From: Bdellovibrionales bacterium
GTDB lineage: Bacteria > Bdellovibrionota > Bdellovibrionia > Bdellovibrionales > JAMPXM01
DNA length: 64,000 nucleotides
Assembly (NCBI GenBank): GCA_043739185.1
Contig: JAYUEN010000332.1
Location: forward strand, 1 to 64,000
Reading direction: 5' to 3'
Position numbers and translations under genes: made by a program. Of this stretch, positions 1 through 64,000 are shown one piece after another; positions within the stretch are counted from its first letter, which is position 1, and every line of letters begins with the position of its first letter. Below the pieces are notes generated by a model that was not told the DNA's origin, searched no databases, and saw only the letters and a program-made list of their open reading frames with translations.

Positions 1-1292
1 TCGCCTACTTGAAAACGAACACTGACTTGATTTTGTTTTGAATTCACCATTTGACTGGCCATGGTTCGCATCCAGATCAGCTCATATACTTTATATTGTG
101 GACCTTTGAGCCCGGTTTCGTCAGGCGTTGCGAAATTGGTTCCCGAAGGTCGGATTGCTTCGTGCGCTTCTTGCGCTCCTTTGGCTTTTTTGCCTTCATA
201 AGTGCGTGCGGTTTCAGGCAAATAATCTTTTCCGTACAAATCTAAAATACGCGCACGAGCTGACTGCAAAGCTTCGGTCGATAAAAAAGTCGAATCGGTT
301 CTCATATAGGTAATAAAACCTTGCTCGTATAAACTTTGTGCGACCTGCATGGTTTCACGCGCACTCAATCCTAATTTTCGATTCGCCTCTTGTTGCAAGG
401 TCGAGGTGATAAATGGAGAAGGTGGTTTTCTTGAAAATGGCTTTTCTTCAACCTCGGTGGTCTTCCAACTTTGGCCTTGTAGTTCACTCAGAAGTTTAGC
501 GGCAGCTTGAGAATCGAGATGCAAGACTTCAGATTTCTTGTCTGACAATAAAGCGCCCGTCGTAGAATCAAAATCTTTTCCGGTGGCGATTCGTTTTGAT
601 TTATATGAGTTTAATTTGGTTTCAAAACTGACTTTATCTTTCTCATTTTGACCCTGCAAATCCCAGTATTGAGATTTTTTAAATTTTATTCGTTCATGTT
701 CACGCTGAGCTAAGAGTTTTACGGCAACCGATTGCACGCGGCCGGCGGATAAGCCGTATGCGACTTTCTTCCAGATCAAGGGGGAGATGGTATAGCCCAC
801 CAAGCGATCTAAAATTCGTCTCGCCTCTTGCGCTTTCACCAAATTGAAATCAATCTCTCTGACATCCTTCAAGGATTTTTGAATAGCTTCTTTGGTGATC
901 TCATGAAAAACCATGCGTTTATAAGGAACTTTTGGTTTGAGGGTTTCAAGCAAATGCCACGAAATGCTCTCTCCTTCGCGGTCTTCGTCCGTCGCCAGAT
1001 AAAGAAAACTAGCTTCTGAAAGTTTGTCTTTCAATTCTTTCACTATTTTGAGCTTATTTTTGGGAATACAATAGACGGGCTCAAAATCATGATCAACATC
1101 AACACCTAGACTTGCCCACTTTTGCTTTTTTATTTTTTCAGGAATATCCTTAGCAGATTGAGGCAAATCACGCACATGACCCATGCAACTCTCGACGATG
1201 TATTCTTTGCCTAAATATTTTCGAATGGTTTTCGCTTTGGTCGGAGACTCAACTATGACAAGTGTTTTGCCGGCCAGAGATTTTTTGCTCAT
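1..1292 (-). CDS. topA: DNA topoisomerase I (type IA), partial; 3' end runs off the window; absent from ORF track
   Basis: Manual minus-strand translation from ATG at 1292: [23 protein letters not shown]..., [35 protein letters not shown] (catalytic Tyr), [10 protein letters not shown]. Confidence 0.95.
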
Positions 1293-1399
1293 GAATGAAA
1301 ATCCTTTTGTGCTCTTCATAAAAATGAGGGTACAACTCAAATCTTGCAAGAAGAAATTTTGACGCAGCATCTTCGAGACCAAGTGGGAGTTCAAAAAAA

Positions 1400-2212
1400 A
1401 TGAAAGCAACAAGCACAAATCTTTCACAAAAAAAAATGCAAGCACTCGATCATTTTCGAAATTTTGGAGTTCAATACTTATTTACTGACATCGATGATAC
1501 GCTCACCGACCAAGGTCAACTTCATGCAGATGCGTATCAAGCGCTCTGGACCCTCCACGACCAAGGAGTTGTGGTGATTCCGGTTACTGGACGGCCAGCC
1601 GGCTGGTGTGAAATGATCGCGCGCTTTTGGCCTGTCGGCGGGATTGTTGGCGAAAATGGCGCGTTTTACTTTAGATATCACAATAAGAAAATGCTCAGGC
1701 ATTTTGTGGTCGAAGACGAACTTCGAATGAAAAATCGCGCGCGCCTTGATCAATTGGCCGCAGAAATTTTGCGAAAAATTCCTGGCGCGGCTCTTGCCAG
1801 TGATCAATTCTCAAGACTGATGGATGTCGCAATTGATTTTTGCGAAGACGTCCCCCCCTTAGAAAATAGCCAAGTAAAAAAAATCGTAGAACTCTTTGAA
1901 GCTGGCGGCGCCACTGCAAAAATATCTTCTATTCATGTCAACGCCTGGTTTGGCAATTACGATAAACTTTCAATGTGCAAAATTTTTGCAAACCGCGAAT
2001 TGGGTCTAGACTTAACTCAGCATCAAAATAAATTTGCATTTTCTGGCGACTCTCCAAATGATGAACCGATGTTTGCTTTTTTTGAAAACTCATTTGCCGT
2101 TGCCAATATCAATAATTTTGTAGAGCAAATCAAACACCTCCCTTGCTTTGTATCTGGGCATGAGGGCGGCAAGGGTTTTGTCGAAATAGCGAAAGTGCTA
2201 CTTAAAAAATGA
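1400..2212 (+). CDS. HAD-IIB family hydrolase/phosphatase (start may be 1436)
   Basis: Motif I DIDDTLT, motif II VTGR, GENG, motif IV GDSPND. Confidence 0.85.
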
Positions 2213-3333
2213 TGGACTCACTTTCAATTTTGCATATTTGCCCGCGACCAAGTTTTTCTGGCCTTGAAGCCTATGCGCTTTCACTTGCCATTGAACAAAA
2301 AAATCGCGGTTTGAATATCGCCATGATGGTTTTACCAAATTCACCCTTGAGCGAGAAATGCCAAGGTCACCAAATTTCGGTGCTCACTAAAAGTTCTGAA
2401 TTTACGAGTGCGCTTCGATCAAAAAACTGGCAAATTCTGCATTTGCATAGCACACAAGATTTAAAAATCGTTTTGCCCTCCTTATTTCTGGCAAAGTTAC
2501 GCGGTCAAATTTTGCCAAAAATTGTATTGCAGACTCACATTTTAATTAGTCATTCCAAAAAAGACCCTTTGCATTTTCTCGAATATTTATTTGTCGATGA
2601 AATGTGGTGTTCAAGTTCACCTGCGAAAGCGCTCCTGACTGCCCACATCCCAATTGCCCCAGAGAGAATAAAGGTCATTCGCTACGGTCGAGACATCGAA
2701 GCAACCACTGGTGGCTTCTTAAGTCGTGAGGCTTCCCGTCAAGCTCTCGGCGTGGCCAATGATGCAATTGTGGTAGGACTGGTGAGCCGCATCGATCCAC
2801 AAAAAGGAATTCGCGAGTTTTTAGAAGGTGCCATACCAATTCTAGAAAGAGAAGCTCGGCTCAATTTGGTTTTCATTGGCGGACGCACCGAAAATGATCC
2901 CAAATCCTGGGCCTATCTTGAAGACCTTGAGAAGTTTCATCAAAAGCTTGAGCCTTCAATTGCACAGAGAATTCATTTTAAAGGTGCAATGAAAGATTCT
3001 TACCAGTATATGACGGGGCTCGATCTTTATGCCCTACCTAGCTACAAAGAATGTTTTGCATTGAGTTTATTAGAGGCTCAGTTAGCAGGGCTCCCGGTAT
3101 TGGGAACCTCTTCTGGAGGCACGCCTGATATTGTGATCGAGGACCAAACCGGATTTTTATTTGAGCCCGAAAGCGCCCCGTCGGCAGGTGAAGCCTTAAA
3201 ACGCGCCTTAACAAAGCAAAATCTCTGGAAGGACTTCGGCGCTCGGGCGCGAGCGCGGGTGATTGAAGAATTCGATTTTAAAAAGATCTGTGGTCTCGTT
3301 ATCGAGAAATATCTTAGGCTTGCAAATTCTTAG
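2209..3333 (+). CDS. Glycosyltransferase family 4 (GT-B)
   Basis: VSRIDPQKG, ALPSYKECFALSLLEA, GGTPDIV..TGFLF; ATGA overlap with the HAD gene. Confidence 0.88.
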   Translation: MMDSLSILHICPRPSFSGLEAYALSLAIEQKNRGLNIAMMVLPNSPLSEKCQGHQISVLTKSSEFTSALRSKNWQILHLHSTQDLKIVLPSLFLAKLRGQILPKIVLQTHILISHSKKDPLHFLEYLFVDEMWCSSSPAKALLTAHIPIAPERIKVIRYGRDIEATTGGFLSREASRQALGVANDAIVVGLVSRIDPQKGIREFLEGAIPILEREARLNLVFIGGRTENDPKSWAYLEDLEKFHQKLEPSIAQRIHFKGAMKDSYQYMTGLDLYALPSYKECFALSLLEAQLAGLPVLGTSSGGTPDIVIEDQTGFLFEPESAPSAGEALKRALTKQNLWKDFGARARARVIEEFDFKKICGLVIEKYLRLANS

Positions 3334-4079
3334 TCGCTAGTACCAGAATGAGCGGCTCGCTCTTGGGTTTTTATATTCGACCTACTTAAACTTTCTACCG
3401 CGCTAAAAGTATCTTTGCTAGGAAAGCCAAATGTCCAATCGATGCCATCGCCTGTTAGTCCGAAAGTATTAAATTTAGCGGCGCCGTTGGTTCCGGCAAT
3501 CAACAATCGAGCACCTTGAGTTGATCCGGCATCATTCCATGAGTCTTGGCGCTTACCGGAATTACAAGCTTCAGACATTTGAGGCAAGTACGGCTTATCT
3601 TCCAACGAATATGAGGTTGTCTTTGAATCACCATCTTTAACCTCGGTAAATGCAACTTTGGTCTCAGAAAGCTTGCTTGATTTCATTGAAATTTTGACCC
3701 GACATTTTTGAATTGCCGCCAAAGTCTGGGCCTTGTCGGCTTCACTTATAAATTCTTTGGGTAATTTATTTTTCTGTGCACAAACAGCTCTGCGAATAGC
3801 CGTCATTGTTTTTGCAGAAAGTGGCGCATTCATTACAATTCCGGCAGAACCTTTATTCAAAAGCTCACCGCTATTTGAAGAGCCTAACATGCGAAGATCC
3901 ACACATTGAGCAGAGGATTTTCCTAGCGCTTTGGCAATACGCTCAGTAATCGCGTTTTGCATGCCTGGATCGGCTGCATTCGAAATATCGATGGTGTACA
4001 TATAAACTCGCGGTGCGTTTTCAGCATGGAGCTGTCCAGCCAAAAGCAAAGCAAAAGCAATAGCAAATATACCTCGCAT
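3330..4079 (-). CDS. Hypothetical secreted protein
   Basis: Signal peptide MRGIFAIAFALLLAGQLHA; AGGAGG RBS upstream; no recognised domain. Confidence 0.7.
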   Translation of the reverse strand: MRGIFAIAFALLLAGQLHAENAPRVYMYTIDISNAADPGMQNAITERIAKALGKSSAQCVDLRMLGSSNSGELLNKGSAGIVMNAPLSAKTMTAIRRAVCAQKNKLPKEFISEADKAQTLAAIQKCRVKISMKSSKLSETKVAFTEVKDGDSKTTSYSLEDKPYLPQMSEACNSGKRQDSWNDAGSTQGARLLIAGTNGAAKFNTFGLTGDGIDWTFGFPSKDTFSAVESLSRSNIKTQERAAHSGTSD

Positions 4080-4159
4080 AGAGCCCTCCTACTTTGATTC
4101 TATAGCAAAATAATATGTCGAACGAGTCTAGTAATTGGACGAGGAGGGGTCTTTAGTTC

Positions 4160-4255
4160 ATGTACAACAAACCTAAAATGCTGCCAGTATATACTGACCC
4201 ACTGAAGACCGACCACCGAAACTGCCAAGCGGCTAACAGCTGCGGCTGCCGTTAA
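4160..4255 (+). CDS. Candidate 31-aa Cys-rich small peptide MYNKPKMLPVYTDPLKTDHRNCQAANSCGCR
   Basis: GAGGAGG at 4141-4147 upstream of ATG 4160; in-frame TAA at 4253-4255; below the ORF-track size cutoff. Confidence 0.3.
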   Translation: MYNKPKMLPVYTDPLKTDHRNCQAANSCGCR

Positions 4256-4328
4256 AACTGCTTTGAATTCTAGATTTTAAACTAGTTTTCTTGGCAGCCG
4301 CAGCTGTTAGCCGCTTGGCAGTTTCGGT
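4215..4328. repeat. 114-bp palindrome with perfect 36-bp inverted arms (REPIN/MITE-like)
   Basis: ACCGAAACTGCCAAGCGGCTAACAGCTGCGGCTGCC (4215-4250) has its exact reverse complement at 4293-4328; the AT-rich spacer is also mostly self-complementary around TCTAGA (4269-4274). Confidence 0.95.
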
Positions 4329-4528
4329 CTCAGATTTCGGAGTGACAGTTTGGCATTTTGCAAAGCCTGTTTTTTAGGCGGTCATACGAACTTCGAATCA
4401 AAATTATGTGCGCTCAATTGTATGTGATTTTGGAATATCATTCTTCATATTTTTCAGGCTGAAAGCGGCTCTCCTCGCAGAAATAATCTTTTAAGCTTTG
4501 CAAGAGAAGACATTATCAGTACTCTTTT

Positions 4529-7500
4529 TTGGTGAGTACAAAACCTATTTTAATAGTGGCCGAAAAGCCATCGGTGGCACGCGATATCGCAAAAGTCGTG
4601 AAAGCCAATCGCCTTCAGCGTGGTTATATTGAGGGCGATACCCATATCGTCACTTGGGCAATTGGGCATCTTGTGACTTTGCCTGAGCCTCATCAAATCA
4701 ATTTGAAATGGAAGACCTGGAGCTTGGCCCAGCTTCCGATGTTGCCGACTGAGTGGCCACTCGTTGCAAGCGCGCGAACCATAGAGCAATATGAAGTTGT
4801 TCGAAAATTAATGGATGCTTGTGATTCCGTAATTTGTGCCACAGATGCCGGACGTGAAGGCGAACTCATCTTTCGCTATATTTATGAATTGGCAGCTTGT
4901 CAGAAGCCAGTGAAGCGTCTGTGGATTTCTTCTCTTACGAAGCAAGCAATCGAAACCGGATTGAATAAGCTCAAGGACTCAAGTGAATTTGATAGTCTTG
5001 CCGATGCGGCTCGCGCCCGAAGTCGCGCGGATTGGCTTGTCGGAATGAATTTATCTCGTGCTTATGCTCTCAAATCCCAAGAGCAACTATTTGTAGGCCG
5101 TGTTCAGACTCCTACCTTGGCGATGATTGTTGAGCGCGATCTTAAAATTCGGGATTTCATCTCTGAAGAATACGAAACTATTGAAGCCGAATTTGAAGCT
5201 GGATCAAAGTTCAAAGCCAATTATCTCGGTGAACAAGATGAAATTAAAAAGCCGATGATCCGTGCGAAAGAAAAACGCTTTCCGCGCAAATCAGAAAACA
5301 TTGCGACTGTTCTAAAGAGGTTTTTCGAAGGCTCTTCTCAGATTTTGCAAAACGAATCTAAAAAGAATGTGACTCCACCACCACTTCTGTATGATTTAAC
5401 CGATTTGCAACGAAGTGCGAACCAGACTTATTCCTTTTCGGCAAATCAGACTTTGGAGCTTGCACAGAGTCTTTATGAAAAGCACAAATTGATTAGTTAT
5501 CCACGTACTGGGAGCCAACACCTATCTGTAAGTGTGGCGCAGACCTTGCCTGATATTGTAAAAGCCATTCGTGAACCATACGAAGAGCTGATCGAAAACT
5601 TCACGGGCGCCGCAGTTTTGAGCAATCGGTTTGTTGATGATACCCAAGTCACCGATCACCATGCGATTATACCTACGGGCAAGAATGGGCCTCATCGCGC
5701 GCTCAGTTCAGATGAAAGCAAAATCTATGATCTCATTTGCCGAAGACTATTATCTGCTTGGCAACCAGATAATATTGCAGAGGTGACAAATATTTTAGTT
5801 ATCAGTGCGCAAAAAGATATTTTTAAGACTACGGGCACAGTGATTTCTCAAATCGGCTGGAAGAAACTCCTTGTGACCACGAGAGACCGCAACGTCCAGG
5901 CTACACTTCCCGCAGGACTCTTGCCCGGCACTTCTGTTAAACCAGTTTCTGCAAAAGCCTTGCCGAAAAAAACCGAGCCCCCTCCACATCTCAACGACGC
6001 TACTCTGCTGAGCCTCATGGAATCCGCAGGTAAAAACATTGACAATGTTGAGCTTGCTCGAGCCATGAAAGACTCGGGCCTTGGTACTCCTGCGACTCGC
6101 GCCAATATCATTGAGACTCTTGTTACGCGAAATTATATTGAGCGAAAAGCCAAATCAATTATCGCGACCGAGTTGGGGCATCGCCTGATTTCGGTGGTTC
6201 ATCCATCGGTGAAGAGCCCTGAGCTGACGGGTCGCTGGGAGAAAAAGCTTTCTGAAATTCAAAATAAAAAAGAGTCTCTAGCTCAATTTATCTCTGAACT
6301 TGAGACTGAAATTGCGTTACGTATCAAAGAAATCAAAGAGCAACAAGCGCCAGTAGCAGCAGTGGCGGCGCCCTTAGTTGAGACCAGAAAAAAGACCGCG
6401 CCTGAAGACTTGGCAAAACTTTTGAAAAATCGATTTGGATTTAAAGAGTTCAGACAATCTCAAGAAGCTGTTTGCAAAGCCGTTGTTGCTGGGAAAAATA
6501 TTTTATTGGTCATGCCGACTGGCGCGGGCAAATCGCTCTGCTATCAATTGCCAACTATCGCTCGCGGCGGAACTTGCCTTGTGATCAGTCCCCTCATTGC
6601 ACTTATTGAAGATCAAGTGGCAAAGCTTTCCTCACTTGGCTTTGCTGCTGAACGTATACACTCGGGGAGAACACGTGAGGACTCACGAAACATCTGCAGA
6701 AAGTATCTGCAAAACGAACTTGATTTTCTTTTTATTTCACCAGAACGCTTGGGCGTACCTGGATTTTCTGAATTTCTTGCGCGCATTCCTTTGGCGCTTA
6801 TTGCAGTTGATGAGGCCCATTGTATTTCTCAGTGGGGCCATGATTTTCGTCCGGACTATCGACTTCTGGGTGAACGAATCAAAGATTTTGGCTTGACGCC
6901 TATTATTGCGATGACTGCAACTGCTACTCCAATTGTTCAAGATGACATTTGCAAACAGCTCAATTTAAAAAATGAAAGCCGTTATATTGAGGGATTTCGC
7001 CGGTCGAATATCAATATCCAAGTTGTAGAAGTAGCGCCAAGCGAAAGGGAAAACTCTATTTTTAAAATACTTAAAACTAAAGATCGTGTTCCCGCCATTG
7101 TGTATGCTCCGACTCGTAAAAAAACCGTAGAGCTTAGTGAAGCTCTTTCAGAAAAATTTCGCACCGGCTCTTATCATGCCGGAATGACTCCCGAAGCACG
7201 CAGTCGCGTTCAAACAGATTTCATCAACGGAAAACTAGATGTCATCATTGCAACGGTCGCATTTGGAATGGGAATCGATAAACCGAATGTTCGCACTGTG
7301 ATCCATGCAAGTCTGCCTGGCAGTGTTGAGGCTTACTATCAGGAGATTGGGAGGGCCGGGCGAGACGGAAAAACCTCAGAAGCTTATTTGCTTTATTCTT
7401 ATGCGGATCAGAAGACCCACGAGTTTTTTCTTGAAATGAATTATCCTAGCCAAAGCGTTCTACAGAAAATTTATTCGCAATTGCGAGATGATGTATCAGT

Positions 7501-8425
7501 TGAAAAAAATTATATAAGAAGTCAGTTGACCACCTTAGACTCTCAGGTTTTTGAACGCGCCATTGAACAACTTTGGGTTCATCGTGGAGCTCTTGTTGAT
7601 CCAGATGAAAGCATGAAACGTGGGTCCGATGCCTGGTTGATCACCTACCCTGAGCAGCGCAGACAAAAAGAGCTCCAACTTGAACAAATTTGGAGTTACG
7701 CAAATGGTGGCACAGTGAAACGCTGTCGCATGCAGACACTAGTAGCTCACTTTGGTGACCGCGCCGAAATAGAAATCCGGTGTGAAGCCTGCGATATTTG
7801 CAAACCTGAAAACAGAGTTTCATTGATTGCAAAACGTCAATTGAGCACGCAAGAGGAGAATTTAGTCGTTCAGATTTTTCAAATCTTATCGCAAGAAAAA
7901 AATCAGGCCATGGGTCGTATTTTTGATCGTCTCACGCAGACTGCGCCGAAATTGAAAAGGCAGATTTTTGAGCGCTTGATCGCAGAACTTGAACGCCTTG
8001 GTCAAGTCATTCTCGTTGAAGACTCTTTTGAGAAAAATGGTGAGTTGATTCGATATAGAAAAGCAGCTTTGCATCCTCAAGCGCGCATTCAAAATTTTGA
8101 TATGAGCGCAATTCAGATTTCTGGTAACGCGCCTAAAAAAAGATTATCAAAGAAAAAAGAGCGCGTAGCAAAAAGTTCTAAGTTAAGAAAAAAGCGAGAT
8201 GTTGGAGTTTTAAATGGGTCTCCTGACTTTGAGCGGATAAGGGCTTGGCGGCTTTCGCAAGCACGACGTTTAGGGATTCCTGCTTTTCGAATATTAACTG
8301 ATCGCGTGCTCGAGACAATTTGCGAAGTTCGTCCTGCTAATAAAACTCAGCTCCGTGCTATTTCGGGAGTGGGTCAAAAGGCTGTTGAGCAATATGGTGA
8401 TGAGATCGTAGCTCTTCTCATCTAA
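4529..8425 (+). CDS. DNA topoisomerase III - RecQ helicase fusion (TOPRIM + topo IA core + RecQ helicase + Zn-binding/RQC + HRDC)
   Basis: TopB motifs AEKPSVA, ATDAGREGELIF, GRVQTPTL, ISYPRT, DHHAIIPT, GLGTPATRA. RecQ motifs MPTGAGKSLCYQ, DEAHCISQWGHDFRPDY, TATAT, ATVAFGMGIDK, YYQEIGRAGRDG, CRM..CEACDIC. C-terminal HRDC (WRLSQARRLGIPAFRIL..ISGVG). One uninterrupted frame. Confidence 0.93.
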   Translation: MVSTKPILIVAEKPSVARDIAKVVKANRLQRGYIEGDTHIVTWAIGHLVTLPEPHQINLKWKTWSLAQLPMLPTEWPLVASARTIEQYEVVRKLMDACDSVICATDAGREGELIFRYIYELAACQKPVKRLWISSLTKQAIETGLNKLKDSSEFDSLADAARARSRADWLVGMNLSRAYALKSQEQLFVGRVQTPTLAMIVERDLKIRDFISEEYETIEAEFEAGSKFKANYLGEQDEIKKPMIRAKEKRFPRKSENIATVLKRFFEGSSQILQNESKKNVTPPPLLYDLTDLQRSANQTYSFSANQTLELAQSLYEKHKLISYPRTGSQHLSVSVAQTLPDIVKAIREPYEELIENFTGAAVLSNRFVDDTQVTDHHAIIPTGKNGPHRALSSDESKIYDLICRRLLSAWQPDNIAEVTNILVISAQKDIFKTTGTVISQIGWKKLLVTTRDRNVQATLPAGLLPGTSVKPVSAKALPKKTEPPPHLNDATLLSLMESAGKNIDNVELARAMKDSGLGTPATRANIIETLVTRNYIERKAKSIIATELGHRLISVVHPSVKSPELTGRWEKKLSEIQNKKESLAQFISELETEIALRIKEIKEQQAPVAAVAAPLVETRKKTAPEDLAKLLKNRFGFKEFRQSQEAVCKAVVAGKNILLVMPTGAGKSLCYQLPTIARGGTCLVISPLIALIEDQVAKLSSLGFAAERIHSGRTREDSRNICRKYLQNELDFLFISPERLGVPGFSEFLARIPLALIAVDEAHCISQWGHDFRPDYRLLGERIKDFGLTPIIAMTATATPIVQDDICKQLNLKNESRYIEGFRRSNINIQVVEVAPSERENSIFKILKTKDRVPAIVYAPTRKKTVELSEALSEKFRTGSYHAGMTPEARSRVQTDFINGKLDVIIATVAFGMGIDKPNVRTVIHASLPGSVEAYYQEIGRAGRDGKTSEAYLLYSYADQKTHEFFLEMNYPSQSVLQKIYSQLRDDVSVEKNYIRSQLTTLDSQVFERAIEQLWVHRGALVDPDESMKRGSDAWLITYPEQRRQKELQLEQIWSYANGGTVKRCRMQTLVAHFGDRAEIEIRCEACDICKPENRVSLIAKRQLSTQEENLVVQIFQILSQEKNQAMGRIFDRLTQTAPKLKRQIFERLIAELERLGQVILVEDSFEKNGELIRYRKAALHPQARIQNFDMSAIQISGNAPKKRLSKKKERVAKSSKLRKKRDVGVLNGSPDFERIRAWRLSQARRLGIPAFRILTDRVLETICEVRPANKTQLRAISGVGQKAVEQYGDEIVALLI

Positions 8426-8448
8426 GAAAAATCGAAGAGTCCAAAATA

Positions 8449-8488
8449 AATGGACCCTTCGTTGCCTAAGTCGTCGGCTGCTGCGACC
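8449..8488 (+). repeat. Partial copy of the intergenic repeat at 21434-21473
   Basis: 32/40 identical in an ungapped manual alignment; lies between convergent stop codons. Confidence 0.7.
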
Positions 8489-8491
8489 TAA

Positions 8492-11431
8492 CTACTCTTT
8501 GTTATCTTTATTAATCAAAGCAGCAAATGGATTATTAAACGGCGATTGTTGCTGACGTTGGCCTGGACGCTGATTTTGCTGTGGTCGATTTTGATTTCCA
8601 GGTCGTTGCTCTCGAGCTTGAGGTGCTTGCTGAGATCGCTCCGCTTGTGCAGGTGCTGCCGCAGGAGTTGCAGTTTCAGTTGCAGCTGGCACTTCAGCAT
8701 TAGGCACCGGTCGATCTCGCTTCATTTCTTTTTTCTTTGGAGGCTTTGCTGCTAAACGCTCCCGCACAATCTGACTTGCGGTTTTATGTTTATTAGCTTC
8801 GCGTTGCTTTCCAAAAAGATCTGCTTGAGCCTGAGGAGTCAAATTTTTAGCCATTGGAGTTTCAGTAGCGTTTCGATCTGACCTTGGGCCACGATCAGGG
8901 CGATCTCCCCTTGGACGTTGCTCATTTCGATCTGGTCTTTCGCCAGCCGGACGCGCCATCTTCTCTTCGAAATCTTGACGGTACTTCTTTTCATTCGGAT
9001 TTTTTGCTGGCTGTACAAAATCATCTTTTGGAGGACGATTATCACGTCTCGGTGGTCTTGGGCCCCGATTGTCTCTTGGTGGACGTGGCCCTCGAGCTTG
9101 CATATCTCTTTCAGAAGGAGCTCCTGGCTCCCGCGGGCCTCTCGGGCCTCGTGGCCGCTGATCATTTCTTGGCCTGCGAGCTCCGCGATCATCAGCACCA
9201 CCAGAATTATCTCTGTTATTGTCTCTGGCATTTTCACTTGCCGATCGTGGCATTTGCTTTGGTCGCTCATCTAGTAGCATCGTCAACGAGATTTGTTTTT
9301 TATCTAAATCAACTGTTAAAACCTTTATCGTAACTTGATCTCCCGGATTCACAACTTTGCGAGGATCATCAATAAACTGATGCGACAATTGTGAAAGATG
9401 AACCAAACCATCTTGATGAACACCAATATCAACAAAGGCGCCAAAGTTAGTCACATTGCTCACAATACCCGGACAAATCATTCCGGCTTTTAAGTCTTTC
9501 ATTTCGAAAATATCATCACGATAGGCAAAGACTTTGAATGGATCACGCGGATCTCGTCCGGGCTTTTCAAGCTCTCTCACAATATCATCAAAAGTAAATT
9601 CGCCAACCAATGCAGCCCACTTGGTTCGAACTTCAAGTAATTTTTTAGCACCTTCGCCAATCAATTGAGAAATTTGCACACCTAGCTCATGTGACATATC
9701 TCGAACCGCAGTATAGCGCTCGGGATGAATTCCGGTTTGATCAAGCAAAACCTTACCGCCATTAATTCTTAAAAAGCCACCGCACTGCTCATAAACTTTA
9801 CTCGTGAATCGGCCCACCTTCATAAGCTGAGTGCGATCTTCAAAGAGGCCATTGGTTTTTCTAAAATCAACAATATTTTTTGCGAGTACTGGGCCAATCC
9901 CCGAAACATGAGACAAGAGCGGTGCCGAGGCCGTATTGAGATCAACACCGACATTGTTCACACAGCTTTCAACAACTGCTTCAAGGCTCTTAACTAAATG
10001 GGCTTGAGTGACATCATGTTGATATTGACCCACTCCAATAGATTTTGGATCTACTTTTACGAGTTCTGCGAGAGGATCTTGCAATCTGCGGGCAATTGAA
10101 ATAGCTCCCCTGACAGTTAAATCTAATTCTGGAAATTCTTCGCGAGCGACATCACTTGCCGAATATACACTGGCACCCGACTCGCTCACCATGATGACAG
10201 GAATGGCGGCATCAATATCTTTCAAAACTTTTCTTAAAAATATTTCAGCTTCTCTGCCGCCGGTACCATTACCAACTGCGACTGCATCGATTTTTATTTG
10301 CTTCAAAACTTCTGCAAACAAACTCTTGGCCTTTTCTTCTGCCCCATCGCCTTGAACGTGCAAAACCGTGTGTGAAATGAAATTGCCTTGTTTATCAATT
10401 AAGGCCAATTTGCAGCCAGTGCGAAGACCAGGATCAACTCCTAATACACAGCGTGAACCAAATGGACTTGAAAGTAGAACTCGGCGAACATTTTCAGCAA
10501 AGACCATGATCGCATCTTTATCTGCTTTGTCTTTGAGTACGCGGTGAACTTCATTGGTAATCGATGGATAAACATGCACTGTCAATGCCACTTGAGCACA
10601 AGCTTTTAAAAATTGCGCGCTTTGATTATCAATATTAGTAAGCGCATAAGCTTCAAACTTTTTCAGGAGTAATTCTTCATCGCCTTGTATGGTGACGGCA
10701 AGTTCGCCCTCCGTCCAACCTCGGCGCATAGCTAAATAGCGATGCGAATGTTTAGACTCTTGAAGGCTCTTTACGCTTTCAGCAAAGTCTTTATACATTT
10801 CATATTTAGAATGCGTCTTAAATTCTTTTGTACTTTTTGAAACCACGCCACCAAAGCCAAAAAAGTTAGAACGTACAGCTTCTCTGAGCTCAGGATTATT
10901 TGAGATTTTCTCAACAATAATATCTTGAGCACCTTTTAAAGCGAGCTCGTAAGTTATAAAGCCCAGGGCTGGGTTGATGAAATCCTTGGCTTTCACTTCG
11001 AGAGTAGTTTCGTCTGTCAATTCACCTTGCCCTAAAGACCAGATCCAATTTGCAAGTGGCTCAAGGCCTGCTTCGCGAGCCAATGTTGCCTTGGTTTTCT
11101 TTTTCTTTTTGAACGGACGATAAATTTCTTCAAGTTCGCCTAGGTCAAAACTCATATCCAGACGCTTTTTAATTTCGTCTGTCAAATTTCCCTGAGATTC
11201 AATTTCTTTTAATACAAATTCGCGGCGTTTATTAATTTCAGCAAAGGTTTCACTCGCCTCTAAAATTTGACGAATTTCAACTTCGTCTAAATTGCCGGTC
11301 TTTTCTTTACGGTATCTAGCTATAAATGGGACGGTACCGCCCTCGGCATGCAAATCTAAAACCGCTTGCACAGATTTCGGCGCAAATTTTGCTTCGATCT
11401 TATGTAAATATTGATTAAAATCTAATGTCAT
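8492..11431 (-). CDS. tex: Tex-family RNA-binding transcription accessory protein with long disordered C-terminal tail
   Basis: TVPFIARYRKEKTG, GVDPGLRTGCK, SESGASVYSAS, IGVGQYQHDV, S1 domain VTNFGAFVDIGVHQDGLVHLS. Confidence 0.93.
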   Translation of the reverse strand: MTLDFNQYLHKIEAKFAPKSVQAVLDLHAEGGTVPFIARYRKEKTGNLDEVEIRQILEASETFAEINKRREFVLKEIESQGNLTDEIKKRLDMSFDLGELEEIYRPFKKKKKTKATLAREAGLEPLANWIWSLGQGELTDETTLEVKAKDFINPALGFITYELALKGAQDIIVEKISNNPELREAVRSNFFGFGGVVSKSTKEFKTHSKYEMYKDFAESVKSLQESKHSHRYLAMRRGWTEGELAVTIQGDEELLLKKFEAYALTNIDNQSAQFLKACAQVALTVHVYPSITNEVHRVLKDKADKDAIMVFAENVRRVLLSSPFGSRCVLGVDPGLRTGCKLALIDKQGNFISHTVLHVQGDGAEEKAKSLFAEVLKQIKIDAVAVGNGTGGREAEIFLRKVLKDIDAAIPVIMVSESGASVYSASDVAREEFPELDLTVRGAISIARRLQDPLAELVKVDPKSIGVGQYQHDVTQAHLVKSLEAVVESCVNNVGVDLNTASAPLLSHVSGIGPVLAKNIVDFRKTNGLFEDRTQLMKVGRFTSKVYEQCGGFLRINGGKVLLDQTGIHPERYTAVRDMSHELGVQISQLIGEGAKKLLEVRTKWAALVGEFTFDDIVRELEKPGRDPRDPFKVFAYRDDIFEMKDLKAGMICPGIVSNVTNFGAFVDIGVHQDGLVHLSQLSHQFIDDPRKVVNPGDQVTIKVLTVDLDKKQISLTMLLDERPKQMPRSASENARDNNRDNSGGADDRGARRPRNDQRPRGPRGPREPGAPSERDMQARGPRPPRDNRGPRPPRRDNRPPKDDFVQPAKNPNEKKYRQDFEEKMARPAGERPDRNEQRPRGDRPDRGPRSDRNATETPMAKNLTPQAQADLFGKQREANKHKTASQIVRERLAAKPPKKKEMKRDRPVPNAEVPAATETATPAAAPAQAERSQQAPQAREQRPGNQNRPQQNQRPGQRQQQSPFNNPFAALINKDNKE

Positions 11432-11437
11432 TTGAAA

Positions 11438-11656
11438 TCACTTGTGGCGATAAAGTATAAGGCCATTTGAAGGATCATACGGAGATACTCCTACTGTCAC
11501 GCGATCACCCACCACGACTCTGATATTAAAACGTCGCATTTTGCCACAAAGTCTGGCTTGGATAGCAACTTTATTGTCGAGTTCGACTTTATAAAGTCCG
11601 CCAGCTCCAGCGTCGATAATTTTTCCGTCAATTTGTGCGAGATCGTCTTTTGCCAT
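11438..11656 (-). CDS. infA: Translation initiation factor IF-1
   Basis: 72 aa; MAKDD..., GKMRRFNIRVVVGDRVTVGVSPYD. Confidence 0.95.
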   Translation of the reverse strand: MAKDDLAQIDGKIIDAGAGGLYKVELDNKVAIQARLCGKMRRFNIRVVVGDRVTVGVSPYDPSNGLILYRHK

Positions 11657-11955
11657 ATGTGGGCTATATTGTTAGTCGAATTTAGGCCCAAAGTACAACT
11701 AAAATAAAAGCTTTCTTCTGAGCTTCTTTGGTTTGGAGCTCGTTTATGAAGTACTTCGCCTTCAAGAAATAACGAAAAGCTCTGAGTCTTCAGGCAAAAT
11801 TTCTTGATCTAGATCGGTTTCCTTCAATTTATTGCACGATTAGATACATAACAGGCCTAAAATGATTTTTGTGATATTCAAAAAAAATTACCGACCAGCC
11901 CAAAATAAAGCCATAAGACCTCAGCCTTAGCATCGAAACTCTAAATGAAGAAACT

Positions 11956-12759
11956 TTAGGATTTATAATTTGAAATCAATATTTTAATGCCCTCTTTGAA
12001 CAGGACTTCTAAGCGGTCATTTATATTTGAAAGAATAAAACCCCATCCGAGTTTGACATGTTGAAGTGAGGATTTCGCTTCAAAGCTCTCTCGCATATTG
12101 TAAGATTTAGCTTTTTCATTTTTATGGGTATCGAAAAATTTTTGCCAAATTTCTGATAAATCACCATTGCGATCGATTCCGGACAATAAATCTCTCTCTT
12201 TTTTCATTCGCCGTTCTGAAGCTGACTTTTCTTTAGGTGATTTTTTAAGTGGAGTCACAACTTCATCTTCGTCTTCTTCAATTGCGCCACCGGCGATTGC
12301 CTTTTCTGCCGCCGCATCGGCTTCTTCTAATTCTGCTACATCTTCAACAAATTCTGCCAATTCAGGATCAACTTCAATATCATCATCTAAGAAATCATCT
12401 TCAAGCTCATCTGCATCCTTCTTAAGCTTGGAGCCCATTACAGAAGGGACGGGCGCTTTTTTCGGTTTTGCTGCATTTGGCTTTTCAACAACTACTTTTG
12501 ATTTTGAGACCTCTTGCTTTGCGCTGGCTTTTGCCGGCGGCACTTTTACAGGCACTTTCCCAACTGCCTTTACGGCCGTCTTACTGCTATTCTTTTCACT
12601 CGCTTTAACTTTGGGCTTAACGGATGGTTTCCCAGCTTCTTTAGCCGCAGAAGCTAATTTTTTGACGGGTTTTGTCTTGGCAACAGCTGCCTTCGCTTTG
12701 GGTTTTGCTGCCAGCGTTTTCTTTGCTTTTGCTTGAGTCTTTATCGGCTTTTTAGCCAT
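11956..12759 (-). CDS. Hypothetical protein: K/A/P-rich N-terminus, acidic tract, small C-terminal beta domain
   Basis: Start moved to ATG 12759 (GGAGGAG RBS); composition visible in the translation. Confidence 0.8.
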   Translation of the reverse strand: MAKKPIKTQAKAKKTLAAKPKAKAAVAKTKPVKKLASAAKEAGKPSVKPKVKASEKNSSKTAVKAVGKVPVKVPPAKASAKQEVSKSKVVVEKPNAAKPKKAPVPSVMGSKLKKDADELEDDFLDDDIEVDPELAEFVEDVAELEEADAAAEKAIAGGAIEEDEDEVVTPLKKSPKEKSASERRMKKERDLLSGIDRNGDLSEIWQKFFDTHKNEKAKSYNMRESFEAKSSLQHVKLGWGFILSNINDRLEVLFKEGIKILISNYKS

Positions 12760-13011
12760 TTCTCCTCCGCAAGATGACATAAAGTATATGAACAATTGAA
12801 AGCTAGGCTAAAGACTTTCAGAAAACAAGCATTTTGAATTTCGATGCTCGCGCCCTTAGGATTTGCATCGCAGCGAATAAAGATTTGTGAGAAGGTCCCG
12901 CTATGTTATCTACTAGTATTTTGACAAAAATATTACTTAAGCTTTGAGATAATGGCGGGACTCGCCACCTGAGTAATGTGAGGGAGTACGAATCAATGTT
13001 GAGCAAAACCA

Positions 13012-14076
13012 ATGTTTAAAAATGAGTTTAGTTTTTCAGAAATGAAGAGTGCATTCCATGATTTGGTTTTAGAATGCACGGGTTCGCCAAACCAAAAGTT
13101 CATTGGCATTTCCTCTGCTGAAGTACCGACATTAAAGTCCTTAATTTTCTGTACAAAGCCAAGCCTAATTGAATCCGCCACTCGATCACAAGCTGGGGGC
13201 CTAGTGGTTTCGCAAAAAAACTTCGCACTGGTATCTGCCACAGATAAGGTCATCATCTCCTCTTCTAATCCCGAACTACTTATGGCAAAATGTATTCATA
13301 AGTTTATACTCAGCTCGCCCTATCGCGATGAATTCAAGTCCGGCATAAATTCAAATGCCCAAATTGATCCCTCTGCGCACATTCATGAAAGCGCCTATAT
13401 TGGTGCGGGTGTGGTTATTGGCAAAGAGGTAAAAATAGCCTCCAACGCATATGTGGGTGCCAATTCGGTTATTGAAGCTCACTCTGAAGTTGGTGAATAC
13501 ACCACTATTCAACCCCTAGTTGTGATCGGCCCGCGAGTGAAAATCGGCGCGCGCTGTGAAGTCTCATCCCATAGCATTGTTGGCAAAGAAGGCTTTGGTT
13601 ATGCGCACGATGCACTCGGCAATCATTACCGAATTCCCCATCAGGGTTGGGTCATAGTTGAAGATGATGTTCATCTCGGCGCAGGCAATACTATTGATCG
13701 CGGCACTTTTGGTGAAACCCGTATTGGAAAAGGAACCAAAACCGACAATCAAGTTCATATTGCCCATAATTGCAAAGTCGGCAAGGGCTGCTTACTAACG
13801 GCAGGCTTAAGAATGGCCGGCACTGCCTCCATTGGTAATTTTGTTGTAACGGGTGGAAATACTCTCATCGGGGGCCATCTTCATGTTACAGACGGAGTCA
13901 ATTTAGCCGCTCAGTCTGCGGTCAGTAAAGCCATCACCGTCAAAGGCGACTACGGCGGCTCGCCCTTGCTCCCACTTCAGCAGTTTTTAAAAATGAAATC
14001 GACCATGACTCATTTGCCTGAAATGCGAAAACATATTCGCAAACTCATGGAGAAAATTTTTCCGGATGAAGTCTAA
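13012..14076 (+). CDS. lpxD: UDP-3-O-acyl-glucosamine N-acyltransferase
   Basis: Hexapeptide repeats; GKEGFGY, TIDRG, KTDNQVHIAHN. Confidence 0.92.
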   Translation: MFKNEFSFSEMKSAFHDLVLECTGSPNQKFIGISSAEVPTLKSLIFCTKPSLIESATRSQAGGLVVSQKNFALVSATDKVIISSSNPELLMAKCIHKFILSSPYRDEFKSGINSNAQIDPSAHIHESAYIGAGVVIGKEVKIASNAYVGANSVIEAHSEVGEYTTIQPLVVIGPRVKIGARCEVSSHSIVGKEGFGYAHDALGNHYRIPHQGWVIVEDDVHLGAGNTIDRGTFGETRIGKGTKTDNQVHIAHNCKVGKGCLLTAGLRMAGTASIGNFVVTGGNTLIGGHLHVTDGVNLAAQSAVSKAITVKGDYGGSPLLPLQQFLKMKSTMTHLPEMRKHIRKLMEKIFPDEV

Positions 14077-15154
14077 GCTCCTTTTAATATCATTCTTTCT
14101 GGTCATCGTCATTTATCATAAGCCCGTGAACGCCGAAAATAGAACTGGCAATGTGAATGCTAAGAAAACGAAAACCGAAGCTTCTGCTCCACCTGCCGAT
14201 TCCGACAGAAAAATCGAGGCCCCACCTGCAGAGCCAGAGTCCAGCAAATCAGATTTATCGGCTGAACGCATTGACCCTCTTTCAAAATATTTTCTTACCG
14301 GGCAATTCGTAATTGGCACTCCCGGCTTTTCGCTAGAATTAGAAAATCAAAATCAAACTAAAAAAGTATCCTACGCTCCGAATTTGAAGGGCACCGTAGG
14401 TATAGGCATTAGTTTCAAAGATTTAATTGGGGCGACGGCTTCGCTCCACGGTAGCCCCAGCGCAGATTCTTATACAAAAGGTTCTACGGACTATGATGAT
14501 TTTCACTTCGTTTTTGATTTTAAAAATTTTTTCATTGAAGCCCAGTATCAGCGATATAACGGACTTTATGTTTCCAACTCAACTGAAGTTGATCCTACTG
14601 CTGCTGGTAATATTTTGGCCCCCAATATTTCAATGCAAAATATCTTACTTGAATTCACCTATGTGTTTAGGCCTCAAAAATTTTCGATACAAGCGGCGAT
14701 CAGCAGAACCGAACGACAAATACACAGCGGCGGCAGTTGGTTGATTGGCGCTAAAGCAACGCAAACAACTCTCGAAAATGCGACAGGACTAATCCCCACT
14801 CAAATACGCAGCTATTATGGCGCAGATCAAGATCTTACCAAAGATCGCAGTCGAACTTTGATGCTAACAGGTGGTTATGCCTATACCATATCCTTTAGTG
14901 AAAAATTCTTTTCTACACTTTTAGGCGTCGTTGGTTATGGCTGGGGAGATAGCTCATTTGCCTCCGCCACGAGCACGAGCAGTCTGACTTATGGGGCCAG
15001 CACAGTAGGGCTTAAGTTCGTCCTTGCCTATAATGGTGATTCTCTTATTGCAGGAATTTCAAGCGAAAATGATAGTACCCTTTCTTTGACTAATACCGTA
15101 CGTATCAATTCAAATCCGACACTCTCGCAATTGTTTGTAGGAACTCGATATTAA
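14066..15154 (+). CDS. Putative outer-membrane beta-barrel protein (DUF4421-like)
   Basis: Signal peptide; amphipathic strands; ERQIHSGGSW; aromatic C-terminal residue. Confidence 0.65.
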   Translation: MKSKLLLISFFLVIVIYHKPVNAENRTGNVNAKKTKTEASAPPADSDRKIEAPPAEPESSKSDLSAERIDPLSKYFLTGQFVIGTPGFSLELENQNQTKKVSYAPNLKGTVGIGISFKDLIGATASLHGSPSADSYTKGSTDYDDFHFVFDFKNFFIEAQYQRYNGLYVSNSTEVDPTAAGNILAPNISMQNILLEFTYVFRPQKFSIQAAISRTERQIHSGGSWLIGAKATQTTLENATGLIPTQIRSYYGADQDLTKDRSRTLMLTGGYAYTISFSEKFFSTLLGVVGYGWGDSSFASATSTSSLTYGASTVGLKFVLAYNGDSLIAGISSENDSTLSLTNTVRINSNPTLSQLFVGTRY

Positions 15155-15171
15155 AAAAGGATGAGTATAAA

Positions 15172-16719
15172 ATGGCAGTTTATTTCACCACTCCACTTTA
15201 CTATGTAAATGATACCCCTCATATCGGCCACGCCTATACGACGATCATTGCCGACGTATTGCGCCGCTACCGAAGAATGTATGGCGAAGAGACCCTCTTT
15301 CTGACCGGCACTGATGAGCATGGTCAGAAAGTACAAACAGCAGCACATAAGCGCGGCCTGACACCACAAGCTCATTGTGACGAAATGGTTTTGAACTTTC
15401 AAAACATTTGGAAAGAGCTCAATATTGATTACGATATTTTTTATCGAACCACAGCGCCGTCACATGTAAAGGCGGTTCAAGCATGCCTACAAGATCTGTA
15501 TGATCGGGATGAAATTTATACTAAAGAATTCACCGGTTGGTATTCCGTATCGGATGAAATTTTTTATACTGAAAAAGATTTAGTCGGCGGCAAAGCTCCA
15601 ACTGGCGGCGAAGTAAGCTTAGTCACAGAAAAAAACTATTTTTTCAAAATGTCGAAATACCAAGAGCAGCTGATCTCTCACATTGAAAAGAATCCTGGCT
15701 TTATTGCTCCAGAAAGCAAACAAAATGAAGTTCTGGGTTTTTTGCGAAAACCGTTGCAAGACTTATGTATTTCTCGGCCAAAAGCCAGAATGAGCTGGGG
15801 CATCGAAATGCCCTTCGACAAGGACTACGTCACTTATGTGTGGTTTGATGCACTATTAAATTATGCTGTCGCGGTCGGCTTTAAAGTCCCCAATCAAGAA
15901 ACGCAGTTTGTTAAGTGGTGGAGCCCTGAAAGCTGCGGTGCCACTCACCTTATAGGCAAGGATATTTTAACTACTCATGCCGTCTATTGGACTACGATGC
16001 TCATGGGTTTGCGCGCGCCCCTGCCTAAACAGATTTTCGCTCACGGATGGTGGCTCACGGATACCAATGAAAAAATGAGTAAGTCAAAAGGCCCCACCAT
16101 CAAACCTCTTGATATGAAGGACTTGGTTGGCGTTGATGGTTTGAGGTATTTTTTAACTCGCGATATCCATCTGGGTAATGATGCTCAATTTTCTCAAGAC
16201 TTAGTCATTGCGCGAGTCAATACTGACCTCGCAAATAATTTTGGAAATCTATTAAGCCGCTCCACCAATTTGATTGAAAAATTCTTTGAGGGCACAATTC
16301 CAATAGTTGAAATTCAAATGCCATCTTCATTAGACTTAGCGAAGCAAGCACTTGCACTAGTAGATATTGTCCACCGTGAAATATTGGCAATGGCACCCAA
16401 TCGTGCAATCGAGGCGGTGACCGATATGCTCTCACTTGCAAATAAATATATGGAAACTCACGCTCCCTGGAAAAGCTTAAAAGCCGCTGCCGGTGACACC
16501 GGGCTCATGCGCGAAGGTGCCGAAAGTTTATTCGTATGCTTGGAGTGCTTACGTTTTGCCGGAATTCTATTGAGCCCAGTCATGCCAACCAAAATGTCAG
16601 AACTCTTGAAATTAATCGGTTGGGAAAAATCCCCTAATCTTTTGGATCTCAAAACCTTTCAACGAATCAAGGCAGGAACCCACATAGGGAAAGCCGCCCC
16701 GCTGTTTCCCCGGATTTGA
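15172..16719 (+). CDS. metG: Methionyl-tRNA synthetase (short form)
   Basis: YYVNDTPHIGH, GTDEHGQK, YVWFDALLNY, KMSKS. Confidence 0.96.
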   Translation: MAVYFTTPLYYVNDTPHIGHAYTTIIADVLRRYRRMYGEETLFLTGTDEHGQKVQTAAHKRGLTPQAHCDEMVLNFQNIWKELNIDYDIFYRTTAPSHVKAVQACLQDLYDRDEIYTKEFTGWYSVSDEIFYTEKDLVGGKAPTGGEVSLVTEKNYFFKMSKYQEQLISHIEKNPGFIAPESKQNEVLGFLRKPLQDLCISRPKARMSWGIEMPFDKDYVTYVWFDALLNYAVAVGFKVPNQETQFVKWWSPESCGATHLIGKDILTTHAVYWTTMLMGLRAPLPKQIFAHGWWLTDTNEKMSKSKGPTIKPLDMKDLVGVDGLRYFLTRDIHLGNDAQFSQDLVIARVNTDLANNFGNLLSRSTNLIEKFFEGTIPIVEIQMPSSLDLAKQALALVDIVHREILAMAPNRAIEAVTDMLSLANKYMETHAPWKSLKAAAGDTGLMREGAESLFVCLECLRFAGILLSPVMPTKMSELLKLIGWEKSPNLLDLKTFQRIKAGTHIGKAAPLFPRI

Positions 16720-16772
16720 GGTTTGAGGTTTGAGGTGCCACCTAACATTTGGTATTGCACCGCCGCAAGTGG

Positions 16773-17759
16773 TTATTTTTTGGTCTGAATATCGTCTAAG
16801 ATTCTGGAGAGGCTCTTGGGACTCATCTCAATTGCGCCATCATTTCTCACCTTGAATGGCTCAGTGCTGGTGATTATTTCGCTATGCTCGAGCGCTTCGA
16901 CCAGACGCTTCGACATTTTTTCTCCGTTTAAAAAGATACTAACAAGCAAAATAGAATCTTGTGATTCTGCCTTTACCGATACCAAGATGTCTTTTGGACC
17001 TCCAATAATTTTCGCTTGTAAAATAATTTGCATAAAATCGCTAGCACCTGAAAGACGCTTTTCAAGCATCTCAATAGAGCCTTCAATTGAAAGTTTTGAA
17101 CCCTCTGCTTCAACTGGAACTAAAAAGCCATTTATTTTAGTCTTTGCATAAAGTCGTGGGAGTTTGGGGTCGGTTTTAAATCTACCTTCTAAGCTGGTTG
17201 CAGACTCACTGACTTTAAACTTGGCAAAGCTTTGAAGTTGGGGGCTCAAGGCCTCTTCATGCTGGCTCGAATTCGAATGAATTTGCGCAAGTCCGGTTCC
17301 TGCATTTGGATCGGAATTTAAAACAAAGGTTTCAGAGCGCGAATGTTTTTGATAGCTCATTGGACATTGCGGTCCAGAAATCTCACCAGACTCGTCTGAG
17401 ACATTGTGATTTGGCGTCGATTCTTTGTTGTCCTGACTAATGGGTTTTTTGATTGTACAGTGCTCCCCCATTTTCTCGAGATACTTCTGATAAGCGGGGC
17501 TCAATTTATTAAGTGCAATTTGCTTTTTCGCGCGGCTTTCAAACTCGTCTAATAAAAAAGTCGAGGGCATCGAGCCACCAATTGATTTCAAAATACGCGC
17601 TGATTTTAAAAAGTCCTCGTCCGCAATATGCGCCCCCACCTGGGTTTGAAACTCAAGCTTTTCAGGAATACTGCTAGAATCATCGCCGCCCCCATTTCCT
17701 TGAGAGCAAGCCGCTAGAAAGAGAAGGCCAGACAAGAGAGTCAAATTTCTAATTTTCAC
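16773..17759 (-). CDS. Hypothetical lipoprotein
   Basis: Likely GTG start at 17759; lipobox LAAC. Confidence 0.7.
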   Translation of the reverse strand: MKIRNLTLLSGLLFLAACSQGNGGGDDSSSIPEKLEFQTQVGAHIADEDFLKSARILKSIGGSMPSTFLLDEFESRAKKQIALNKLSPAYQKYLEKMGEHCTIKKPISQDNKESTPNHNVSDESGEISGPQCPMSYQKHSRSETFVLNSDPNAGTGLAQIHSNSSQHEEALSPQLQSFAKFKVSESATSLEGRFKTDPKLPRLYAKTKINGFLVPVEAEGSKLSIEGSIEMLEKRLSGASDFMQIILQAKIIGGPKDILVSVKAESQDSILLVSIFLNGEKMSKRLVEALEHSEIITSTEPFKVRNDGAIEMSPKSLSRILDDIQTKK

Positions 17760-17800
17760 CGAGGTCCCCTTTTTTAAAAAATATATGAACCCAAAACAAA

Positions 17801-17816
17801 AGCAAAGCTTAGACCA
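17801..17816 (-). promoter_or_regulatory. Possible sigma54 promoter for the lipoprotein gene
   Basis: TGGTCT-AAGCT-TTGCT on the minus strand (GG-N10-GC), about 40 bp upstream of the start. Confidence 0.4.
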
Positions 17817-17942
17817 AGACATACCAAGCCAGATTTGTAGCGAGGTCGATTTGATTGAATTTCTTACAAAAGAAAGACAAGAAAGAGCATCTCGAAATTG
17901 AAGCGAATAAAAAGCGGCCTATTTCTTGTTTTAGTTAATAAA

Positions 17943-18779
17943 TCAAAATTTGGTGAAAGATTTGATATTTTCTCTTAGTAGATCAAAATTTTCTTCGAGC
18001 GAAGTTTGGCCGGGAATTTCAATCCAATCGTAAATCTTTCGACATTCTGAAAATTCGATTTGAGGATCCGAAAGCGCTTTCAAATACGAAATAAAATCCT
18101 TAAATTCTTGCGCGTTTGCAGGATCTCCCTCTGCCGGAATAATCAGCTCCGGTTTAAATCTCTCCTGCAATTTTTCTAGATTGCGAATCCAATTGCTGAC
18201 ATTCATTCCTTCGAGAGGTCGCAAAATGGGATGAATGTGATTGAAAAATAAAGCTCCCAAAAATAAAGTCTTACGCTTTTCAAAAAAGACCGCCAAATCA
18301 ATATGAGATGCACTTTCAAGCACTGGCACAACCAAAATATTTTCATCGTCAAATTTAAAAATCCGCTCTTCAGATATTTTTTCAATAGCATCAGGTTTGT
18401 TTGGCCATTCTGCTTGCAACACCTGATCACTGACCTTCGGAATATAATATTTGGTCAATGGTGGGTAGTTTTTATTTCCTGAAATGAAATCATTTGATAA
18501 CGAAGTATTGAATACCAAATACTGAGGAGCTTTATACTCGTGCTCAATAATTTGATGTAGTTGTTGAGCCGCCGCGCCCGCATTGGTATTAATAACAACA
18601 CTATGACTTTCGCTTTTATAAATTCCGCAGACGCAGCTACCGCCCAAAAATAATCCGAATTGCTGATCTACTTTTTTAAGCGCTGTTGGCCACATAAAAC
18701 GATTTGTCGGCTTGATATAGGGAACCGATGTCCCCATTGCCATACCGTATATAAATCGAAGCCACTCTTTAAAAATCAT
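17943..18779 (-). CDS. Metallo-beta-lactamase-fold protein lacking metal ligands
   Basis: Pattern VFNTSLSNDFISGN / TLFLGALFF / IIPAEG parallels THxHxDHxGG / LFxGD / PGHG. Confidence 0.6.
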   Translation of the reverse strand: MIFKEWLRFIYGMAMGTSVPYIKPTNRFMWPTALKKVDQQFGLFLGGSCVCGIYKSESHSVVINTNAGAAAQQLHQIIEHEYKAPQYLVFNTSLSNDFISGNKNYPPLTKYYIPKVSDQVLQAEWPNKPDAIEKISEERIFKFDDENILVVPVLESASHIDLAVFFEKRKTLFLGALFFNHIHPILRPLEGMNVSNWIRNLEKLQERFKPELIIPAEGDPANAQEFKDFISYLKALSDPQIEFSECRKIYDWIEIPGQTSLEENFDLLRENIKSFTKF

Positions 18780-19249
18780 TTTCTCTTAACTTTTTTACGT
18801 GAGGATTTTTTCTCGTAGAGGGCTGGCATCTTGAGATCTTTTGGCCCAAACCTTTGCAGGAGTAAATCTTTGAACTCATAGCATATGCGAATTTTGCGGG
18901 TGTCCCCCAACCAAACTCGCACCTCATCAGAAAAAAACTCAGACATCACTTGCAGGCACATTCCACAAGGGGGCGTTGAGGTTTTTGAGTCTGTCACAAT
19001 CACAATATCTGTAAACTGATTGCAGCCTTCACTTATGGCTTTTAAAATTGCTGTACGTTCGGCACAAATGGTCGCTCCAAAACTTGCATTTTCGACATTG
19101 GTTCCAAAAATAACCTCATTGTCTTCAGTTAAAAGTGCGGCACCCACCTGAAATTTTGAATAGGGGCTATAAGAAAACTTTTTTGCCTGCGAGGCAGCTT
19201 TATGCAAATCTGAGATTTTATTTAAGAGCGCGGTTTTTGAATTCATCAA
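18776..19249 (-). CDS. cdd: Cytidine deaminase (tetrameric type)
   Basis: YSPYSKFQVGAA, NVENAS, CAERTA, PCGMC. Confidence 0.94.
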   Translation of the reverse strand: MMNSKTALLNKISDLHKAASQAKKFSYSPYSKFQVGAALLTEDNEVIFGTNVENASFGATICAERTAILKAISEGCNQFTDIVIVTDSKTSTPPCGMCLQVMSEFFSDEVRVWLGDTRKIRICYEFKDLLLQRFGPKDLKMPALYEKKSSRKKVKRK

Positions 19250-19375
19250 AGGAGCCTTATTGAGATTGTGATAGACCTACTAACTGTCATACGACATAAT
19301 ATCGCTTTAGAAATGTCAATGAAAGGCTGAGTTGTGGCCTTTAATTCAGAGTATTTTAACTCTTTGGAGTAGCGC

Positions 19376-20185
19376 ATGCGACATTCAAAACATATTAAAA
19401 ACTTACTTCTTTTAGGCTGCGGATTTTATTTTCTTCAAAGTTGCACAAATTTAACTCTAAGGTTACCAGCGGCACGTTTTGAATCTCCGGAAAGCAATGG
19501 GAAGCTTTGGCGTACCGGTTTCGGCACCTATATTGCGGGCGATCACGAAGTTACAGTTATTTCAAATGCGGCATCTCGCCCTCCGGTAACCGATCAATGC
19601 GCGATCAATCGCGACGCTCAATCTTCGTTTTTTCTTAATATGGGAGTTGCGAGCTTTGTTGATCTTGAATTGCGAGCTGGCCTATCCGGTAGCGAATTCT
19701 TAGCAAAGATTCAACTCCTTGGTGCTTCGGTTCGAGACGCTCAAGAAGGAAACTTTTCGATTGCTGCAAGTATCGCAGGAGGTTCTGGTTCGGTTTCAAA
19801 TAGCGGCGATCAAGCAACATTATTTGGACCCGGAAATGCAACTTGGAATGCAAACGCCAGTTATTTTTCTCAAGATTTTGCGCTCATCTTCGGTTATCGC
19901 ATAAGCGACACCTTGTTGATTTTTGGAGGGCCCTTTTGGACCAATTACAATTCAACTGCCAATATTCACCAAGATGCGGTTACGAGCCCTGCTTCGCCAG
20001 CTGCCGATTATAATCTGACTCAAGCTGGCTCTAATAACGGCGGCAATCTTGCTATACAAGCGCATTTTTCAAAGGAACGACGATGGAGCTTCACCTTTGA
20101 AGAGGTCTACTCAAATTTGAAATGGACCAATGCCACAAGCACAACAGATTTCACGACCAGTTTTGTACTGGGTTATCTATTTTAG
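19376..20185 (+). CDS. Hypothetical lipoprotein / outer-membrane protein
   Basis: Lipobox-like LQSC; beta-strand-rich; C-terminal GYLF. Confidence 0.6.
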   Translation: MRHSKHIKNLLLLGCGFYFLQSCTNLTLRLPAARFESPESNGKLWRTGFGTYIAGDHEVTVISNAASRPPVTDQCAINRDAQSSFFLNMGVASFVDLELRAGLSGSEFLAKIQLLGASVRDAQEGNFSIAASIAGGSGSVSNSGDQATLFGPGNATWNANASYFSQDFALIFGYRISDTLLIFGGPFWTNYNSTANIHQDAVTSPASPAADYNLTQAGSNNGGNLAIQAHFSKERRWSFTFEEVYSNLKWTNATSTTDFTTSFVLGYLF

Positions 20186-20197
20186 GCCCAGAGGGCC

Positions 20198-21328
20198 CTA
20201 AAACATTTTATATTTTAAGAAACGACATTCAATTGGCCCATTGAAAACCGGAACCCTGCGTTCTGCTTTGAGCTTCATAAATTTGGTCAGTTCAGGCTCG
20301 CCCGAAAGAATCCAGCAGTCCCAGTTTTTAAATTCAGTCTTTAGAGTATGTGCCAAATTCAAATAAAGTTCCTCGAGCTCATCTTTTGTCGAAAGTCTTT
20401 CACCATATGGTGGATTGGTTACCATCAATCCCATCGGCACCGGTGCTTTCAAAGTTTCGATGGGGCCGCGTTTGATCTCGATATACTCATCAAGTCCCGC
20501 CGAATGCACATTAGCCTCAGCTATTTTGATTGCATCTCGATCTAAATCATAACCGTAAAATTTAAATGGCAAGCCATCGAGCTCTTCACTCATTGCACTC
20601 TCAAGTTCTTCGGCAAATTCTTCTTCTTTAAAACCTAAAAAATTTTGAAATGCGAAACTTTTTCGCAAAGTGCCGGGATAAATATTAAGCGCCATCAAAG
20701 CAGCTTCGATGAGAAAAGTGCCGCCACCGCACATGGGGTCCACGACAGGCATATCCCTTTTCCAATCGGTGGCAAGCAAAAGACCGGCGGCTAGATGTTC
20801 TTTGAGTGGAGCTGGGACCATCTTAAGCCCCTTATAGCCGCGCTTAAAAAGCGGTTCTCCTGAAGTATCTATGCTGACAGAAAATTGATTTTTTACCGCC
20901 CTCACGGCAATCGTCAAATCTGGATTTTTACTGTCGACATCGGGCCGTGATCCAAATTTTTCGCTGAATTGGTCAACGATAGCATCTTTAATTTTCATGG
21001 CTACGAAGCGCTGATCGCGAAAAATGCCACATTCTCGAATACTCGCGTCCACAGCTATGGTTTGGCCCACTTCAATGTATTTCGTAAAATCATGTTTTAA
21101 AATATTGTGGTAAAGTTCTTCAGGATTATAGGCGGGAAAATCAAGTATGGGTAATAAGATTCGTGTGGCAGTTCGCAATCTTATGTTGGCGCGATAACAG
21201 CCGGCCCAATTGCTTTCAAAAAAGACTCCGCCTTGGCCCTTTAATACCTTACTCACTCCAAGTTTAGAAACTTCGTCAAACAAAACATCGGTGAGCCCAC
21301 GAGAGGTCATTGCAAAAAAACGCGCCAT
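20198..21328 (-). CDS. rlmL: THUMP-domain RNA methyltransferase (RlmL-like, 23S m2G2445)
   Basis: LRTATRIL, DTSGEPLFKRGY, APLKEHLAAG, DPMCGGGT, TNPPYGER. Confidence 0.85.
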   Translation of the reverse strand: MARFFAMTSRGLTDVLFDEVSKLGVSKVLKGQGGVFFESNWAGCYRANIRLRTATRILLPILDFPAYNPEELYHNILKHDFTKYIEVGQTIAVDASIRECGIFRDQRFVAMKIKDAIVDQFSEKFGSRPDVDSKNPDLTIAVRAVKNQFSVSIDTSGEPLFKRGYKGLKMVPAPLKEHLAAGLLLATDWKRDMPVVDPMCGGGTFLIEAALMALNIYPGTLRKSFAFQNFLGFKEEEFAEELESAMSEELDGLPFKFYGYDLDRDAIKIAEANVHSAGLDEYIEIKRGPIETLKAPVPMGLMVTNPPYGERLSTKDELEELYLNLAHTLKTEFKNWDCWILSGEPELTKFMKLKAERRVPVFNGPIECRFLKYKMF

Positions 21329-21417
21329 ACTTAACCTTTACGATTCGAATTTTAGAACTGGCGCCAATCTTTACAGGGAAATCAAGATGAGCGCAAGATG
21401 AGCCGAAAATTATTCAC

Positions 21418-21538
21418 AGATGAGATTAAAATGAATGGGACCTTCGTTGCCTTCGTCGTCCGCTTGTGCGGCCCACAGGAAGTAGGCCTCCGCGCCTCCT
21501 TCTCGGACGCCTCGGTCGCATTCATTTTAATCTCATCT
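21418..21538. repeat. 121-bp element with perfect 20-bp terminal inverted repeats and a GC-rich structured core (MITE/REP-like)
   Basis: AGATGAGATTAAAATGAATG (21418-21437) and its reverse complement (21519-21538); internal CGTCCG/CGGACG and GGCC..GGCC pairings. Confidence 0.88.
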
Positions 21539-22143
21539 TACATTAGGTTGACGGGTCTTGAATGCGGCAAATACTCGCGCAAAATATTTTGAACTCGACT
21601 CCGAAGATTGCGAACAGAGCCTTCACTCAATTCGATCGCCGCGTGGCTTGAAATGCTTAGCTGAAGTAAGTGAGCCTCTGAGGACTCTATGGGCAATACT
21701 CCCTGATTACTTAAAAGTTTTACTTCAAAATGAAGCTTCAGCTTTTCAAGATCAGTTGAGTTCTCAATGCTGGTGAGACCATTTCCCAACAAATCAAAAA
21801 TGGCCCCTGAATGCTCATCGCCTTCGCGCATGATCTGATCGACAAGATGAACGAAATGTAGTCCCAACTGTAATTTAGAGTAGTCTAATCTTAGTTTCGA
21901 AAAATCTTTAATGATATGGGCTTCTGAAACCGTATGAAGTCCCTCATTTCCGCGCTTTTGGTAGAGCACCTCAATATAGTGGGTTGGCTCAAAAACTCCG
22001 CCACCAAAACGCTTCTTGCTCTTGAGTGCCGAGCGCGCAAACAAAGAAATCTTAGCGCCTTTTGAATTCAGGCAATGGATGATCAGGTCTGCATCACTGT
22101 ATTTGTGAAGCCTCATCACGAAGACTCGCTCTTTGATCTGCAT
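21538..22143 (-). CDS. recO: DNA repair protein RecO
   Basis: YSDADLII, ARSALKSKKRFGG, F-E-x-K-L-L pattern; GGAAG RBS. Confidence 0.85.
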   Translation of the reverse strand: MQIKERVFVMRLHKYSDADLIIHCLNSKGAKISLFARSALKSKKRFGGGVFEPTHYIEVLYQKRGNEGLHTVSEAHIIKDFSKLRLDYSKLQLGLHFVHLVDQIMREGDEHSGAIFDLLGNGLTSIENSTDLEKLKLHFEVKLLSNQGVLPIESSEAHLLQLSISSHAAIELSEGSVRNLRSRVQNILREYLPHSRPVNLM

Positions 22144-23104
22144 GACTTCCTTTACGTTGAATATAAAAAATAGCTCCGAGAAGCGCCCAGCACAACTGAA
22201 TCACCTGGCTCAGTGTAACTGCGGTCGCGCCAAAATGTGACTCTTTACCCAGTACCAAATTAAATAAATATAAAAATGCAACTTGGCCAACCCCTACTCC
22301 CGCTGGAGAAATCGGTAGTGCCATGACAATCATGCCGGCAGGAACAATAAATAAATAAAGCCCAAGAGCCAATTCGATATGCAGAATTTGCCCTACCAAA
22401 AAGAAAAAATAGGTGCCAATAAACTGAGAGGCAAAACTAATGAGAATAGCTGCAAAAAGCTCTCGCGGGCATTTGCGATACGAATGCAAACTCAAATAAA
22501 CCTGTCTAAATTTTGAACCAAATGGCAGTATCTTAAAAAACTTTTCAATAAAGTGGGATTGCCTAATTCGCAGAGAGAGCGAAAATCCGAAAAATAAAAA
22601 GAACATCATTGCCAGGGCGAAAATAACAGCCGCAATGGCCGTCAAAGGATGAGAGCTTTGAACGAGCTCCCAATTGAAAATTAAAGCTAAACTGGCAACG
22701 ATCGTCATTACAAAAAAGCCAATGGCGCGGTCCATGAAAATACTAACGGCAGCAGAATATTTATGTTCGGGCTGGTCCTTAACCATATAAACCCCTTTGA
22801 CAACATCTCCACCAACGCCGCCAGGCATGGCATAATTAAAAAATAAACCTATAAATGTGAGCTTAAAAAGCTCTAGACTCTTGATCTTAATACCTTGCCC
22901 AGTAACCAAAAAATGCCAGCGTATATTATTCAAATAGAGGCATAAAAACATGACCCCAAAAAGCAGACTCAACAGGCTCGGTCTGGCGATTTGTGAAAAG
23001 ACTGAGAAATCAAGGCTTCCTCGATGAACGAGATAGAAAATCAAGCCGATTGCGAGGGCTAATTTGCCAGTTTGAATGAAAATATTAGTAAACTTATGTT
23101 TCAA
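22094..23104 (-). CDS. Lysylphosphatidylglycerol-synthase TM / flippase-like membrane protein
   Basis: Multiple TM segments; RW..L, FFNYAMPGGVGGDVVK, DR, LPISPAGVGV. Confidence 0.85.
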   Translation of the reverse strand: MKHKFTNIFIQTGKLALAIGLIFYLVHRGSLDFSVFSQIARPSLLSLLFGVMFLCLYLNNIRWHFLVTGQGIKIKSLELFKLTFIGLFFNYAMPGGVGGDVVKGVYMVKDQPEHKYSAAVSIFMDRAIGFFVMTIVASLALIFNWELVQSSHPLTAIAAVIFALAMMFFLFFGFSLSLRIRQSHFIEKFFKILPFGSKFRQVYLSLHSYRKCPRELFAAILISFASQFIGTYFFFLVGQILHIELALGLYLFIVPAGMIVMALPISPAGVGVGQVAFLYLFNLVLGKESHFGATAVTLSQVIQLCWALLGAIFYIQRKGSHADQRASLRDEASQIQ

Positions 23105-23216
23105 CCAGTCTCCTCGTGTATTTCTTTAATAAGCTCTGAAAGTAGCCGCATTTTAGCTTAAAAGCAATTGAGTCAAGACTCAATTCATGAGATGAAAAGT
23201 GCCAGAGGAACGGATC

Positions 23217-24542
23217 ATGAATATAGGGGTTGTAGGTTCAGGATATGTAGGACTCGTCGCCGGGGTTTGCTTTGCCGATGGCGGCCATATGGTCACTTGC
23301 GTTGATCGCGATGATAGCAAGATTGAAAAGCTAAATCGGGGAGAAGTTCCGATCTATGAGCCCGGATTAGAAGATCTACTAAAGAAATCAAAGGAACGTC
23401 TGCAGTTTACTACCAACTTAAAATCCACAATTGAAAATAACAAAGTAATTTTTATTGCCGTGGGTACACCAGAAACTGCCGATGGCAGTGCGGATATGGG
23501 TCCAACAATTGCCGTCGTCGAGCAGATCTGCAAACTTGCCAATGAAAAAAAGTATATTGTTATGAAGAGTACCGTCCCAATTGGGACTGCGAATCGTCTT
23601 ATTCGGCTTTGTGCTGAGCTCTGCAAATTTGAAGTTGAAATTGTTTCAAATCCTGAGTTTTTAAAAGAGGGTGCCGCGATCGACGATTTCTTAAAGCCAG
23701 ACCGAGTCGTCATAGGTTGCCGAAGCGAAGCCGCACAAAACTTGATGAAAGAAATTTACGAACCATTTTTGAGAAATTCAAATCCAATTTTATTTATGGA
23801 TAATACCTCTGCTGAAATGACGAAGTACGCAGCCAACGCGTTTTTGTCAGTTAAAATTAGTTTCATCAATGAATTGGCATTGGTCGCCGACAAGTTGGGC
23901 GCTGACATCAATGATGTACGCAAAGGATTTACCAGTGATTCACGCATCAATCCGGCGTTCTTTTATCCTGGGGTTGGTTATGGTGGCAGCTGTTTTCCTA
24001 AAGATGTAAAAGCCTTGGTTCATACAGGGCAAGAGGCTGGTGTTGCCATGTCGGTTGTACAATCAGCCGATTTAGTAAATGACCGTCAGAAATTAGTCTT
24101 AATTGATAAAATGAAAGTTTATTTTGGTGGAGCTGATTCCCTAAAAGGAAAAAGTATCGCAATTTGGGGACTTGCTTTTAAGCCCCGAACCGATGATGTA
24201 CGCGAAGCTCCTAGCCTTGAAATTATCAAAGAACTTAGCCGTCTTGGTGCGAAGATTTGCGCTTTTGATCCGGTTGCAAAGCATACGGCTCGTGCCGCCA
24301 CTTCGGTGGCTTTTGAAATTGCCGATTCAGCAGAAGCAGCACTTCAAGAAGCTGATGCTTTGGCGATTGTGACCGAGTGGAATGAGTTTCGGACTCCAAA
24401 TTTTGAACGAATGAAGACCTTAATGAAGGGCAAAGCGATTTTTGATGGACGAAACATTTTAGATCCCAAAAAAGCCAAAGCCGCTGGCTTTGATTATTTT
24501 TGCATTGGTCGACAAGTATTGAGTGGGCGGAAAAACTCATGA
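23217..24542 (+). CDS. ugd: UDP-glucose 6-dehydrogenase
   Basis: GSGYVG, IAVGTP, KSTVP, SNPEFLKEG, GYGGSCFPKD, FKPRTDD. Confidence 0.95.
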   Translation: MNIGVVGSGYVGLVAGVCFADGGHMVTCVDRDDSKIEKLNRGEVPIYEPGLEDLLKKSKERLQFTTNLKSTIENNKVIFIAVGTPETADGSADMGPTIAVVEQICKLANEKKYIVMKSTVPIGTANRLIRLCAELCKFEVEIVSNPEFLKEGAAIDDFLKPDRVVIGCRSEAAQNLMKEIYEPFLRNSNPILFMDNTSAEMTKYAANAFLSVKISFINELALVADKLGADINDVRKGFTSDSRINPAFFYPGVGYGGSCFPKDVKALVHTGQEAGVAMSVVQSADLVNDRQKLVLIDKMKVYFGGADSLKGKSIAIWGLAFKPRTDDVREAPSLEIIKELSRLGAKICAFDPVAKHTARAATSVAFEIADSAEAALQEADALAIVTEWNEFRTPNFERMKTLMKGKAIFDGRNILDPKKAKAAGFDYFCIGRQVLSGRKNS

Positions 24543-25480
24543 AGCTGAAAATATTAGTAGCCGGTGGCGCTGGTTTTATCGGAAGCCACCTGTGTGAAAA
24601 ACTAATCAAATTGGGACATGAAGTGACGGTCGTTGACAATCTGGTCACAGGCCAGAGAAAGAATCTCGATGGACTCAAACTCAACTTTATTGAAGCCAAT
24701 ATTAACCTGAGCGAAAGCTTTGCGCACAAAAGCCTCCTCGGGCCTTTTGATCAAATATACAATTTGGCCTCGCCTGCTTCTCCAATTGATTTTCCGAAAA
24801 TGCCGATTTTCATTTTAGAGACCGCCACCCATGGCCACAAAAATTTACTTGAGCTCGCGCGCCGAACTGAGGCGCGAATTTTATTTGCCAGTTCGAGCGA
24901 AGTCTATGGGGATGCAGAGATTCATCCGCAAATTGAAAGTTACTTTGGCAACGTCAATAGTTTTGGCCCCCGCAGTTGTTATGATGAAGCCAAGCGTGTT
25001 GGCGAAGCCTTGTCACTCAGTTACAAAAAAGAATTTGGAGTGAATATTCGCATTGCACGGATTTTCAATACCTATGGCCCACGTATGCGCCCAAGTGACG
25101 GACGAATTATTCCGAATTTCTTTTCTCAAGCTTTGAATGGCAAAGCCATGAGCGTATTTGGAACCGGCAAGCAAACGCGCAGTTTTTGTTATGTAAGTGA
25201 TTTGGTCGAAGGACTCGTGCTCCTCATGCAAAGCAAAGTTGAAACACCAATCAATCTAGGCAATCCCATTGAGCTGAGTGTGCTCGAAATTGCTGAAAAG
25301 ATCAGGACTTTGACGGCAAGCTCGTCGTCTTTCGAATTTTTACCTCTTGGCGAAAACGATCCCAAACAAAGACGACCCGATATTTCAAAAGCTCGTGAAC
25401 TATTGAAGTATAGTCCGAGTGTAGATCTCGAAACTGGACTAAAAAATTCACTTCATTATTTCAGTGCCGAGACGAATTAA
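24539..25480 (+). CDS. UDP-glucuronate decarboxylase (UDP-xylose synthase-like SDR)
   Basis: GGAGFIGSHL, LASPASP, SSEVYG, PRSCYDEAKR, RIFNTYGP, TRSFCYV. Confidence 0.88.
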   Translation: MKLKILVAGGAGFIGSHLCEKLIKLGHEVTVVDNLVTGQRKNLDGLKLNFIEANINLSESFAHKSLLGPFDQIYNLASPASPIDFPKMPIFILETATHGHKNLLELARRTEARILFASSSEVYGDAEIHPQIESYFGNVNSFGPRSCYDEAKRVGEALSLSYKKEFGVNIRIARIFNTYGPRMRPSDGRIIPNFFSQALNGKAMSVFGTGKQTRSFCYVSDLVEGLVLLMQSKVETPINLGNPIELSVLEIAEKIRTLTASSSSFEFLPLGENDPKQRRPDISKARELLKYSPSVDLETGLKNSLHYFSAETN

Positions 25481-26502
25481 AAATCTAAGCTTTCGTTTTG
25501 CTCAGTCAAAAGTTCACTATAAATTTTTGCCAAAGTTTTTTTAAAATCTTCATTTAATAGATTCACATCAATTATAATCAAGCCACGCAAAGCTTCTGGA
25601 CTGTGGTTTTGTTTGTAAAGATACTCAAAAAGCCTTGCATCTTGCCATCGACACAGACTGGTGGTTTCAAACTGCTCTGAGTTTACCCCAGTAAGTTGAG
25701 ATAATTTTGTGATCATACTGAGCCCGTCTACACCATCACACAGAAGTACGCTGCGATCAAACACCCTAGTTTCATCGCGAAAAAAAGTACTAATTCCCTT
25801 TGGTAAATCAAGCTCAAAGGCTAAGACTTTGGCGCGATTCGACGCCGCCAATTGCTTGAGATTCTCAGTTTGATTTGAATTCAAGTTTCGCGTGGATTCA
25901 TAAAGCGAAATAGATGCAAGCGGCAGTTCTCTTTGCCAATTGACATTCAATTTAGGTGCGATATCCGGCCGAATTTTAGCGCGCTCACCTGCAATGACCA
26001 AGGTTCTATCTCGCGATAAAGATAAGATTAAAACTTCGTAATGCGATGGCAGACGCATACTTTCAGAAAAGTGTAGAAAGTTTGAGAGCCGAATATGAAA
26101 GTATTTTTTTTCTTTCAATTGCTCATCTAAAAAAGAAAAATCATGGCGTGCTGCCACGATCGGATCATCAAAACTCGTGACCAACAATAGCAGTTCTTTT
26201 GAAAGACCGGTCAAATACTCTGGCTTTGAGATTTCATCTCGAGAAAAATTTTTAATGGTCAATTCTCTTTTTGATAAAGAAACGGCCACCGAATCGAAGT
26301 CGGGGCCAATATTCTTAAAATGAGCAATGGTCTTTTTATGGGGGATTAGATCACTAAGTGAATAGCAAACTTCGGTGAGGGCTTGGCTTATACTTGTGTA
26401 AATCTGAACTGCAAACCTAGGATCATCTGCCAACCCAAGCAATTGCTGAAGTTGTTTATTATGTTGATTCCATTTTTCATCGAAGGGCAGATGAATATTC
26501 AA
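25477..26502 (-). CDS. Hypothetical protein, possibly a degenerate PLP-dependent class V (IscS/NifS-like) fold
   Basis: C-terminal GVDGLSMITKL..ETTSLCRW..EALRGLI parallels IscS GEAL..SGSAC..ARGSIR; no SxHK motif seen. Confidence 0.5.
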   Translation of the reverse strand: MNIHLPFDEKWNQHNKQLQQLLGLADDPRFAVQIYTSISQALTEVCYSLSDLIPHKKTIAHFKNIGPDFDSVAVSLSKRELTIKNFSRDEISKPEYLTGLSKELLLLVTSFDDPIVAARHDFSFLDEQLKEKKYFHIRLSNFLHFSESMRLPSHYEVLILSLSRDRTLVIAGERAKIRPDIAPKLNVNWQRELPLASISLYESTRNLNSNQTENLKQLAASNRAKVLAFELDLPKGISTFFRDETRVFDRSVLLCDGVDGLSMITKLSQLTGVNSEQFETTSLCRWQDARLFEYLYKQNHSPEALRGLIIIDVNLLNEDFKKTLAKIYSELLTEQNESLDF

Positions 26503-27023
26503 ATACCGGCCTCGTGGCGCTCTTTATCATCGAGAACCGTCAGCACGCCACCCTTGAGATTTGGTCGATGCGCGAGATGTTGAATATCATAAATAAACTT
26601 CGACCCATTAACTGCTGGAGTTTGCCACTCAGGCCCCATTCGAACGGCATCAACTGGACAAGCCTCCTCACAAAAGCCACAAAAAACACAACGTAAAATG
26701 TCGATTTCATAATGAATCGGATATTTTTCAACCGCCGGGTCTTTATTTTCTGCAGCAACAATATGAATGCATTCTGCGGGGCAATTGGTTGCACACAACA
26801 TACAGGCTGTGCATCGCAGGGATCCGTCTTTTTTTACGGTTAATACATGATTCCCTTTAAAACGAGAAGAATACTCATATTTCTCTTCAGGATAATTGAG
26901 AGTGGGCATTTTTTTCTTGTTTGCAATATTCCCAATCATTTTTTTCATGGTCAGAGCCATTCCTGAAAAAATTCCGAGAAAATACCAATCCGAAGCCGCT
27001 GATGGTTTCTTGACTTGAATCAT
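26499..27023 (-). CDS. nuoI: NADH-quinone oxidoreductase subunit I
   Basis: TLNYPEEK; two CxxCxxCxxxCP 4Fe-4S motifs. Confidence 0.94.
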   Translation of the reverse strand: MIQVKKPSAASDWYFLGIFSGMALTMKKMIGNIANKKKMPTLNYPEEKYEYSSRFKGNHVLTVKKDGSLRCTACMLCATNCPAECIHIVAAENKDPAVEKYPIHYEIDILRCVFCGFCEEACPVDAVRMGPEWQTPAVNGSKFIYDIQHLAHRPNLKGGVLTVLDDKERHEAGI

Positions 27024-28549
27024 AATTCACCTCGATGCGCTGTAAATTCATTGTGCACCATTTTTGAGAGCGGTGCTTGAACTTCAGAAATGGGGTTCTG
27101 GCCTTTTACGATTTCTGCAAAGGTCTGAAGACTGAGTGCTCCGGGCACGATATCAATCCCACGTCGTATTTTTTGCTCAATTCCTGCGTAATTCACAAAG
27201 CTGCCGTTTTTTTCAAAAAAGCTTTTCATAGGAATCTGCATTGAAAGTGAGGGAAGATTTTCAACTGCTGCAGTTTTTGTCGAGCTCAGCCAAACCAATC
27301 GCTTAGCCTTTGCAAAGAGCGCTAGCTTAGTTTGCAAATCCGTATACACCGCTTGATTCTCAGGAGCCGCGACCACAAGGGTGTCGATTTTAGCTTCAGT
27401 TAAAAGCTTTTCTAAATCCGTCCAAGAGTTTTGAACTCCATATTTAGAAAGGATTTGGCCGAGCCCTTTGGTATTCGGATTTTTGTCGCCGCGATTGAGT
27501 ATGCCGTCGAATTTTTCGAGATCATTTGGATTATTGATCCAATGATAAATCTGTGAGCTTCCCAAATTATTTTTAAATGCACCCACAATGGCATCGTACT
27601 CTTCAAGAGTATATTGGCCAGTCAGGACCAAAGCCGCACCTGATTTATTTGCATTGAGCTCGCTTGCTACTTTGCGCGCGGCCACTTCTGGTACTAAAAA
27701 TTCTCCGCGAGCGTTTTTAGCGTCAAGAAGCCGATGCTCCTTATTAATGTATTTGTAAATGTCGCGACCATCATCACACATCCAGAATCCGTTTACGGCT
27801 TTATTTTCTTTGGGTTTTACTCTGAAAACCCCTTCTTTATTATAGTAAAGCTTAATACTACAACCCGTCGAACAACCATTACAGACACTGGTTACTTCTT
27901 TTAAAAACCAAACTCTTTGTTTGAATCTGAAGTCTTTTGAGGTGAGCGCGCCTACTGGGCAAATATCAACCGTATTGACTGAGTAATTATTATCGAGCTT
28001 TTTGCCTGCAACTGTTCCTATTTCGGCGCGATCACCGCGATTGAAAATTCCGAGCTCATGGGTCTTACTCACTTCATCGGTAAAACGAACACAACGAGAA
28101 CATAAAATACAACGCTCGCTATCGAGCACCACGCGTGGGCCAAGATCAACGACTTTGTGTTTTTTAACTTTGGCTTCGGCCATCTCTGGAGTGTATTTGC
28201 CGTACTCCATATATTGTTCTTGCAATCCACATTCACCGGCCTGGTCACAGATAGGACAGTCGAGTGGATGATTGATCAAATGAAAATCAAGGCCCCATTT
28301 GACGGCATCTTTTACCATGGGGGAGGTATTGTTCACCTCCATGCCTTCGGTGATTTGCGTATTGCAGGCAATTTGTGGTCGGGGATTGCCCTTGATCTCA
28401 ACCATACAAAGTCTGCACACGCCGGCAATGCTCAAACCAGGATGCCAACAATAATGCGCAATATGTTGCTCAGCTTCGCGCATGGCCTCCATGATTGTGG
28501 TCCCGGGCTTTACTTCAAGCGCTTTACCATTAATGGTGCATTTGAGCAT
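27020..28549 (-). CDS. nuoG: NADH-quinone oxidoreductase subunit G
   Basis: HYCWHPGLSIAGVCRLCMVE, NHPLDCPICDQAGEC, RCILCSRCVRF, CPVGAL; start at ATG 28549. Confidence 0.93.
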   Translation of the reverse strand: MLKCTINGKALEVKPGTTIMEAMREAEQHIAHYCWHPGLSIAGVCRLCMVEIKGNPRPQIACNTQITEGMEVNNTSPMVKDAVKWGLDFHLINHPLDCPICDQAGECGLQEQYMEYGKYTPEMAEAKVKKHKVVDLGPRVVLDSERCILCSRCVRFTDEVSKTHELGIFNRGDRAEIGTVAGKKLDNNYSVNTVDICPVGALTSKDFRFKQRVWFLKEVTSVCNGCSTGCSIKLYYNKEGVFRVKPKENKAVNGFWMCDDGRDIYKYINKEHRLLDAKNARGEFLVPEVAARKVASELNANKSGAALVLTGQYTLEEYDAIVGAFKNNLGSSQIYHWINNPNDLEKFDGILNRGDKNPNTKGLGQILSKYGVQNSWTDLEKLLTEAKIDTLVVAAPENQAVYTDLQTKLALFAKAKRLVWLSSTKTAAVENLPSLSMQIPMKSFFEKNGSFVNYAGIEQKIRRGIDIVPGALSLQTFAEIVKGQNPISEVQAPLSKMVHNEFTAHRGEL

Positions 28550-29819
28550 AGATCTGTCCTTTAACTTGAGATTTTTTGTTGGCCACAAAGTAGTCAAATT
28601 CACTTCTAAATTTTTTAACAAAGCTCAAAACTGGTAAGGCCGCTGCATCTGAAAGTGCGCAAATGGTTCGGCCTTTCATATTGTCAGCCACTTGAATGAG
28701 AAGATCGAGGTCTTTTGGTTGTGCATCACCCGTGATCACAGAGTGCACGAGCTTATTCAGCCAGCCTGTGCCTTCACGACAAGGTGTACATTGGCCACAG
28801 GACTCATGATGATAAAAGTGTGTAATTGTACTTAAAATATCGACCATACAATTACTATCGTCGATCACAATAATAGCGCCGCTACCCAACATCGTGCCCA
28901 TTTGGGCCAAACATTCATAATCAAGTGTGGCTTTATATGCCTCTTCAGCCGTGAGGACAGGAGCACTTGAGCCTCCAGGAATCACAGCTTTTAATTTTCT
29001 TCCCGCCTTTAAGCCGCCACATTCTTTTTCAATAAAATCTTTAAGTGGATAACCGAGTGGGACTTCATAAGTTCCAGGTTTATTCACATCACCAGAGAGA
29101 GAAAATAATTTTGTACCAGGCGATTTTTCAGTTCCAAACTTTCTGTAAGTTGCAACCCCGTCTCGCAAAATATGAATAACACTGGCAAGGGTTTCGACAT
29201 TGTTAACAATCGTTGGTTTTTTTAAATAGCCACTCACCGCAGGAAATGGCGGTTTCAATTTCGGTTGGCCCTTGAGGCCCTCAAGAGACGAAATCATTCC
29301 GGTTTCTTCACCACAAATATAAGCGCCTGCCCCAATATACAAATCGAGTTCGAGATCGAAGCCACTACCTAAAATATTTTTCCCTAAGTAGCCAGCGGCA
29401 TAGGCTTCTTTCAAAGCCTTTTCAAGAATGGCCGCAGGTCCTGTGTATTCGCCCCGAATATAAATATAAGATTTTTTAACATTGAGAGCGAAACTTGAAA
29501 TTATCATAGATTCGATTAACTGATGCGGAGCACGCTCCATCATAAGGCGGTCTTTGAAAGTTCCTGGTTCAGACTCATCAGCATTGCAAAGCAAATATCT
29601 GGGCTCATTATTTTTTGGCAAAAATCCCCATTTTGTACCGGTAGGAAATCCGGCTCCACCCCGACCTCTTAAGCCAGCAGCTTTTACCTCATCGATAATT
29701 TTTTGCGGCTCCATCTTGAGTGCTTTGGCGAGAATTTCATAGCCACCAAGGCGTTTGTAACCTTCGATCGACCGATATTCAGGATTTGAATAATGTGCTG
29801 AAAGAATTTTGACTTCCAT
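28530..29819 (-). CDS. nuoF: NADH-quinone oxidoreductase subunit F
   Basis: GLRGRGGAGFPTG, NADESEPGTFKD, GAGAYICGEET, ESCGQCTPCREG. Confidence 0.96.
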   Translation of the reverse strand: MEVKILSAHYSNPEYRSIEGYKRLGGYEILAKALKMEPQKIIDEVKAAGLRGRGGAGFPTGTKWGFLPKNNEPRYLLCNADESEPGTFKDRLMMERAPHQLIESMIISSFALNVKKSYIYIRGEYTGPAAILEKALKEAYAAGYLGKNILGSGFDLELDLYIGAGAYICGEETGMISSLEGLKGQPKLKPPFPAVSGYLKKPTIVNNVETLASVIHILRDGVATYRKFGTEKSPGTKLFSLSGDVNKPGTYEVPLGYPLKDFIEKECGGLKAGRKLKAVIPGGSSAPVLTAEEAYKATLDYECLAQMGTMLGSGAIIVIDDSNCMVDILSTITHFYHHESCGQCTPCREGTGWLNKLVHSVITGDAQPKDLDLLIQVADNMKGRTICALSDAAALPVLSFVKKFRSEFDYFVANKKSQVKGQIYAQMHH

Positions 29820-30298
29820 TACTTAAGCTCCTTCATTAACTTCAATGCTTTTTCATGGTTGAGATTTTCAATATAAGGATCACGATTGATTTGTAGCATT
29901 GGAGCCGTATCGCAGGAACCAAGGCACTCGACTTTGCTGAAACTAAATTTTCCGTCGCGGCTGACTTCGCCAGTATTTTTCACGCCACATTCTTTCATCA
30001 TAAGATCGGTCATCTCTCTGGCCCCGGCCATGGCACAAGAAAGTGTGCAGCAAACTTGAATGTGATATTTACCCTGAGGCTTCATATTAAACATCGTATA
30101 AAAAGTTGCGACTTCTTCGATTTGCGCGATTGGAATATCCATCACTTTGGATACTTGCTCTATCGCATCAGGAGAAAGCCAGCCGCCGTTTTCATCTTGA
30201 GCTTTATACAAACAACGAATGATCGCGGATTGTTTATTCTCGTATCGGCTCAATTCTTTTTTGACGTATTCAAGCCCGTCTTTTGAAAAAGTAAACAT
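29819..30298 (-). CDS. nuoE: NADH-quinone oxidoreductase subunit E
   Basis: VATFYTMF, C-x4-C, VECLGSC..AP. Confidence 0.95.
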   Translation of the reverse strand: MFTFSKDGLEYVKKELSRYENKQSAIIRCLYKAQDENGGWLSPDAIEQVSKVMDIPIAQIEEVATFYTMFNMKPQGKYHIQVCCTLSCAMAGAREMTDLMMKECGVKNTGEVSRDGKFSFSKVECLGSCDTAPMLQINRDPYIENLNHEKALKLMKELK

Positions 30299-30308
30299 CT
30301 ATTGGCTC

Positions 30309-32051
30309 CTATCGATCTAATTCGCCGGCAATTAAATTCATACTTCCTAAAATTGCGATCACATCAGCGACTGGGCCGCCAGTGATTTGCTCGCAAAAAC
30401 TTTGATAAATTGCAAAACACGGAGGCCGCACTTTCAAGCGATAAGGACGCCCCGAACCATCACTCACCAAATAAAATCCGAGCTCACCATTGCCAGCCTC
30501 GGTCGCATCATAAATGTCACCGACTGGAGGTCGCAGTCCTTTGATCACGAGCATAAAGTGATTCATCAAACCCTCAATATTACCGTAAACATCTTTTTTC
30601 TCTGGCAAAACAATCGAACGATCACGAATAGTATAGTCACCCTCGGGAATATTTTTACAAACTTGTTCGATGATTTTTAAGGACTGACGCATTTCTTCAA
30701 CCCGCACCAAATATCTCTCAAAAACATCGCCATTGGTTCCGACTGGAATATCAAAATCGAGTTGATCGTAGCCGTAATAAGGTGTGGCCTTACGCAAATC
30801 AAGCGGCACACCCGCAGCCCTCAAGCACGGGCCAGTATAACCCCAAGCGATCGCACTTTCAGCTGAGATTGCGCCGACATTCTGTGTTCGTTTGATCCAA
30901 ATTTTATTGCCTGTTAAAAGGGTATCGAGCTCGTTAATTCCCTCTCGAATTTCTTTGCAAACTTGCAAAACATCTTTGTACCAGCCATCGGGCGCGTCTT
31001 GGGCCATGCCACCGATTCGGGTGAGTGATACTGTTAAGCGTGCGCCACAGAGCTTTTCAAAAAGTGAATAAACTTTTTCGCGATAAGTGAAGAGGTGAAA
31101 AAAGCCTGTCAATGCGCCAAGGTCTACCGCATTTGCGCCGATACAGACAAAGTGATCAATAATACGTGCGAGTTCAGATAAAATGACCCGCATCGCTTGC
31201 GCTTTGGGAGGAATGGTCACGCCCAACATTCGCTCGACAGTCTTGCAATAGGCCACATTGTTCAGAGGCGCTGAGCAATAATTCAAACGATCCGTATATG
31301 GAATGACTTGATTATAAGGATGGGTCTCGGCCATCTTTTCAAAACATCTGTGCAAGAAACCAAGTTCAACATTGGCGCGCGCGACGGTCTCGCCATCTAA
31401 TTCAGCCATCACTCTCAAGGTGCCATGAGTTGCTGGATGTGCAGGCCCAATATTCAATGGAACCAAATTTCTGCCGCCAGGATTCCAATTAGGGTCTGGT
31501 GCAAAATGAACCGGCAGAGCATTCGAACAATGTTGTTGATGATCAGCCTCATAATCTTTGCGCAGCGGATGCCCTACAAATTGATGATGGGTTAAAATTC
31601 GAGTCATATTTTTATGACCGTCAAATTTCATTCCAAACATATCGTAAGCTTCGCGCTCAAAAAAGTTTGCGCCCTTCCAGATACCAGTTGCAGTCTCAAC
31701 ACTTTCGCCTTCAGCTAACTTCGTCTTAACTCGAATACGCTGATAATTTTTTGAATTAAACAAGTGATAGACGACATCAAAACGTTGCTGGCGCTCAGGG
31801 TAGTCGGCGCCACAAACATCCATCAAAAAATCAAATTGCGAATTATTTTTCAAATAGCGAAGTAGTGTGCCCACTTCGTCTTTTGGAACTTCAATACAAT
31901 CATCACCTAGATTTGTGCGAAATTGGTATGAGGCCGCTTTGCTGCCAAGAAACTGGGTAAGACCTGCTTTGAGGTTTTCGAGATTCTTACTTCCGGTTTG
32001 AGAATTGCCAGCCTGAGAATTTTGCGAAGTTTGACTATCGGTATTGATCAT
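30309..32051 (-). CDS. nuoCD: NADH-quinone oxidoreductase subunit C/D fusion
   Basis: NuoC motifs [17 protein letters not shown]; NuoD motifs [24 protein letters not shown]-terminal GELDR. Confidence 0.94.
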
Positions 32052-32598
32052 AATTCGGCGCCTTCCAATTATCTTTCCACGGACGTGGTTTGTGTTCTGC
32101 AATCATTCTTTGAAGAGTCATAATTCCGTCGAGTACGGCCTCAGGAGTTGGTGGGCATCCTGGAACAAAAACATCAACCGGAACAACGCGGTCTATACCC
32201 TGAAGAACATGGTAGGAGCGATAAAAGCCGCCCGAACTCGCGCATGCGCCCATCGAAATTACATATTTTGGATCAAGCATCTGTTGGTAAATATGAACCA
32301 GGACTGGCGCCATTTTTTCAGTAATGGTTCCGGCAACAAGCAACAGATCTGCCTGGCGAGGAGAAAATCTCACCACCTCGGCACCAAATCTAGCGAGATC
32401 ATATTTCGGACCCATCACACTCATGAGTTCGATTCCGCAACAGGCAGTTCCGTAGGGCATCGGCCAGAGAGAATTTTTTCTGCCCCAGGCGACAAGATCA
32501 TCGAGCTTCGTAGCAAAGGCAAAGGACTTCGATAGTTCATCGATGCTGTGATCTACTTTGGGATCTTGATTTGAGTTGACCGGATTTGCAGAGCTCAT
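32035..32598 (-). CDS. nuoB: NADH-quinone oxidoreductase subunit B
   Basis: [33 protein letters not shown]. Confidence 0.96.
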
Positions 32599-32813
32599 GA
32601 GTAACCTCAATTTAATGGGCAAAATAAATTTGCCAATTCAATAAAAATGCCGCGTACCTATCTAAGTACGTATTAACATAGCTTAAACCCGAAGAATCTC
32701 AATGAAAATGGAATGAGAATATGGGATTTTGGGAGCTTGCGTCTGATCACAGGATTAATGTTTGAAATCGTCCTCCCTTGCTGACTAGACTATTCGTATA
32801 GCAATTTTACGAA

Positions 32814-34331
32814 ATGCACGGAGGCATTATGAAGTTTTTTGCCAGTTCTTTGGTTTATTTTCTGGGCGGTATAGTTTTAGTGTGTTGTGCTTTTTCTCAA
32901 AGCGCTCAGGCCACAGCGGACCCAAATGATGTCTTAGTGAAATTCAAAAGCCATAAGGCATTGATTCAATATTCAGCAGTGGGCCTTAGAAGTGGCATTT
33001 CGATCGAAAATCTCGGCTTTGCCAATTGGGCACATATTCAATTGCCCGCAGGAAGCAGCGGCCTTTTTAATATTGATAATCTAAAAAGTAATCCGCAAAT
33101 TTTGAAGATTCAGCCAAATTTCAAACTTCATTTAATCGAAGATTATGCGAATTCAGGGGTACTTCAGGACCCCAACTATTTATTAGAATTAATTAAACTA
33201 AGTCAGAATCAAGCTCCTGCCCCCCTTGATAAACCCGACCTACCGGTTTTAATTTCGAGCACCGGTGGCAGTGGCGAAGATCCACTCTTCAAAAACCAAT
33301 GGGGCATGCAAGACATAGGTGCAAAGTCTGCTTGGAAGCAAGCACGCGGCAAAGGAGTCATTGTTGCTGTAATTGATACTGGCGTCGATTATACTCACGA
33401 AGACTTACTTGATAATATGTGGAGAAACGAAGGCGAAATCGGCTTTGATAATCAGGGCCACGACAAGTCTAAAAATGGCGTGGATGACGACGGCAACGGA
33501 TATATCGACGACGTCATGGCTTGGGATTTTTCAGACAATGACAATAAGCCTTATGACGTTCACGGCCAACTACTTGATGTCATCCTAAAAGGCGAAAACC
33601 CTGGGCATGGCACACATTGCGCTGGCAATGTTGCGGCACGCGCCGACAATGGCAAGGGAACCTCGGGCGTCGCTCCTCTTGCGCAAATTATGCCACTGCG
33701 TTTTATCAGCAAAGCTGGTCAAGGTACGACTGCGGGTGCTATCCAAGCTATCATGTACGCCATCAATAATGGCGCAAAGGTATTATCTAATTCTTGGGGC
33801 TCTGAAGGTGAAGATCCAAAAGAAGCTGGCGACAATCAAGCGCTAAAAGAAGTTATTACCGGCGGTCAAGAAAAAGGTGTTCTCTTTATTTTCGCTGCGG
33901 GCAACGGACATGCAGGCGTAGGCTATGACAATGATTCGGACCCCAAGCCCGGAGTTCCAGCCAGTTACCCAATTGAAAACATCATAAGTGTTGCAGCCAT
34001 TGATAAAGACAATAATCTCGGAAAGTTTTCAAATTGGGGCCTGCATAGCGTTCATATCGCAGCCCCTGGTGTACAAGTTTTTTCAACAACCGTGGGAAAT
34101 ACCTATTCAGATACCATCATTGATTTTCTCGGAATGAAAGCAACTTGGGATGGAACTTCAATGGCAGCACCGCATGTATCAGGAGCCGCTGCACTCTACT
34201 GGTCAAAATATCCAGATGCCAATTGGCGCGTGGTAAAAAAGGCCATCTTAGATTCAGCAACACCCATTGACAGCATGAAGGGCAAATCCATTTCTGGCGG
34301 CAAGCTCAACGTCGAAAAACTACTAAAGTAA
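32814..34331 (+). CDS. Secreted subtilisin-like serine protease (S8)
   Basis: Signal peptide; VIDTG, HGTHCAG, AAGN, GTSMAAP catalytic motifs. Confidence 0.93.
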   Translation: MHGGIMKFFASSLVYFLGGIVLVCCAFSQSAQATADPNDVLVKFKSHKALIQYSAVGLRSGISIENLGFANWAHIQLPAGSSGLFNIDNLKSNPQILKIQPNFKLHLIEDYANSGVLQDPNYLLELIKLSQNQAPAPLDKPDLPVLISSTGGSGEDPLFKNQWGMQDIGAKSAWKQARGKGVIVAVIDTGVDYTHEDLLDNMWRNEGEIGFDNQGHDKSKNGVDDDGNGYIDDVMAWDFSDNDNKPYDVHGQLLDVILKGENPGHGTHCAGNVAARADNGKGTSGVAPLAQIMPLRFISKAGQGTTAGAIQAIMYAINNGAKVLSNSWGSEGEDPKEAGDNQALKEVITGGQEKGVLFIFAAGNGHAGVGYDNDSDPKPGVPASYPIENIISVAAIDKDNNLGKFSNWGLHSVHIAAPGVQVFSTTVGNTYSDTIIDFLGMKATWDGTSMAAPHVSGAAALYWSKYPDANWRVVKKAILDSATPIDSMKGKSISGGKLNVEKLLK

Positions 34332-34346
34332 AAATTATTTTCATCT

Positions 34347-34371
34347 TGAGCCCAACCCCGAGTTGGGCTCA
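34347..34371. terminator. Hairpin after the protease gene, possible terminator
   Basis: 10-bp perfect stem TGAGCCCAAC/GTTGGGCTCA with a 5-nt loop; no U-tract on the plus strand. Confidence 0.5.
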
Positions 34372-34460
34372 CATCGGACCATCTGCCGCGCCAAAATTGT
34401 CGCGCTTTTGTCAAGATTTCACGTTCCATTTCCTATAGGCAGGCAGAGCTTAGCTTAAGC

Positions 34461-34476
34461 TGGCGCATGGCTTGCT
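34461..34476 (+). promoter_or_regulatory. Putative sigma54 promoter
   Basis: TGGCGC-ATGGC-TTGCT matches TGGCAC-N5-TTGC; about 32 bp before ATG 34509. Confidence 0.55.
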
Positions 34477-34508
34477 CTAATCACCCCTGAGCCAAGGGGG
34501 CTTAAAAA

Positions 34509-35528
34509 ATGGGTATGGGTTTCAAAGTCTTGATTTTGTATTCTTGCCTGCTTGGCATTCTTGCCCAAGCTGAAGAAATCAATATTCACGAAAACTTATT
34601 TGCCAAAACCAATCTTCAAAATGAGTTGCGCGAAGAAGCTGTTCGCATCGAAACCTCAACTAACAATGATCCCTCAAATGATCCAGCACATGATCCTACT
34701 GCGGTGCTTTATCTTTTAAGTGCTTCAGGCAAGCGACTTCCGGTTCATTTTGTTGAGCCAAGCGATCGCAAAAAAGTAAGCTTTGTTTTTATTGGTGGCC
34801 TTGATTCTGATATTGATAGCTTTAAAAAAATTGAGGACGGCCTGATACCACTAGGTTATGGCTCAATCCGAATTGAATTAAAGGGTCAGGGCAGACTCGT
34901 CTCGAATTCTCCTTTGATTGAGCCTATTCAGGTTTCAGATCAAGCAAAAGATTTGATTTCAGTTCTCAATCAACTCAATATTGACAAGAGTCGCATGGCC
35001 CTTGTCGGCTACTCATACGGAGCGAGCGTCAGCATTCAAACAGCGATTTATTTACACGAAACCGCCCCTGAGAAAATCGCCTCACTTGATTTGATCAATC
35101 CACTTTTACAAGACGAGAACTACGGAACAGATTTTAGTTCAGTTTTTATACGACTTAAGAATATTTCTGGTCCTACTCCAAGCCGTGAACTTCCGCCTAT
35201 TGAGCTTCTTAAGCAGTTGAGTCTGTCGGGCGAATTTGCAAGCCAAACCGATGGGGCTTTTAATTTAGCAGAGGTCACATCGGCCTATAATTTATTTAGT
35301 GGCCTTAGCAATGATCTGGCCGATAGTTTATTGTCAATCAATACAAAAGTAAATTTCTTTGATGGCCTTGCAGATTTGGTTTTGCCAGCAATCGATAAAA
35401 CCAATCTCTTTGAGAGAGTTTTGATCAGAAATCGTGGTTCTTATTATCGCGCCGAGGGCGTGTCCCACCGGGCGCCTGAAGAATCACCTGCTGAAGTGAT
35501 TCGCTTTTTAGTTGAAGCCAACCCTTGA
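34509..35528 (+). CDS. Secreted alpha/beta hydrolase
   Basis: Signal peptide; GYSYG nucleophile elbow; ELKGQG; C-terminal GVSH..PEE. Confidence 0.85.
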   Translation: MGMGFKVLILYSCLLGILAQAEEINIHENLFAKTNLQNELREEAVRIETSTNNDPSNDPAHDPTAVLYLLSASGKRLPVHFVEPSDRKKVSFVFIGGLDSDIDSFKKIEDGLIPLGYGSIRIELKGQGRLVSNSPLIEPIQVSDQAKDLISVLNQLNIDKSRMALVGYSYGASVSIQTAIYLHETAPEKIASLDLINPLLQDENYGTDFSSVFIRLKNISGPTPSRELPPIELLKQLSLSGEFASQTDGAFNLAEVTSAYNLFSGLSNDLADSLLSINTKVNFFDGLADLVLPAIDKTNLFERVLIRNRGSYYRAEGVSHRAPEESPAEVIRFLVEANP

Positions 35529-35535
35529 TGGGATG

Positions 35536-36201
35536 CTATTCATCCTTCAAATCTTTGAAGTTTGCGTAATTCCGCTCGGAAAGTCGTTGTTGCTTTTTCC
35601 ATTTAGTTACTTCTTGTTCGTAGCTCACTTTCTTTTCATTTAGGGCCTTTTGATCTTTTTGAGCTTGTCCGAGCTTTTCAAGCAATGCCTTTTCGAGATC
35701 AACTATTTCCTGATGATGATTTTGCCAGTTGCCTTGTTCAGCCTCCATACTTTGAAGTTTCGCTTGGTATGCCGTTATATTTTCTGCCCGCTTGAGCTGA
35801 TTTGCTTCTAACTTTGCAAGTGATGCCTTCAAGTCTTCAATTTGCTTTTTTTCAAGATCCATTTTATCTTGTTCGGATTTCATAAATCCTTGTACCTGCT
35901 TTTTTGAGGATTCGACTCCGGACTTTCCCTTTTGAGAGTCCTCTAACTGTTTTCGAATCGCCAGCTTTTGCTTTTCGAGCTGCTTGAGCGCCGATTGAGT
36001 TTCTTTAATATTCTGATCTACAATTTTAAGATTGTCCTCGTATTGCTTGAGATTCACTTTGCTCGAGCTCACATTTTCTTTTAACTGAACGACCTTTTCA
36101 GAAATATTGGTTTCTCCGCTTGCTGAAGCGGCGAGGCAAAGAATACCCACTATCGTATAACTCATGGCGATTATTTTAGAATGTAGATTTGATTTTTTCA
36201 C
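35536..36201 (-). CDS. Secreted coiled-coil protein
   Basis: N-terminal hydrophobic segment, then K/Q/E-rich heptads; overlaps the upstream gene. Confidence 0.75.
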   Translation of the reverse strand: MKKSNLHSKIIAMSYTIVGILCLAASASGETNISEKVVQLKENVSSSKVNLKQYEDNLKIVDQNIKETQSALKQLEKQKLAIRKQLEDSQKGKSGVESSKKQVQGFMKSEQDKMDLEKKQIEDLKASLAKLEANQLKRAENITAYQAKLQSMEAEQGNWQNHHQEIVDLEKALLEKLGQAQKDQKALNEKKVSYEQEVTKWKKQQRLSERNYANFKDLKDE

Positions 36202-38678
36202 TGGTCTCCTCCGTTACGAGCTTGCTTGCTGTCTGGACAATTATTTTTAAGTGAAGATCGGTAGTGGCCAATTTCATCTTCCCAGTATTCCCCATCGAAA
36301 TCCCATTGAAGACTTTTTGATTTCGGCATCACACTTGCCGGAACCCGATTCGATTTTTCGCCGCCGGCAACTTGAAAACGAATATTTTCTCCGCTGCCAG
36401 AGTAGACTTCATAACGTAGCAGTTCATTATTGTCTAAAATTCGAATGAGATCTTCTTTCATATTGGTTAAGCGCTTCTTCAAAGTAATTTCAAGATCTGT
36501 TTTACTTGAAGCAATTCTCTCTTCAGCCAACTTAACCGATTCAGCCCGGTAGGCTGAAACTGCTTTCTTGGCATCATTGAAAAGGTCGATTTGAAAAAAC
36601 TGCGAGTTGAGATTTTTAAACTCGCGCTCGAGTTCACTCTCGAGATCGTGTTTCAGTTCTGCTTGAGCCGCAATATTTCCGATTGCAATCAGTTGCTTCT
36701 TGACCACTTCGATTCGAGTTCGAGACTTTGTAATGGTCGCCTGAGCTCTTGCTAAACTGGTTTCAACGTCTTTGTCTAAACGAGCGTAAATATCGCGTTC
36801 CTCGGCTTGACGATTCAAGGCCAATTGGCGGACCAAGAAATCTTTATGCCTTGCCATTTCACGAATGATCGGGCCGGGCAAGCCATCAGTTTCACTTGAG
36901 GTTTTCGAAGTAATATAGGTTTTAACAGTTTGATAAACTGCGTGGCCCCCACTGGTCTGATAGGCAACCATCTTATCAAAATAGGGCCGATACATTTTCT
37001 CAAGCACGCTCAAGGTTTTGTAGGCATCGCCATATTGACATAGATTCAGGTACCCAATGGTACGAATGACATAACTCTCAGGTTTATAAACCGCATTGAA
37101 AAACGGCGACTGCACCGAATACATATTGCCAATGGCCCCGCTAAAGTCAGACATTTCTAACTGTGACCATCCCATTTCGGTTAAACTTTGAACCCACAAA
37201 GGATGATCTTTTGAAACCTTCAAAAAGTTCTCACGGGCTTCTTTGAATTTCTTTTCTTGAAATTGCATTCGGGCCAAATTCAATGCAACCAAGGCTTGAA
37301 ATTCTTCGTTTTTCTTTTCGAGTGAAAGTTGTTTTATAAGCCCTTCTTGAATTTGTAGCGCTTTCGAACGATCACCAATTTCATACTCGGCCAAAGCTCT
37401 TAAAAATTGCGCCTCTAAATACTTAGGATGTTTTTCAGGCACCAATTGCGCATAACTTAGTGTGGTTTTGAATCGCTCTGTTTTGGCGCCAAAATTCGCC
37501 AATATATAATAGACATTCCCTTTTACTATAGGATCTACGTCTTCAAACGCCTTTTTATTTGATGAGAGTTTAAATAATGCCTTACCGAGGCCATCAATTA
37601 CTTCGGGAGGAACATCTTGGCTCAATTCTTTAAAAAGCTTTTTGCTATAATGCAGGTCTTCAGCTTCAAAGACTCGTCGTGCTTTCTCATAAAAATCAGT
37701 CATAAGCCCCAGCTGTTTTGAACACATTGAAAGGTAGTAATTTCCTTCGCTCTCATAAAATGGCGTTTTAGTAAGTGGATGAAACAAACTCACCGCCACG
37801 GCACAACGATCGCCTTGCTTGAAAAGTAGAATACCATTTAAGAGACGCGTTTCTTCAGTCGTAAGCGGAAGGTATTTAACAAGCTTGAGAGGTGATTCAA
37901 TACCTGAGAGCCACTTTAATTTATCAAGCTCAGCATGAGATATCGGTGTGAAATGAGCAGGAGTCATCTTTGCGAATTGTGAATTGGGCAAAGCCGCTGA
38001 AATCTTAGTTAGTCCTTGTACCTCTTTATCCGTCAAGGTCTCAGGAGTCGACAGAGGTGCAACAGCAAAGTCTGAAAATTTCTTTTGAAAACTATCAGAC
38101 AAAGCGTAACTTTGTGCACTTATCTTAACTTCTTTGTTGATTTCTAAATAGGGAATTTTTGAGCTCGAGATTTCATAAGTCTCAACGCCTGCCTTATTTG
38201 ATGCTAGGTTTTTAACGACATCATGTGTTTTCATTGGAGCCTGGACTTGCACAAGCGGAGCGCTCGGAGCCGTCCACACACTCGAATTATCTGAGCTTGG
38301 ATTTCGTTTCAAATTTTGCGCCGTTGCAGCCGCCGGTGGTTGTGTTACTGCAACTGGCTTGGCTTGAATTGAGGCTGGCTTTTCATTTCCAAAGAAAAAA
38401 TTCTTTACTTGAGAAATAACTTTTGCCGTGACAGATGCCGGCGCCTGACTCTGAAGGCTTGATACTTTGGCTGGACTTGCTTGAAGCGCTTGAGACTCTT
38501 TGGTAGATGAAGTCACAACGGAATCAAGGGTGCGGACCGCACGCTCTTGGTATGCCTGAGCCTTATAAACGCCGGCCGAGTCTTCATGGCGTGCGAATGT
38601 ATTCTGCGAATAAAATACGATAGCAAGGCTTAAACTCAAGCCCAAACTAAATAACATTTTCATATTCTGAGCTTTCAT
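36198..38678 (-). CDS. TPR protein, GltC-like (gliding motility)
   Basis: Signal peptide; TPR helices; SPFF..YKPES..YLNLCQY and C-terminal WDFDGEYWEDEIGHYR..C. Confidence 0.75.
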   Translation of the reverse strand: MKAQNMKMLFSLGLSLSLAIVFYSQNTFARHEDSAGVYKAQAYQERAVRTLDSVVTSSTKESQALQASPAKVSSLQSQAPASVTAKVISQVKNFFFGNEKPASIQAKPVAVTQPPAAATAQNLKRNPSSDNSSVWTAPSAPLVQVQAPMKTHDVVKNLASNKAGVETYEISSSKIPYLEINKEVKISAQSYALSDSFQKKFSDFAVAPLSTPETLTDKEVQGLTKISAALPNSQFAKMTPAHFTPISHAELDKLKWLSGIESPLKLVKYLPLTTEETRLLNGILLFKQGDRCAVAVSLFHPLTKTPFYESEGNYYLSMCSKQLGLMTDFYEKARRVFEAEDLHYSKKLFKELSQDVPPEVIDGLGKALFKLSSNKKAFEDVDPIVKGNVYYILANFGAKTERFKTTLSYAQLVPEKHPKYLEAQFLRALAEYEIGDRSKALQIQEGLIKQLSLEKKNEEFQALVALNLARMQFQEKKFKEARENFLKVSKDHPLWVQSLTEMGWSQLEMSDFSGAIGNMYSVQSPFFNAVYKPESYVIRTIGYLNLCQYGDAYKTLSVLEKMYRPYFDKMVAYQTSGGHAVYQTVKTYITSKTSSETDGLPGPIIREMARHKDFLVRQLALNRQAEERDIYARLDKDVETSLARAQATITKSRTRIEVVKKQLIAIGNIAAQAELKHDLESELEREFKNLNSQFFQIDLFNDAKKAVSAYRAESVKLAEERIASSKTDLEITLKKRLTNMKEDLIRILDNNELLRYEVYSGSGENIRFQVAGGEKSNRVPASVMPKSKSLQWDFDGEYWEDEIGHYRSSLKNNCPDSKQARNGGDQ

Positions 38679-38693
38679 AAAATCTCTCTCAAA

Positions 38694-39518
38694 CTAAAAA
38701 AAGTAATCGATTCCAAACACTAAGTTCGTATCATGCGAAAATTCGGTTCGAAGACTATTATAGGGGGTCTTGTAACTAATCACGTCGGCATTGAACCAGC
38801 GATTTTGAAATTCACCGCGAATCGCAAAATTATTTGTCAGAAAAAAATGTTGAGTGACGTTGAGTGAAAAGGTGGGGGCCGATTTCCCGACGCTCGGGGC
38901 ATTGTTTCTCTGCTGTTCATATTGAGTCACTCCGAATCCAGGACTGAAAGCCATATCAAAATAAAGAATCTTGGTATTCATTAAACTCATTTTGGCATAG
39001 ATCGGAATCCAATTGTAATTCACTCCCATATAGCCAATAGTTCGGTCGAAGTCAGGACGAGTTCCATAGTCATTATTGAAAACGTTCACTGCATTATTAT
39101 CTTTGGTGATATTTCTTAAATACTGCAATTCAATTCCGGAGCGTTCATTTATAAAATACTGCACCGACAAATTATATGAAAAGCCATCTGAATACGCATC
39201 ATTGACAACTGGTCCGTAGGTCGCCGCAAATGCAAATCTCTTAGCTTTGGTGTAAGCGCGATTTTGCACGACAGAAAAATCGGTGTCCTTTGCTGACCAG
39301 TATTTTTTTTCTAAATCAGAAACGTCGAGCTTATCAGAATTTGCAGGTGTTGACACCGGAGCTGGTGTAGCTGCCGGAGCTGAAGCGCTCGCTTTTGAAT
39401 CTGCCGCAAAACTCGATTGTGCAGCAAAAACACCAGTTAAAACAAAAGCGCAACAAATGCGCGAATTGTTTTTTAACTTTGAAAAACTTTGCGATGCCAT
39501 GCCTGCCAACGATTTCAT
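38694..39518 (-). CDS. Outer-membrane beta-barrel protein, GltA/GltB-like
   Basis: VVQNRAYTK, NDAY, WIPIYAKMSL, YFD; C-terminal Phe. Confidence 0.75.
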   Translation of the reverse strand: MKSLAGMASQSFSKLKNNSRICCAFVLTGVFAAQSSFAADSKASASAPAATPAPVSTPANSDKLDVSDLEKKYWSAKDTDFSVVQNRAYTKAKRFAFAATYGPVVNDAYSDGFSYNLSVQYFINERSGIELQYLRNITKDNNAVNVFNNDYGTRPDFDRTIGYMGVNYNWIPIYAKMSLMNTKILYFDMAFSPGFGVTQYEQQRNNAPSVGKSAPTFSLNVTQHFFLTNNFAIRGEFQNRWFNADVISYKTPYNSLRTEFSHDTNLVFGIDYFF

Positions 39519-39539
39519 AAACTCTCCAGCCTGAGGTCT

Positions 39540-39803
39540 CTACTTAATGTAATAAGCCGACTCTTTAATGTTTTCGTCAAAATTGCGCCTAACTTTATAG
39601 AGCGGCATGAAGTCAATGCCTCGTTTTTGCACGAGATAGGCTCCATCTGGATTACGAACGACGCCGTCAATATTTGTCTCATCAAAATTTACATCTTGTG
39701 TCTTACGATACTTCACTGTCTTGGCTGAAACTGTAGAAGTTATTAACAGAGACGTGACCAGCAGAATCGTCCACAATGATTGGTTTGTGACTTTGGATTT
39801 CAT
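39540..39803 (-). CDS. Small exported gliding protein, CglF/GltF-like
   Basis: Signal peptide; YRKTQDVNFDETNIDGVVRNPDG..F..L..VRRNF. Confidence 0.75.
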   Translation of the reverse strand: MKSKVTNQSLWTILLVTSLLITSTVSAKTVKYRKTQDVNFDETNIDGVVRNPDGAYLVQKRGIDFMPLYKVRRNFDENIKESAYYIK

Positions 39804-39813
39804 AATTCCCCCT

Positions 39814-40803
39814 TCAAGGCTTACTAGCAGCTCCACGCTTAGCTTTGGCCCCATCCGTTTTGGAAGCATTTTCGATTAATTTTTTAGAAAGGCTGGCTTC
39901 TAAAGATTTAATTTTCTCATTTAAATCAAGACTTGAATGTTCATGCACCTGACCTTTTGAAATCGCTTCTTTCAGTGCTTTGTAAACCGACAGGGCGAAC
40001 TCGATTTCTTTTTGCATATCTTCGTAAACCTGAGCCAGGCGAACTCGATTTTGCAAACTCTCAGGATGGGCAGAGACGGCCATTTCTAGGTCGTTTGCGG
40101 CACTCTTTGAATCTCCAAGGCGAATGGCACATTCAGCGCCGTCGACAAGGGCTGCGTAGTTCTTGCTATCAACGCTGAGTACTTCTTTGAATCTCTGATC
40201 TGCGGTTTTATAATCCAATTCATGATAAGCAATTTCAGCTAAAAACAATTTAGCATCAAACATTTTCTTATCTAGCTTTGCAGCTAAGTCCATTTCCTTA
40301 TAGGCAGCATCTTTTTGATCTAACGACCAAAGAATTCGACCCCGTTGGTATTGCAGAATCGCCACTTGCGAAGAGGCCTTTTTCAAAGCGAGATCAATCA
40401 TCCACAATGCTCGCGGCAAATCTTTTTCATATTCTGCGGCCAAACTCAGATAATAAGGACCCCAGGGTGAATCCACATTTGCTTTTACCAATTCCTGTGC
40501 GATGGATTCAACACTTAGCCATTGATTCGATTGCGCGCAATTATTAATACTTTCAAGAAGAGCCTTCCAATCACGACCCTTGAGCTCAGCAACTTGCAAG
40601 CAATGACCTGTCGATTTTGAAAAAACGAAGGGTTTAAATTCAAACGATTCAAAATAAAGATCGGTATTGATCTTTTTATGATCGCTGATCAAAGTTTTAG
40701 AAGGCGATGCCAAATGAGTTTCTTTCACTCCCTGATTGCTACAACCTAGAGTCAAAGCACCCACACAGATCGAATAGAATAAGCTTATGAGGGCTGATTT
40801 CAT
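39814..40803 (-). CDS. TPR lipoprotein, GltE/AglT-like
   Basis: Lipobox LGC; multiple TPR repeats; position between gltD-like and gltF-like genes. Confidence 0.7.
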   Translation of the reverse strand: MKSALISLFYSICVGALTLGCSNQGVKETHLASPSKTLISDHKKINTDLYFESFEFKPFVFSKSTGHCLQVAELKGRDWKALLESINNCAQSNQWLSVESIAQELVKANVDSPWGPYYLSLAAEYEKDLPRALWMIDLALKKASSQVAILQYQRGRILWSLDQKDAAYKEMDLAAKLDKKMFDAKLFLAEIAYHELDYKTADQRFKEVLSVDSKNYAALVDGAECAIRLGDSKSAANDLEMAVSAHPESLQNRVRLAQVYEDMQKEIEFALSVYKALKEAISKGQVHEHSSLDLNEKIKSLEASLSKKLIENASKTDGAKAKRGAASKP

Positions 40804-40804
40804 A

Positions 40805-43804
40805 TTAGAAGCCTCCCATATTTGCCAAACCACCAAAATTTAAATTTCTTCTCGGTAAATACATGGGTGGATTTTGAATTTGGCCAAGAGGAAGTGGTTC
40901 CGATTTGAGATTCAATTTATCTAGTTCACGTTGAATATTGACCACCGTTTGATTGAAGAGATGAATTTTTTTGGCCGCTTGAAGTGCCTGGTTCAAACTG
41001 TCGATGCCCTTTTCCTCCATAGGAGTAATTAAATTTTCAATTTCTTTATGAAAGGCGGCACGATCTGCTTCACTCACTTCACCGCTCAATTGCAGTGTCT
41101 TAAGGGCCTGGGCATAGTGAAGATAACAGCCCGAGAGGTGTTGAATAGCTATTACTGAATACTCTGGATCTCCGTATTCAATAACGGCCTGATAGGCCTT
41201 CTGGGCTTTTTCAAGTTTTTCAGTTTTAATGGCGAGTACAGTTGCAACTTTCTCAATGCGGGCCTTGACACTTTGTTTTTTAAACTCATCGTCAAGTACT
41301 TGTGCCTGCACAAATCTAGCCCGAGCCAAAAAGTTTTTTGGAATACCATCTTTACCAATTATTTTCTTAGCCAAATTAAATGCCGTTGTAAAATCCCCGG
41401 TGGCAAACTTTTCTTCAGCTTGCTCTAGGACAATGAGACTCGCTTCGGGCTCAACTCCAAAACTTGAAATTTGTCGTTTGAGTTCTGAAACTTGCTTTGA
41501 GTTTGAATCGAGCTTGGCCAGCTCAAGTTGTTTCTCAACCAATACAAGTTTTTCTTTTTGGTCTTTTCGTGTTTCAGCCAGCTTGGCATACATACCAATT
41601 GCCAAATGGCGATTGCGGCTGAGGGCAAAAAAGTCGGCTGCCAATTCACGCCATTTATTTTCATTGGCATTGTCAAACTCGCAGAGATCCATCAATACTT
41701 TTGCTGCCAAATCAAGGCGAGCGAGAGTTTCATAAGCTCCGGCCGCTCGAGTTAAGCAGTCCTTAACCTGTGGGCTATCGCGAAACATTTTAGACATTTC
41801 ATGACAAGTATTTGAACCGGCTAAAAGATCACCGGTCTTAAATTCAATTTGCGAGGCATTCCACCATGCTTTAGGGCCCAGATCCGATTTACCTTGTTCG
41901 ACGGCAAATCTCTTATAGGCTTCAATTGCCTTCTTGCTATCGCCACTTTCTTCAAAACCTTGGATTTCTGCAAAATACGCTTCTCTGTATATCTTCTCAA
42001 CCACAAGAGTTCGACCATTATCCATAGTCTTTTTAAGCAATACATTGGCAGCTTCTTTTAGAGTCTTATAGTCTTTTTTAATGTTCAATATATCAAGATA
42101 AAGATCTTGAGACTTTAAAATCTTTTCCTGTCCGAATTTCTTCTTATCGGCAGTTCCCCAGCCGATCTTTTTAAATCCGGCAGCCGCTTCATCGTAGCGC
42201 GCCTTTTCATAAGCAATGAAATATTTTTTAAACTCAATGTCGAGTGCAAATTCAGCTTTTGGATATTTTGTTAAATAAATATTTGCCAAACTGTCAAAAC
42301 TCTTTTCATCGGAATCACTCCACTTATTAGCGGTCGCTCTCTCTAAACTTAAAATTGCGGCGTAAGCAGCATCGACTCCTAATTTGGCGTCCGGATGAAA
42401 ATTATCAATGCTAGCATACTGAACAGAGGCTTCGCGAAACTTCTCTTCTTGAAAAAGAAGTTCGCCATAGGACATTCGCAACTGGTTCTGCTCTTCATCT
42501 TTGGGATCATAGTTTCTGAGATAAACTTGGTACGCCACCTCGGCACTTGTGAGAAGATCATCTTCTTTGGCTTTCTTCTTCCATAGGGCATGCCACCTCT
42601 GCGCGAGCTTTTTACTCGCATCGGTCACACGCTCTTGGCATTCGGAGCGATCCTCTTTATGGCCAGTTCCGGCTTTGATCGCAGTTACCATGCGATCTTG
42701 ACAAAGCTGATTGAGTGCAAGCATTTGCTCAACCACTTTTTTGCGTTGCTTGAGATGTTCGTCGTTCCAAATGAGGCGTTCACGTGCACTTGCAACCAAT
42801 TCGTTATTGGGCATAGTTTGTATAAATTTAGAAAGTAGAATTTCAATGTCCGCAAACTTTGAACCGCGATCATAAAGATCAGAAAGGCGAATGAGCATTG
42901 GAGCCGGATCTAGCTCTCTTGCTTGAGTCACAAAATAGGTAACCGCGTTTGTACTCGAACCTACATCTGAATAAAAAAGTGTCATATCATTTAGAGCTTC
43001 TTTGCGAAGATCTAACTTTGCATCCAGCTTCAGCTCTGCGACTTTCGCGCCATATTCAACTACGGCTTCGAGTTCTTTGAGGCCATCTCGTGTATTTTGC
43101 AAATTGTAGTAACACCAAGCACCTTTGTAAATTGAATAGGGATAAACCCGAGCCTCCGTGTATTTGCGCACTTGTTTAAATTTTTGCAATGCGATTTCAA
43201 ACTTCTTATTTTTATAGTTCAATTCGCCTACTGACATAAAGGCATCTGGTAATAGAGGCGAATTGGGGAAGCTTGCGATCAAATGTTCAAAAATTTTTTC
43301 GGCTTTTTTATCGTCGCCCAATTGTTCAAGTGCATAGCCTTCATTAAAGACAATCATATCTAGATTTCTATAACTTCTAAATCGCTCTTGAATGTCCTCA
43401 TAAATCGCAATTGCTTTTTTGATTTGATTTTTTTCGGCACCCTCTTTCACTACTGAGGGAAGAAAATTCATAATTTCTTTGTCGTTGCGATGAATCTCAA
43501 AGAAACGCTCGCTGCGCGCTCGGCGCATATAAAGTTCCCCAAGACGATAAAGAATGTCAGGTTCTAATTTGCGACCGCGATTTTTCTCTAAGAGCTTCTG
43601 AAGTTGGGCCAGTGCCCGCTTTTCGCTATTCTCAACTAAGATTTCAGTTTTTAGGGCCTTCATATCATTGCCCTTTTCATCTCCGTCTTTGAACTTAAGT
43701 TGCTCCTCTACCGGAACTTCCTTAGGCTTATCCTTTTGACCCGCCAAGGCCATTTGAAAATTTCCTGTCAATAAAATGAGGAGAACCCAAAAGCGAAGAA
43801 TCAT
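40805..43804 (-). CDS. Large TPR protein, GltD/AgmU-like
   Basis: Signal peptide; ILYRLGELY, YKGAWCYYNL, LRKEAL.D; 999 aa of TPR repeats. Confidence 0.75.
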   Translation of the reverse strand: MILRFWVLLILLTGNFQMALAGQKDKPKEVPVEEQLKFKDGDEKGNDMKALKTEILVENSEKRALAQLQKLLEKNRGRKLEPDILYRLGELYMRRARSERFFEIHRNDKEIMNFLPSVVKEGAEKNQIKKAIAIYEDIQERFRSYRNLDMIVFNEGYALEQLGDDKKAEKIFEHLIASFPNSPLLPDAFMSVGELNYKNKKFEIALQKFKQVRKYTEARVYPYSIYKGAWCYYNLQNTRDGLKELEAVVEYGAKVAELKLDAKLDLRKEALNDMTLFYSDVGSSTNAVTYFVTQARELDPAPMLIRLSDLYDRGSKFADIEILLSKFIQTMPNNELVASARERLIWNDEHLKQRKKVVEQMLALNQLCQDRMVTAIKAGTGHKEDRSECQERVTDASKKLAQRWHALWKKKAKEDDLLTSAEVAYQVYLRNYDPKDEEQNQLRMSYGELLFQEEKFREASVQYASIDNFHPDAKLGVDAAYAAILSLERATANKWSDSDEKSFDSLANIYLTKYPKAEFALDIEFKKYFIAYEKARYDEAAAGFKKIGWGTADKKKFGQEKILKSQDLYLDILNIKKDYKTLKEAANVLLKKTMDNGRTLVVEKIYREAYFAEIQGFEESGDSKKAIEAYKRFAVEQGKSDLGPKAWWNASQIEFKTGDLLAGSNTCHEMSKMFRDSPQVKDCLTRAAGAYETLARLDLAAKVLMDLCEFDNANENKWRELAADFFALSRNRHLAIGMYAKLAETRKDQKEKLVLVEKQLELAKLDSNSKQVSELKRQISSFGVEPEASLIVLEQAEEKFATGDFTTAFNLAKKIIGKDGIPKNFLARARFVQAQVLDDEFKKQSVKARIEKVATVLAIKTEKLEKAQKAYQAVIEYGDPEYSVIAIQHLSGCYLHYAQALKTLQLSGEVSEADRAAFHKEIENLITPMEEKGIDSLNQALQAAKKIHLFNQTVVNIQRELDKLNLKSEPLPLGQIQNPPMYLPRRNLNFGGLANMGGF

Positions 43805-44850
43805 TTTATACTCGCCGGGGTGAAATCAACATGAAATGGAGTTCCATCCGGAGGAATGGCCTTGCCGTGAAAGACAATAGATTGAATGTTGTCATCATAG
43901 GTCCAGCCATTTGCGGCATCCTGGGGAACCAATACCCCACCTGCATGTACAACAATTGTAGCGGGATTGGGCTTTTGATCTAAATAATAAGCCGTTACGA
44001 TTTCGAGAATGCGCGCTTGTACTTGTTGAACGGCCAGGGTGAGATCTGTAGAACAAATGGTTGATTGCGTACCGCCCGAAGCATTTACAATATCTAAGAA
44101 CTTTAAACCGGGCGATCGAAAATTCCATTGGCCTGAGGCGCATTGATCGCTCGCGCTGCTTGATAGGACGCCAACATAATGAGCCAACCAACTTCGTTGA
44201 CCTGTGGTTGCTATCGGTGGGCGGAGTTTGTCTAAAAACGATACCAAGTCAATTGGTGAGGTATTGTTCACATCATCGTCTTTAGAAGAAATGAATATGA
44301 CATTGAGAAGCGCATTGGGTCTTAAGAAGCCAGAATTCGCTCCGTTTATAAGTGGAGCACTCAAGGCATTTTGTACAGCAAGGCGGCCAAAATTGACGGG
44401 CGAAAGAAAATCACCCGTATTGAATGACAAGCGATTTGATAAAATATTAGAAAGGCCAGTTAAGCCAGAATTCAAAATAACCGGAGCGCCATCACCTCGC
44501 GAAATGAATTGGCCACCATCTCCGATTGTCATTTGAGTTTGTGGATCTTGAAATCGCGGAGTCATGGTGGTCACTGCAATATGATAATCTAAATTCGCGG
44601 CATTTAAGACCTGCACCAAGGCAGGAATTTGCGAAGAGATCGCATCATAGCGTCTTTGCTGGTCCATCGCACCAGAAGCCTCCATCACAATGAGCACATC
44701 TGCTTGTCTATTGTATTTTACGCTTTGAACGAAGTTGCTGCCCTGAGGGGTCAGGTCAAAATTCTGTTGCGTACAACTCAAGCTAAGTAAGCAGTTAAGG
44801 AATCCAAAAATATATTTTATGGCTGTCAAATCAAGTTGTTTACTTCTCAT
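43801..44850 (-). CDS. vWA-like lipoprotein (CglB-like adhesin candidate)
   Basis: Lipobox LSC; DVLIVMEASGAM, DYHIAVTT, FLRPNALLNVIFIS; start likely 44850. Confidence 0.65.
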   Translation of the reverse strand: MRSKQLDLTAIKYIFGFLNCLLSLSCTQQNFDLTPQGSNFVQSVKYNRQADVLIVMEASGAMDQQRRYDAISSQIPALVQVLNAANLDYHIAVTTMTPRFQDPQTQMTIGDGGQFISRGDGAPVILNSGLTGLSNILSNRLSFNTGDFLSPVNFGRLAVQNALSAPLINGANSGFLRPNALLNVIFISSKDDDVNNTSPIDLVSFLDKLRPPIATTGQRSWLAHYVGVLSSSASDQCASGQWNFRSPGLKFLDIVNASGGTQSTICSTDLTLAVQQVQARILEIVTAYYLDQKPNPATIVVHAGGVLVPQDAANGWTYDDNIQSIVFHGKAIPPDGTPFHVDFTPASIK

Positions 44851-44945
44851 TTGAAAATCTCCCCAAGATAAAAACTCTTTTATCTTCTTGCGCCTTAGGG
44901 AGAGTACATGCTGCATAAAAGGCGATTTAGTATTTTTTGCTTTCT

Positions 44946-45746
44946 CTACGAAGCTCTCACATTTTTTTCTGTAAACTGTGCAAGGTAATCTTGCGTTTGT
45001 TGTGTTAATTCCAAAAACTTAATTCCGTAAATGACACTCTTATTTTTTTCTTTACTGCTATTGCGAGCGCTCACAACTTCACATTTTGCATTGAATGGCG
45101 GAACATCGTCCCCGGGCTTAAAATGAACACTGACCGCTTGCCCGATTTGAAGTTGGCCACTTTCTAATTCAATTCCTGCTCCGCCGGCTGATATTTCAAA
45201 GCTCTTTCCCTTCCATACTTTTGAATTATTATGGACAATAAGTGATGCTCCATAATTGGCTCTACCGTGTCTGCGACGAAAAAACACTTCAGTTAATTCT
45301 GGATACGTAGAAGACTTTAGGGCTTTGATTTTGTCCGCTTTGAATTCTTCAAGGTCTGCAATCAAATGCCAAGTTTCAAGATTTGGATTCCAAGCATAAT
45401 CATACTCAAAAAGTGAGCGACCTTGTAGAAGCTTAACAATGTCAAAAAAAGTATAAGGGCCAAAGCGGTTTTGACCTTTCAAAATAAACCATTCCGGAAC
45501 ATCTGACGCCGACTTTTTAGGTTCAATCTTAGGGGGCTGAACTGGCTTTGCAAATTGCATCAAATCAGCGAAAGCATGATAGGCAACAATCATAAACCAG
45601 TCCGCAGCGACTTCATCAAAGATATAATCACTGACATGCAATTCATGGTTTTGTATTTTCGCATTGATTTCAGCAACTGTGAACGGACCCAGTTGTTGAC
45701 CATCATGTGATACGAAATATTTAGCTTGCAACATCAAACTCTCCAA
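44946..45746 (-). CDS. Tandem GYF_2 (DUF4339) domains + PilZ domain protein
   Basis: Two W/Y-F..G..GP(F/Y)T repeats; PilZ RRRHGR and EISAGG. Confidence 0.85.
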   Translation of the reverse strand: MESLMLQAKYFVSHDGQQLGPFTVAEINAKIQNHELHVSDYIFDEVAADWFMIVAYHAFADLMQFAKPVQPPKIEPKKSASDVPEWFILKGQNRFGPYTFFDIVKLLQGRSLFEYDYAWNPNLETWHLIADLEEFKADKIKALKSSTYPELTEVFFRRRHGRANYGASLIVHNNSKVWKGKSFEISAGGAGIELESGQLQIGQAVSVHFKPGDDVPPFNAKCEVVSARNSSKEKNKSVIYGIKFLELTQQTQDYLAQFTEKNVRAS

Positions 45747-45828
45747 AACAGGATTCTTTTTTCAAACCAAACACGGACTCAAAAGCCTAGCTTTCTTAGC
45801 TTATTAGCTCGCTTTATCACTACAGAAT

Positions 45829-45856
45829 GATTCGGCTGATTGGGATTTGGACTTAA
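45829..45856 (-). promoter_or_regulatory. Putative sigma28 (FliA) promoter
   Basis: TTAAG-N15-GCCGAATC on the minus strand versus consensus TAAA-N15-GCCGATAA. Confidence 0.6.
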
Positions 45857-46020
45857 ATCTTGCGGAGCGCAAAACAAGCCTAAGTGCTTGGGAACAGGAT
45901 CAAAGACGAGTGCCTTGATTTAAAGGCCTCTACAGGGTTTTATTTTGAAACAAAGTCATAAGATGAAAATCTCAAAATGAATTTAAGTTCAATGAAACGA
46001 AGATGTTTTGATCAGCTTGC

Positions 46021-46803
46021 TTATGAAGCTTCTTGCTCACTAGCATTGAAAACTTGAGTTAATTTTGCTCTCAATCGGCTTACGGCCTGAGCGTGAAGCT
46101 GTGACACTCGACTTTCCGTAACTCTCAATACTTTGCCAATTTCTTTTAAGTTGAGATCTTCGTAGTAATACAAAGAAAGTACGAGTCTTTGTCGTTCTGG
46201 CAGCTCTTCGATTGCTTTGGTCACAATGTCCTTCACGGACTTCATGCTCAATTGATTGTATGGATTATTGAGCGCACATCCCTCTAGAATATTGAGGATC
46301 GATTTTTTATCAACATTGCTAAAAGTCGTCGAGTCATCAATCGAAAGTACGCTTACGGGACGCACTTGATTGACGAGGTCATAAAATTCTTCAATGCTCA
46401 TATTGAGCTTTGTAGAAACCTCTTCATCTGTCGCCGCTCGTCCATAGACCGCTTCAAGTTCAACCATTGTACGATCTAAGAGTTTTGCTTTGTCGCGAAC
46501 CGATCTTGGAACCCAATCCTGCGCACGGAGTTCATCGAGAATGGAGCCTCGAATTCGAAACTCTGCGTAGGTTTTGAATTTATTGTCTCGAGTCGGATCA
46601 TATTTATCGATGGCATCCATAAGGCCAATGACACCACTTGATATGAGATCGTCTAATTCGATATTTGAAGGCAAGCGAACCGCAATTTTTTGTGCGATAA
46701 ACTTTATCAAGGGGGCATACTCAATGACGAGCTTATCTTTTTCTTGTTGGGTAATCTTGTTCGGAGATTCTTTGTACTTTCTAATGACACCGTTACCAGA
46801 CAT
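46021..46803 (-). CDS. fliA: RNA polymerase sigma factor FliA (sigma28)
   Basis: DDLISSGVIGL, FKTYAEFRIRGSILDELR..DWVPRSVR, ESRVSQLH. Confidence 0.96.
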   Translation of the reverse strand: MSGNGVIRKYKESPNKITQQEKDKLVIEYAPLIKFIAQKIAVRLPSNIELDDLISSGVIGLMDAIDKYDPTRDNKFKTYAEFRIRGSILDELRAQDWVPRSVRDKAKLLDRTMVELEAVYGRAATDEEVSTKLNMSIEEFYDLVNQVRPVSVLSIDDSTTFSNVDKKSILNILEGCALNNPYNQLSMKSVKDIVTKAIEELPERQRLVLSLYYYEDLNLKEIGKVLRVTESRVSQLHAQAVSRLRAKLTQVFNASEQEAS

Positions 46804-46886
46804 TATTGAACCACCCTCAAATAAATTTATCTAACCAGTTATCTTAGCTTATCAAATTGAGAACACAGTCGGTAGTCTAATTCTTT

Positions 46887-47729
46887 TCATGCCACTCCAA
46901 CGAGCTGCTCCCAGAAAAATTGTAGATTTCCTTTACACTCATCTAAAGCCTGGTAGCTTTCGAATTTCTGGGCCAGCTTGACAAGGGCCTGTGCTGAGGG
47001 ACTCTGCGAATAGACTTGAGAAACCAATTGTTGGTTCTTTGTGGCCTGTCTCAAATTGAGATCCGATGGAATCGATCCTTTATAATCTAGGCTTACGTAA
47101 AGAAACTTCTGTACAACTTCGTCTAGCTTACGAAAAAGTTTAACACCTTCTTGCTCATCGCGAACTTGATTGCAGACAATCGAAAATCTATTTTCACGGC
47201 AACGCTGATTCAAGACCTTTATAAGAGCATAAGAATCGGCAAAGCTTGAAGGGTCTGGATTGATCACAACACAAATCTCTTGTGCCGCTGCATTGAGATA
47301 AAGAACATTGTTATCAATGCCGGGTGAAGTATCAATTAACATATAATCATATTTTTTACCAAGACCACTCACTTGATCGAGTAAAAATTGGCGTTCAAAA
47401 ACACTCAAATTTTGCAAATCATATAGACCACTTCCGCCTGGTATGAGAGTCAAGCCATCGTCGACCTCTACTAAAATTTCTTGCAGCTGAGATTCCCCAC
47501 TAATGAGATCATAGATATTTTTTTTGGCTCTTACATTGAGCATGATATCCACATTGGCCATGCCAAGATCACCGTCTAAAATCAGAACCCGATAGCCTCT
47601 CTTGTGCAAAATTTTTGCCAGGTTTACCACGATGGTCGATTTTCCCACGCCGCCTTTCCCTGAAGTGATACTTATGGTGCGTGTCGAATTTGAATGTCGT
47701 TCTGTAGACTCTGTTTGACTAAATCCCAT
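46887..47729 (-). CDS. flhG: MinD-like ATPase FlhG/FleN
   Basis: SGKGGVGKS, DGDLGMAN, DSYALIK; lies between flhF and fliA. Confidence 0.92.
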   Translation of the reverse strand: MGFSQTESTERHSNSTRTISITSGKGGVGKSTIVVNLAKILHKRGYRVLILDGDLGMANVDIMLNVRAKKNIYDLISGESQLQEILVEVDDGLTLIPGGSGLYDLQNLSVFERQFLLDQVSGLGKKYDYMLIDTSPGIDNNVLYLNAAAQEICVVINPDPSSFADSYALIKVLNQRCRENRFSIVCNQVRDEQEGVKLFRKLDEVVQKFLYVSLDYKGSIPSDLNLRQATKNQQLVSQVYSQSPSAQALVKLAQKFESYQALDECKGNLQFFWEQLVGVA

Positions 47730-49389
47730 GGCCGTTAACTCCTCTTTGAATGCGGGTCAGCTTAAAAATTAAATCTAATATTCGCTCTTTCGTCGCCTCT
47801 TCAAAATCCTCGGGAATTGAATTTCCAATTCCGAATGAATTGAGTGGAATATGAAGCGCTCGACTTACATTGACAATGACCCCGTGTTGAATAGATTGGT
47901 CCAAATTGGTAAAAATTAAATCTTGAAAAGATGCCAAGCGAAAGCGTTTGCAATTGTCGAGACTATCACTATCCTTCGCTATGCAATTTAAGACGAGATG
48001 AGCTACTGGAGCCAGTTCTGATGGCGGTAGTATTGATCTTAAAAAATCGATTTCGTCTAAATCTCGGAGCTGCATGCCGGGACTATCAATTAAGAAATGA
48101 TCAATATGGGCAAAGCGAGAAAGTAGGCCTTCATAATCTGCTTGCGAATGAATAACGACAAAAGGAACATTTAGAATTTGCGCATAGATTTTAAGTTGAT
48201 CGACTGCACCCACTTTAAGGGTGTCCGTCGTCAATATGGCAATTCGCTTTTTTCTCTTGAGGCTCAAATAGCTTGCCCACTTTACCAACATTGAAGTTTT
48301 ACCGCTACCCGCGGGCCCAACAAAAAGGTGAGTACGCCCCTGAAATGCATCTTTGCTAATTTGGGTATTGGTCAATATCCAGCGCGCAACGTAAGCGTCT
48401 ACTAAAGGGCGCTTTTTCATTTGCAAAGCATCCATTTCCTTTTGCGCCTGCAACAATATTTCTGAAGTCAATTCGGTGCTCACACCACTTTCTAAAAGCT
48501 TTTGAAACATAAAGCTCAACTCAAAATGAATTCCATATTCGGCACCTGGGTGAGAGTGAACTGTGGGTTTGACCACTTGATTTTGCTTGAGCAACGACTG
48601 CAGTCTCACAATTTCAGTCTGCAATACTTCAATTTGTTCCGTGCGAATTGCAGTCGAAGTAGTTGCCTGCGGCGGAGTGACTGCTGCGACCGACGGAGCC
48701 TTTGGTGCTATTTTTTCAAAGCGAAAGTCATCATTGGGATCATTTGTAATATGTGCATAGTTATTTTTTACTGGTTTACTTTCAAGTGCACTCATTCCGG
48801 CAGAGAAAGCTTCTTTCGCCGCGTTTCGAATTCGACTGAGAGATTTAGAAGACAATTGCGATGCGGACTCACTCATTGCTTGAGCTTGTGGATGTTGAGT
48901 CCGCGGCACTTGATAAGCAGGTGCCTGGGGTGCTTGAGAATTGAAATCTTCTTCATCTGGAATATCAATATAGGATACAGAAGTTAAATTCCTCTTCAGC
49001 TGACCAACAGGAGAGTGGGCCGACCGGTCAGCCCTATAGTTTGGCTCACTTCGACCATCAATTCCCAACACTTTTGCCAGTGATGACGAATTACTTTGGC
49101 TTTTATTCTCAGCGAGTCTGCGATCGACGATTTTTTCGATAATATTGATTTGAGATTTTGCTGCCGTATTTCGAAAGCGCGCTTTTGTCCCAGTATCCAT
49201 TCGCGATTCACTAAATTTCTTCTTATGTAAAGTGAATTCACTAACCGCCGCGGTGACTTCGACTTCGCCCTGACCAGGTCCGCTCTTAATGTCTCTTGCT
49301 GCTAAAATCACGGCTTCTGGGCCGAGCTCTTCCTTAATCAAACGCAAAGCTTCTTTCATACTTTTGGAGGTGTATTTTTTAACCTGCAT
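47719..49389 (-). CDS. flhF: Flagellar SRP-family GTPase FlhF
   Basis: N-terminal MKEALRLIKEELGPEAVIL; GPAGSGKT; DTLKVGAVDQLKIYA; IPED. Confidence 0.9.
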   Translation of the reverse strand: MQVKKYTSKSMKEALRLIKEELGPEAVILAARDIKSGPGQGEVEVTAAVSEFTLHKKKFSESRMDTGTKARFRNTAAKSQINIIEKIVDRRLAENKSQSNSSSLAKVLGIDGRSEPNYRADRSAHSPVGQLKRNLTSVSYIDIPDEEDFNSQAPQAPAYQVPRTQHPQAQAMSESASQLSSKSLSRIRNAAKEAFSAGMSALESKPVKNNYAHITNDPNDDFRFEKIAPKAPSVAAVTPPQATTSTAIRTEQIEVLQTEIVRLQSLLKQNQVVKPTVHSHPGAEYGIHFELSFMFQKLLESGVSTELTSEILLQAQKEMDALQMKKRPLVDAYVARWILTNTQISKDAFQGRTHLFVGPAGSGKTSMLVKWASYLSLKRKKRIAILTTDTLKVGAVDQLKIYAQILNVPFVVIHSQADYEGLLSRFAHIDHFLIDSPGMQLRDLDEIDFLRSILPPSELAPVAHLVLNCIAKDSDSLDNCKRFRLASFQDLIFTNLDQSIQHGVIVNVSRALHIPLNSFGIGNSIPEDFEEATKERILDLIFKLTRIQRGVNGHGI

Positions 49390-51493
49390 GCGCAAACTCC
49401 CCACGTAAAGCTACGGTACCAACAGAGGCAATCTTTGCTTCTGCCGATAATTCATTGTGTGATAGCACGATCAATTGAGGAATAAATCGCGATGTGAGCT
49501 TAAACAAATGTCTACGAGCAGTTGGGCTCGTAAGTAAAATTGGTTGTGAAGCAATCTCTGGATGCGATTCAATAGTTGCCGCAATACTTTCAATCATTTG
49601 ATGCGCTACTTTAGGATCCATGACAAGTTGAACGCCTTGTTCAGTTTGAAGAAGTGAGTTGGCAATTAATTCCTCTATCTGAGGTTCGAGACTAACCACT
49701 GAAACGCTGCCATCATCGGTCTTAAATTTCGCAGTGATACTCCTCGACAGAGCTTTGCGAACTCCTTCAGTTAGAAGTTCTGCATCTTTGGTTCGTGTTG
49801 CTTCATCCGCCAGATTTTCAAAAATAGTTAATAGATCTCGAATTGAAACCTGCTCTCGCAATAAACTTTGTAAGACTTTCACTACAGTTCCAAGATGCAA
49901 AGGTTCCGGAATGAGCTCTTCAATCACTTTCGGATACTGCTTCTTAAAGTTTTCAACCAAGTTCGAAACTTCCTGTCGACCCAAAAGCTCGTGTGCATGT
50001 CCTCTAATGATTTCAGTCAAGTGCGTGGCCATAACGGTTGGCAAATCAACCACCGTATAGCCGGCCATCTCGGCTTCTTCGCGCTGCGAACGACTGATCC
50101 ACAATGCATCCAAACCGAATGCTGGCTCTTTTGTTGGCGTGCCATCCATTTGACTGGTTACATTTCCAGGATCCATCGCCAATAGTGAGTCAGGCCGCAA
50201 AGTCCCACCGCCAACTTTATTGCCTTTGATCATGACCCGATATTCGCCGGGCTCAAGCTGAAGATTATCGCGGATATGAATACTCGGAACTATGATTCCC
50301 AAATCGATCGCAAACTGCTTGCGAATGCTGACAATCCTTTCGAGCAAATCACCACTTTGTTCACTTTCAACGATATTGATTAATCCATAACCCACTTCGA
50401 GCTCAACTAAATCAAGTGGCAGTAGATTTTCAATTTTTTCTTTTTCAGGTTTTGATGCGATGTCATCTTGAAGTTTTTTCTCTTTATCTTTTGCTTCTGA
50501 TTTATAGCGAGTGAGGACCCATGAAAGGCCTCCCATAAAAGCACCAATGGTGAAAAAAGGAATTCCTGGTAGACCAGGCACCATCGCCAATAAACCCATC
50601 ACGCTACCAACTATTCCCACCGCGCGCGGATTGAGAAAAAGTTGTGAAACAACTTCGTTTCCGATGTCTTTTCCAGAAGAGCTGCGCGTGACAATTGTAC
50701 CTGCGGCAGTTGATATAATGAGGGCCGGAATTTGCGAAACCAGTCCATCACCTATGGTTAACTTTGTATAGTACTCAGCCGCCGTTCCGACATCGAGACC
50801 ATGTTGAATAACTCCAACCAAGAGTCCGCCAACAATATTGACGATTGTAATGATGATGCCGGCAATGGCATCTCCTCTTACAAACTTACTCGCTCCATCC
50901 ATGGCTCCATAAAAATCCGCTTCAGCTTCAATTTCTTTACGGCGTTTACGAGCTTGCTCTTCGTTGATCAATCCTGCGTTTAGGTCCGCATCAATTGACA
51001 TCTGTTTACCCGGCATCGCATCTAAAGTGAAACGTGCTGCAACCTCTGCGACTCGACCAGAACCCTTGGTGATAACGACAAAGTTAATGACAACTAAAAT
51101 AACGAAGACAATGAATCCGATGACATAATTATTACCGACCACGAAATTACCGAAGGCCTCGATCACCGCACCTGCAGCTTGTCCACCTTCATGGCCGTGC
51201 GTGAGCACGAGTCTGGTTGTCGCTACATTGAGTGCGAGTCGAAATAGCGTTGTAATCAACAAAAGGCTAGGAAAAACACTGAAGTCGAGACTTCGCGTGG
51301 TGTAAAGTGCAACTATCAATATAAGAAGAGCCGAACTAATAGATAGGGTCAAAGCAATATCAAGCAAAACTGGCGGAAGCGGAATCATCATGACGGCAAG
51401 AATGCCAATCAAAGTGATCGCTACTAATAGATCCACATTTTTAGTATAGCGTTCAAAGCGTTTTAAAAACTGAAATAGCTGCTCTAAATTCAT
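49379..51493 (-). CDS. flhA: Flagellar export gate FlhA
   Basis: RVAEVAARFTLDAMPGKQMSIDADL, FYGAMDGASKFVRGDA. Confidence 0.97.
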   Translation of the reverse strand: MNLEQLFQFLKRFERYTKNVDLLVAITLIGILAVMMIPLPPVLLDIALTLSISSALLILIVALYTTRSLDFSVFPSLLLITTLFRLALNVATTRLVLTHGHEGGQAAGAVIEAFGNFVVGNNYVIGFIVFVILVVINFVVITKGSGRVAEVAARFTLDAMPGKQMSIDADLNAGLINEEQARKRRKEIEAEADFYGAMDGASKFVRGDAIAGIIITIVNIVGGLLVGVIQHGLDVGTAAEYYTKLTIGDGLVSQIPALIISTAAGTIVTRSSSGKDIGNEVVSQLFLNPRAVGIVGSVMGLLAMVPGLPGIPFFTIGAFMGGLSWVLTRYKSEAKDKEKKLQDDIASKPEKEKIENLLPLDLVELEVGYGLINIVESEQSGDLLERIVSIRKQFAIDLGIIVPSIHIRDNLQLEPGEYRVMIKGNKVGGGTLRPDSLLAMDPGNVTSQMDGTPTKEPAFGLDALWISRSQREEAEMAGYTVVDLPTVMATHLTEIIRGHAHELLGRQEVSNLVENFKKQYPKVIEELIPEPLHLGTVVKVLQSLLREQVSIRDLLTIFENLADEATRTKDAELLTEGVRKALSRSITAKFKTDDGSVSVVSLEPQIEELIANSLLQTEQGVQLVMDPKVAHQMIESIAATIESHPEIASQPILLTSPTARRHLFKLTSRFIPQLIVLSHNELSAEAKIASVGTVALRGEFAHAG

Positions 51494-51496
51494 TTA

Positions 51497-52564
51497 TTAA
51501 AAAACCTTTTTGCGTTTGAGTTTATAGACGTATGACAGGACCTGAGCCACTGCAGTAAAGAGTTCTCTCGGAATTGCGTGACCTATCTTCATGGTTTTAA
51601 AAATGGTTCTGGCCAGTGGCTTGTTTTCAACGATCGGTATGTTGTGCTCTTTTGCCAACTCTCTGATTTTCTGGGCCATCAAATCCGCACCTTTAGCCAA
51701 GAGTTTCGGTGCAATCATATTTTTGGGATCATATTGAATTGCGCAGGCAATATGAGTCGGATTGGTTATGATCACATCCGCCTTAGGAACATCCGCCATC
51801 ATTCGCTTATTGGCCATTTCCCGTTGAATGCGACGAATCCGGGCTTTGATCATGGGATCGCCCTCTCGGGACTTATGTTCTTCTTTTACCTCTTGTTTGG
51901 TCATACGCATTTGCTTTTCAAGATCCCAGCGTTGAAAAAAATAATCACTCGCAGCTAAAATTGCCATAAAAATGCCGACGGCAAAAACCAGGCGAATGGT
52001 CAATTCTCCGGTAAACCTTAAAAGCTGGGCGATCTCCATATCAATCAAAAATGGAATTTGCAAAATCTGGCTTCGCAAAACAAAATAAACGACTGCGCCC
52101 ACTAACAATATTTTAGCTATGGACTTAAATCCTTCAACTATGGCCTTAAGACTTAATATTCTTTTGAGTCCCTCCAGAGGATTCACGCGATTCAAATCAA
52201 ACTGTAAAGCCTCTTCATTATATAAAAGGCCAGTTTGAAGAGTGGTTGCGAAAATTGGAATCAACATTAAAATCGCAATAATTGGTCCGCCAATGAACAA
52301 AGCCTTTTTAGAAACGAATATGATTGCCGGAAGATAGTCGCCATTTCGTGCTGCTGATACCACAAAAGATTTTAATGTTATTGCTATGAGTTCTGAAACT
52401 TGTACTAACAAAAATCGACCCATGAGCCACATCAAAAACGCGACACTCAGCAGGGTCAATACCGAGCCAAGTTCTTTCGTTTGCGCTACTTGGCCCCGCT
52501 TGCGAAAATCTTCTCTTCGCTGTTCGGTTGCGGCTTCATTACGCTCTTGATCTGTTTCTGCCAT
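51497..52564 (-). CDS. flhB: Flagellar export switch FlhB
   Basis: MTKQEVKEEHK..EGDP, NPTH autocleavage site. Confidence 0.96.
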   Translation of the reverse strand: MAETDQERNEAATEQRREDFRKRGQVAQTKELGSVLTLLSVAFLMWLMGRFLLVQVSELIAITLKSFVVSAARNGDYLPAIIFVSKKALFIGGPIIAILMLIPIFATTLQTGLLYNEEALQFDLNRVNPLEGLKRILSLKAIVEGFKSIAKILLVGAVVYFVLRSQILQIPFLIDMEIAQLLRFTGELTIRLVFAVGIFMAILAASDYFFQRWDLEKQMRMTKQEVKEEHKSREGDPMIKARIRRIQREMANKRMMADVPKADVIITNPTHIACAIQYDPKNMIAPKLLAKGADLMAQKIRELAKEHNIPIVENKPLARTIFKTMKIGHAIPRELFTAVAQVLSYVYKLKRKKVF

Positions 52565-52636
52565 TAACTCTTCCTAAGTACTGGTTAACATTCGACTACT
52601 TCTTGCAATCCAATTAGGCTCAGTCGCCTTTTCCGG

Positions 52637-53416
52637 TCATAATCCCTTTATCACCTTAAAAAGTACATTCGTCATAGAATTCAAAATTGAACTCACCTCT
52701 GTCAAATAAAGTGGAATCATCAAAAAAATAATAATAAATCCAGCCATGATATTAATAGGCAAACTCGTAACCAGGACATTGATCTGTGGTACAACACGAC
52801 CAATGATTCCGATTGCAACATTCAAAAAGAAAATCGCGATCATCACTGGCGCTGAAATTTTTATTCCGGCAATACACACCATTTGCAAGACCTCTCCTAT
52901 ATCCTTAAACAAAGCAAAACTCGCGCCAGCGCTCGAGATTTGAATCACGTCAAAACTTTGTGCTAGTCCAGTAAGAAAGTAGTGATGACCATTGATTGAT
53001 AAAAATAAGAGTGTGGCGAGAGTTGTGAAAAATTGTTCAGTCGTTGTCGACTGCGATCCAAGTGCTGGATTAAACATCTGTCCTGAGGAAAGGCCCATGC
53101 TGGTTGAAATCAGTTGGCCTGCGATACTCACTGTAAAGAATAGCAATCTTGTGAAAAAGCCAAGACAAAGTCCTATAAATACTTCGCGAAGCACATACCA
53201 AATTATATTCAAAGACAAGATTTCAGCTGAAATATCAGCATGCGGAATCACCGGAAAAAGACAAATTGCCAACACGACAGCCAGCAAAATTTTGGCAGGA
53301 CGCGGAACGCTAAAAACACTGAAGACCGGCCAAGTAAAAAGAAAAGAACTGACTCTCAAAAGTATGAGCGCCAAGACAAGAATTTGATTTTCATCATAGT
53401 GAAAATTTGGAAACAT
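52637..53416 (-). CDS. fliR: Flagellar export protein FliR
   Basis: Hydrophobic; AGQLI..MGL, NGHH, RVVPQIN. Confidence 0.93.
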   Translation of the reverse strand: MFPNFHYDENQILVLALILLRVSSFLFTWPVFSVFSVPRPAKILLAVVLAICLFPVIPHADISAEILSLNIIWYVLREVFIGLCLGFFTRLLFFTVSIAGQLISTSMGLSSGQMFNPALGSQSTTTEQFFTTLATLLFLSINGHHYFLTGLAQSFDVIQISSAGASFALFKDIGEVLQMVCIAGIKISAPVMIAIFFLNVAIGIIGRVVPQINVLVTSLPINIMAGFIIIFLMIPLYLTEVSSILNSMTNVLFKVIKGL

Positions 53417-53438
53417 GAGTGGTGCGCCCCTCGTTATA

Positions 53439-53711
53439 CTATTCGCGAACGTAGGTCGCTAAATTTTCGAAGAGGCCAACGGTAAATTGGCTCATGATAT
53501 CGATCATCCATGGTCCTGCAATGAGAATCACCACACAAATAATTGCGATTTTTGGAATGAAGGTCAACGTGGCTTCGTTCACTTGAGTAATGGCTTGAAA
53601 AACACTTACTATCAAGCCGGTAATGAGTGCGGCTCCCAATATCGGAGCCGAGATCATGACGGTTGTTCGAATGGCATCTTGACCTAATTTCAAAATAAGT
53701 TCTTCGGTCAT
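53439..53711 (-). CDS. fliQ: Flagellar export protein FliQ
   Basis: FQAITQVNEATLTFIPK. Confidence 0.95.
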   Translation of the reverse strand: MTEELILKLGQDAIRTTVMISAPILGAALITGLIVSVFQAITQVNEATLTFIPKIAIICVVILIAGPWMIDIMSQFTVGLFENLATYVRE

Positions 53712-53729
53712 ATATCTCCCTCTAAAAAA

Positions 53730-54485
53730 TCAACCAAAACTCTGAACGATTGATCCAACTAACAAAGTCCATCCATCAACCAGTACAAACAACATGATTT
53801 TAAAAGGTAGGGATATGACAACGGGAGGCAACATCATCATGCCCATTGCCATGAGGACGCTCGAGATGACGAGATCTATTACTAGAAATGGAAGATAAAT
53901 AATAAATCCAATTTGAAAGGCGGTTTTAAGTTCCGAAATAATAAAAGCTGGAATCAATACCGCTGTCGGAACTTCAGCTCGAGTTTTAGGCTTTTCAATT
54001 TTAGAAAGCCGAATAAATAAACTCACATCTACGGCTCGAGTCTGCTTCCACATGAAAGCTCGAAGCGGAAGCAAAGCTTCATCGATGGCACGCTCTTGAG
54101 AGATCTTACTGTCCAAATATGGCTTCAAGGCATTGTCATTTATTTGATTAAAGGCCGGAGCCATAATAAAAAAAGTTAGAAAAAGTGCGAGGCCAACCAA
54201 CAACTGATTGGGAGGCATTTGTTGCGTTCCCAATGCCTGTCTGACAAAAGACAAGACGACAATAATGCGAGTAAAACTTGTCATCATGATGAGAATCGCT
54301 GGCGCCAAAGATAGAATGGTCAACAACATTACAATTTTAATAGCATTAACGACTTCATTGGGATTTTCGGTATTTTTAAATCCCAAATTGATCGAAGGAA
54401 GCGTTACTCCTTGAGCAAAAGCCGCTTTGCTCGCCAACAATAATGAAAGTAGGATGAATGAAAAAAAGAAAAGAGCTTTTTTCAC
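53730..54485 (-). CDS. fliP: Flagellar export protein FliP
   Basis: MTSFTRI, PAFIISELKTAFQIG, MGMMMLPP..SLPFK..DGW. Confidence 0.96.
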   Translation of the reverse strand: MKKALFFFSFILLSLLLASKAAFAQGVTLPSINLGFKNTENPNEVVNAIKIVMLLTILSLAPAILIMMTSFTRIIVVLSFVRQALGTQQMPPNQLLVGLALFLTFFIMAPAFNQINDNALKPYLDSKISQERAIDEALLPLRAFMWKQTRAVDVSLFIRLSKIEKPKTRAEVPTAVLIPAFIISELKTAFQIGFIIYLPFLVIDLVISSVLMAMGMMMLPPVVISLPFKIMLFVLVDGWTLLVGSIVQSFG

Positions 54486-55189
54486 TCGAGCTGCCTCATT
54501 CCTTTTAAACGACGTGAAACCACGTCGCGAATTTCTGAAATCCCGCGAAGGGCAAAATCATCTGGCTCGGTTTGCGCATCTTCCTTAGCTTGCGAGAAAT
54601 GTTTGCCAATTTCGCCGGCTTCTTCTTCATAATTATAAAGTGCATCGTCAAATTTATTGGGTTGACCAGTTGGAATTTCATCATCAATCAGGGATAGTGT
54701 TTTAAGCATCGAAATGTTTTGATCGGTAATTCCTATCAGAATCGACTCTCCGGCCACTTGAATTATTGCAATGCTCTTTTTAGGTCCCAAATGATGTTGC
54801 GTTAACATTCGAATTTTTAAGCCGCCGTTTGTGCCCTGGCGCTTCTTTGTCCAATTCTTTAGAACAAAAATTGCACCGGCTAAAAGAGCAAAAACCACAC
54901 CCAACGAAATAAGCACACGAGGTAAACTCGATTTCTCGGACGCCTTATCTTTATTGGCGTCGAAATGAACTGGTACTTCTGATTCTTTTACTGTTGGGAT
55001 CTTATCGAGATTCACTTCTTTCGAGTCAAACAGGGTCTTCGTTTCTGTCAGATCGGCTTTGGCATCGGTCAAAGCTTCCGCCCGCTCTTGCATAAGATTG
55101 GTTGGCGCATCACCTGTTTTGGTCGCTGCAAAAGTACTTGAAGCGAGTAATGAAAGGAGAATGGCAACTGTGCACTTTAAAGAAATCAT
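54482..55189 (-). CDS. fliO: Flagellar protein FliO
   Basis: TM segment followed by LGPKKSIAIIQVAGE.ILIGIT; lies between fliN and fliP. Confidence 0.85.
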   Translation of the reverse strand: MISLKCTVAILLSLLASSTFAATKTGDAPTNLMQERAEALTDAKADLTETKTLFDSKEVNLDKIPTVKESEVPVHFDANKDKASEKSSLPRVLISLGVVFALLAGAIFVLKNWTKKRQGTNGGLKIRMLTQHHLGPKKSIAIIQVAGESILIGITDQNISMLKTLSLIDDEIPTGQPNKFDDALYNYEEEAGEIGKHFSQAKEDAQTEPDDFALRGISEIRDVVSRRLKGMRQLE

Positions 55190-55521
55190 TTTAATTGCTC
55201 CACGCGCTCGGCAGGAGAAATGATGTCAATCAGTCGCACGCCAAACTTTTCATTGACCACGACCGCTTCACCTCTTGCCACCAATTTATCGTTTACTAAA
55301 ACTTCCATGGGTTCACCGGCAAGTTTGCTCAGCTCAATTACAGAACCTTGTCCTAGATTCAGCAATTCACTGACTAACATTTTAGTTCTTCCCAACTCAA
55401 CTGTGACTTTAAGTGGAATATCCAAAATCAAATCGAGATTTCGTTCTTTACCCGAACGCTCCTCTGCGCGTTTGTCGCCTTTAATTGGGAGTTCCGAAAC
55501 GTTGTTTTTATCTTCTGTCAT
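55186..55521 (-). CDS. fliN: Flagellar switch protein FliN
   Basis: LDLILDIPLKVTVELGR, GEAVVVNEKFGVR. Confidence 0.96.
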   Translation of the reverse strand: MTEDKNNVSELPIKGDKRAEERSGKERNLDLILDIPLKVTVELGRTKMLVSELLNLGQGSVIELSKLAGEPMEVLVNDKLVARGEAVVVNEKFGVRLIDIISPAERVEQLK

Positions 55522-55531
55522 ACCCTACTCC

Positions 55532-56530
55532 TCAATCCTTTGTGATCGGTGATGTAATCTGCACCGCTACTGATCCGTGATTTATTCCATAATAAGCTTT
55601 GAATTTATTTACGCCTTCGACTTGAACACAGAATTCGCCATTCGCATCTTGATTGAGCGGTATAACATCCCCTGGCTTCAATTTCATAAGATCACTTAAG
55701 AGCACTTCGGTCTCGCCAAGATCAACCCGAATGGTCACATCAGTTTCAAGAAGCTGCTCTTCAATGGTTTTGGTCCACAGATTTTTATCAGCTTGATCGC
55801 TCTCAATTTGAAAGCCTGTTGCCAACTTCTGCTTAATTGGCTCAATGGTTGAATAGGGAATGACAAGCGTAATTGTTCCGTTGGCATTCTCAAGTTCGAC
55901 ATCAAATATTGAAGAAATAACTGTATCTGTGGGCGGTACTATCCCAACAAATTGGGGATTGACTTCGGTTCGTACAAAACTGGCATCGATGACTTCTACT
56001 GACTTCCAGGCCTCTTCTAAATCATCAATTGCCAATTCAACTACTTTTCGAACTATCGAAAGTTCAATTGGCGTAAAATCTTTTCCTTCAATTTTTGTAT
56101 AAGGCCGATCATCTCCACCAAAAAAACTATCGACCAGTGCATAGGCCAATTTGCTTTCGATTACCAGAATGGCAGAACCTCGCAATGCATTGAAACGCAA
56201 AACTGACATACACGTTGGCATCGGCAAGGTATTGATAAATTCACCAAATTTTAAAAACTCCGTGCTCGCATGATTAAGCGCTGCGATTTTACGGAGAGCA
56301 GAGGAAAGCGACACCCGAAAAGATCGCATAAATTTTTCATAGATCACATCTAATTGGGGAAGTCTTTGGCGAATGGATCTCTCATTACTTGTTAGATCAT
56401 AAACCGCTACAACTTTATCATCAGCACCACTTGAGCCGCCACCGCCTGATGAGGTCTCAGCACCCACTTCGCCTTCATTCACTGCCGCGAGTAGCGCATC
56501 TACTTCAGACTGTGATAATACTTGATTCAT
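55532..56530 (-). CDS. fliM: Flagellar switch protein FliM
   Basis: LSQSEVDALL (CheY-binding), EVNPQF, C-terminal SpoA domain. Confidence 0.96.
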   Translation of the reverse strand: MNQVLSQSEVDALLAAVNEGEVGAETSSGGGGSSGADDKVVAVYDLTSNERSIRQRLPQLDVIYEKFMRSFRVSLSSALRKIAALNHASTEFLKFGEFINTLPMPTCMSVLRFNALRGSAILVIESKLAYALVDSFFGGDDRPYTKIEGKDFTPIELSIVRKVVELAIDDLEEAWKSVEVIDASFVRTEVNPQFVGIVPPTDTVISSIFDVELENANGTITLVIPYSTIEPIKQKLATGFQIESDQADKNLWTKTIEEQLLETDVTIRVDLGETEVLLSDLMKLKPGDVIPLNQDANGEFCVQVEGVNKFKAYYGINHGSVAVQITSPITKD

Positions 56531-56556
56531 CCGTGAACCCCGTTCGTCAACTCTCG

Positions 56557-57096
56557 TTAGTTGTAAATAAATTCAGTAAATAACACCTGCTTAACAAGGC
56601 CCTTTTTCAAAACTCTATTGAGTTGCTCTTTGATTTCGTCACGAAGTCTGTCTTTACCATCTTTAGTTGAAACGTCTTCATAACGTTTGCTCGAAAGAAT
56701 CAGTAAAATCATATCTCGAACAGCAGCTTTTCTTTTTTCAATTTCCTCAGGAGTCTTATCGCCTTCGACTTCTAACTCCATATTGACCTTTAAAAGCTTT
56801 CTTCCTTGGCTACCAGACAGATTGATCAGGAAGGTCTCAAGAGGAATTGTTTTTCCGACAAACTCCTTTTCTTCTTTTGCCTTCTCTTCTTCATTGTCTT
56901 TTTTTGCACCCTCAGTCACTTCATCTATAGTGGTTTGATGATTGTGAGCTTGATTGGATTTGAAAACCATAAAGCCGACGCCACCAACTACTGCCATATT
57001 GATCATGACCAGCACGTAGAGCATCAAGGGTTTTGAGGGCGCGGGAGCATCGTTTTTCGCCGGGGCGATTTCTTTCGCTGCATTGTCTTCAGCCAC
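56557..57096 (-). CDS. fliL: Flagellar basal-body protein FliL
   Basis: Single TM; FLINL, VRD.IL..LSSK..GK..L..EI, VLFTEF; GTG start after an AAGGAG RBS. Confidence 0.9.
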   Translation of the reverse strand: MAEDNAAKEIAPAKNDAPAPSKPLMLYVLVMINMAVVGGVGFMVFKSNQAHNHQTTIDEVTEGAKKDNEEEKAKEEKEFVGKTIPLETFLINLSGSQGRKLLKVNMELEVEGDKTPEEIEKRKAAVRDMILLILSSKRYEDVSTKDGKDRLRDEIKEQLNRVLKKGLVKQVLFTEFIYN

Positions 57097-57136
57097 TGTC
57101 GTTCTCCTTGAAAAGAAGGCTTTGCTGACATACAGA

Positions 57137-57152
57137 AGCAAGCGCGATGCCA
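57137..57152 (-). promoter_or_regulatory. Putative sigma54 promoter of the fliL operon
   Basis: TGGCAT-CGCGC-TTGCT on the minus strand, about 40 bp upstream of fliL. Confidence 0.7.
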
Positions 57153-57278
57153 TATAGACAATGGTCGTAATTTTTCATTTTTGAAAATTCAAATCGATTT
57201 CAGATCACACTCGCGATATTTTCATTTTTACTAAAGTCGAGGATCTGTCACAATCAAGTCATGAATGAAGAGGAGCTC

Positions 57279-57292
57279 GTCAGCAGCTTGAC
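57279..57292. promoter_or_regulatory. Candidate enhancer-binding-protein site (GTCA-N6-TGAC)
   Basis: GTCAGCAGCTTGAC dyad about 130 bp upstream of the sigma54 motif. Confidence 0.35.
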
Positions 57293-57307
57293 AGGCCAAA
57301 GGACCAA

Positions 57308-58150
57308 TCAAAGATTGCGATACAATTTCATAAACTCTGAATGAATCTTTGGATTTCCCGCAACCACATGAGGCATTTCGATTTTGTAAGAATGACCTTC
57401 AAGATTGGTGACGACCGCACCTGCCTCTTGAGCAATAAGTGCACCCGCAGCTGTATCCCAAGGATTCAAGTGCTTTTCCCAGAATAAATCAAATACCCCA
57501 AGCCCTACAAAACAGAGATCCAAAGCGGCAGCGCCTGCTCGCCGCAAGCCTCGACTGCGCTTTACGAGCTCGGCACAAATTCGCAACTGTTTATCAATTT
57601 GATCGTCACGTTCTGTAAAGCCAGTTGCAAACAAAGCATCGTGAATAGCTTTTCGCTGACTCACTTTGATTTTTTTACCATTGAGAAATGCGCCGACATC
57701 CTTTACAGCGTGAAAGCGCATTTTTAACTTAGGAGCATCAACGACTCCCAACACAACTACGCCATTAACTTCGAGTGCGATACTTATGCAAAAAAAAGGA
57801 AACTGATGTACGTAATTTGTGGTGCCATCAAGTGGATCAATCACCCATTTGAAGTTCGTAGCATTGGATTTCCCGACTTTGATCCCTGGCTTATGTGCGT
57901 AAGAAAGTCCAGATTCTTCGCCTAAAAATTCGTGATTCGAAAATTTATTACTTAAACTTTTAATAATATATTTTTCACTTTCACGATCCGCTTCACTCAC
58001 CAAGCCTGCTTGAAACTTTTCTGAAACCTGAGATAAACTTCCAAAATATTTATTCAATATACGTTTTGCGCCAGTTGCGGCCGCCAATGCAGCATGCAAT
58101 TCACTTTCCCACTTTGGGCTAGTTTGGGATCGTTTTTTCTTCTTTACCAT
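57308..58150 (-). CDS. suhB: Inositol monophosphatase family protein
   Basis: GEES, WVIDPLDGTTNY, GAAALDL, WDTAAG. Confidence 0.9.
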   Translation of the reverse strand: MVKKKKRSQTSPKWESELHAALAAATGAKRILNKYFGSLSQVSEKFQAGLVSEADRESEKYIIKSLSNKFSNHEFLGEESGLSYAHKPGIKVGKSNATNFKWVIDPLDGTTNYVHQFPFFCISIALEVNGVVVLGVVDAPKLKMRFHAVKDVGAFLNGKKIKVSQRKAIHDALFATGFTERDDQIDKQLRICAELVKRSRGLRRAGAAALDLCFVGLGVFDLFWEKHLNPWDTAAGALIAQEAGAVVTNLEGHSYKIEMPHVVAGNPKIHSEFMKLYRNL

Positions 58151-58274
58151 GCCCCTATCAAGGCTTTAGTTCGTGGGCTTGTCAAGGATTTGGCGCATTG
58201 ACCCTTTGGCTTTCAGTGGTTACTATATATCTATACACGCAACAATAAAATGAATGGTTGGGGAGAAAAAGAGA

Positions 58275-59309
58275 ATGGCGAATCAAGCTCAGAGCTCAAG
58301 ATTGGATACGGCACTTAAGTTGCTACTCATTACCTTCGTATCTTTGGTAGCATTTTTCACAGGTGCCTATGTTGGCAAGGCGATGAGCGATAGTGATCAT
58401 CAACTCAAAGCAATGGAAGCTGACTTTCAAACTCAGAAAACCGCTGCTGAAAAACATAAAGATCTCGACGTCGCAGATAAAGATGCTTTGGTTGATGAAG
58501 AAGTAGCTCAGATGTCGGATAAAATCGTAAAGGCCGAGAAAGATCAATTGGGAGAGTCTCTGGTTAAAGAGAATGTCGAACCAAAAGCCGAAGCGAAAGG
58601 TCATGAGGCGAAGGGCGCAGAAAAAGTAGCCGAACACGGGCACGATAAAACTGCTGAAAAAGTAGCTGAGCATGGTCACGAAAAGGCCGCTGAGAAAGTT
58701 GCTGATCATGGAACTGCAAAAACTACCGAGAAAGTCGCTGAACACGGAGCTGCAAAGACTACTGAAAAAGTTGCAGACACAAGTCACGAAAAAGCTCACG
58801 AGGCTGGCGCTGCCAAAATGCCCGAAAAGCAAGCTAAAGCCACGCGCGAAATTGCCACGGCTGAAAAGCCAATTAAAAAGCAGTCCCATGCTTATGATGA
58901 TCCGAGCCTGAGTGTTAAAAAATCAAAACTTGATTTGAGTGAAGTTCACAAAACCGCAGAGAGAATTGCAAATAATGAAGCGACGACCAGTGATGAAATG
59001 GTCAGCCAAAAACCTGAAACCTCACGTATTCCGTCGAGTCTTCCTAAATCTGTTGGCACCGCGAGCGGACCAGGATTTACCGTTCAAGTCGCATCATTTC
59101 CAACTTCAGAAGAAGCCAAGAAACAAGTTGAAGAGCTTATCAAGAAGGGCTTTCCGGCATTTCCTATTGAAGCAACAATTTCAGGTAAAACTTGGTACCG
59201 GGTTAGTTTAGGTAACTTCAAAACGCAAAAAGAAGCCGCACAATATCGACTTCAATTGATTAAAGATTCTGAAATTAAAAAAGCTATTGTTGCCAAAGTT
59301 TCTCCTTAA
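58275..59309 (+). CDS. Membrane-anchored SPOR-domain protein with a repeat-containing linker
   Basis: N-terminal TM; C-terminal FTVQVASF..A..L..KGF..WYRV.LG.F. Confidence 0.85.
   Translation: MANQAQSSRLDTALKLLLITFVSLVAFFTGAYVGKAMSDSDHQLKAMEADFQTQKTAAEKHKDLDVADKDALVDEEVAQMSDKIVKAEKDQLGESLVKENVEPKAEAKGHEAKGAEKVAEHGHDKTAEKVAEHGHEKAAEKVADHGTAKTTEKVAEHGAAKTTEKVADTSHEKAHEAGAAKMPEKQAKATREIATAEKPIKKQSHAYDDPSLSVKKSKLDLSEVHKTAERIANNEATTSDEMVSQKPETSRIPSSLPKSVGTASGPGFTVQVASFPTSEEAKKQVEELIKKGFPAFPIEATISGKTWYRVSLGNFKTQKEAAQYRLQLIKDSEIKKAIVAKVSP
58617..58796 (+). repeat. Five in-frame 36-bp (12-aa) degenerate tandem repeats
   Basis: AEKVAEHGHDKT / AEKVAEHGHEKA / AEKVADHGTAKT / TEKVAEHGAAKT / TEKVADTSHEKA. 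Confidence 0.9.
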
Positions 59310-59833
59310 AAGAGATAGCCACCATAAAACCCCACTGAATAAGTGGGGTTTGGCGCAGCGATCTGCGATGTCAATGCTCTGAACTCAACTTCAAATCTAA
59401 AGCCTTCATATTGCAAAGCGACCCCGGTCGCCCCCGCCAAAGCCAAATAAGTGCGCGATGTGTCCTCCTGAGTACTCGTCATAAAATCTGTTTGAATGTG
59501 AGCCAATTGAAGCCCCGGCGCAAACTGAACATAATACTGAAAAACATTCTCACTATTGAAACTATGTCTTCCCCAAAGTAAAAACTCAAACTGGGTTCGG
59601 GTTATTTGAAGCTGTGAAATCGAATCGCTTACTTTAAATTGATTGAACTCGGCGATCATGGCGTTTGAAAACTCTTGGTAGCCAACTCTCATTGCCAATG
59701 GTGTTCGATTTGCATATTGAGTCGCATAAGCTTCGCGCTCAAATACATTGTTTGCCCCTAAGGCTGCAATGACTTCTGCACGTGCATTCAGGGTCACTAA
59801 GCAAATGATGAGAGCCACCACATTATTTTTCAT
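59306..59833 (-). CDS. Small putative outer-membrane beta-barrel protein
   Basis: Signal peptide (..NARA); amphipathic strands; C-terminal GYLF. Confidence 0.6.
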   Translation of the reverse strand: MKNNVVALIICLVTLNARAEVIAALGANNVFEREAYATQYANRTPLAMRVGYQEFSNAMIAEFNQFKVSDSISQLQITRTQFEFLLWGRHSFNSENVFQYYVQFAPGLQLAHIQTDFMTSTQEDTSRTYLALAGATGVALQYEGFRFEVEFRALTSQIAAPNPTYSVGFYGGYLF

Positions 59834-61043
59834 TGCAAGTCTCCTGAGCTAGAGGTGCAATTGAACGAAAGCTTTTACAAAACTCAAATTCCTTTGCTTT
59901 CGGCGCATCTGAAAAGTCTTGAATACTCTTAGTAAAAATCTTTACAAAAACTTCGGGGGCCAGATACTCAGTATCCAATTTGACTTTTAGTAAATTTTTA
60001 AATTCGGGTAGCGCAAGTACCAAAAGGTGAGCGAGTTTGGCACGCGTGGCTTCGCTTATTTGGTTGTCAAATAAGCTGCGTGAAAGATTTCGAAAGTAAA
60101 CCGCATATTGAGAGCCAAGCGCGTAAGCTCGGGCAAGTCGAATTTGATCATCGGCATCGCTACTCAAAACCAATTTCAGAAACTCCAAATTATAGAACTG
60201 AATATTGACTCGATCCATTCGACGAGCTTCAAGCGAACTCGAAAGCGAGCGTCCGACGAAACTTTCATCACCTGAATAAAGCCAGCCCCAATAGTCCGCA
60301 AGTCCTTCATTGATTCCGCGCAAAACAAATCGATTGTATTGTGCAACTGAAATGAGAGGCTTTGCTTTTGGCAATACCAGTGGTGATGAATCGACCAATG
60401 GAGGCAGCTGATTTGGCTCCTCTAATTTAGCCGACAAATATGTCTTAGAAACTTGAAATTCAGATAAAACAATTTTTTGAAATATAGAATGAAAATGTTC
60501 GTGGGCAATGACCCCCGCATTGAATACTATTGGGAGATCGACATCGGTATAAGGCACAAATAAAAGTGCATCGACACTAGGATTATACTGGGCATTGTTT
60601 TCAACTACACGATTTTCTGAATTCGTCAGTCCAACGTTGATACCAACTGCTTGGCGAACTGGCAAAAACAGCGCAGCCCCTGATTTAAGATCTAAATTGT
60701 GAAGCCTTTCAAGATGGGCGTAAATACTAACTGCCTGCAGACTTGCTGTATCCAGCGCAAGATAAGAACCGCTTGATGTCGATACAAATCTTCCAGATGG
60801 GGTACCTGGCTGTGCTATTCGGCCGAGATCAAATCGCAACTCGGGTTGGATGAAAAACTCAGCCAAATCTCCACGTAAAAATTCCGGCTCTGAAAAGCTC
60901 TCAACGGCGATATCTTGAAGTAAATACTCATGATTCGAATTCGGCCACGGAATCCGAAAGAGTTTGGCCGAATCTGCTCCACTCTTAATACAAGCACTCC
61001 CAAGCAGAGGGACCAGCAAAATGAATAAAACCCTACGATACAA
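59823..61043 (-). CDS. Lipoprotein, gluzincin-type zinc metalloprotease candidate
   Basis: Lipobox GSAC; NNAQY; HEHFH (HExxH); downstream NEGLAD. Confidence 0.75.
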   Translation of the reverse strand: MYRRVLFILLVPLLGSACIKSGADSAKLFRIPWPNSNHEYLLQDIAVESFSEPEFLRGDLAEFFIQPELRFDLGRIAQPGTPSGRFVSTSSGSYLALDTASLQAVSIYAHLERLHNLDLKSGAALFLPVRQAVGINVGLTNSENRVVENNAQYNPSVDALLFVPYTDVDLPIVFNAGVIAHEHFHSIFQKIVLSEFQVSKTYLSAKLEEPNQLPPLVDSSPLVLPKAKPLISVAQYNRFVLRGINEGLADYWGWLYSGDESFVGRSLSSSLEARRMDRVNIQFYNLEFLKLVLSSDADDQIRLARAYALGSQYAVYFRNLSRSLFDNQISEATRAKLAHLLVLALPEFKNLLKVKLDTEYLAPEVFVKIFTKSIQDFSDAPKAKEFEFCKSFRSIAPLAQETCNEK

Positions 61044-61226
61044 GTGGCGCCCCTTGATTTAAATAATTCTCACGTGGGGAAATCTTAGCAAGAATTAGGC
61101 TCAATTTTGCGTGAATTCTCCTTCACAAAGGAGCTTTCGATTTGTATAAGAACTACTGAAATTTGACTTATAACGAACTGAGCGCGAGCTGAGGCTTGGT
61201 CCCTCAAATCCACAGAGAAAGTTGCA

Positions 61227-63518
61227 ATGAGCTCACTTGAAAATCTTGCAAGTACATTGAATAAAAAACAGTTTGAAGCGATGCAAGCTTTAGAGGGGCC
61301 CCTACTCATTTTGGCGGGCGCAGGTAGCGGAAAGACCCGTGTTCTAACCTATCGCACTGCCAATCTGGTTGCTCAGGGCCTTGCGACTCCGCAAGAAATT
61401 TTAGCGGTAACCTTTACGAATAAAGCTGCACGTGAAATGGAAGCCCGAATTCTAGCTCTCCTAGCAGAACTCGAGATTCCGGTTTATGACCGCATGTGGA
61501 TTTCAACATTTCATTCGATCTGCGCGCGTATTCTTCGGAGCCATATCGAATTACTCGGTTACCAAAGTACTTTTACGATTTACGACCAAACTGATCAACT
61601 CTCAATGGTGAAACAAGTTTGCACCCGGCTTCAGCTCGATGAAAAAGTTTTTCCTGCTAAGAATTTTCAAGCTCGCATCAACCATGCCAAAACGCTTGCT
61701 GTGACCCCAGACGAATTGCAATATTCGCAAAAGAAAAATTCATTGAGCTTTGATGAGCAGTCGACTGAGGTCTATACCGAATACGAAAAGCAGATGAAAC
61801 AAGCAAACGCAGTCGACTTTCAAGATTTGCTTTTAAAAGTCTATCAGCTATTTCAAACTCATCCTGGGGTGTTAGAGGCTTACCAAGAACGTTTTCGTTT
61901 TTTAATGGTCGACGAATATCAAGATACCAATCACATTCAATATCTGCTGGTCAAAGCCCTCGCAAACAAGACAAGAAATTTGTGTGTCGTCGGAGATGAG
62001 GACCAAAGTATTTATTCTTGGCGCGGGGCAGACATTCAAAATATTTTAGATTTTGAAAAAGACTTTCCGGAGGCCGTCGTAATCAAGCTCGAGCAAAACT
62101 ATCGCTCAACCAAAACCATTGTCGGAGCTGCAACCAAAGTGGTTGCTTACAATAGCGAGCGCAAAGAAAAAGAACTTTTTACTGAAAATGCCGACGGCGA
62201 TTTGATCACCGTTCGTGAAGAACAAGACGAGTATGAAGAAGCCCGGTACGTGGTCCGGCAAATTCAAAAGATCTTAAGCGAAAGCGAAATGTCGAGAAGT
62301 GATATTGCGATATTTTATCGAACCAATGCCCAGTCGCGTGTTTTAGAGGAGCAATTGCGAAGCAATTCACTCGCCTATAAAATTGTCGGTGGCATGAAGT
62401 TCTATGATCGCCTCGAAATCAAAGATGTACTCGGTTATATGAAGTTGGTACTGAATCCAACTGACGATATTGCATTTAAGCGCGTGATCAATGTGCCGGC
62501 TCGAGGAATCGGGAAAACCACAATCGAGAAATTAGAAGATCTCGGACAAAAGCATGGGGTCAGCCTTATTCAAGCCGCGTCTTATGCCGTCGACCAACGA
62601 GAATTCAACGCCGGCACGACTAGCAAAATCCGCAGGTTTTTAGAGCTTATGCAGATTCTGCGCGAAAAAGCACAAGCACTTTCTCTAGATGACTTCTATT
62701 CAGAGCTGCTCACCCAGACTGAGTATACTGTAAAGCTGAAGCTTGAAGATTCGCCAGAAGCGGATTCTCGTCTCGAAAACCTAGAGGAACTTGCAAATGC
62801 CATTTCGAAATTTGTTGAAGAACGACGAGATGAAGCCAATCTTCAAAGCTTTTTAGAAGAAATGGCATTGATTAGCGACGTTGATTCAATGAACGACAAC
62901 GAAAATACGATCACGATGATGACTCTGCATATTTCAAAAGGACTTGAATATCCCGTGGTTTTTATCGTGGGTCTCGAAGAAGGACTTTTCCCAAGCGGCC
63001 AATCGATAAATGATGAGAGCGAAAGCCGTTTAGAAGAAGAGCGGCGCCTTATGTATGTGGGCATGACTCGCGCAGAAAAAAAATTGACTCTTAGCTATGC
63101 GCGCGCCCGAAAAGTTTGGGGGTCTGAACAGAATAATCCACCCAGCCGTTTTTTAAAAGAAATCCCACCAGAATTTGTTGAAACTCAGACATCACAACAA
63201 TCCTCTCGCTTCATGCAAAAGTATGCCGAGCATTCGCGCGGAGGCTCAGGCGAGTTTCGCAGCTCGAATTCGGCGCCACGAAACTCCCGAAAAACTGAAA
63301 CCTCTCACCCAAGCTATGAAGACTTTTCAGATGAAAGCTTTGATGATAGTGGTGACGATTTATATAAAAAAGGCATGCGAATTCGCCATCCAACCTTTGG
63401 AGTGGGGACCATTTTTAAAACCGACGGCTCAGGTGAATCGATGGATGTTAGTGTGGTTTTTGCTGATAATTCAGTTAAAAAATTTCGCGCTAAATATGCC
63501 CGACTTGAGAGAGTCTAG
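61227..63518 (+). CDS. uvrD: ATP-dependent DNA helicase UvrD/PcrA
   Basis: AGAGSGKT, TFTNKAA, VDEYQD, VGDEDQSIY, NYRS, KGLE, EERRL.YV..TRA; C-terminal H..FG.G Tudor-like domain. Confidence 0.95.
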   Translation: MSSLENLASTLNKKQFEAMQALEGPLLILAGAGSGKTRVLTYRTANLVAQGLATPQEILAVTFTNKAAREMEARILALLAELEIPVYDRMWISTFHSICARILRSHIELLGYQSTFTIYDQTDQLSMVKQVCTRLQLDEKVFPAKNFQARINHAKTLAVTPDELQYSQKKNSLSFDEQSTEVYTEYEKQMKQANAVDFQDLLLKVYQLFQTHPGVLEAYQERFRFLMVDEYQDTNHIQYLLVKALANKTRNLCVVGDEDQSIYSWRGADIQNILDFEKDFPEAVVIKLEQNYRSTKTIVGAATKVVAYNSERKEKELFTENADGDLITVREEQDEYEEARYVVRQIQKILSESEMSRSDIAIFYRTNAQSRVLEEQLRSNSLAYKIVGGMKFYDRLEIKDVLGYMKLVLNPTDDIAFKRVINVPARGIGKTTIEKLEDLGQKHGVSLIQAASYAVDQREFNAGTTSKIRRFLELMQILREKAQALSLDDFYSELLTQTEYTVKLKLEDSPEADSRLENLEELANAISKFVEERRDEANLQSFLEEMALISDVDSMNDNENTITMMTLHISKGLEYPVVFIVGLEEGLFPSGQSINDESESRLEEERRLMYVGMTRAEKKLTLSYARARKVWGSEQNNPPSRFLKEIPPEFVETQTSQQSSRFMQKYAEHSRGGSGEFRSSNSAPRNSRKTETSHPSYEDFSDESFDDSGDDLYKKGMRIRHPTFGVGTIFKTDGSGESMDVSVVFADNSVKKFRAKYARLERV

Positions 63519-64000
63519 GCCGAGCTTTTGAAGTAAGTTCGTTTTTTGTATGGAATGAGACCTAAGGCTTCGAGCCCATTTTGAATAACGTAAGCTTTAA
63601 CGGTAAAAAAATCTTTACCCCACCTCACTAATCTAGAATAAATTCTTGTCTGCCAAAATTTATTTTCTTTGTTTCGCTTTTTTGATGACATTAGCTCTCG
63701 ACGCTTCATTTCATCAGCTGAAAGTGGTGCAAACTTTAGAATTTCTTGCGCTATGTGGCCGGCGACTATGCGAAAGAAATTCTGTATCTGCTCTCTTTTT
63801 TTACCTTTTACCAGTAGGTGTATGTGGTTTCCGACAATTGCCTTCTGATAAACTCTTATTGCAAATTTGTTTGCCGATCTCTGAATTATTTTTTCAATCC
63901 TGGGACGATGCTTAAGTAACGAACGCTTTCCGTAGGCGAAGTCTGATCTTAAAACGAGATGAAGAGGACTATCTGTTGAAAGTGGCCTCTTGGACTTTCT
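63515..64000 (-). mobile_element. HUH (Y1) tyrosine transposase, IS200/RAYT-like, partial; 5' end outside the window
   Basis: Open frame from 64000: RKSKRPLSTDSPLHLVLRS...VGNHIHLLV...KFWQTRIYSRLV...KAYVIQN. HUH (HIH) at 63818-63826, FW, and a YxxxN-like catalytic Tyr. The ORF track shows only the last 64 aa. Confidence 0.8.

Follow-up and report, generated by a model that had tools for sequence, protein, structure and literature searches.

We show that a single gene in the window, by which we mean the whole 64,000-nucleotide stretch of Bdellovibrionales DNA analysed here, encodes a Topo III (TopB) type topoisomerase together with a helicase of the RecQ family in one uninterrupted chain. The gene (4529..8425, forward strand, on which all features described here lie) opens with TTG, contains no internal stop, and specifies 1298 aa arranged as Topo III-RecQ-winged helix-HRDC, as judged from the open reading frame and its domain matches. 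Sequence comparisons support a conserved natural fusion of two intact-looking enzymes, and we consider it fairly probable (roughly 0.6) that the protein acts as a single-chain, helicase-fed decatenase. A preliminary description of this DNA had already claimed a Topo III-RecQ fusion in one ORF, which is upheld by the recovery of both domain sets with Pfam and NCBIfam and by a junction bridged in frame. The protein exceeds the curated NCBIfam cut-offs of two Topo III models (PRK07726, 659 > 597; TIGR01056, 550 > 516) and of the RecQ family model (TIGR00614, 396 > 220), and falls below those of topA_bact (204 < 456) and of the E. coli-type RecQ equivalog (TIGR01389, 502 < 640).

The N-terminal half begins with a Toprim domain (residues 8-135, 4550..4933; Pfam PF01751 and conservation) that carries Glu12, the Topo III-type Lys13 and the Asp106/Glu110 region, followed by a type IA core of the Topo III type (residues 154-604, 4988..6340; PF01131, Topoisom_bac 154-588, E 6e-108). 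The best solved-structure matches of this half are E. coli-type Topo III chains, which align end to end (E 7e-87). Residues 499-516 (6023..6076) align without gaps to E. coli-type Topo III and may be the counterpart of its decatenation loop. At the active site (5498..5512), the 120-row alignment identifies the catalytic Tyr324 together with Pro325 and Arg326, all three present in 120/120 aligned fusion rows, and Gly328 replacing the usual Asp. The accessible text of PMC10969213 defines TopB by a Lys after the first Toprim Glu and a Pro after the catalytic Tyr; Glu12-Lys13 is found in 118/120 rows and Tyr324-Pro325 in all 120. Position 328 is more variable, with Asp in 95 rows, Gly in 23 and other residues in two; the residue is Asp in E. 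coli Topo III, is usually conserved and lies near the active site. A literature search found nothing on the effect of Gly for that Asp, and the accessible part of PMC13476441 contains no passage on the residues looked for.

The C-terminal half starts with the RecQ motor, comprising two RecA-like domains (residues 626-960, 6404..7408; Pfam DEAD 643-801 and Helicase_C 843-947, with NCBIfam), and its best solved-structure match is a bacterial RecQ (E 2e-81). Walker A, DEAH, the aromatic loop, motif VI and the Zn cysteines, previously read as intact, are all present and invariant in 120/120 aligned rows, including Lys668, Asp761-His764 and motif VI at 938-945 in the motor and Cys1066/1085/1088/1091 in the RecQ Zn-binding site (7649..7804; PF16124, RecQ_Zn_bind 1041-1092). 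At the position of the RQC winged helix, the model places a winged helix with pLDDT > 90 (residues about 1103-1194, 7835..8110), which in VIA-align scored best against PadR-type winged helices (Z 10.9) and also aligned with residues 410-518 of D. radiodurans RecQ (Z 8.4, rmsd 3.1, 88 aligned). A second linker, basic and poorly conserved in sequence (8111..8227; 29-38% identity to close relatives), leads to the HRDC domain (residues 1234-1296, 8228..8416), which had been claimed before and is recovered by PF00570 at E 1e-18. Membership of the RecQ family is reflected in the four-Cys Zn site and HRDC by Pfam, and in the winged helix by the model and structural alignment.

The secondary structure of the models also reveals a Zn-region insert of three helices and a hairpin (residues about 975-1031, 7451..7621). 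Pfam gave no RQC match and nothing useful for either the winged helix or the insert, and Foldseek with the model of residues 950-1205 gave no match at E <= 0.001. Given the missed recQ equivalog cut-off, this insert and a winged helix without a Pfam RQC match, the fusion RecQ is, by its sequence, of a subtype other than E. coli RecQ. The insert shows a winged-helix-like pattern, and many RecQ-family proteins that stand alone match continuously across it. When the topoisomerase half and the winged helix were modelled as a complex, the score was 0.00 in two runs, a result that speaks neither for nor against contact. The domain list in the preliminary description is correct in the parts it named; it missed the winged helix, the Zn-region insert and Gly328.

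The two halves are joined by a flexible Ala/Pro linker seen in the model and the alignment (residues about 605-624, 6341..6400). In the linker region, AlphaFold2 pLDDT below 50 is confined to residues 609-617, and the full-length model (pTM 0.60) does not fix the relative orientation of the modules. From anchor to anchor the linker measures 45 aa here and 30-157 aa over 120 rows. Fragmentation of the assembly into 540 contigs might suggest that two genes were joined artificially during assembly or gene calling, an explanation we regard as virtually untenable and refuted by homologues of the same order (119 other proteins among the matches listed, from several sources) and by contigs that bridge the junction. 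Contigs of two sequencing runs, possibly the source of the window DNA, span the whole gene with no differences; variant contigs from two additional runs, again within that one study, bridge 6340-6400 in frame, with 13 and 15 substitutions and no gaps. The junction holds neither a stop nor a frameshift.

A homologue search showed that the fusion recurs, with both domain sets in 120/120 homologues among the matches listed and the topoisomerase always first. Catalytic residues of both halves are kept in 118-120 of 120 rows; the fusion is not unique to one genome, and neither half looks inactive. Full fusions make up 32 of the best 150 representatives at 50% identity, the topoisomerase preceding RecQ wherever both are present. 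Against three relatives, the topoisomerase gave pN/pS values of 0.21-0.29 and the motor values of 0.13-0.19, with synonymous sites saturated. The distribution is patchy, with the fusion in 6 of 301 Bdellovibrionota genomes (the RecQ half alone in 31) and 5 of 201 Acidobacteriota genomes. Among RecQ-half-only genomes, 42/44 lack a TopB match at E <= 1e-45 (one query), indicating that the fusion-type RecQ does not need the topoisomerase. Among the best 5000 plasmid records, none matches 80% of the protein at a single location, so these records give no hint that plasmids carry it, and no RNA datasets carrying the gene were listed. A link to multi-chromosome filamentous growth had been suggested but finds no support, because the fusion is scarce in the order (2 of 73 other same-order genomes) and in the best-sampled genus (0 of 19), yet occurs in Acidobacteriota.

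The fusion is the sole TopB of this genome, and likewise in 5/5 other fusion genomes tested. We found one gene of the GyrA/ParC family in this genome and no ParC. A single GyrA/ParC gene occurs in 13/15 genomes with the fusion vs 24/28 without, and the idea of the fusion as a Topo IV replacement was rejected, a single gene being equally common without it. In other loci the gene is flanked by none of its five neighbours from the window; across 16 loci, one neighbouring gene is shared by three. A promoter scan returned one weak site, no more than expected by chance.

Phylogenetic analysis placed the fusion topoisomerase halves in a lineage of their own, apart from ordinary TopB (support 80 and 98 in two trees). 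For 60 fusions, 23 of 57 splits are common to the trees of both halves, against at most 2 after shuffling, with a patristic r of 0.76; of the 12 conflicting pairs of starred splits, 10 arise via one row. Such congruence is also expected under plain co-inheritance. Inside the fusion lineage, 12 motor-less Topo III-winged-helix proteins fall in six places and a single origin is rejected (p-AU 1e-35), suggesting at least five deletions of the motor, each with the RecQ winged helix left attached to Topo III. A further clade of the lineage groups four short rows consisting of the topoisomerase only with one row that has just HRDC besides it; some of these may be truncated records. One fusion (P0414) has a decayed motor, and one genome (G256) carries the C-terminal part of a Topo III-winged-helix protein with a separate full RecQ half. 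On the RecQ-half tree, the fusion state changes at least nine times. The trees suggest one old fusion followed by repeated break-up, and a fusion that is old and widespread.

In the decatenase reading, for which we infer both activities, their coupling and the substrate, the RecQ module (motor, Zn site, winged helix and HRDC) would bind a fork, gap or junction and open single-stranded DNA using ATP. The Topo III module, close by on its flexible tether, would then cut the opened strand via Tyr324 and pass another strand or a duplex through the gate. The outcome would be the unlinking of late replication intermediates, precatenanes and hemicatenanes, and possibly of D-loops and double Holliday junctions, whose dissolution is one possible role among the candidates. 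As the RecQ module stands at the site of the Cys-rich, DNA-binding C-terminal repeats that ordinary TopB of this group has, a further probable role is to bring the topoisomerase to DNA, for which the winged helix would be the smallest sufficient part.

It is conceivable, though on the whole doubtful, that the protein is instead a tethered pair of enzymes with no kinetic coupling, in which fusion mainly provides Topo III with co-expression and with a DNA-binding tail made of the winged helix and HRDC, and the motor acts on its own substrates. The repeated origin of motor-less Topo III-winged-helix proteins, the gene arrangement of G256, the wide range of linker lengths and a RecQ half far commoner alone than fused in both samples would all fit such an arrangement. 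However, constraint in the fused relatives is stronger on the motor than on the topoisomerase, and the full chain is kept in 32 clusters less than 50% identical to one another. A nearly neutral read-through fusion of adjacent genes, tolerated without advantage, appears improbable: while a Listeria record has recQ and topB adjoining, 23 bases apart, and both the changes of fusion state and the unconserved gene neighbourhood agree with read-through, the Listeria gene order is opposite to that of the fusion, the fused topoisomerases group in a single lineage that lacks C-terminal repeats of its own, and drift poorly explains the repeated keeping of exactly the winged helix. Even less credible is a reverse-gyrase-like enzyme with a directional, ATP-dependent effect on supercoiling; the chain does combine a type IA topoisomerase with an SF2 motor, but the reverse gyrase model TIGR01054 reaches only 129 against a cut-off of 472, on the topoisomerase part only, the domain order is reversed, and the linker is disordered and variable.

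Beyond the decatenase reading, we tentatively entertain, at somewhat less than even odds, an old dedicated 'toposome', in which a Topo III lineage swapped its C-terminal repeats for a RecQ module, coupled ATP-driven unwinding in cis to strand passage and used the RecQ winged helix as a topoisomerase targeting domain, and which, in cells that lack Topo IV, may be the principal enzyme for unlinking alongside gyrase. If so, the motor-less Topo III-winged-helix proteins would be a second undescribed natural architecture. The family represents a natural deletion series that comprises the full chain, the RecQ half on its own, Topo III with winged helix, Topo III with HRDC and a decayed motor, and the fusion offers a 1:1 helicase-topoisomerase suited to structural and single-molecule study of strand passage. 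Literature searches, whose coverage leaves out most subscription papers and bioRxiv supplements, found no description of the fusion; the accessible text and supplements of two type IA surveys (PMC9369019, PMC10969213) contain no mention of RecQ by term search, and database names for the fusion proteins follow one half.

Whether RecQ and Topo III form a bacterial unit is contested; a conserved natural one-chain form is the strongest evolutionary hint for such a unit, and the fusion turns the question into simple cis-vs-trans experiments. E. coli RecQ and TopB, with SSB, belong to the same enzyme families and share the catalytic motifs of the fusion, but there they are separate proteins. According to the accessible text of PMC13760219, the E. 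coli pair performs ATPase-dependent catenation of duplex circles in vitro; according to reviews and a 2026 paper (that of PMC7140829 and PMC13244152), no physical interaction was seen between them and their in-vivo and genetic partnership is not well supported. The latter source, in its accessible part, also describes the bacterial decatenation loop as the equivalent of an RMI-type OB-fold subunit. The eukaryotic dissolvasome (Sgs1-Top3-Rmi1; BLM-TOP3A-RMI1-RMI2) likewise holds a RecQ-family motor physically to Topo III; its assembly is non-covalent and requires RMI subunits, whereas the fusion is covalent and its chain is without RMI, no Pfam domain of the RMI-type OB-fold being found within it. 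The TOP3A match is weak (E 1e-14), and the fusion topoisomerase is of the bacterial TopB type. An engineered yeast Top3-Sgs1 fusion is, going by its title as cited in PMC3905885, the subject of a study by Bennett and Wang (2001). Reverse gyrase is also a natural single chain of an SF2 helicase-like part and a type IA topoisomerase; there, in hyperthermophiles, the helicase comes first and coupling is tight, whereas here the topoisomerase comes first, and the contrast drawn in the preliminary description holds in both domain order and the missed family cut-off. The nearest stand-alone kin of the N-terminal half is ordinary TopB with Cys-rich C-terminal repeats (about 40-45% identical), which lies outside the fusion lineage and whose repeats are replaced in the fusion by a whole RecQ module.

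The Topo III-RecQ-winged helix-HRDC fusion is real. As the preliminary description had it, a single 1298-aa ORF spans window positions 4529-8425 on the forward strand without internal stops, and the domain scan it had proposed recovers, with Pfam, Toprim (residues 8-135) and the type IA core (154-588), followed by DEAD (643-801), Helicase_C (843-947), the RecQ Zn site (1041-1092) and HRDC (1234-1296), all on the forward strand. The chain passes the NCBIfam cut-offs for Topo III and the RecQ family and reaches none of those for TopA, E. coli-type RecQ or reverse gyrase; a reverse-gyrase-like activity is unlikely. Among solved structures, residues 8-603 match Topo III best and residues 625-972 bacterial RecQ, and none of the best 60 structure matches listed is a solved chain covering both halves. 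To examine the junction, we compared the gene with contigs of four runs from a single study. Two runs, possibly the gene's own source, cover the whole gene with 0 differences, and two others represent a variant strain whose contigs bridge the junction with substitutions and no gaps. We consider an artefact improbable.

Both sets of active-site residues are preserved when the query is aligned with 119 homologues (120 rows, the window's own database copy left out). On the topoisomerase side, the catalytic tyrosine, arginine and histidine and the second and third Toprim acids occur in 120/120 rows, as do, on the RecQ side, the Walker A lysine, DEAH, aromatic loop, motif VI and four Zn cysteines; Glu12 and Lys13 occur in 118, the remaining two being gaps. 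Position 328 is Asp in 95 rows and Gly in 23, the latter including the window protein and its nearest relatives. The linker, anchor to anchor, ranges from 30 to 157 aa (45 in the window protein), and an AlphaFold2 model of residues 1-1200 (mean pLDDT 89) has 609-617 as its sole low-confidence stretch. Against three relatives of 69-76% identity, pN/pS was 0.21-0.29 for the topoisomerase, 0.13-0.19 for the motor and 0.40-0.50 for the winged helix, values that are rough because synonymous sites are saturated. We favour, at a probability of roughly 0.6, a motor-fed, tethered Topo III: the motor would open single-stranded DNA at forks, gaps or junctions, Topo III on its tether would pass strands, and replication and recombination intermediates would thereby be unlinked. 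This mechanism rests on the established chemistry of both families and on in vitro work on the E. coli RecQ and Topo III pair (PMC13760219, PMC8191776). The main rival, in which tethering serves targeting without kinetic coupling, is a possible but doubtful explanation. A neutral fusion is unlikely.

In a model of residues 950-1205 (pLDDT 92), the Zn site is preceded by an insert made up of three helices plus a hairpin, and followed by a winged helix. The modelled winged helix aligned with winged helices of the PadR/MarR type (Z up to 10.9) and, over 88 residues, with the one in D. radiodurans RecQ (Z 8.4, rmsd 3.1), scores that identify a shared fold and say nothing of function.

The homologue search proposed earlier showed both domain sets in all of the best 120 of 7999 scored homologues, whose source names include Bdellovibrionota and Acidobacteriota; incomplete fused records are also labelled Myxococcales, Myxococcaceae and Competibacteraceae. 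Of the 150 top-ranked representatives (50% identity), 32 carried the full fusion, 33 parts of both halves, 50 the topoisomerase only and 35 RecQ only, and the topoisomerase was N-terminal in every row with both halves. The genomes sampled were partly incomplete and had 2-3 candidates scored each. The fusion was found in 6/301 genomes of Bdellovibrionota (own genome counted; 2/73 other genomes of the host's order) and 5/201 of Acidobacteriota, a sample centred on the phylum of a Bryobacterales record (centre genome counted), and the RecQ half alone in 31/301 (47-56% identity; 24 checked at locus level) and 11/201, respectively. Of 44 RecQ-half-alone genomes searched for TopB, three with a partial RecQ match only, 42 gave no match (E <= 1e-45, one query). 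One genome, G492, pairs the RecQ half alone with a TopB match of ordinary level, and in another, G256, topoisomerase pieces of the fusion type sit at two contig ends, the second one closing with the winged helix and a stop. Other arrangements include stand-alone RecQs of the fusion's subtype with two tandem HRDC matches (Acidobacteriota loci L076, L078-L080, L083 and L084), the same subtype preceded by another N-terminal region (350-715 aa) with, by eye, a protein-kinase-like start (proteins P0423 and P0432), and a Listeria record (L102:2519-6468) in which recQ adjoins topB, 23 bases apart, in reversed order relative to the fusion.

No TopB other than the fusion was found in its own genome, which also has a TopA split across two contigs, three more RecQ-family genes and one GyrA/ParC-family gene. 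The topA gene (window <1-1445, reverse strand) begins ~3 kb upstream on the opposite strand, truncated by the contig end, and its remainder seems to be on contig C217; this proximity does not recur in the other fusion loci compared. The stretch separating the fusion from the upstream gene holds a 114-base hairpin (4215-4328; 57-base arms, 88% complementary). Because related copies are spread over many of the genome's contigs (26 matches for one 36-base arm, 114 for a wider stretch), it resembles a dispersed palindrome of the REP or MITE kind. Flanking reverse-strand genes encode a 249-aa protein (3330-4079) whose start resembles a signal peptide, without a Pfam match, and a Tex-family protein (8492-11431) whose Arg/Pro/Gln-rich tail past the S1 domain is of low complexity and, at ~260 aa, unusually long.

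Quick LG+G4 trees point to the history of the family. In the topoisomerase tree (127 rows), one branch with support 80 separates all 66 fused rows from 38 ordinary TopB rows; its support is 98 in a subset of 52 rows. Stand-alone rows are dispersed among fused ones in the RecQ tree. After the addition of 19 representatives that look stand-alone, and the omission of 15 rows that were near-duplicates or long, starred branches require at least 9 switches of the fused/stand-alone label. The three deepest RecQ rows are fused, with a root that depends on long outgroup branches. The two half-trees of 60 fusions agree far above shuffles, with some conflicts. One old fusion with many later losses is the simplest reading; repeated independent fusion is a conceivable alternative.

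Losses of the motor are visible within the lineage. A RecQ-module piece was borne by 53/120 shorter topoisomerase-half homologues, most of them truncated or frameshifted fusions. Nine run straight from topoisomerase into winged helix, with motor, insert and Zn site gone, and three more among the 50%-identity representatives bring the total to 12 (P0122-P0126, P0137, P0203, P0213, P0223, P0410, P0411 and P0454); locus L101:1-1095 also has this form. Starred branches force five of the six places that the 12 occupy within the fusion lineage, and a tree test rejected a single origin, suggesting that this form arose at least five times. For three of the ten looked up, the cluster includes full-length members from two or more records; the others are single records. 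Ordinary TopB relatives have Cys-rich repeats at this position; we infer that the RecQ module replaced the topoisomerase tail in DNA binding, with the winged helix as the portion the topoisomerase retained. A strict need for it is weakened by four short rows with the topoisomerase alone, and a fifth with just HRDC added, in the same lineage. Protein P0413 is Topo III with HRDC only, and P0414 is a full-length fusion with a decayed motor, the DEAD match being absent and Helicase_C under the cut-off.

A bacterial RecQ-Topo III unit is said, in PMC7140829 and PMC13244152, to lack in vivo support, which makes the fusion useful. The literature searched, whose coverage excluded most subscription papers, yielded no description of a single-chain fusion. 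Databases already contain this form, named after one half: the best 120 of 7999 homologues are called 'DNA topoisomerase 3' or RecQ. Both parts and their cooperation are already known from separate proteins.
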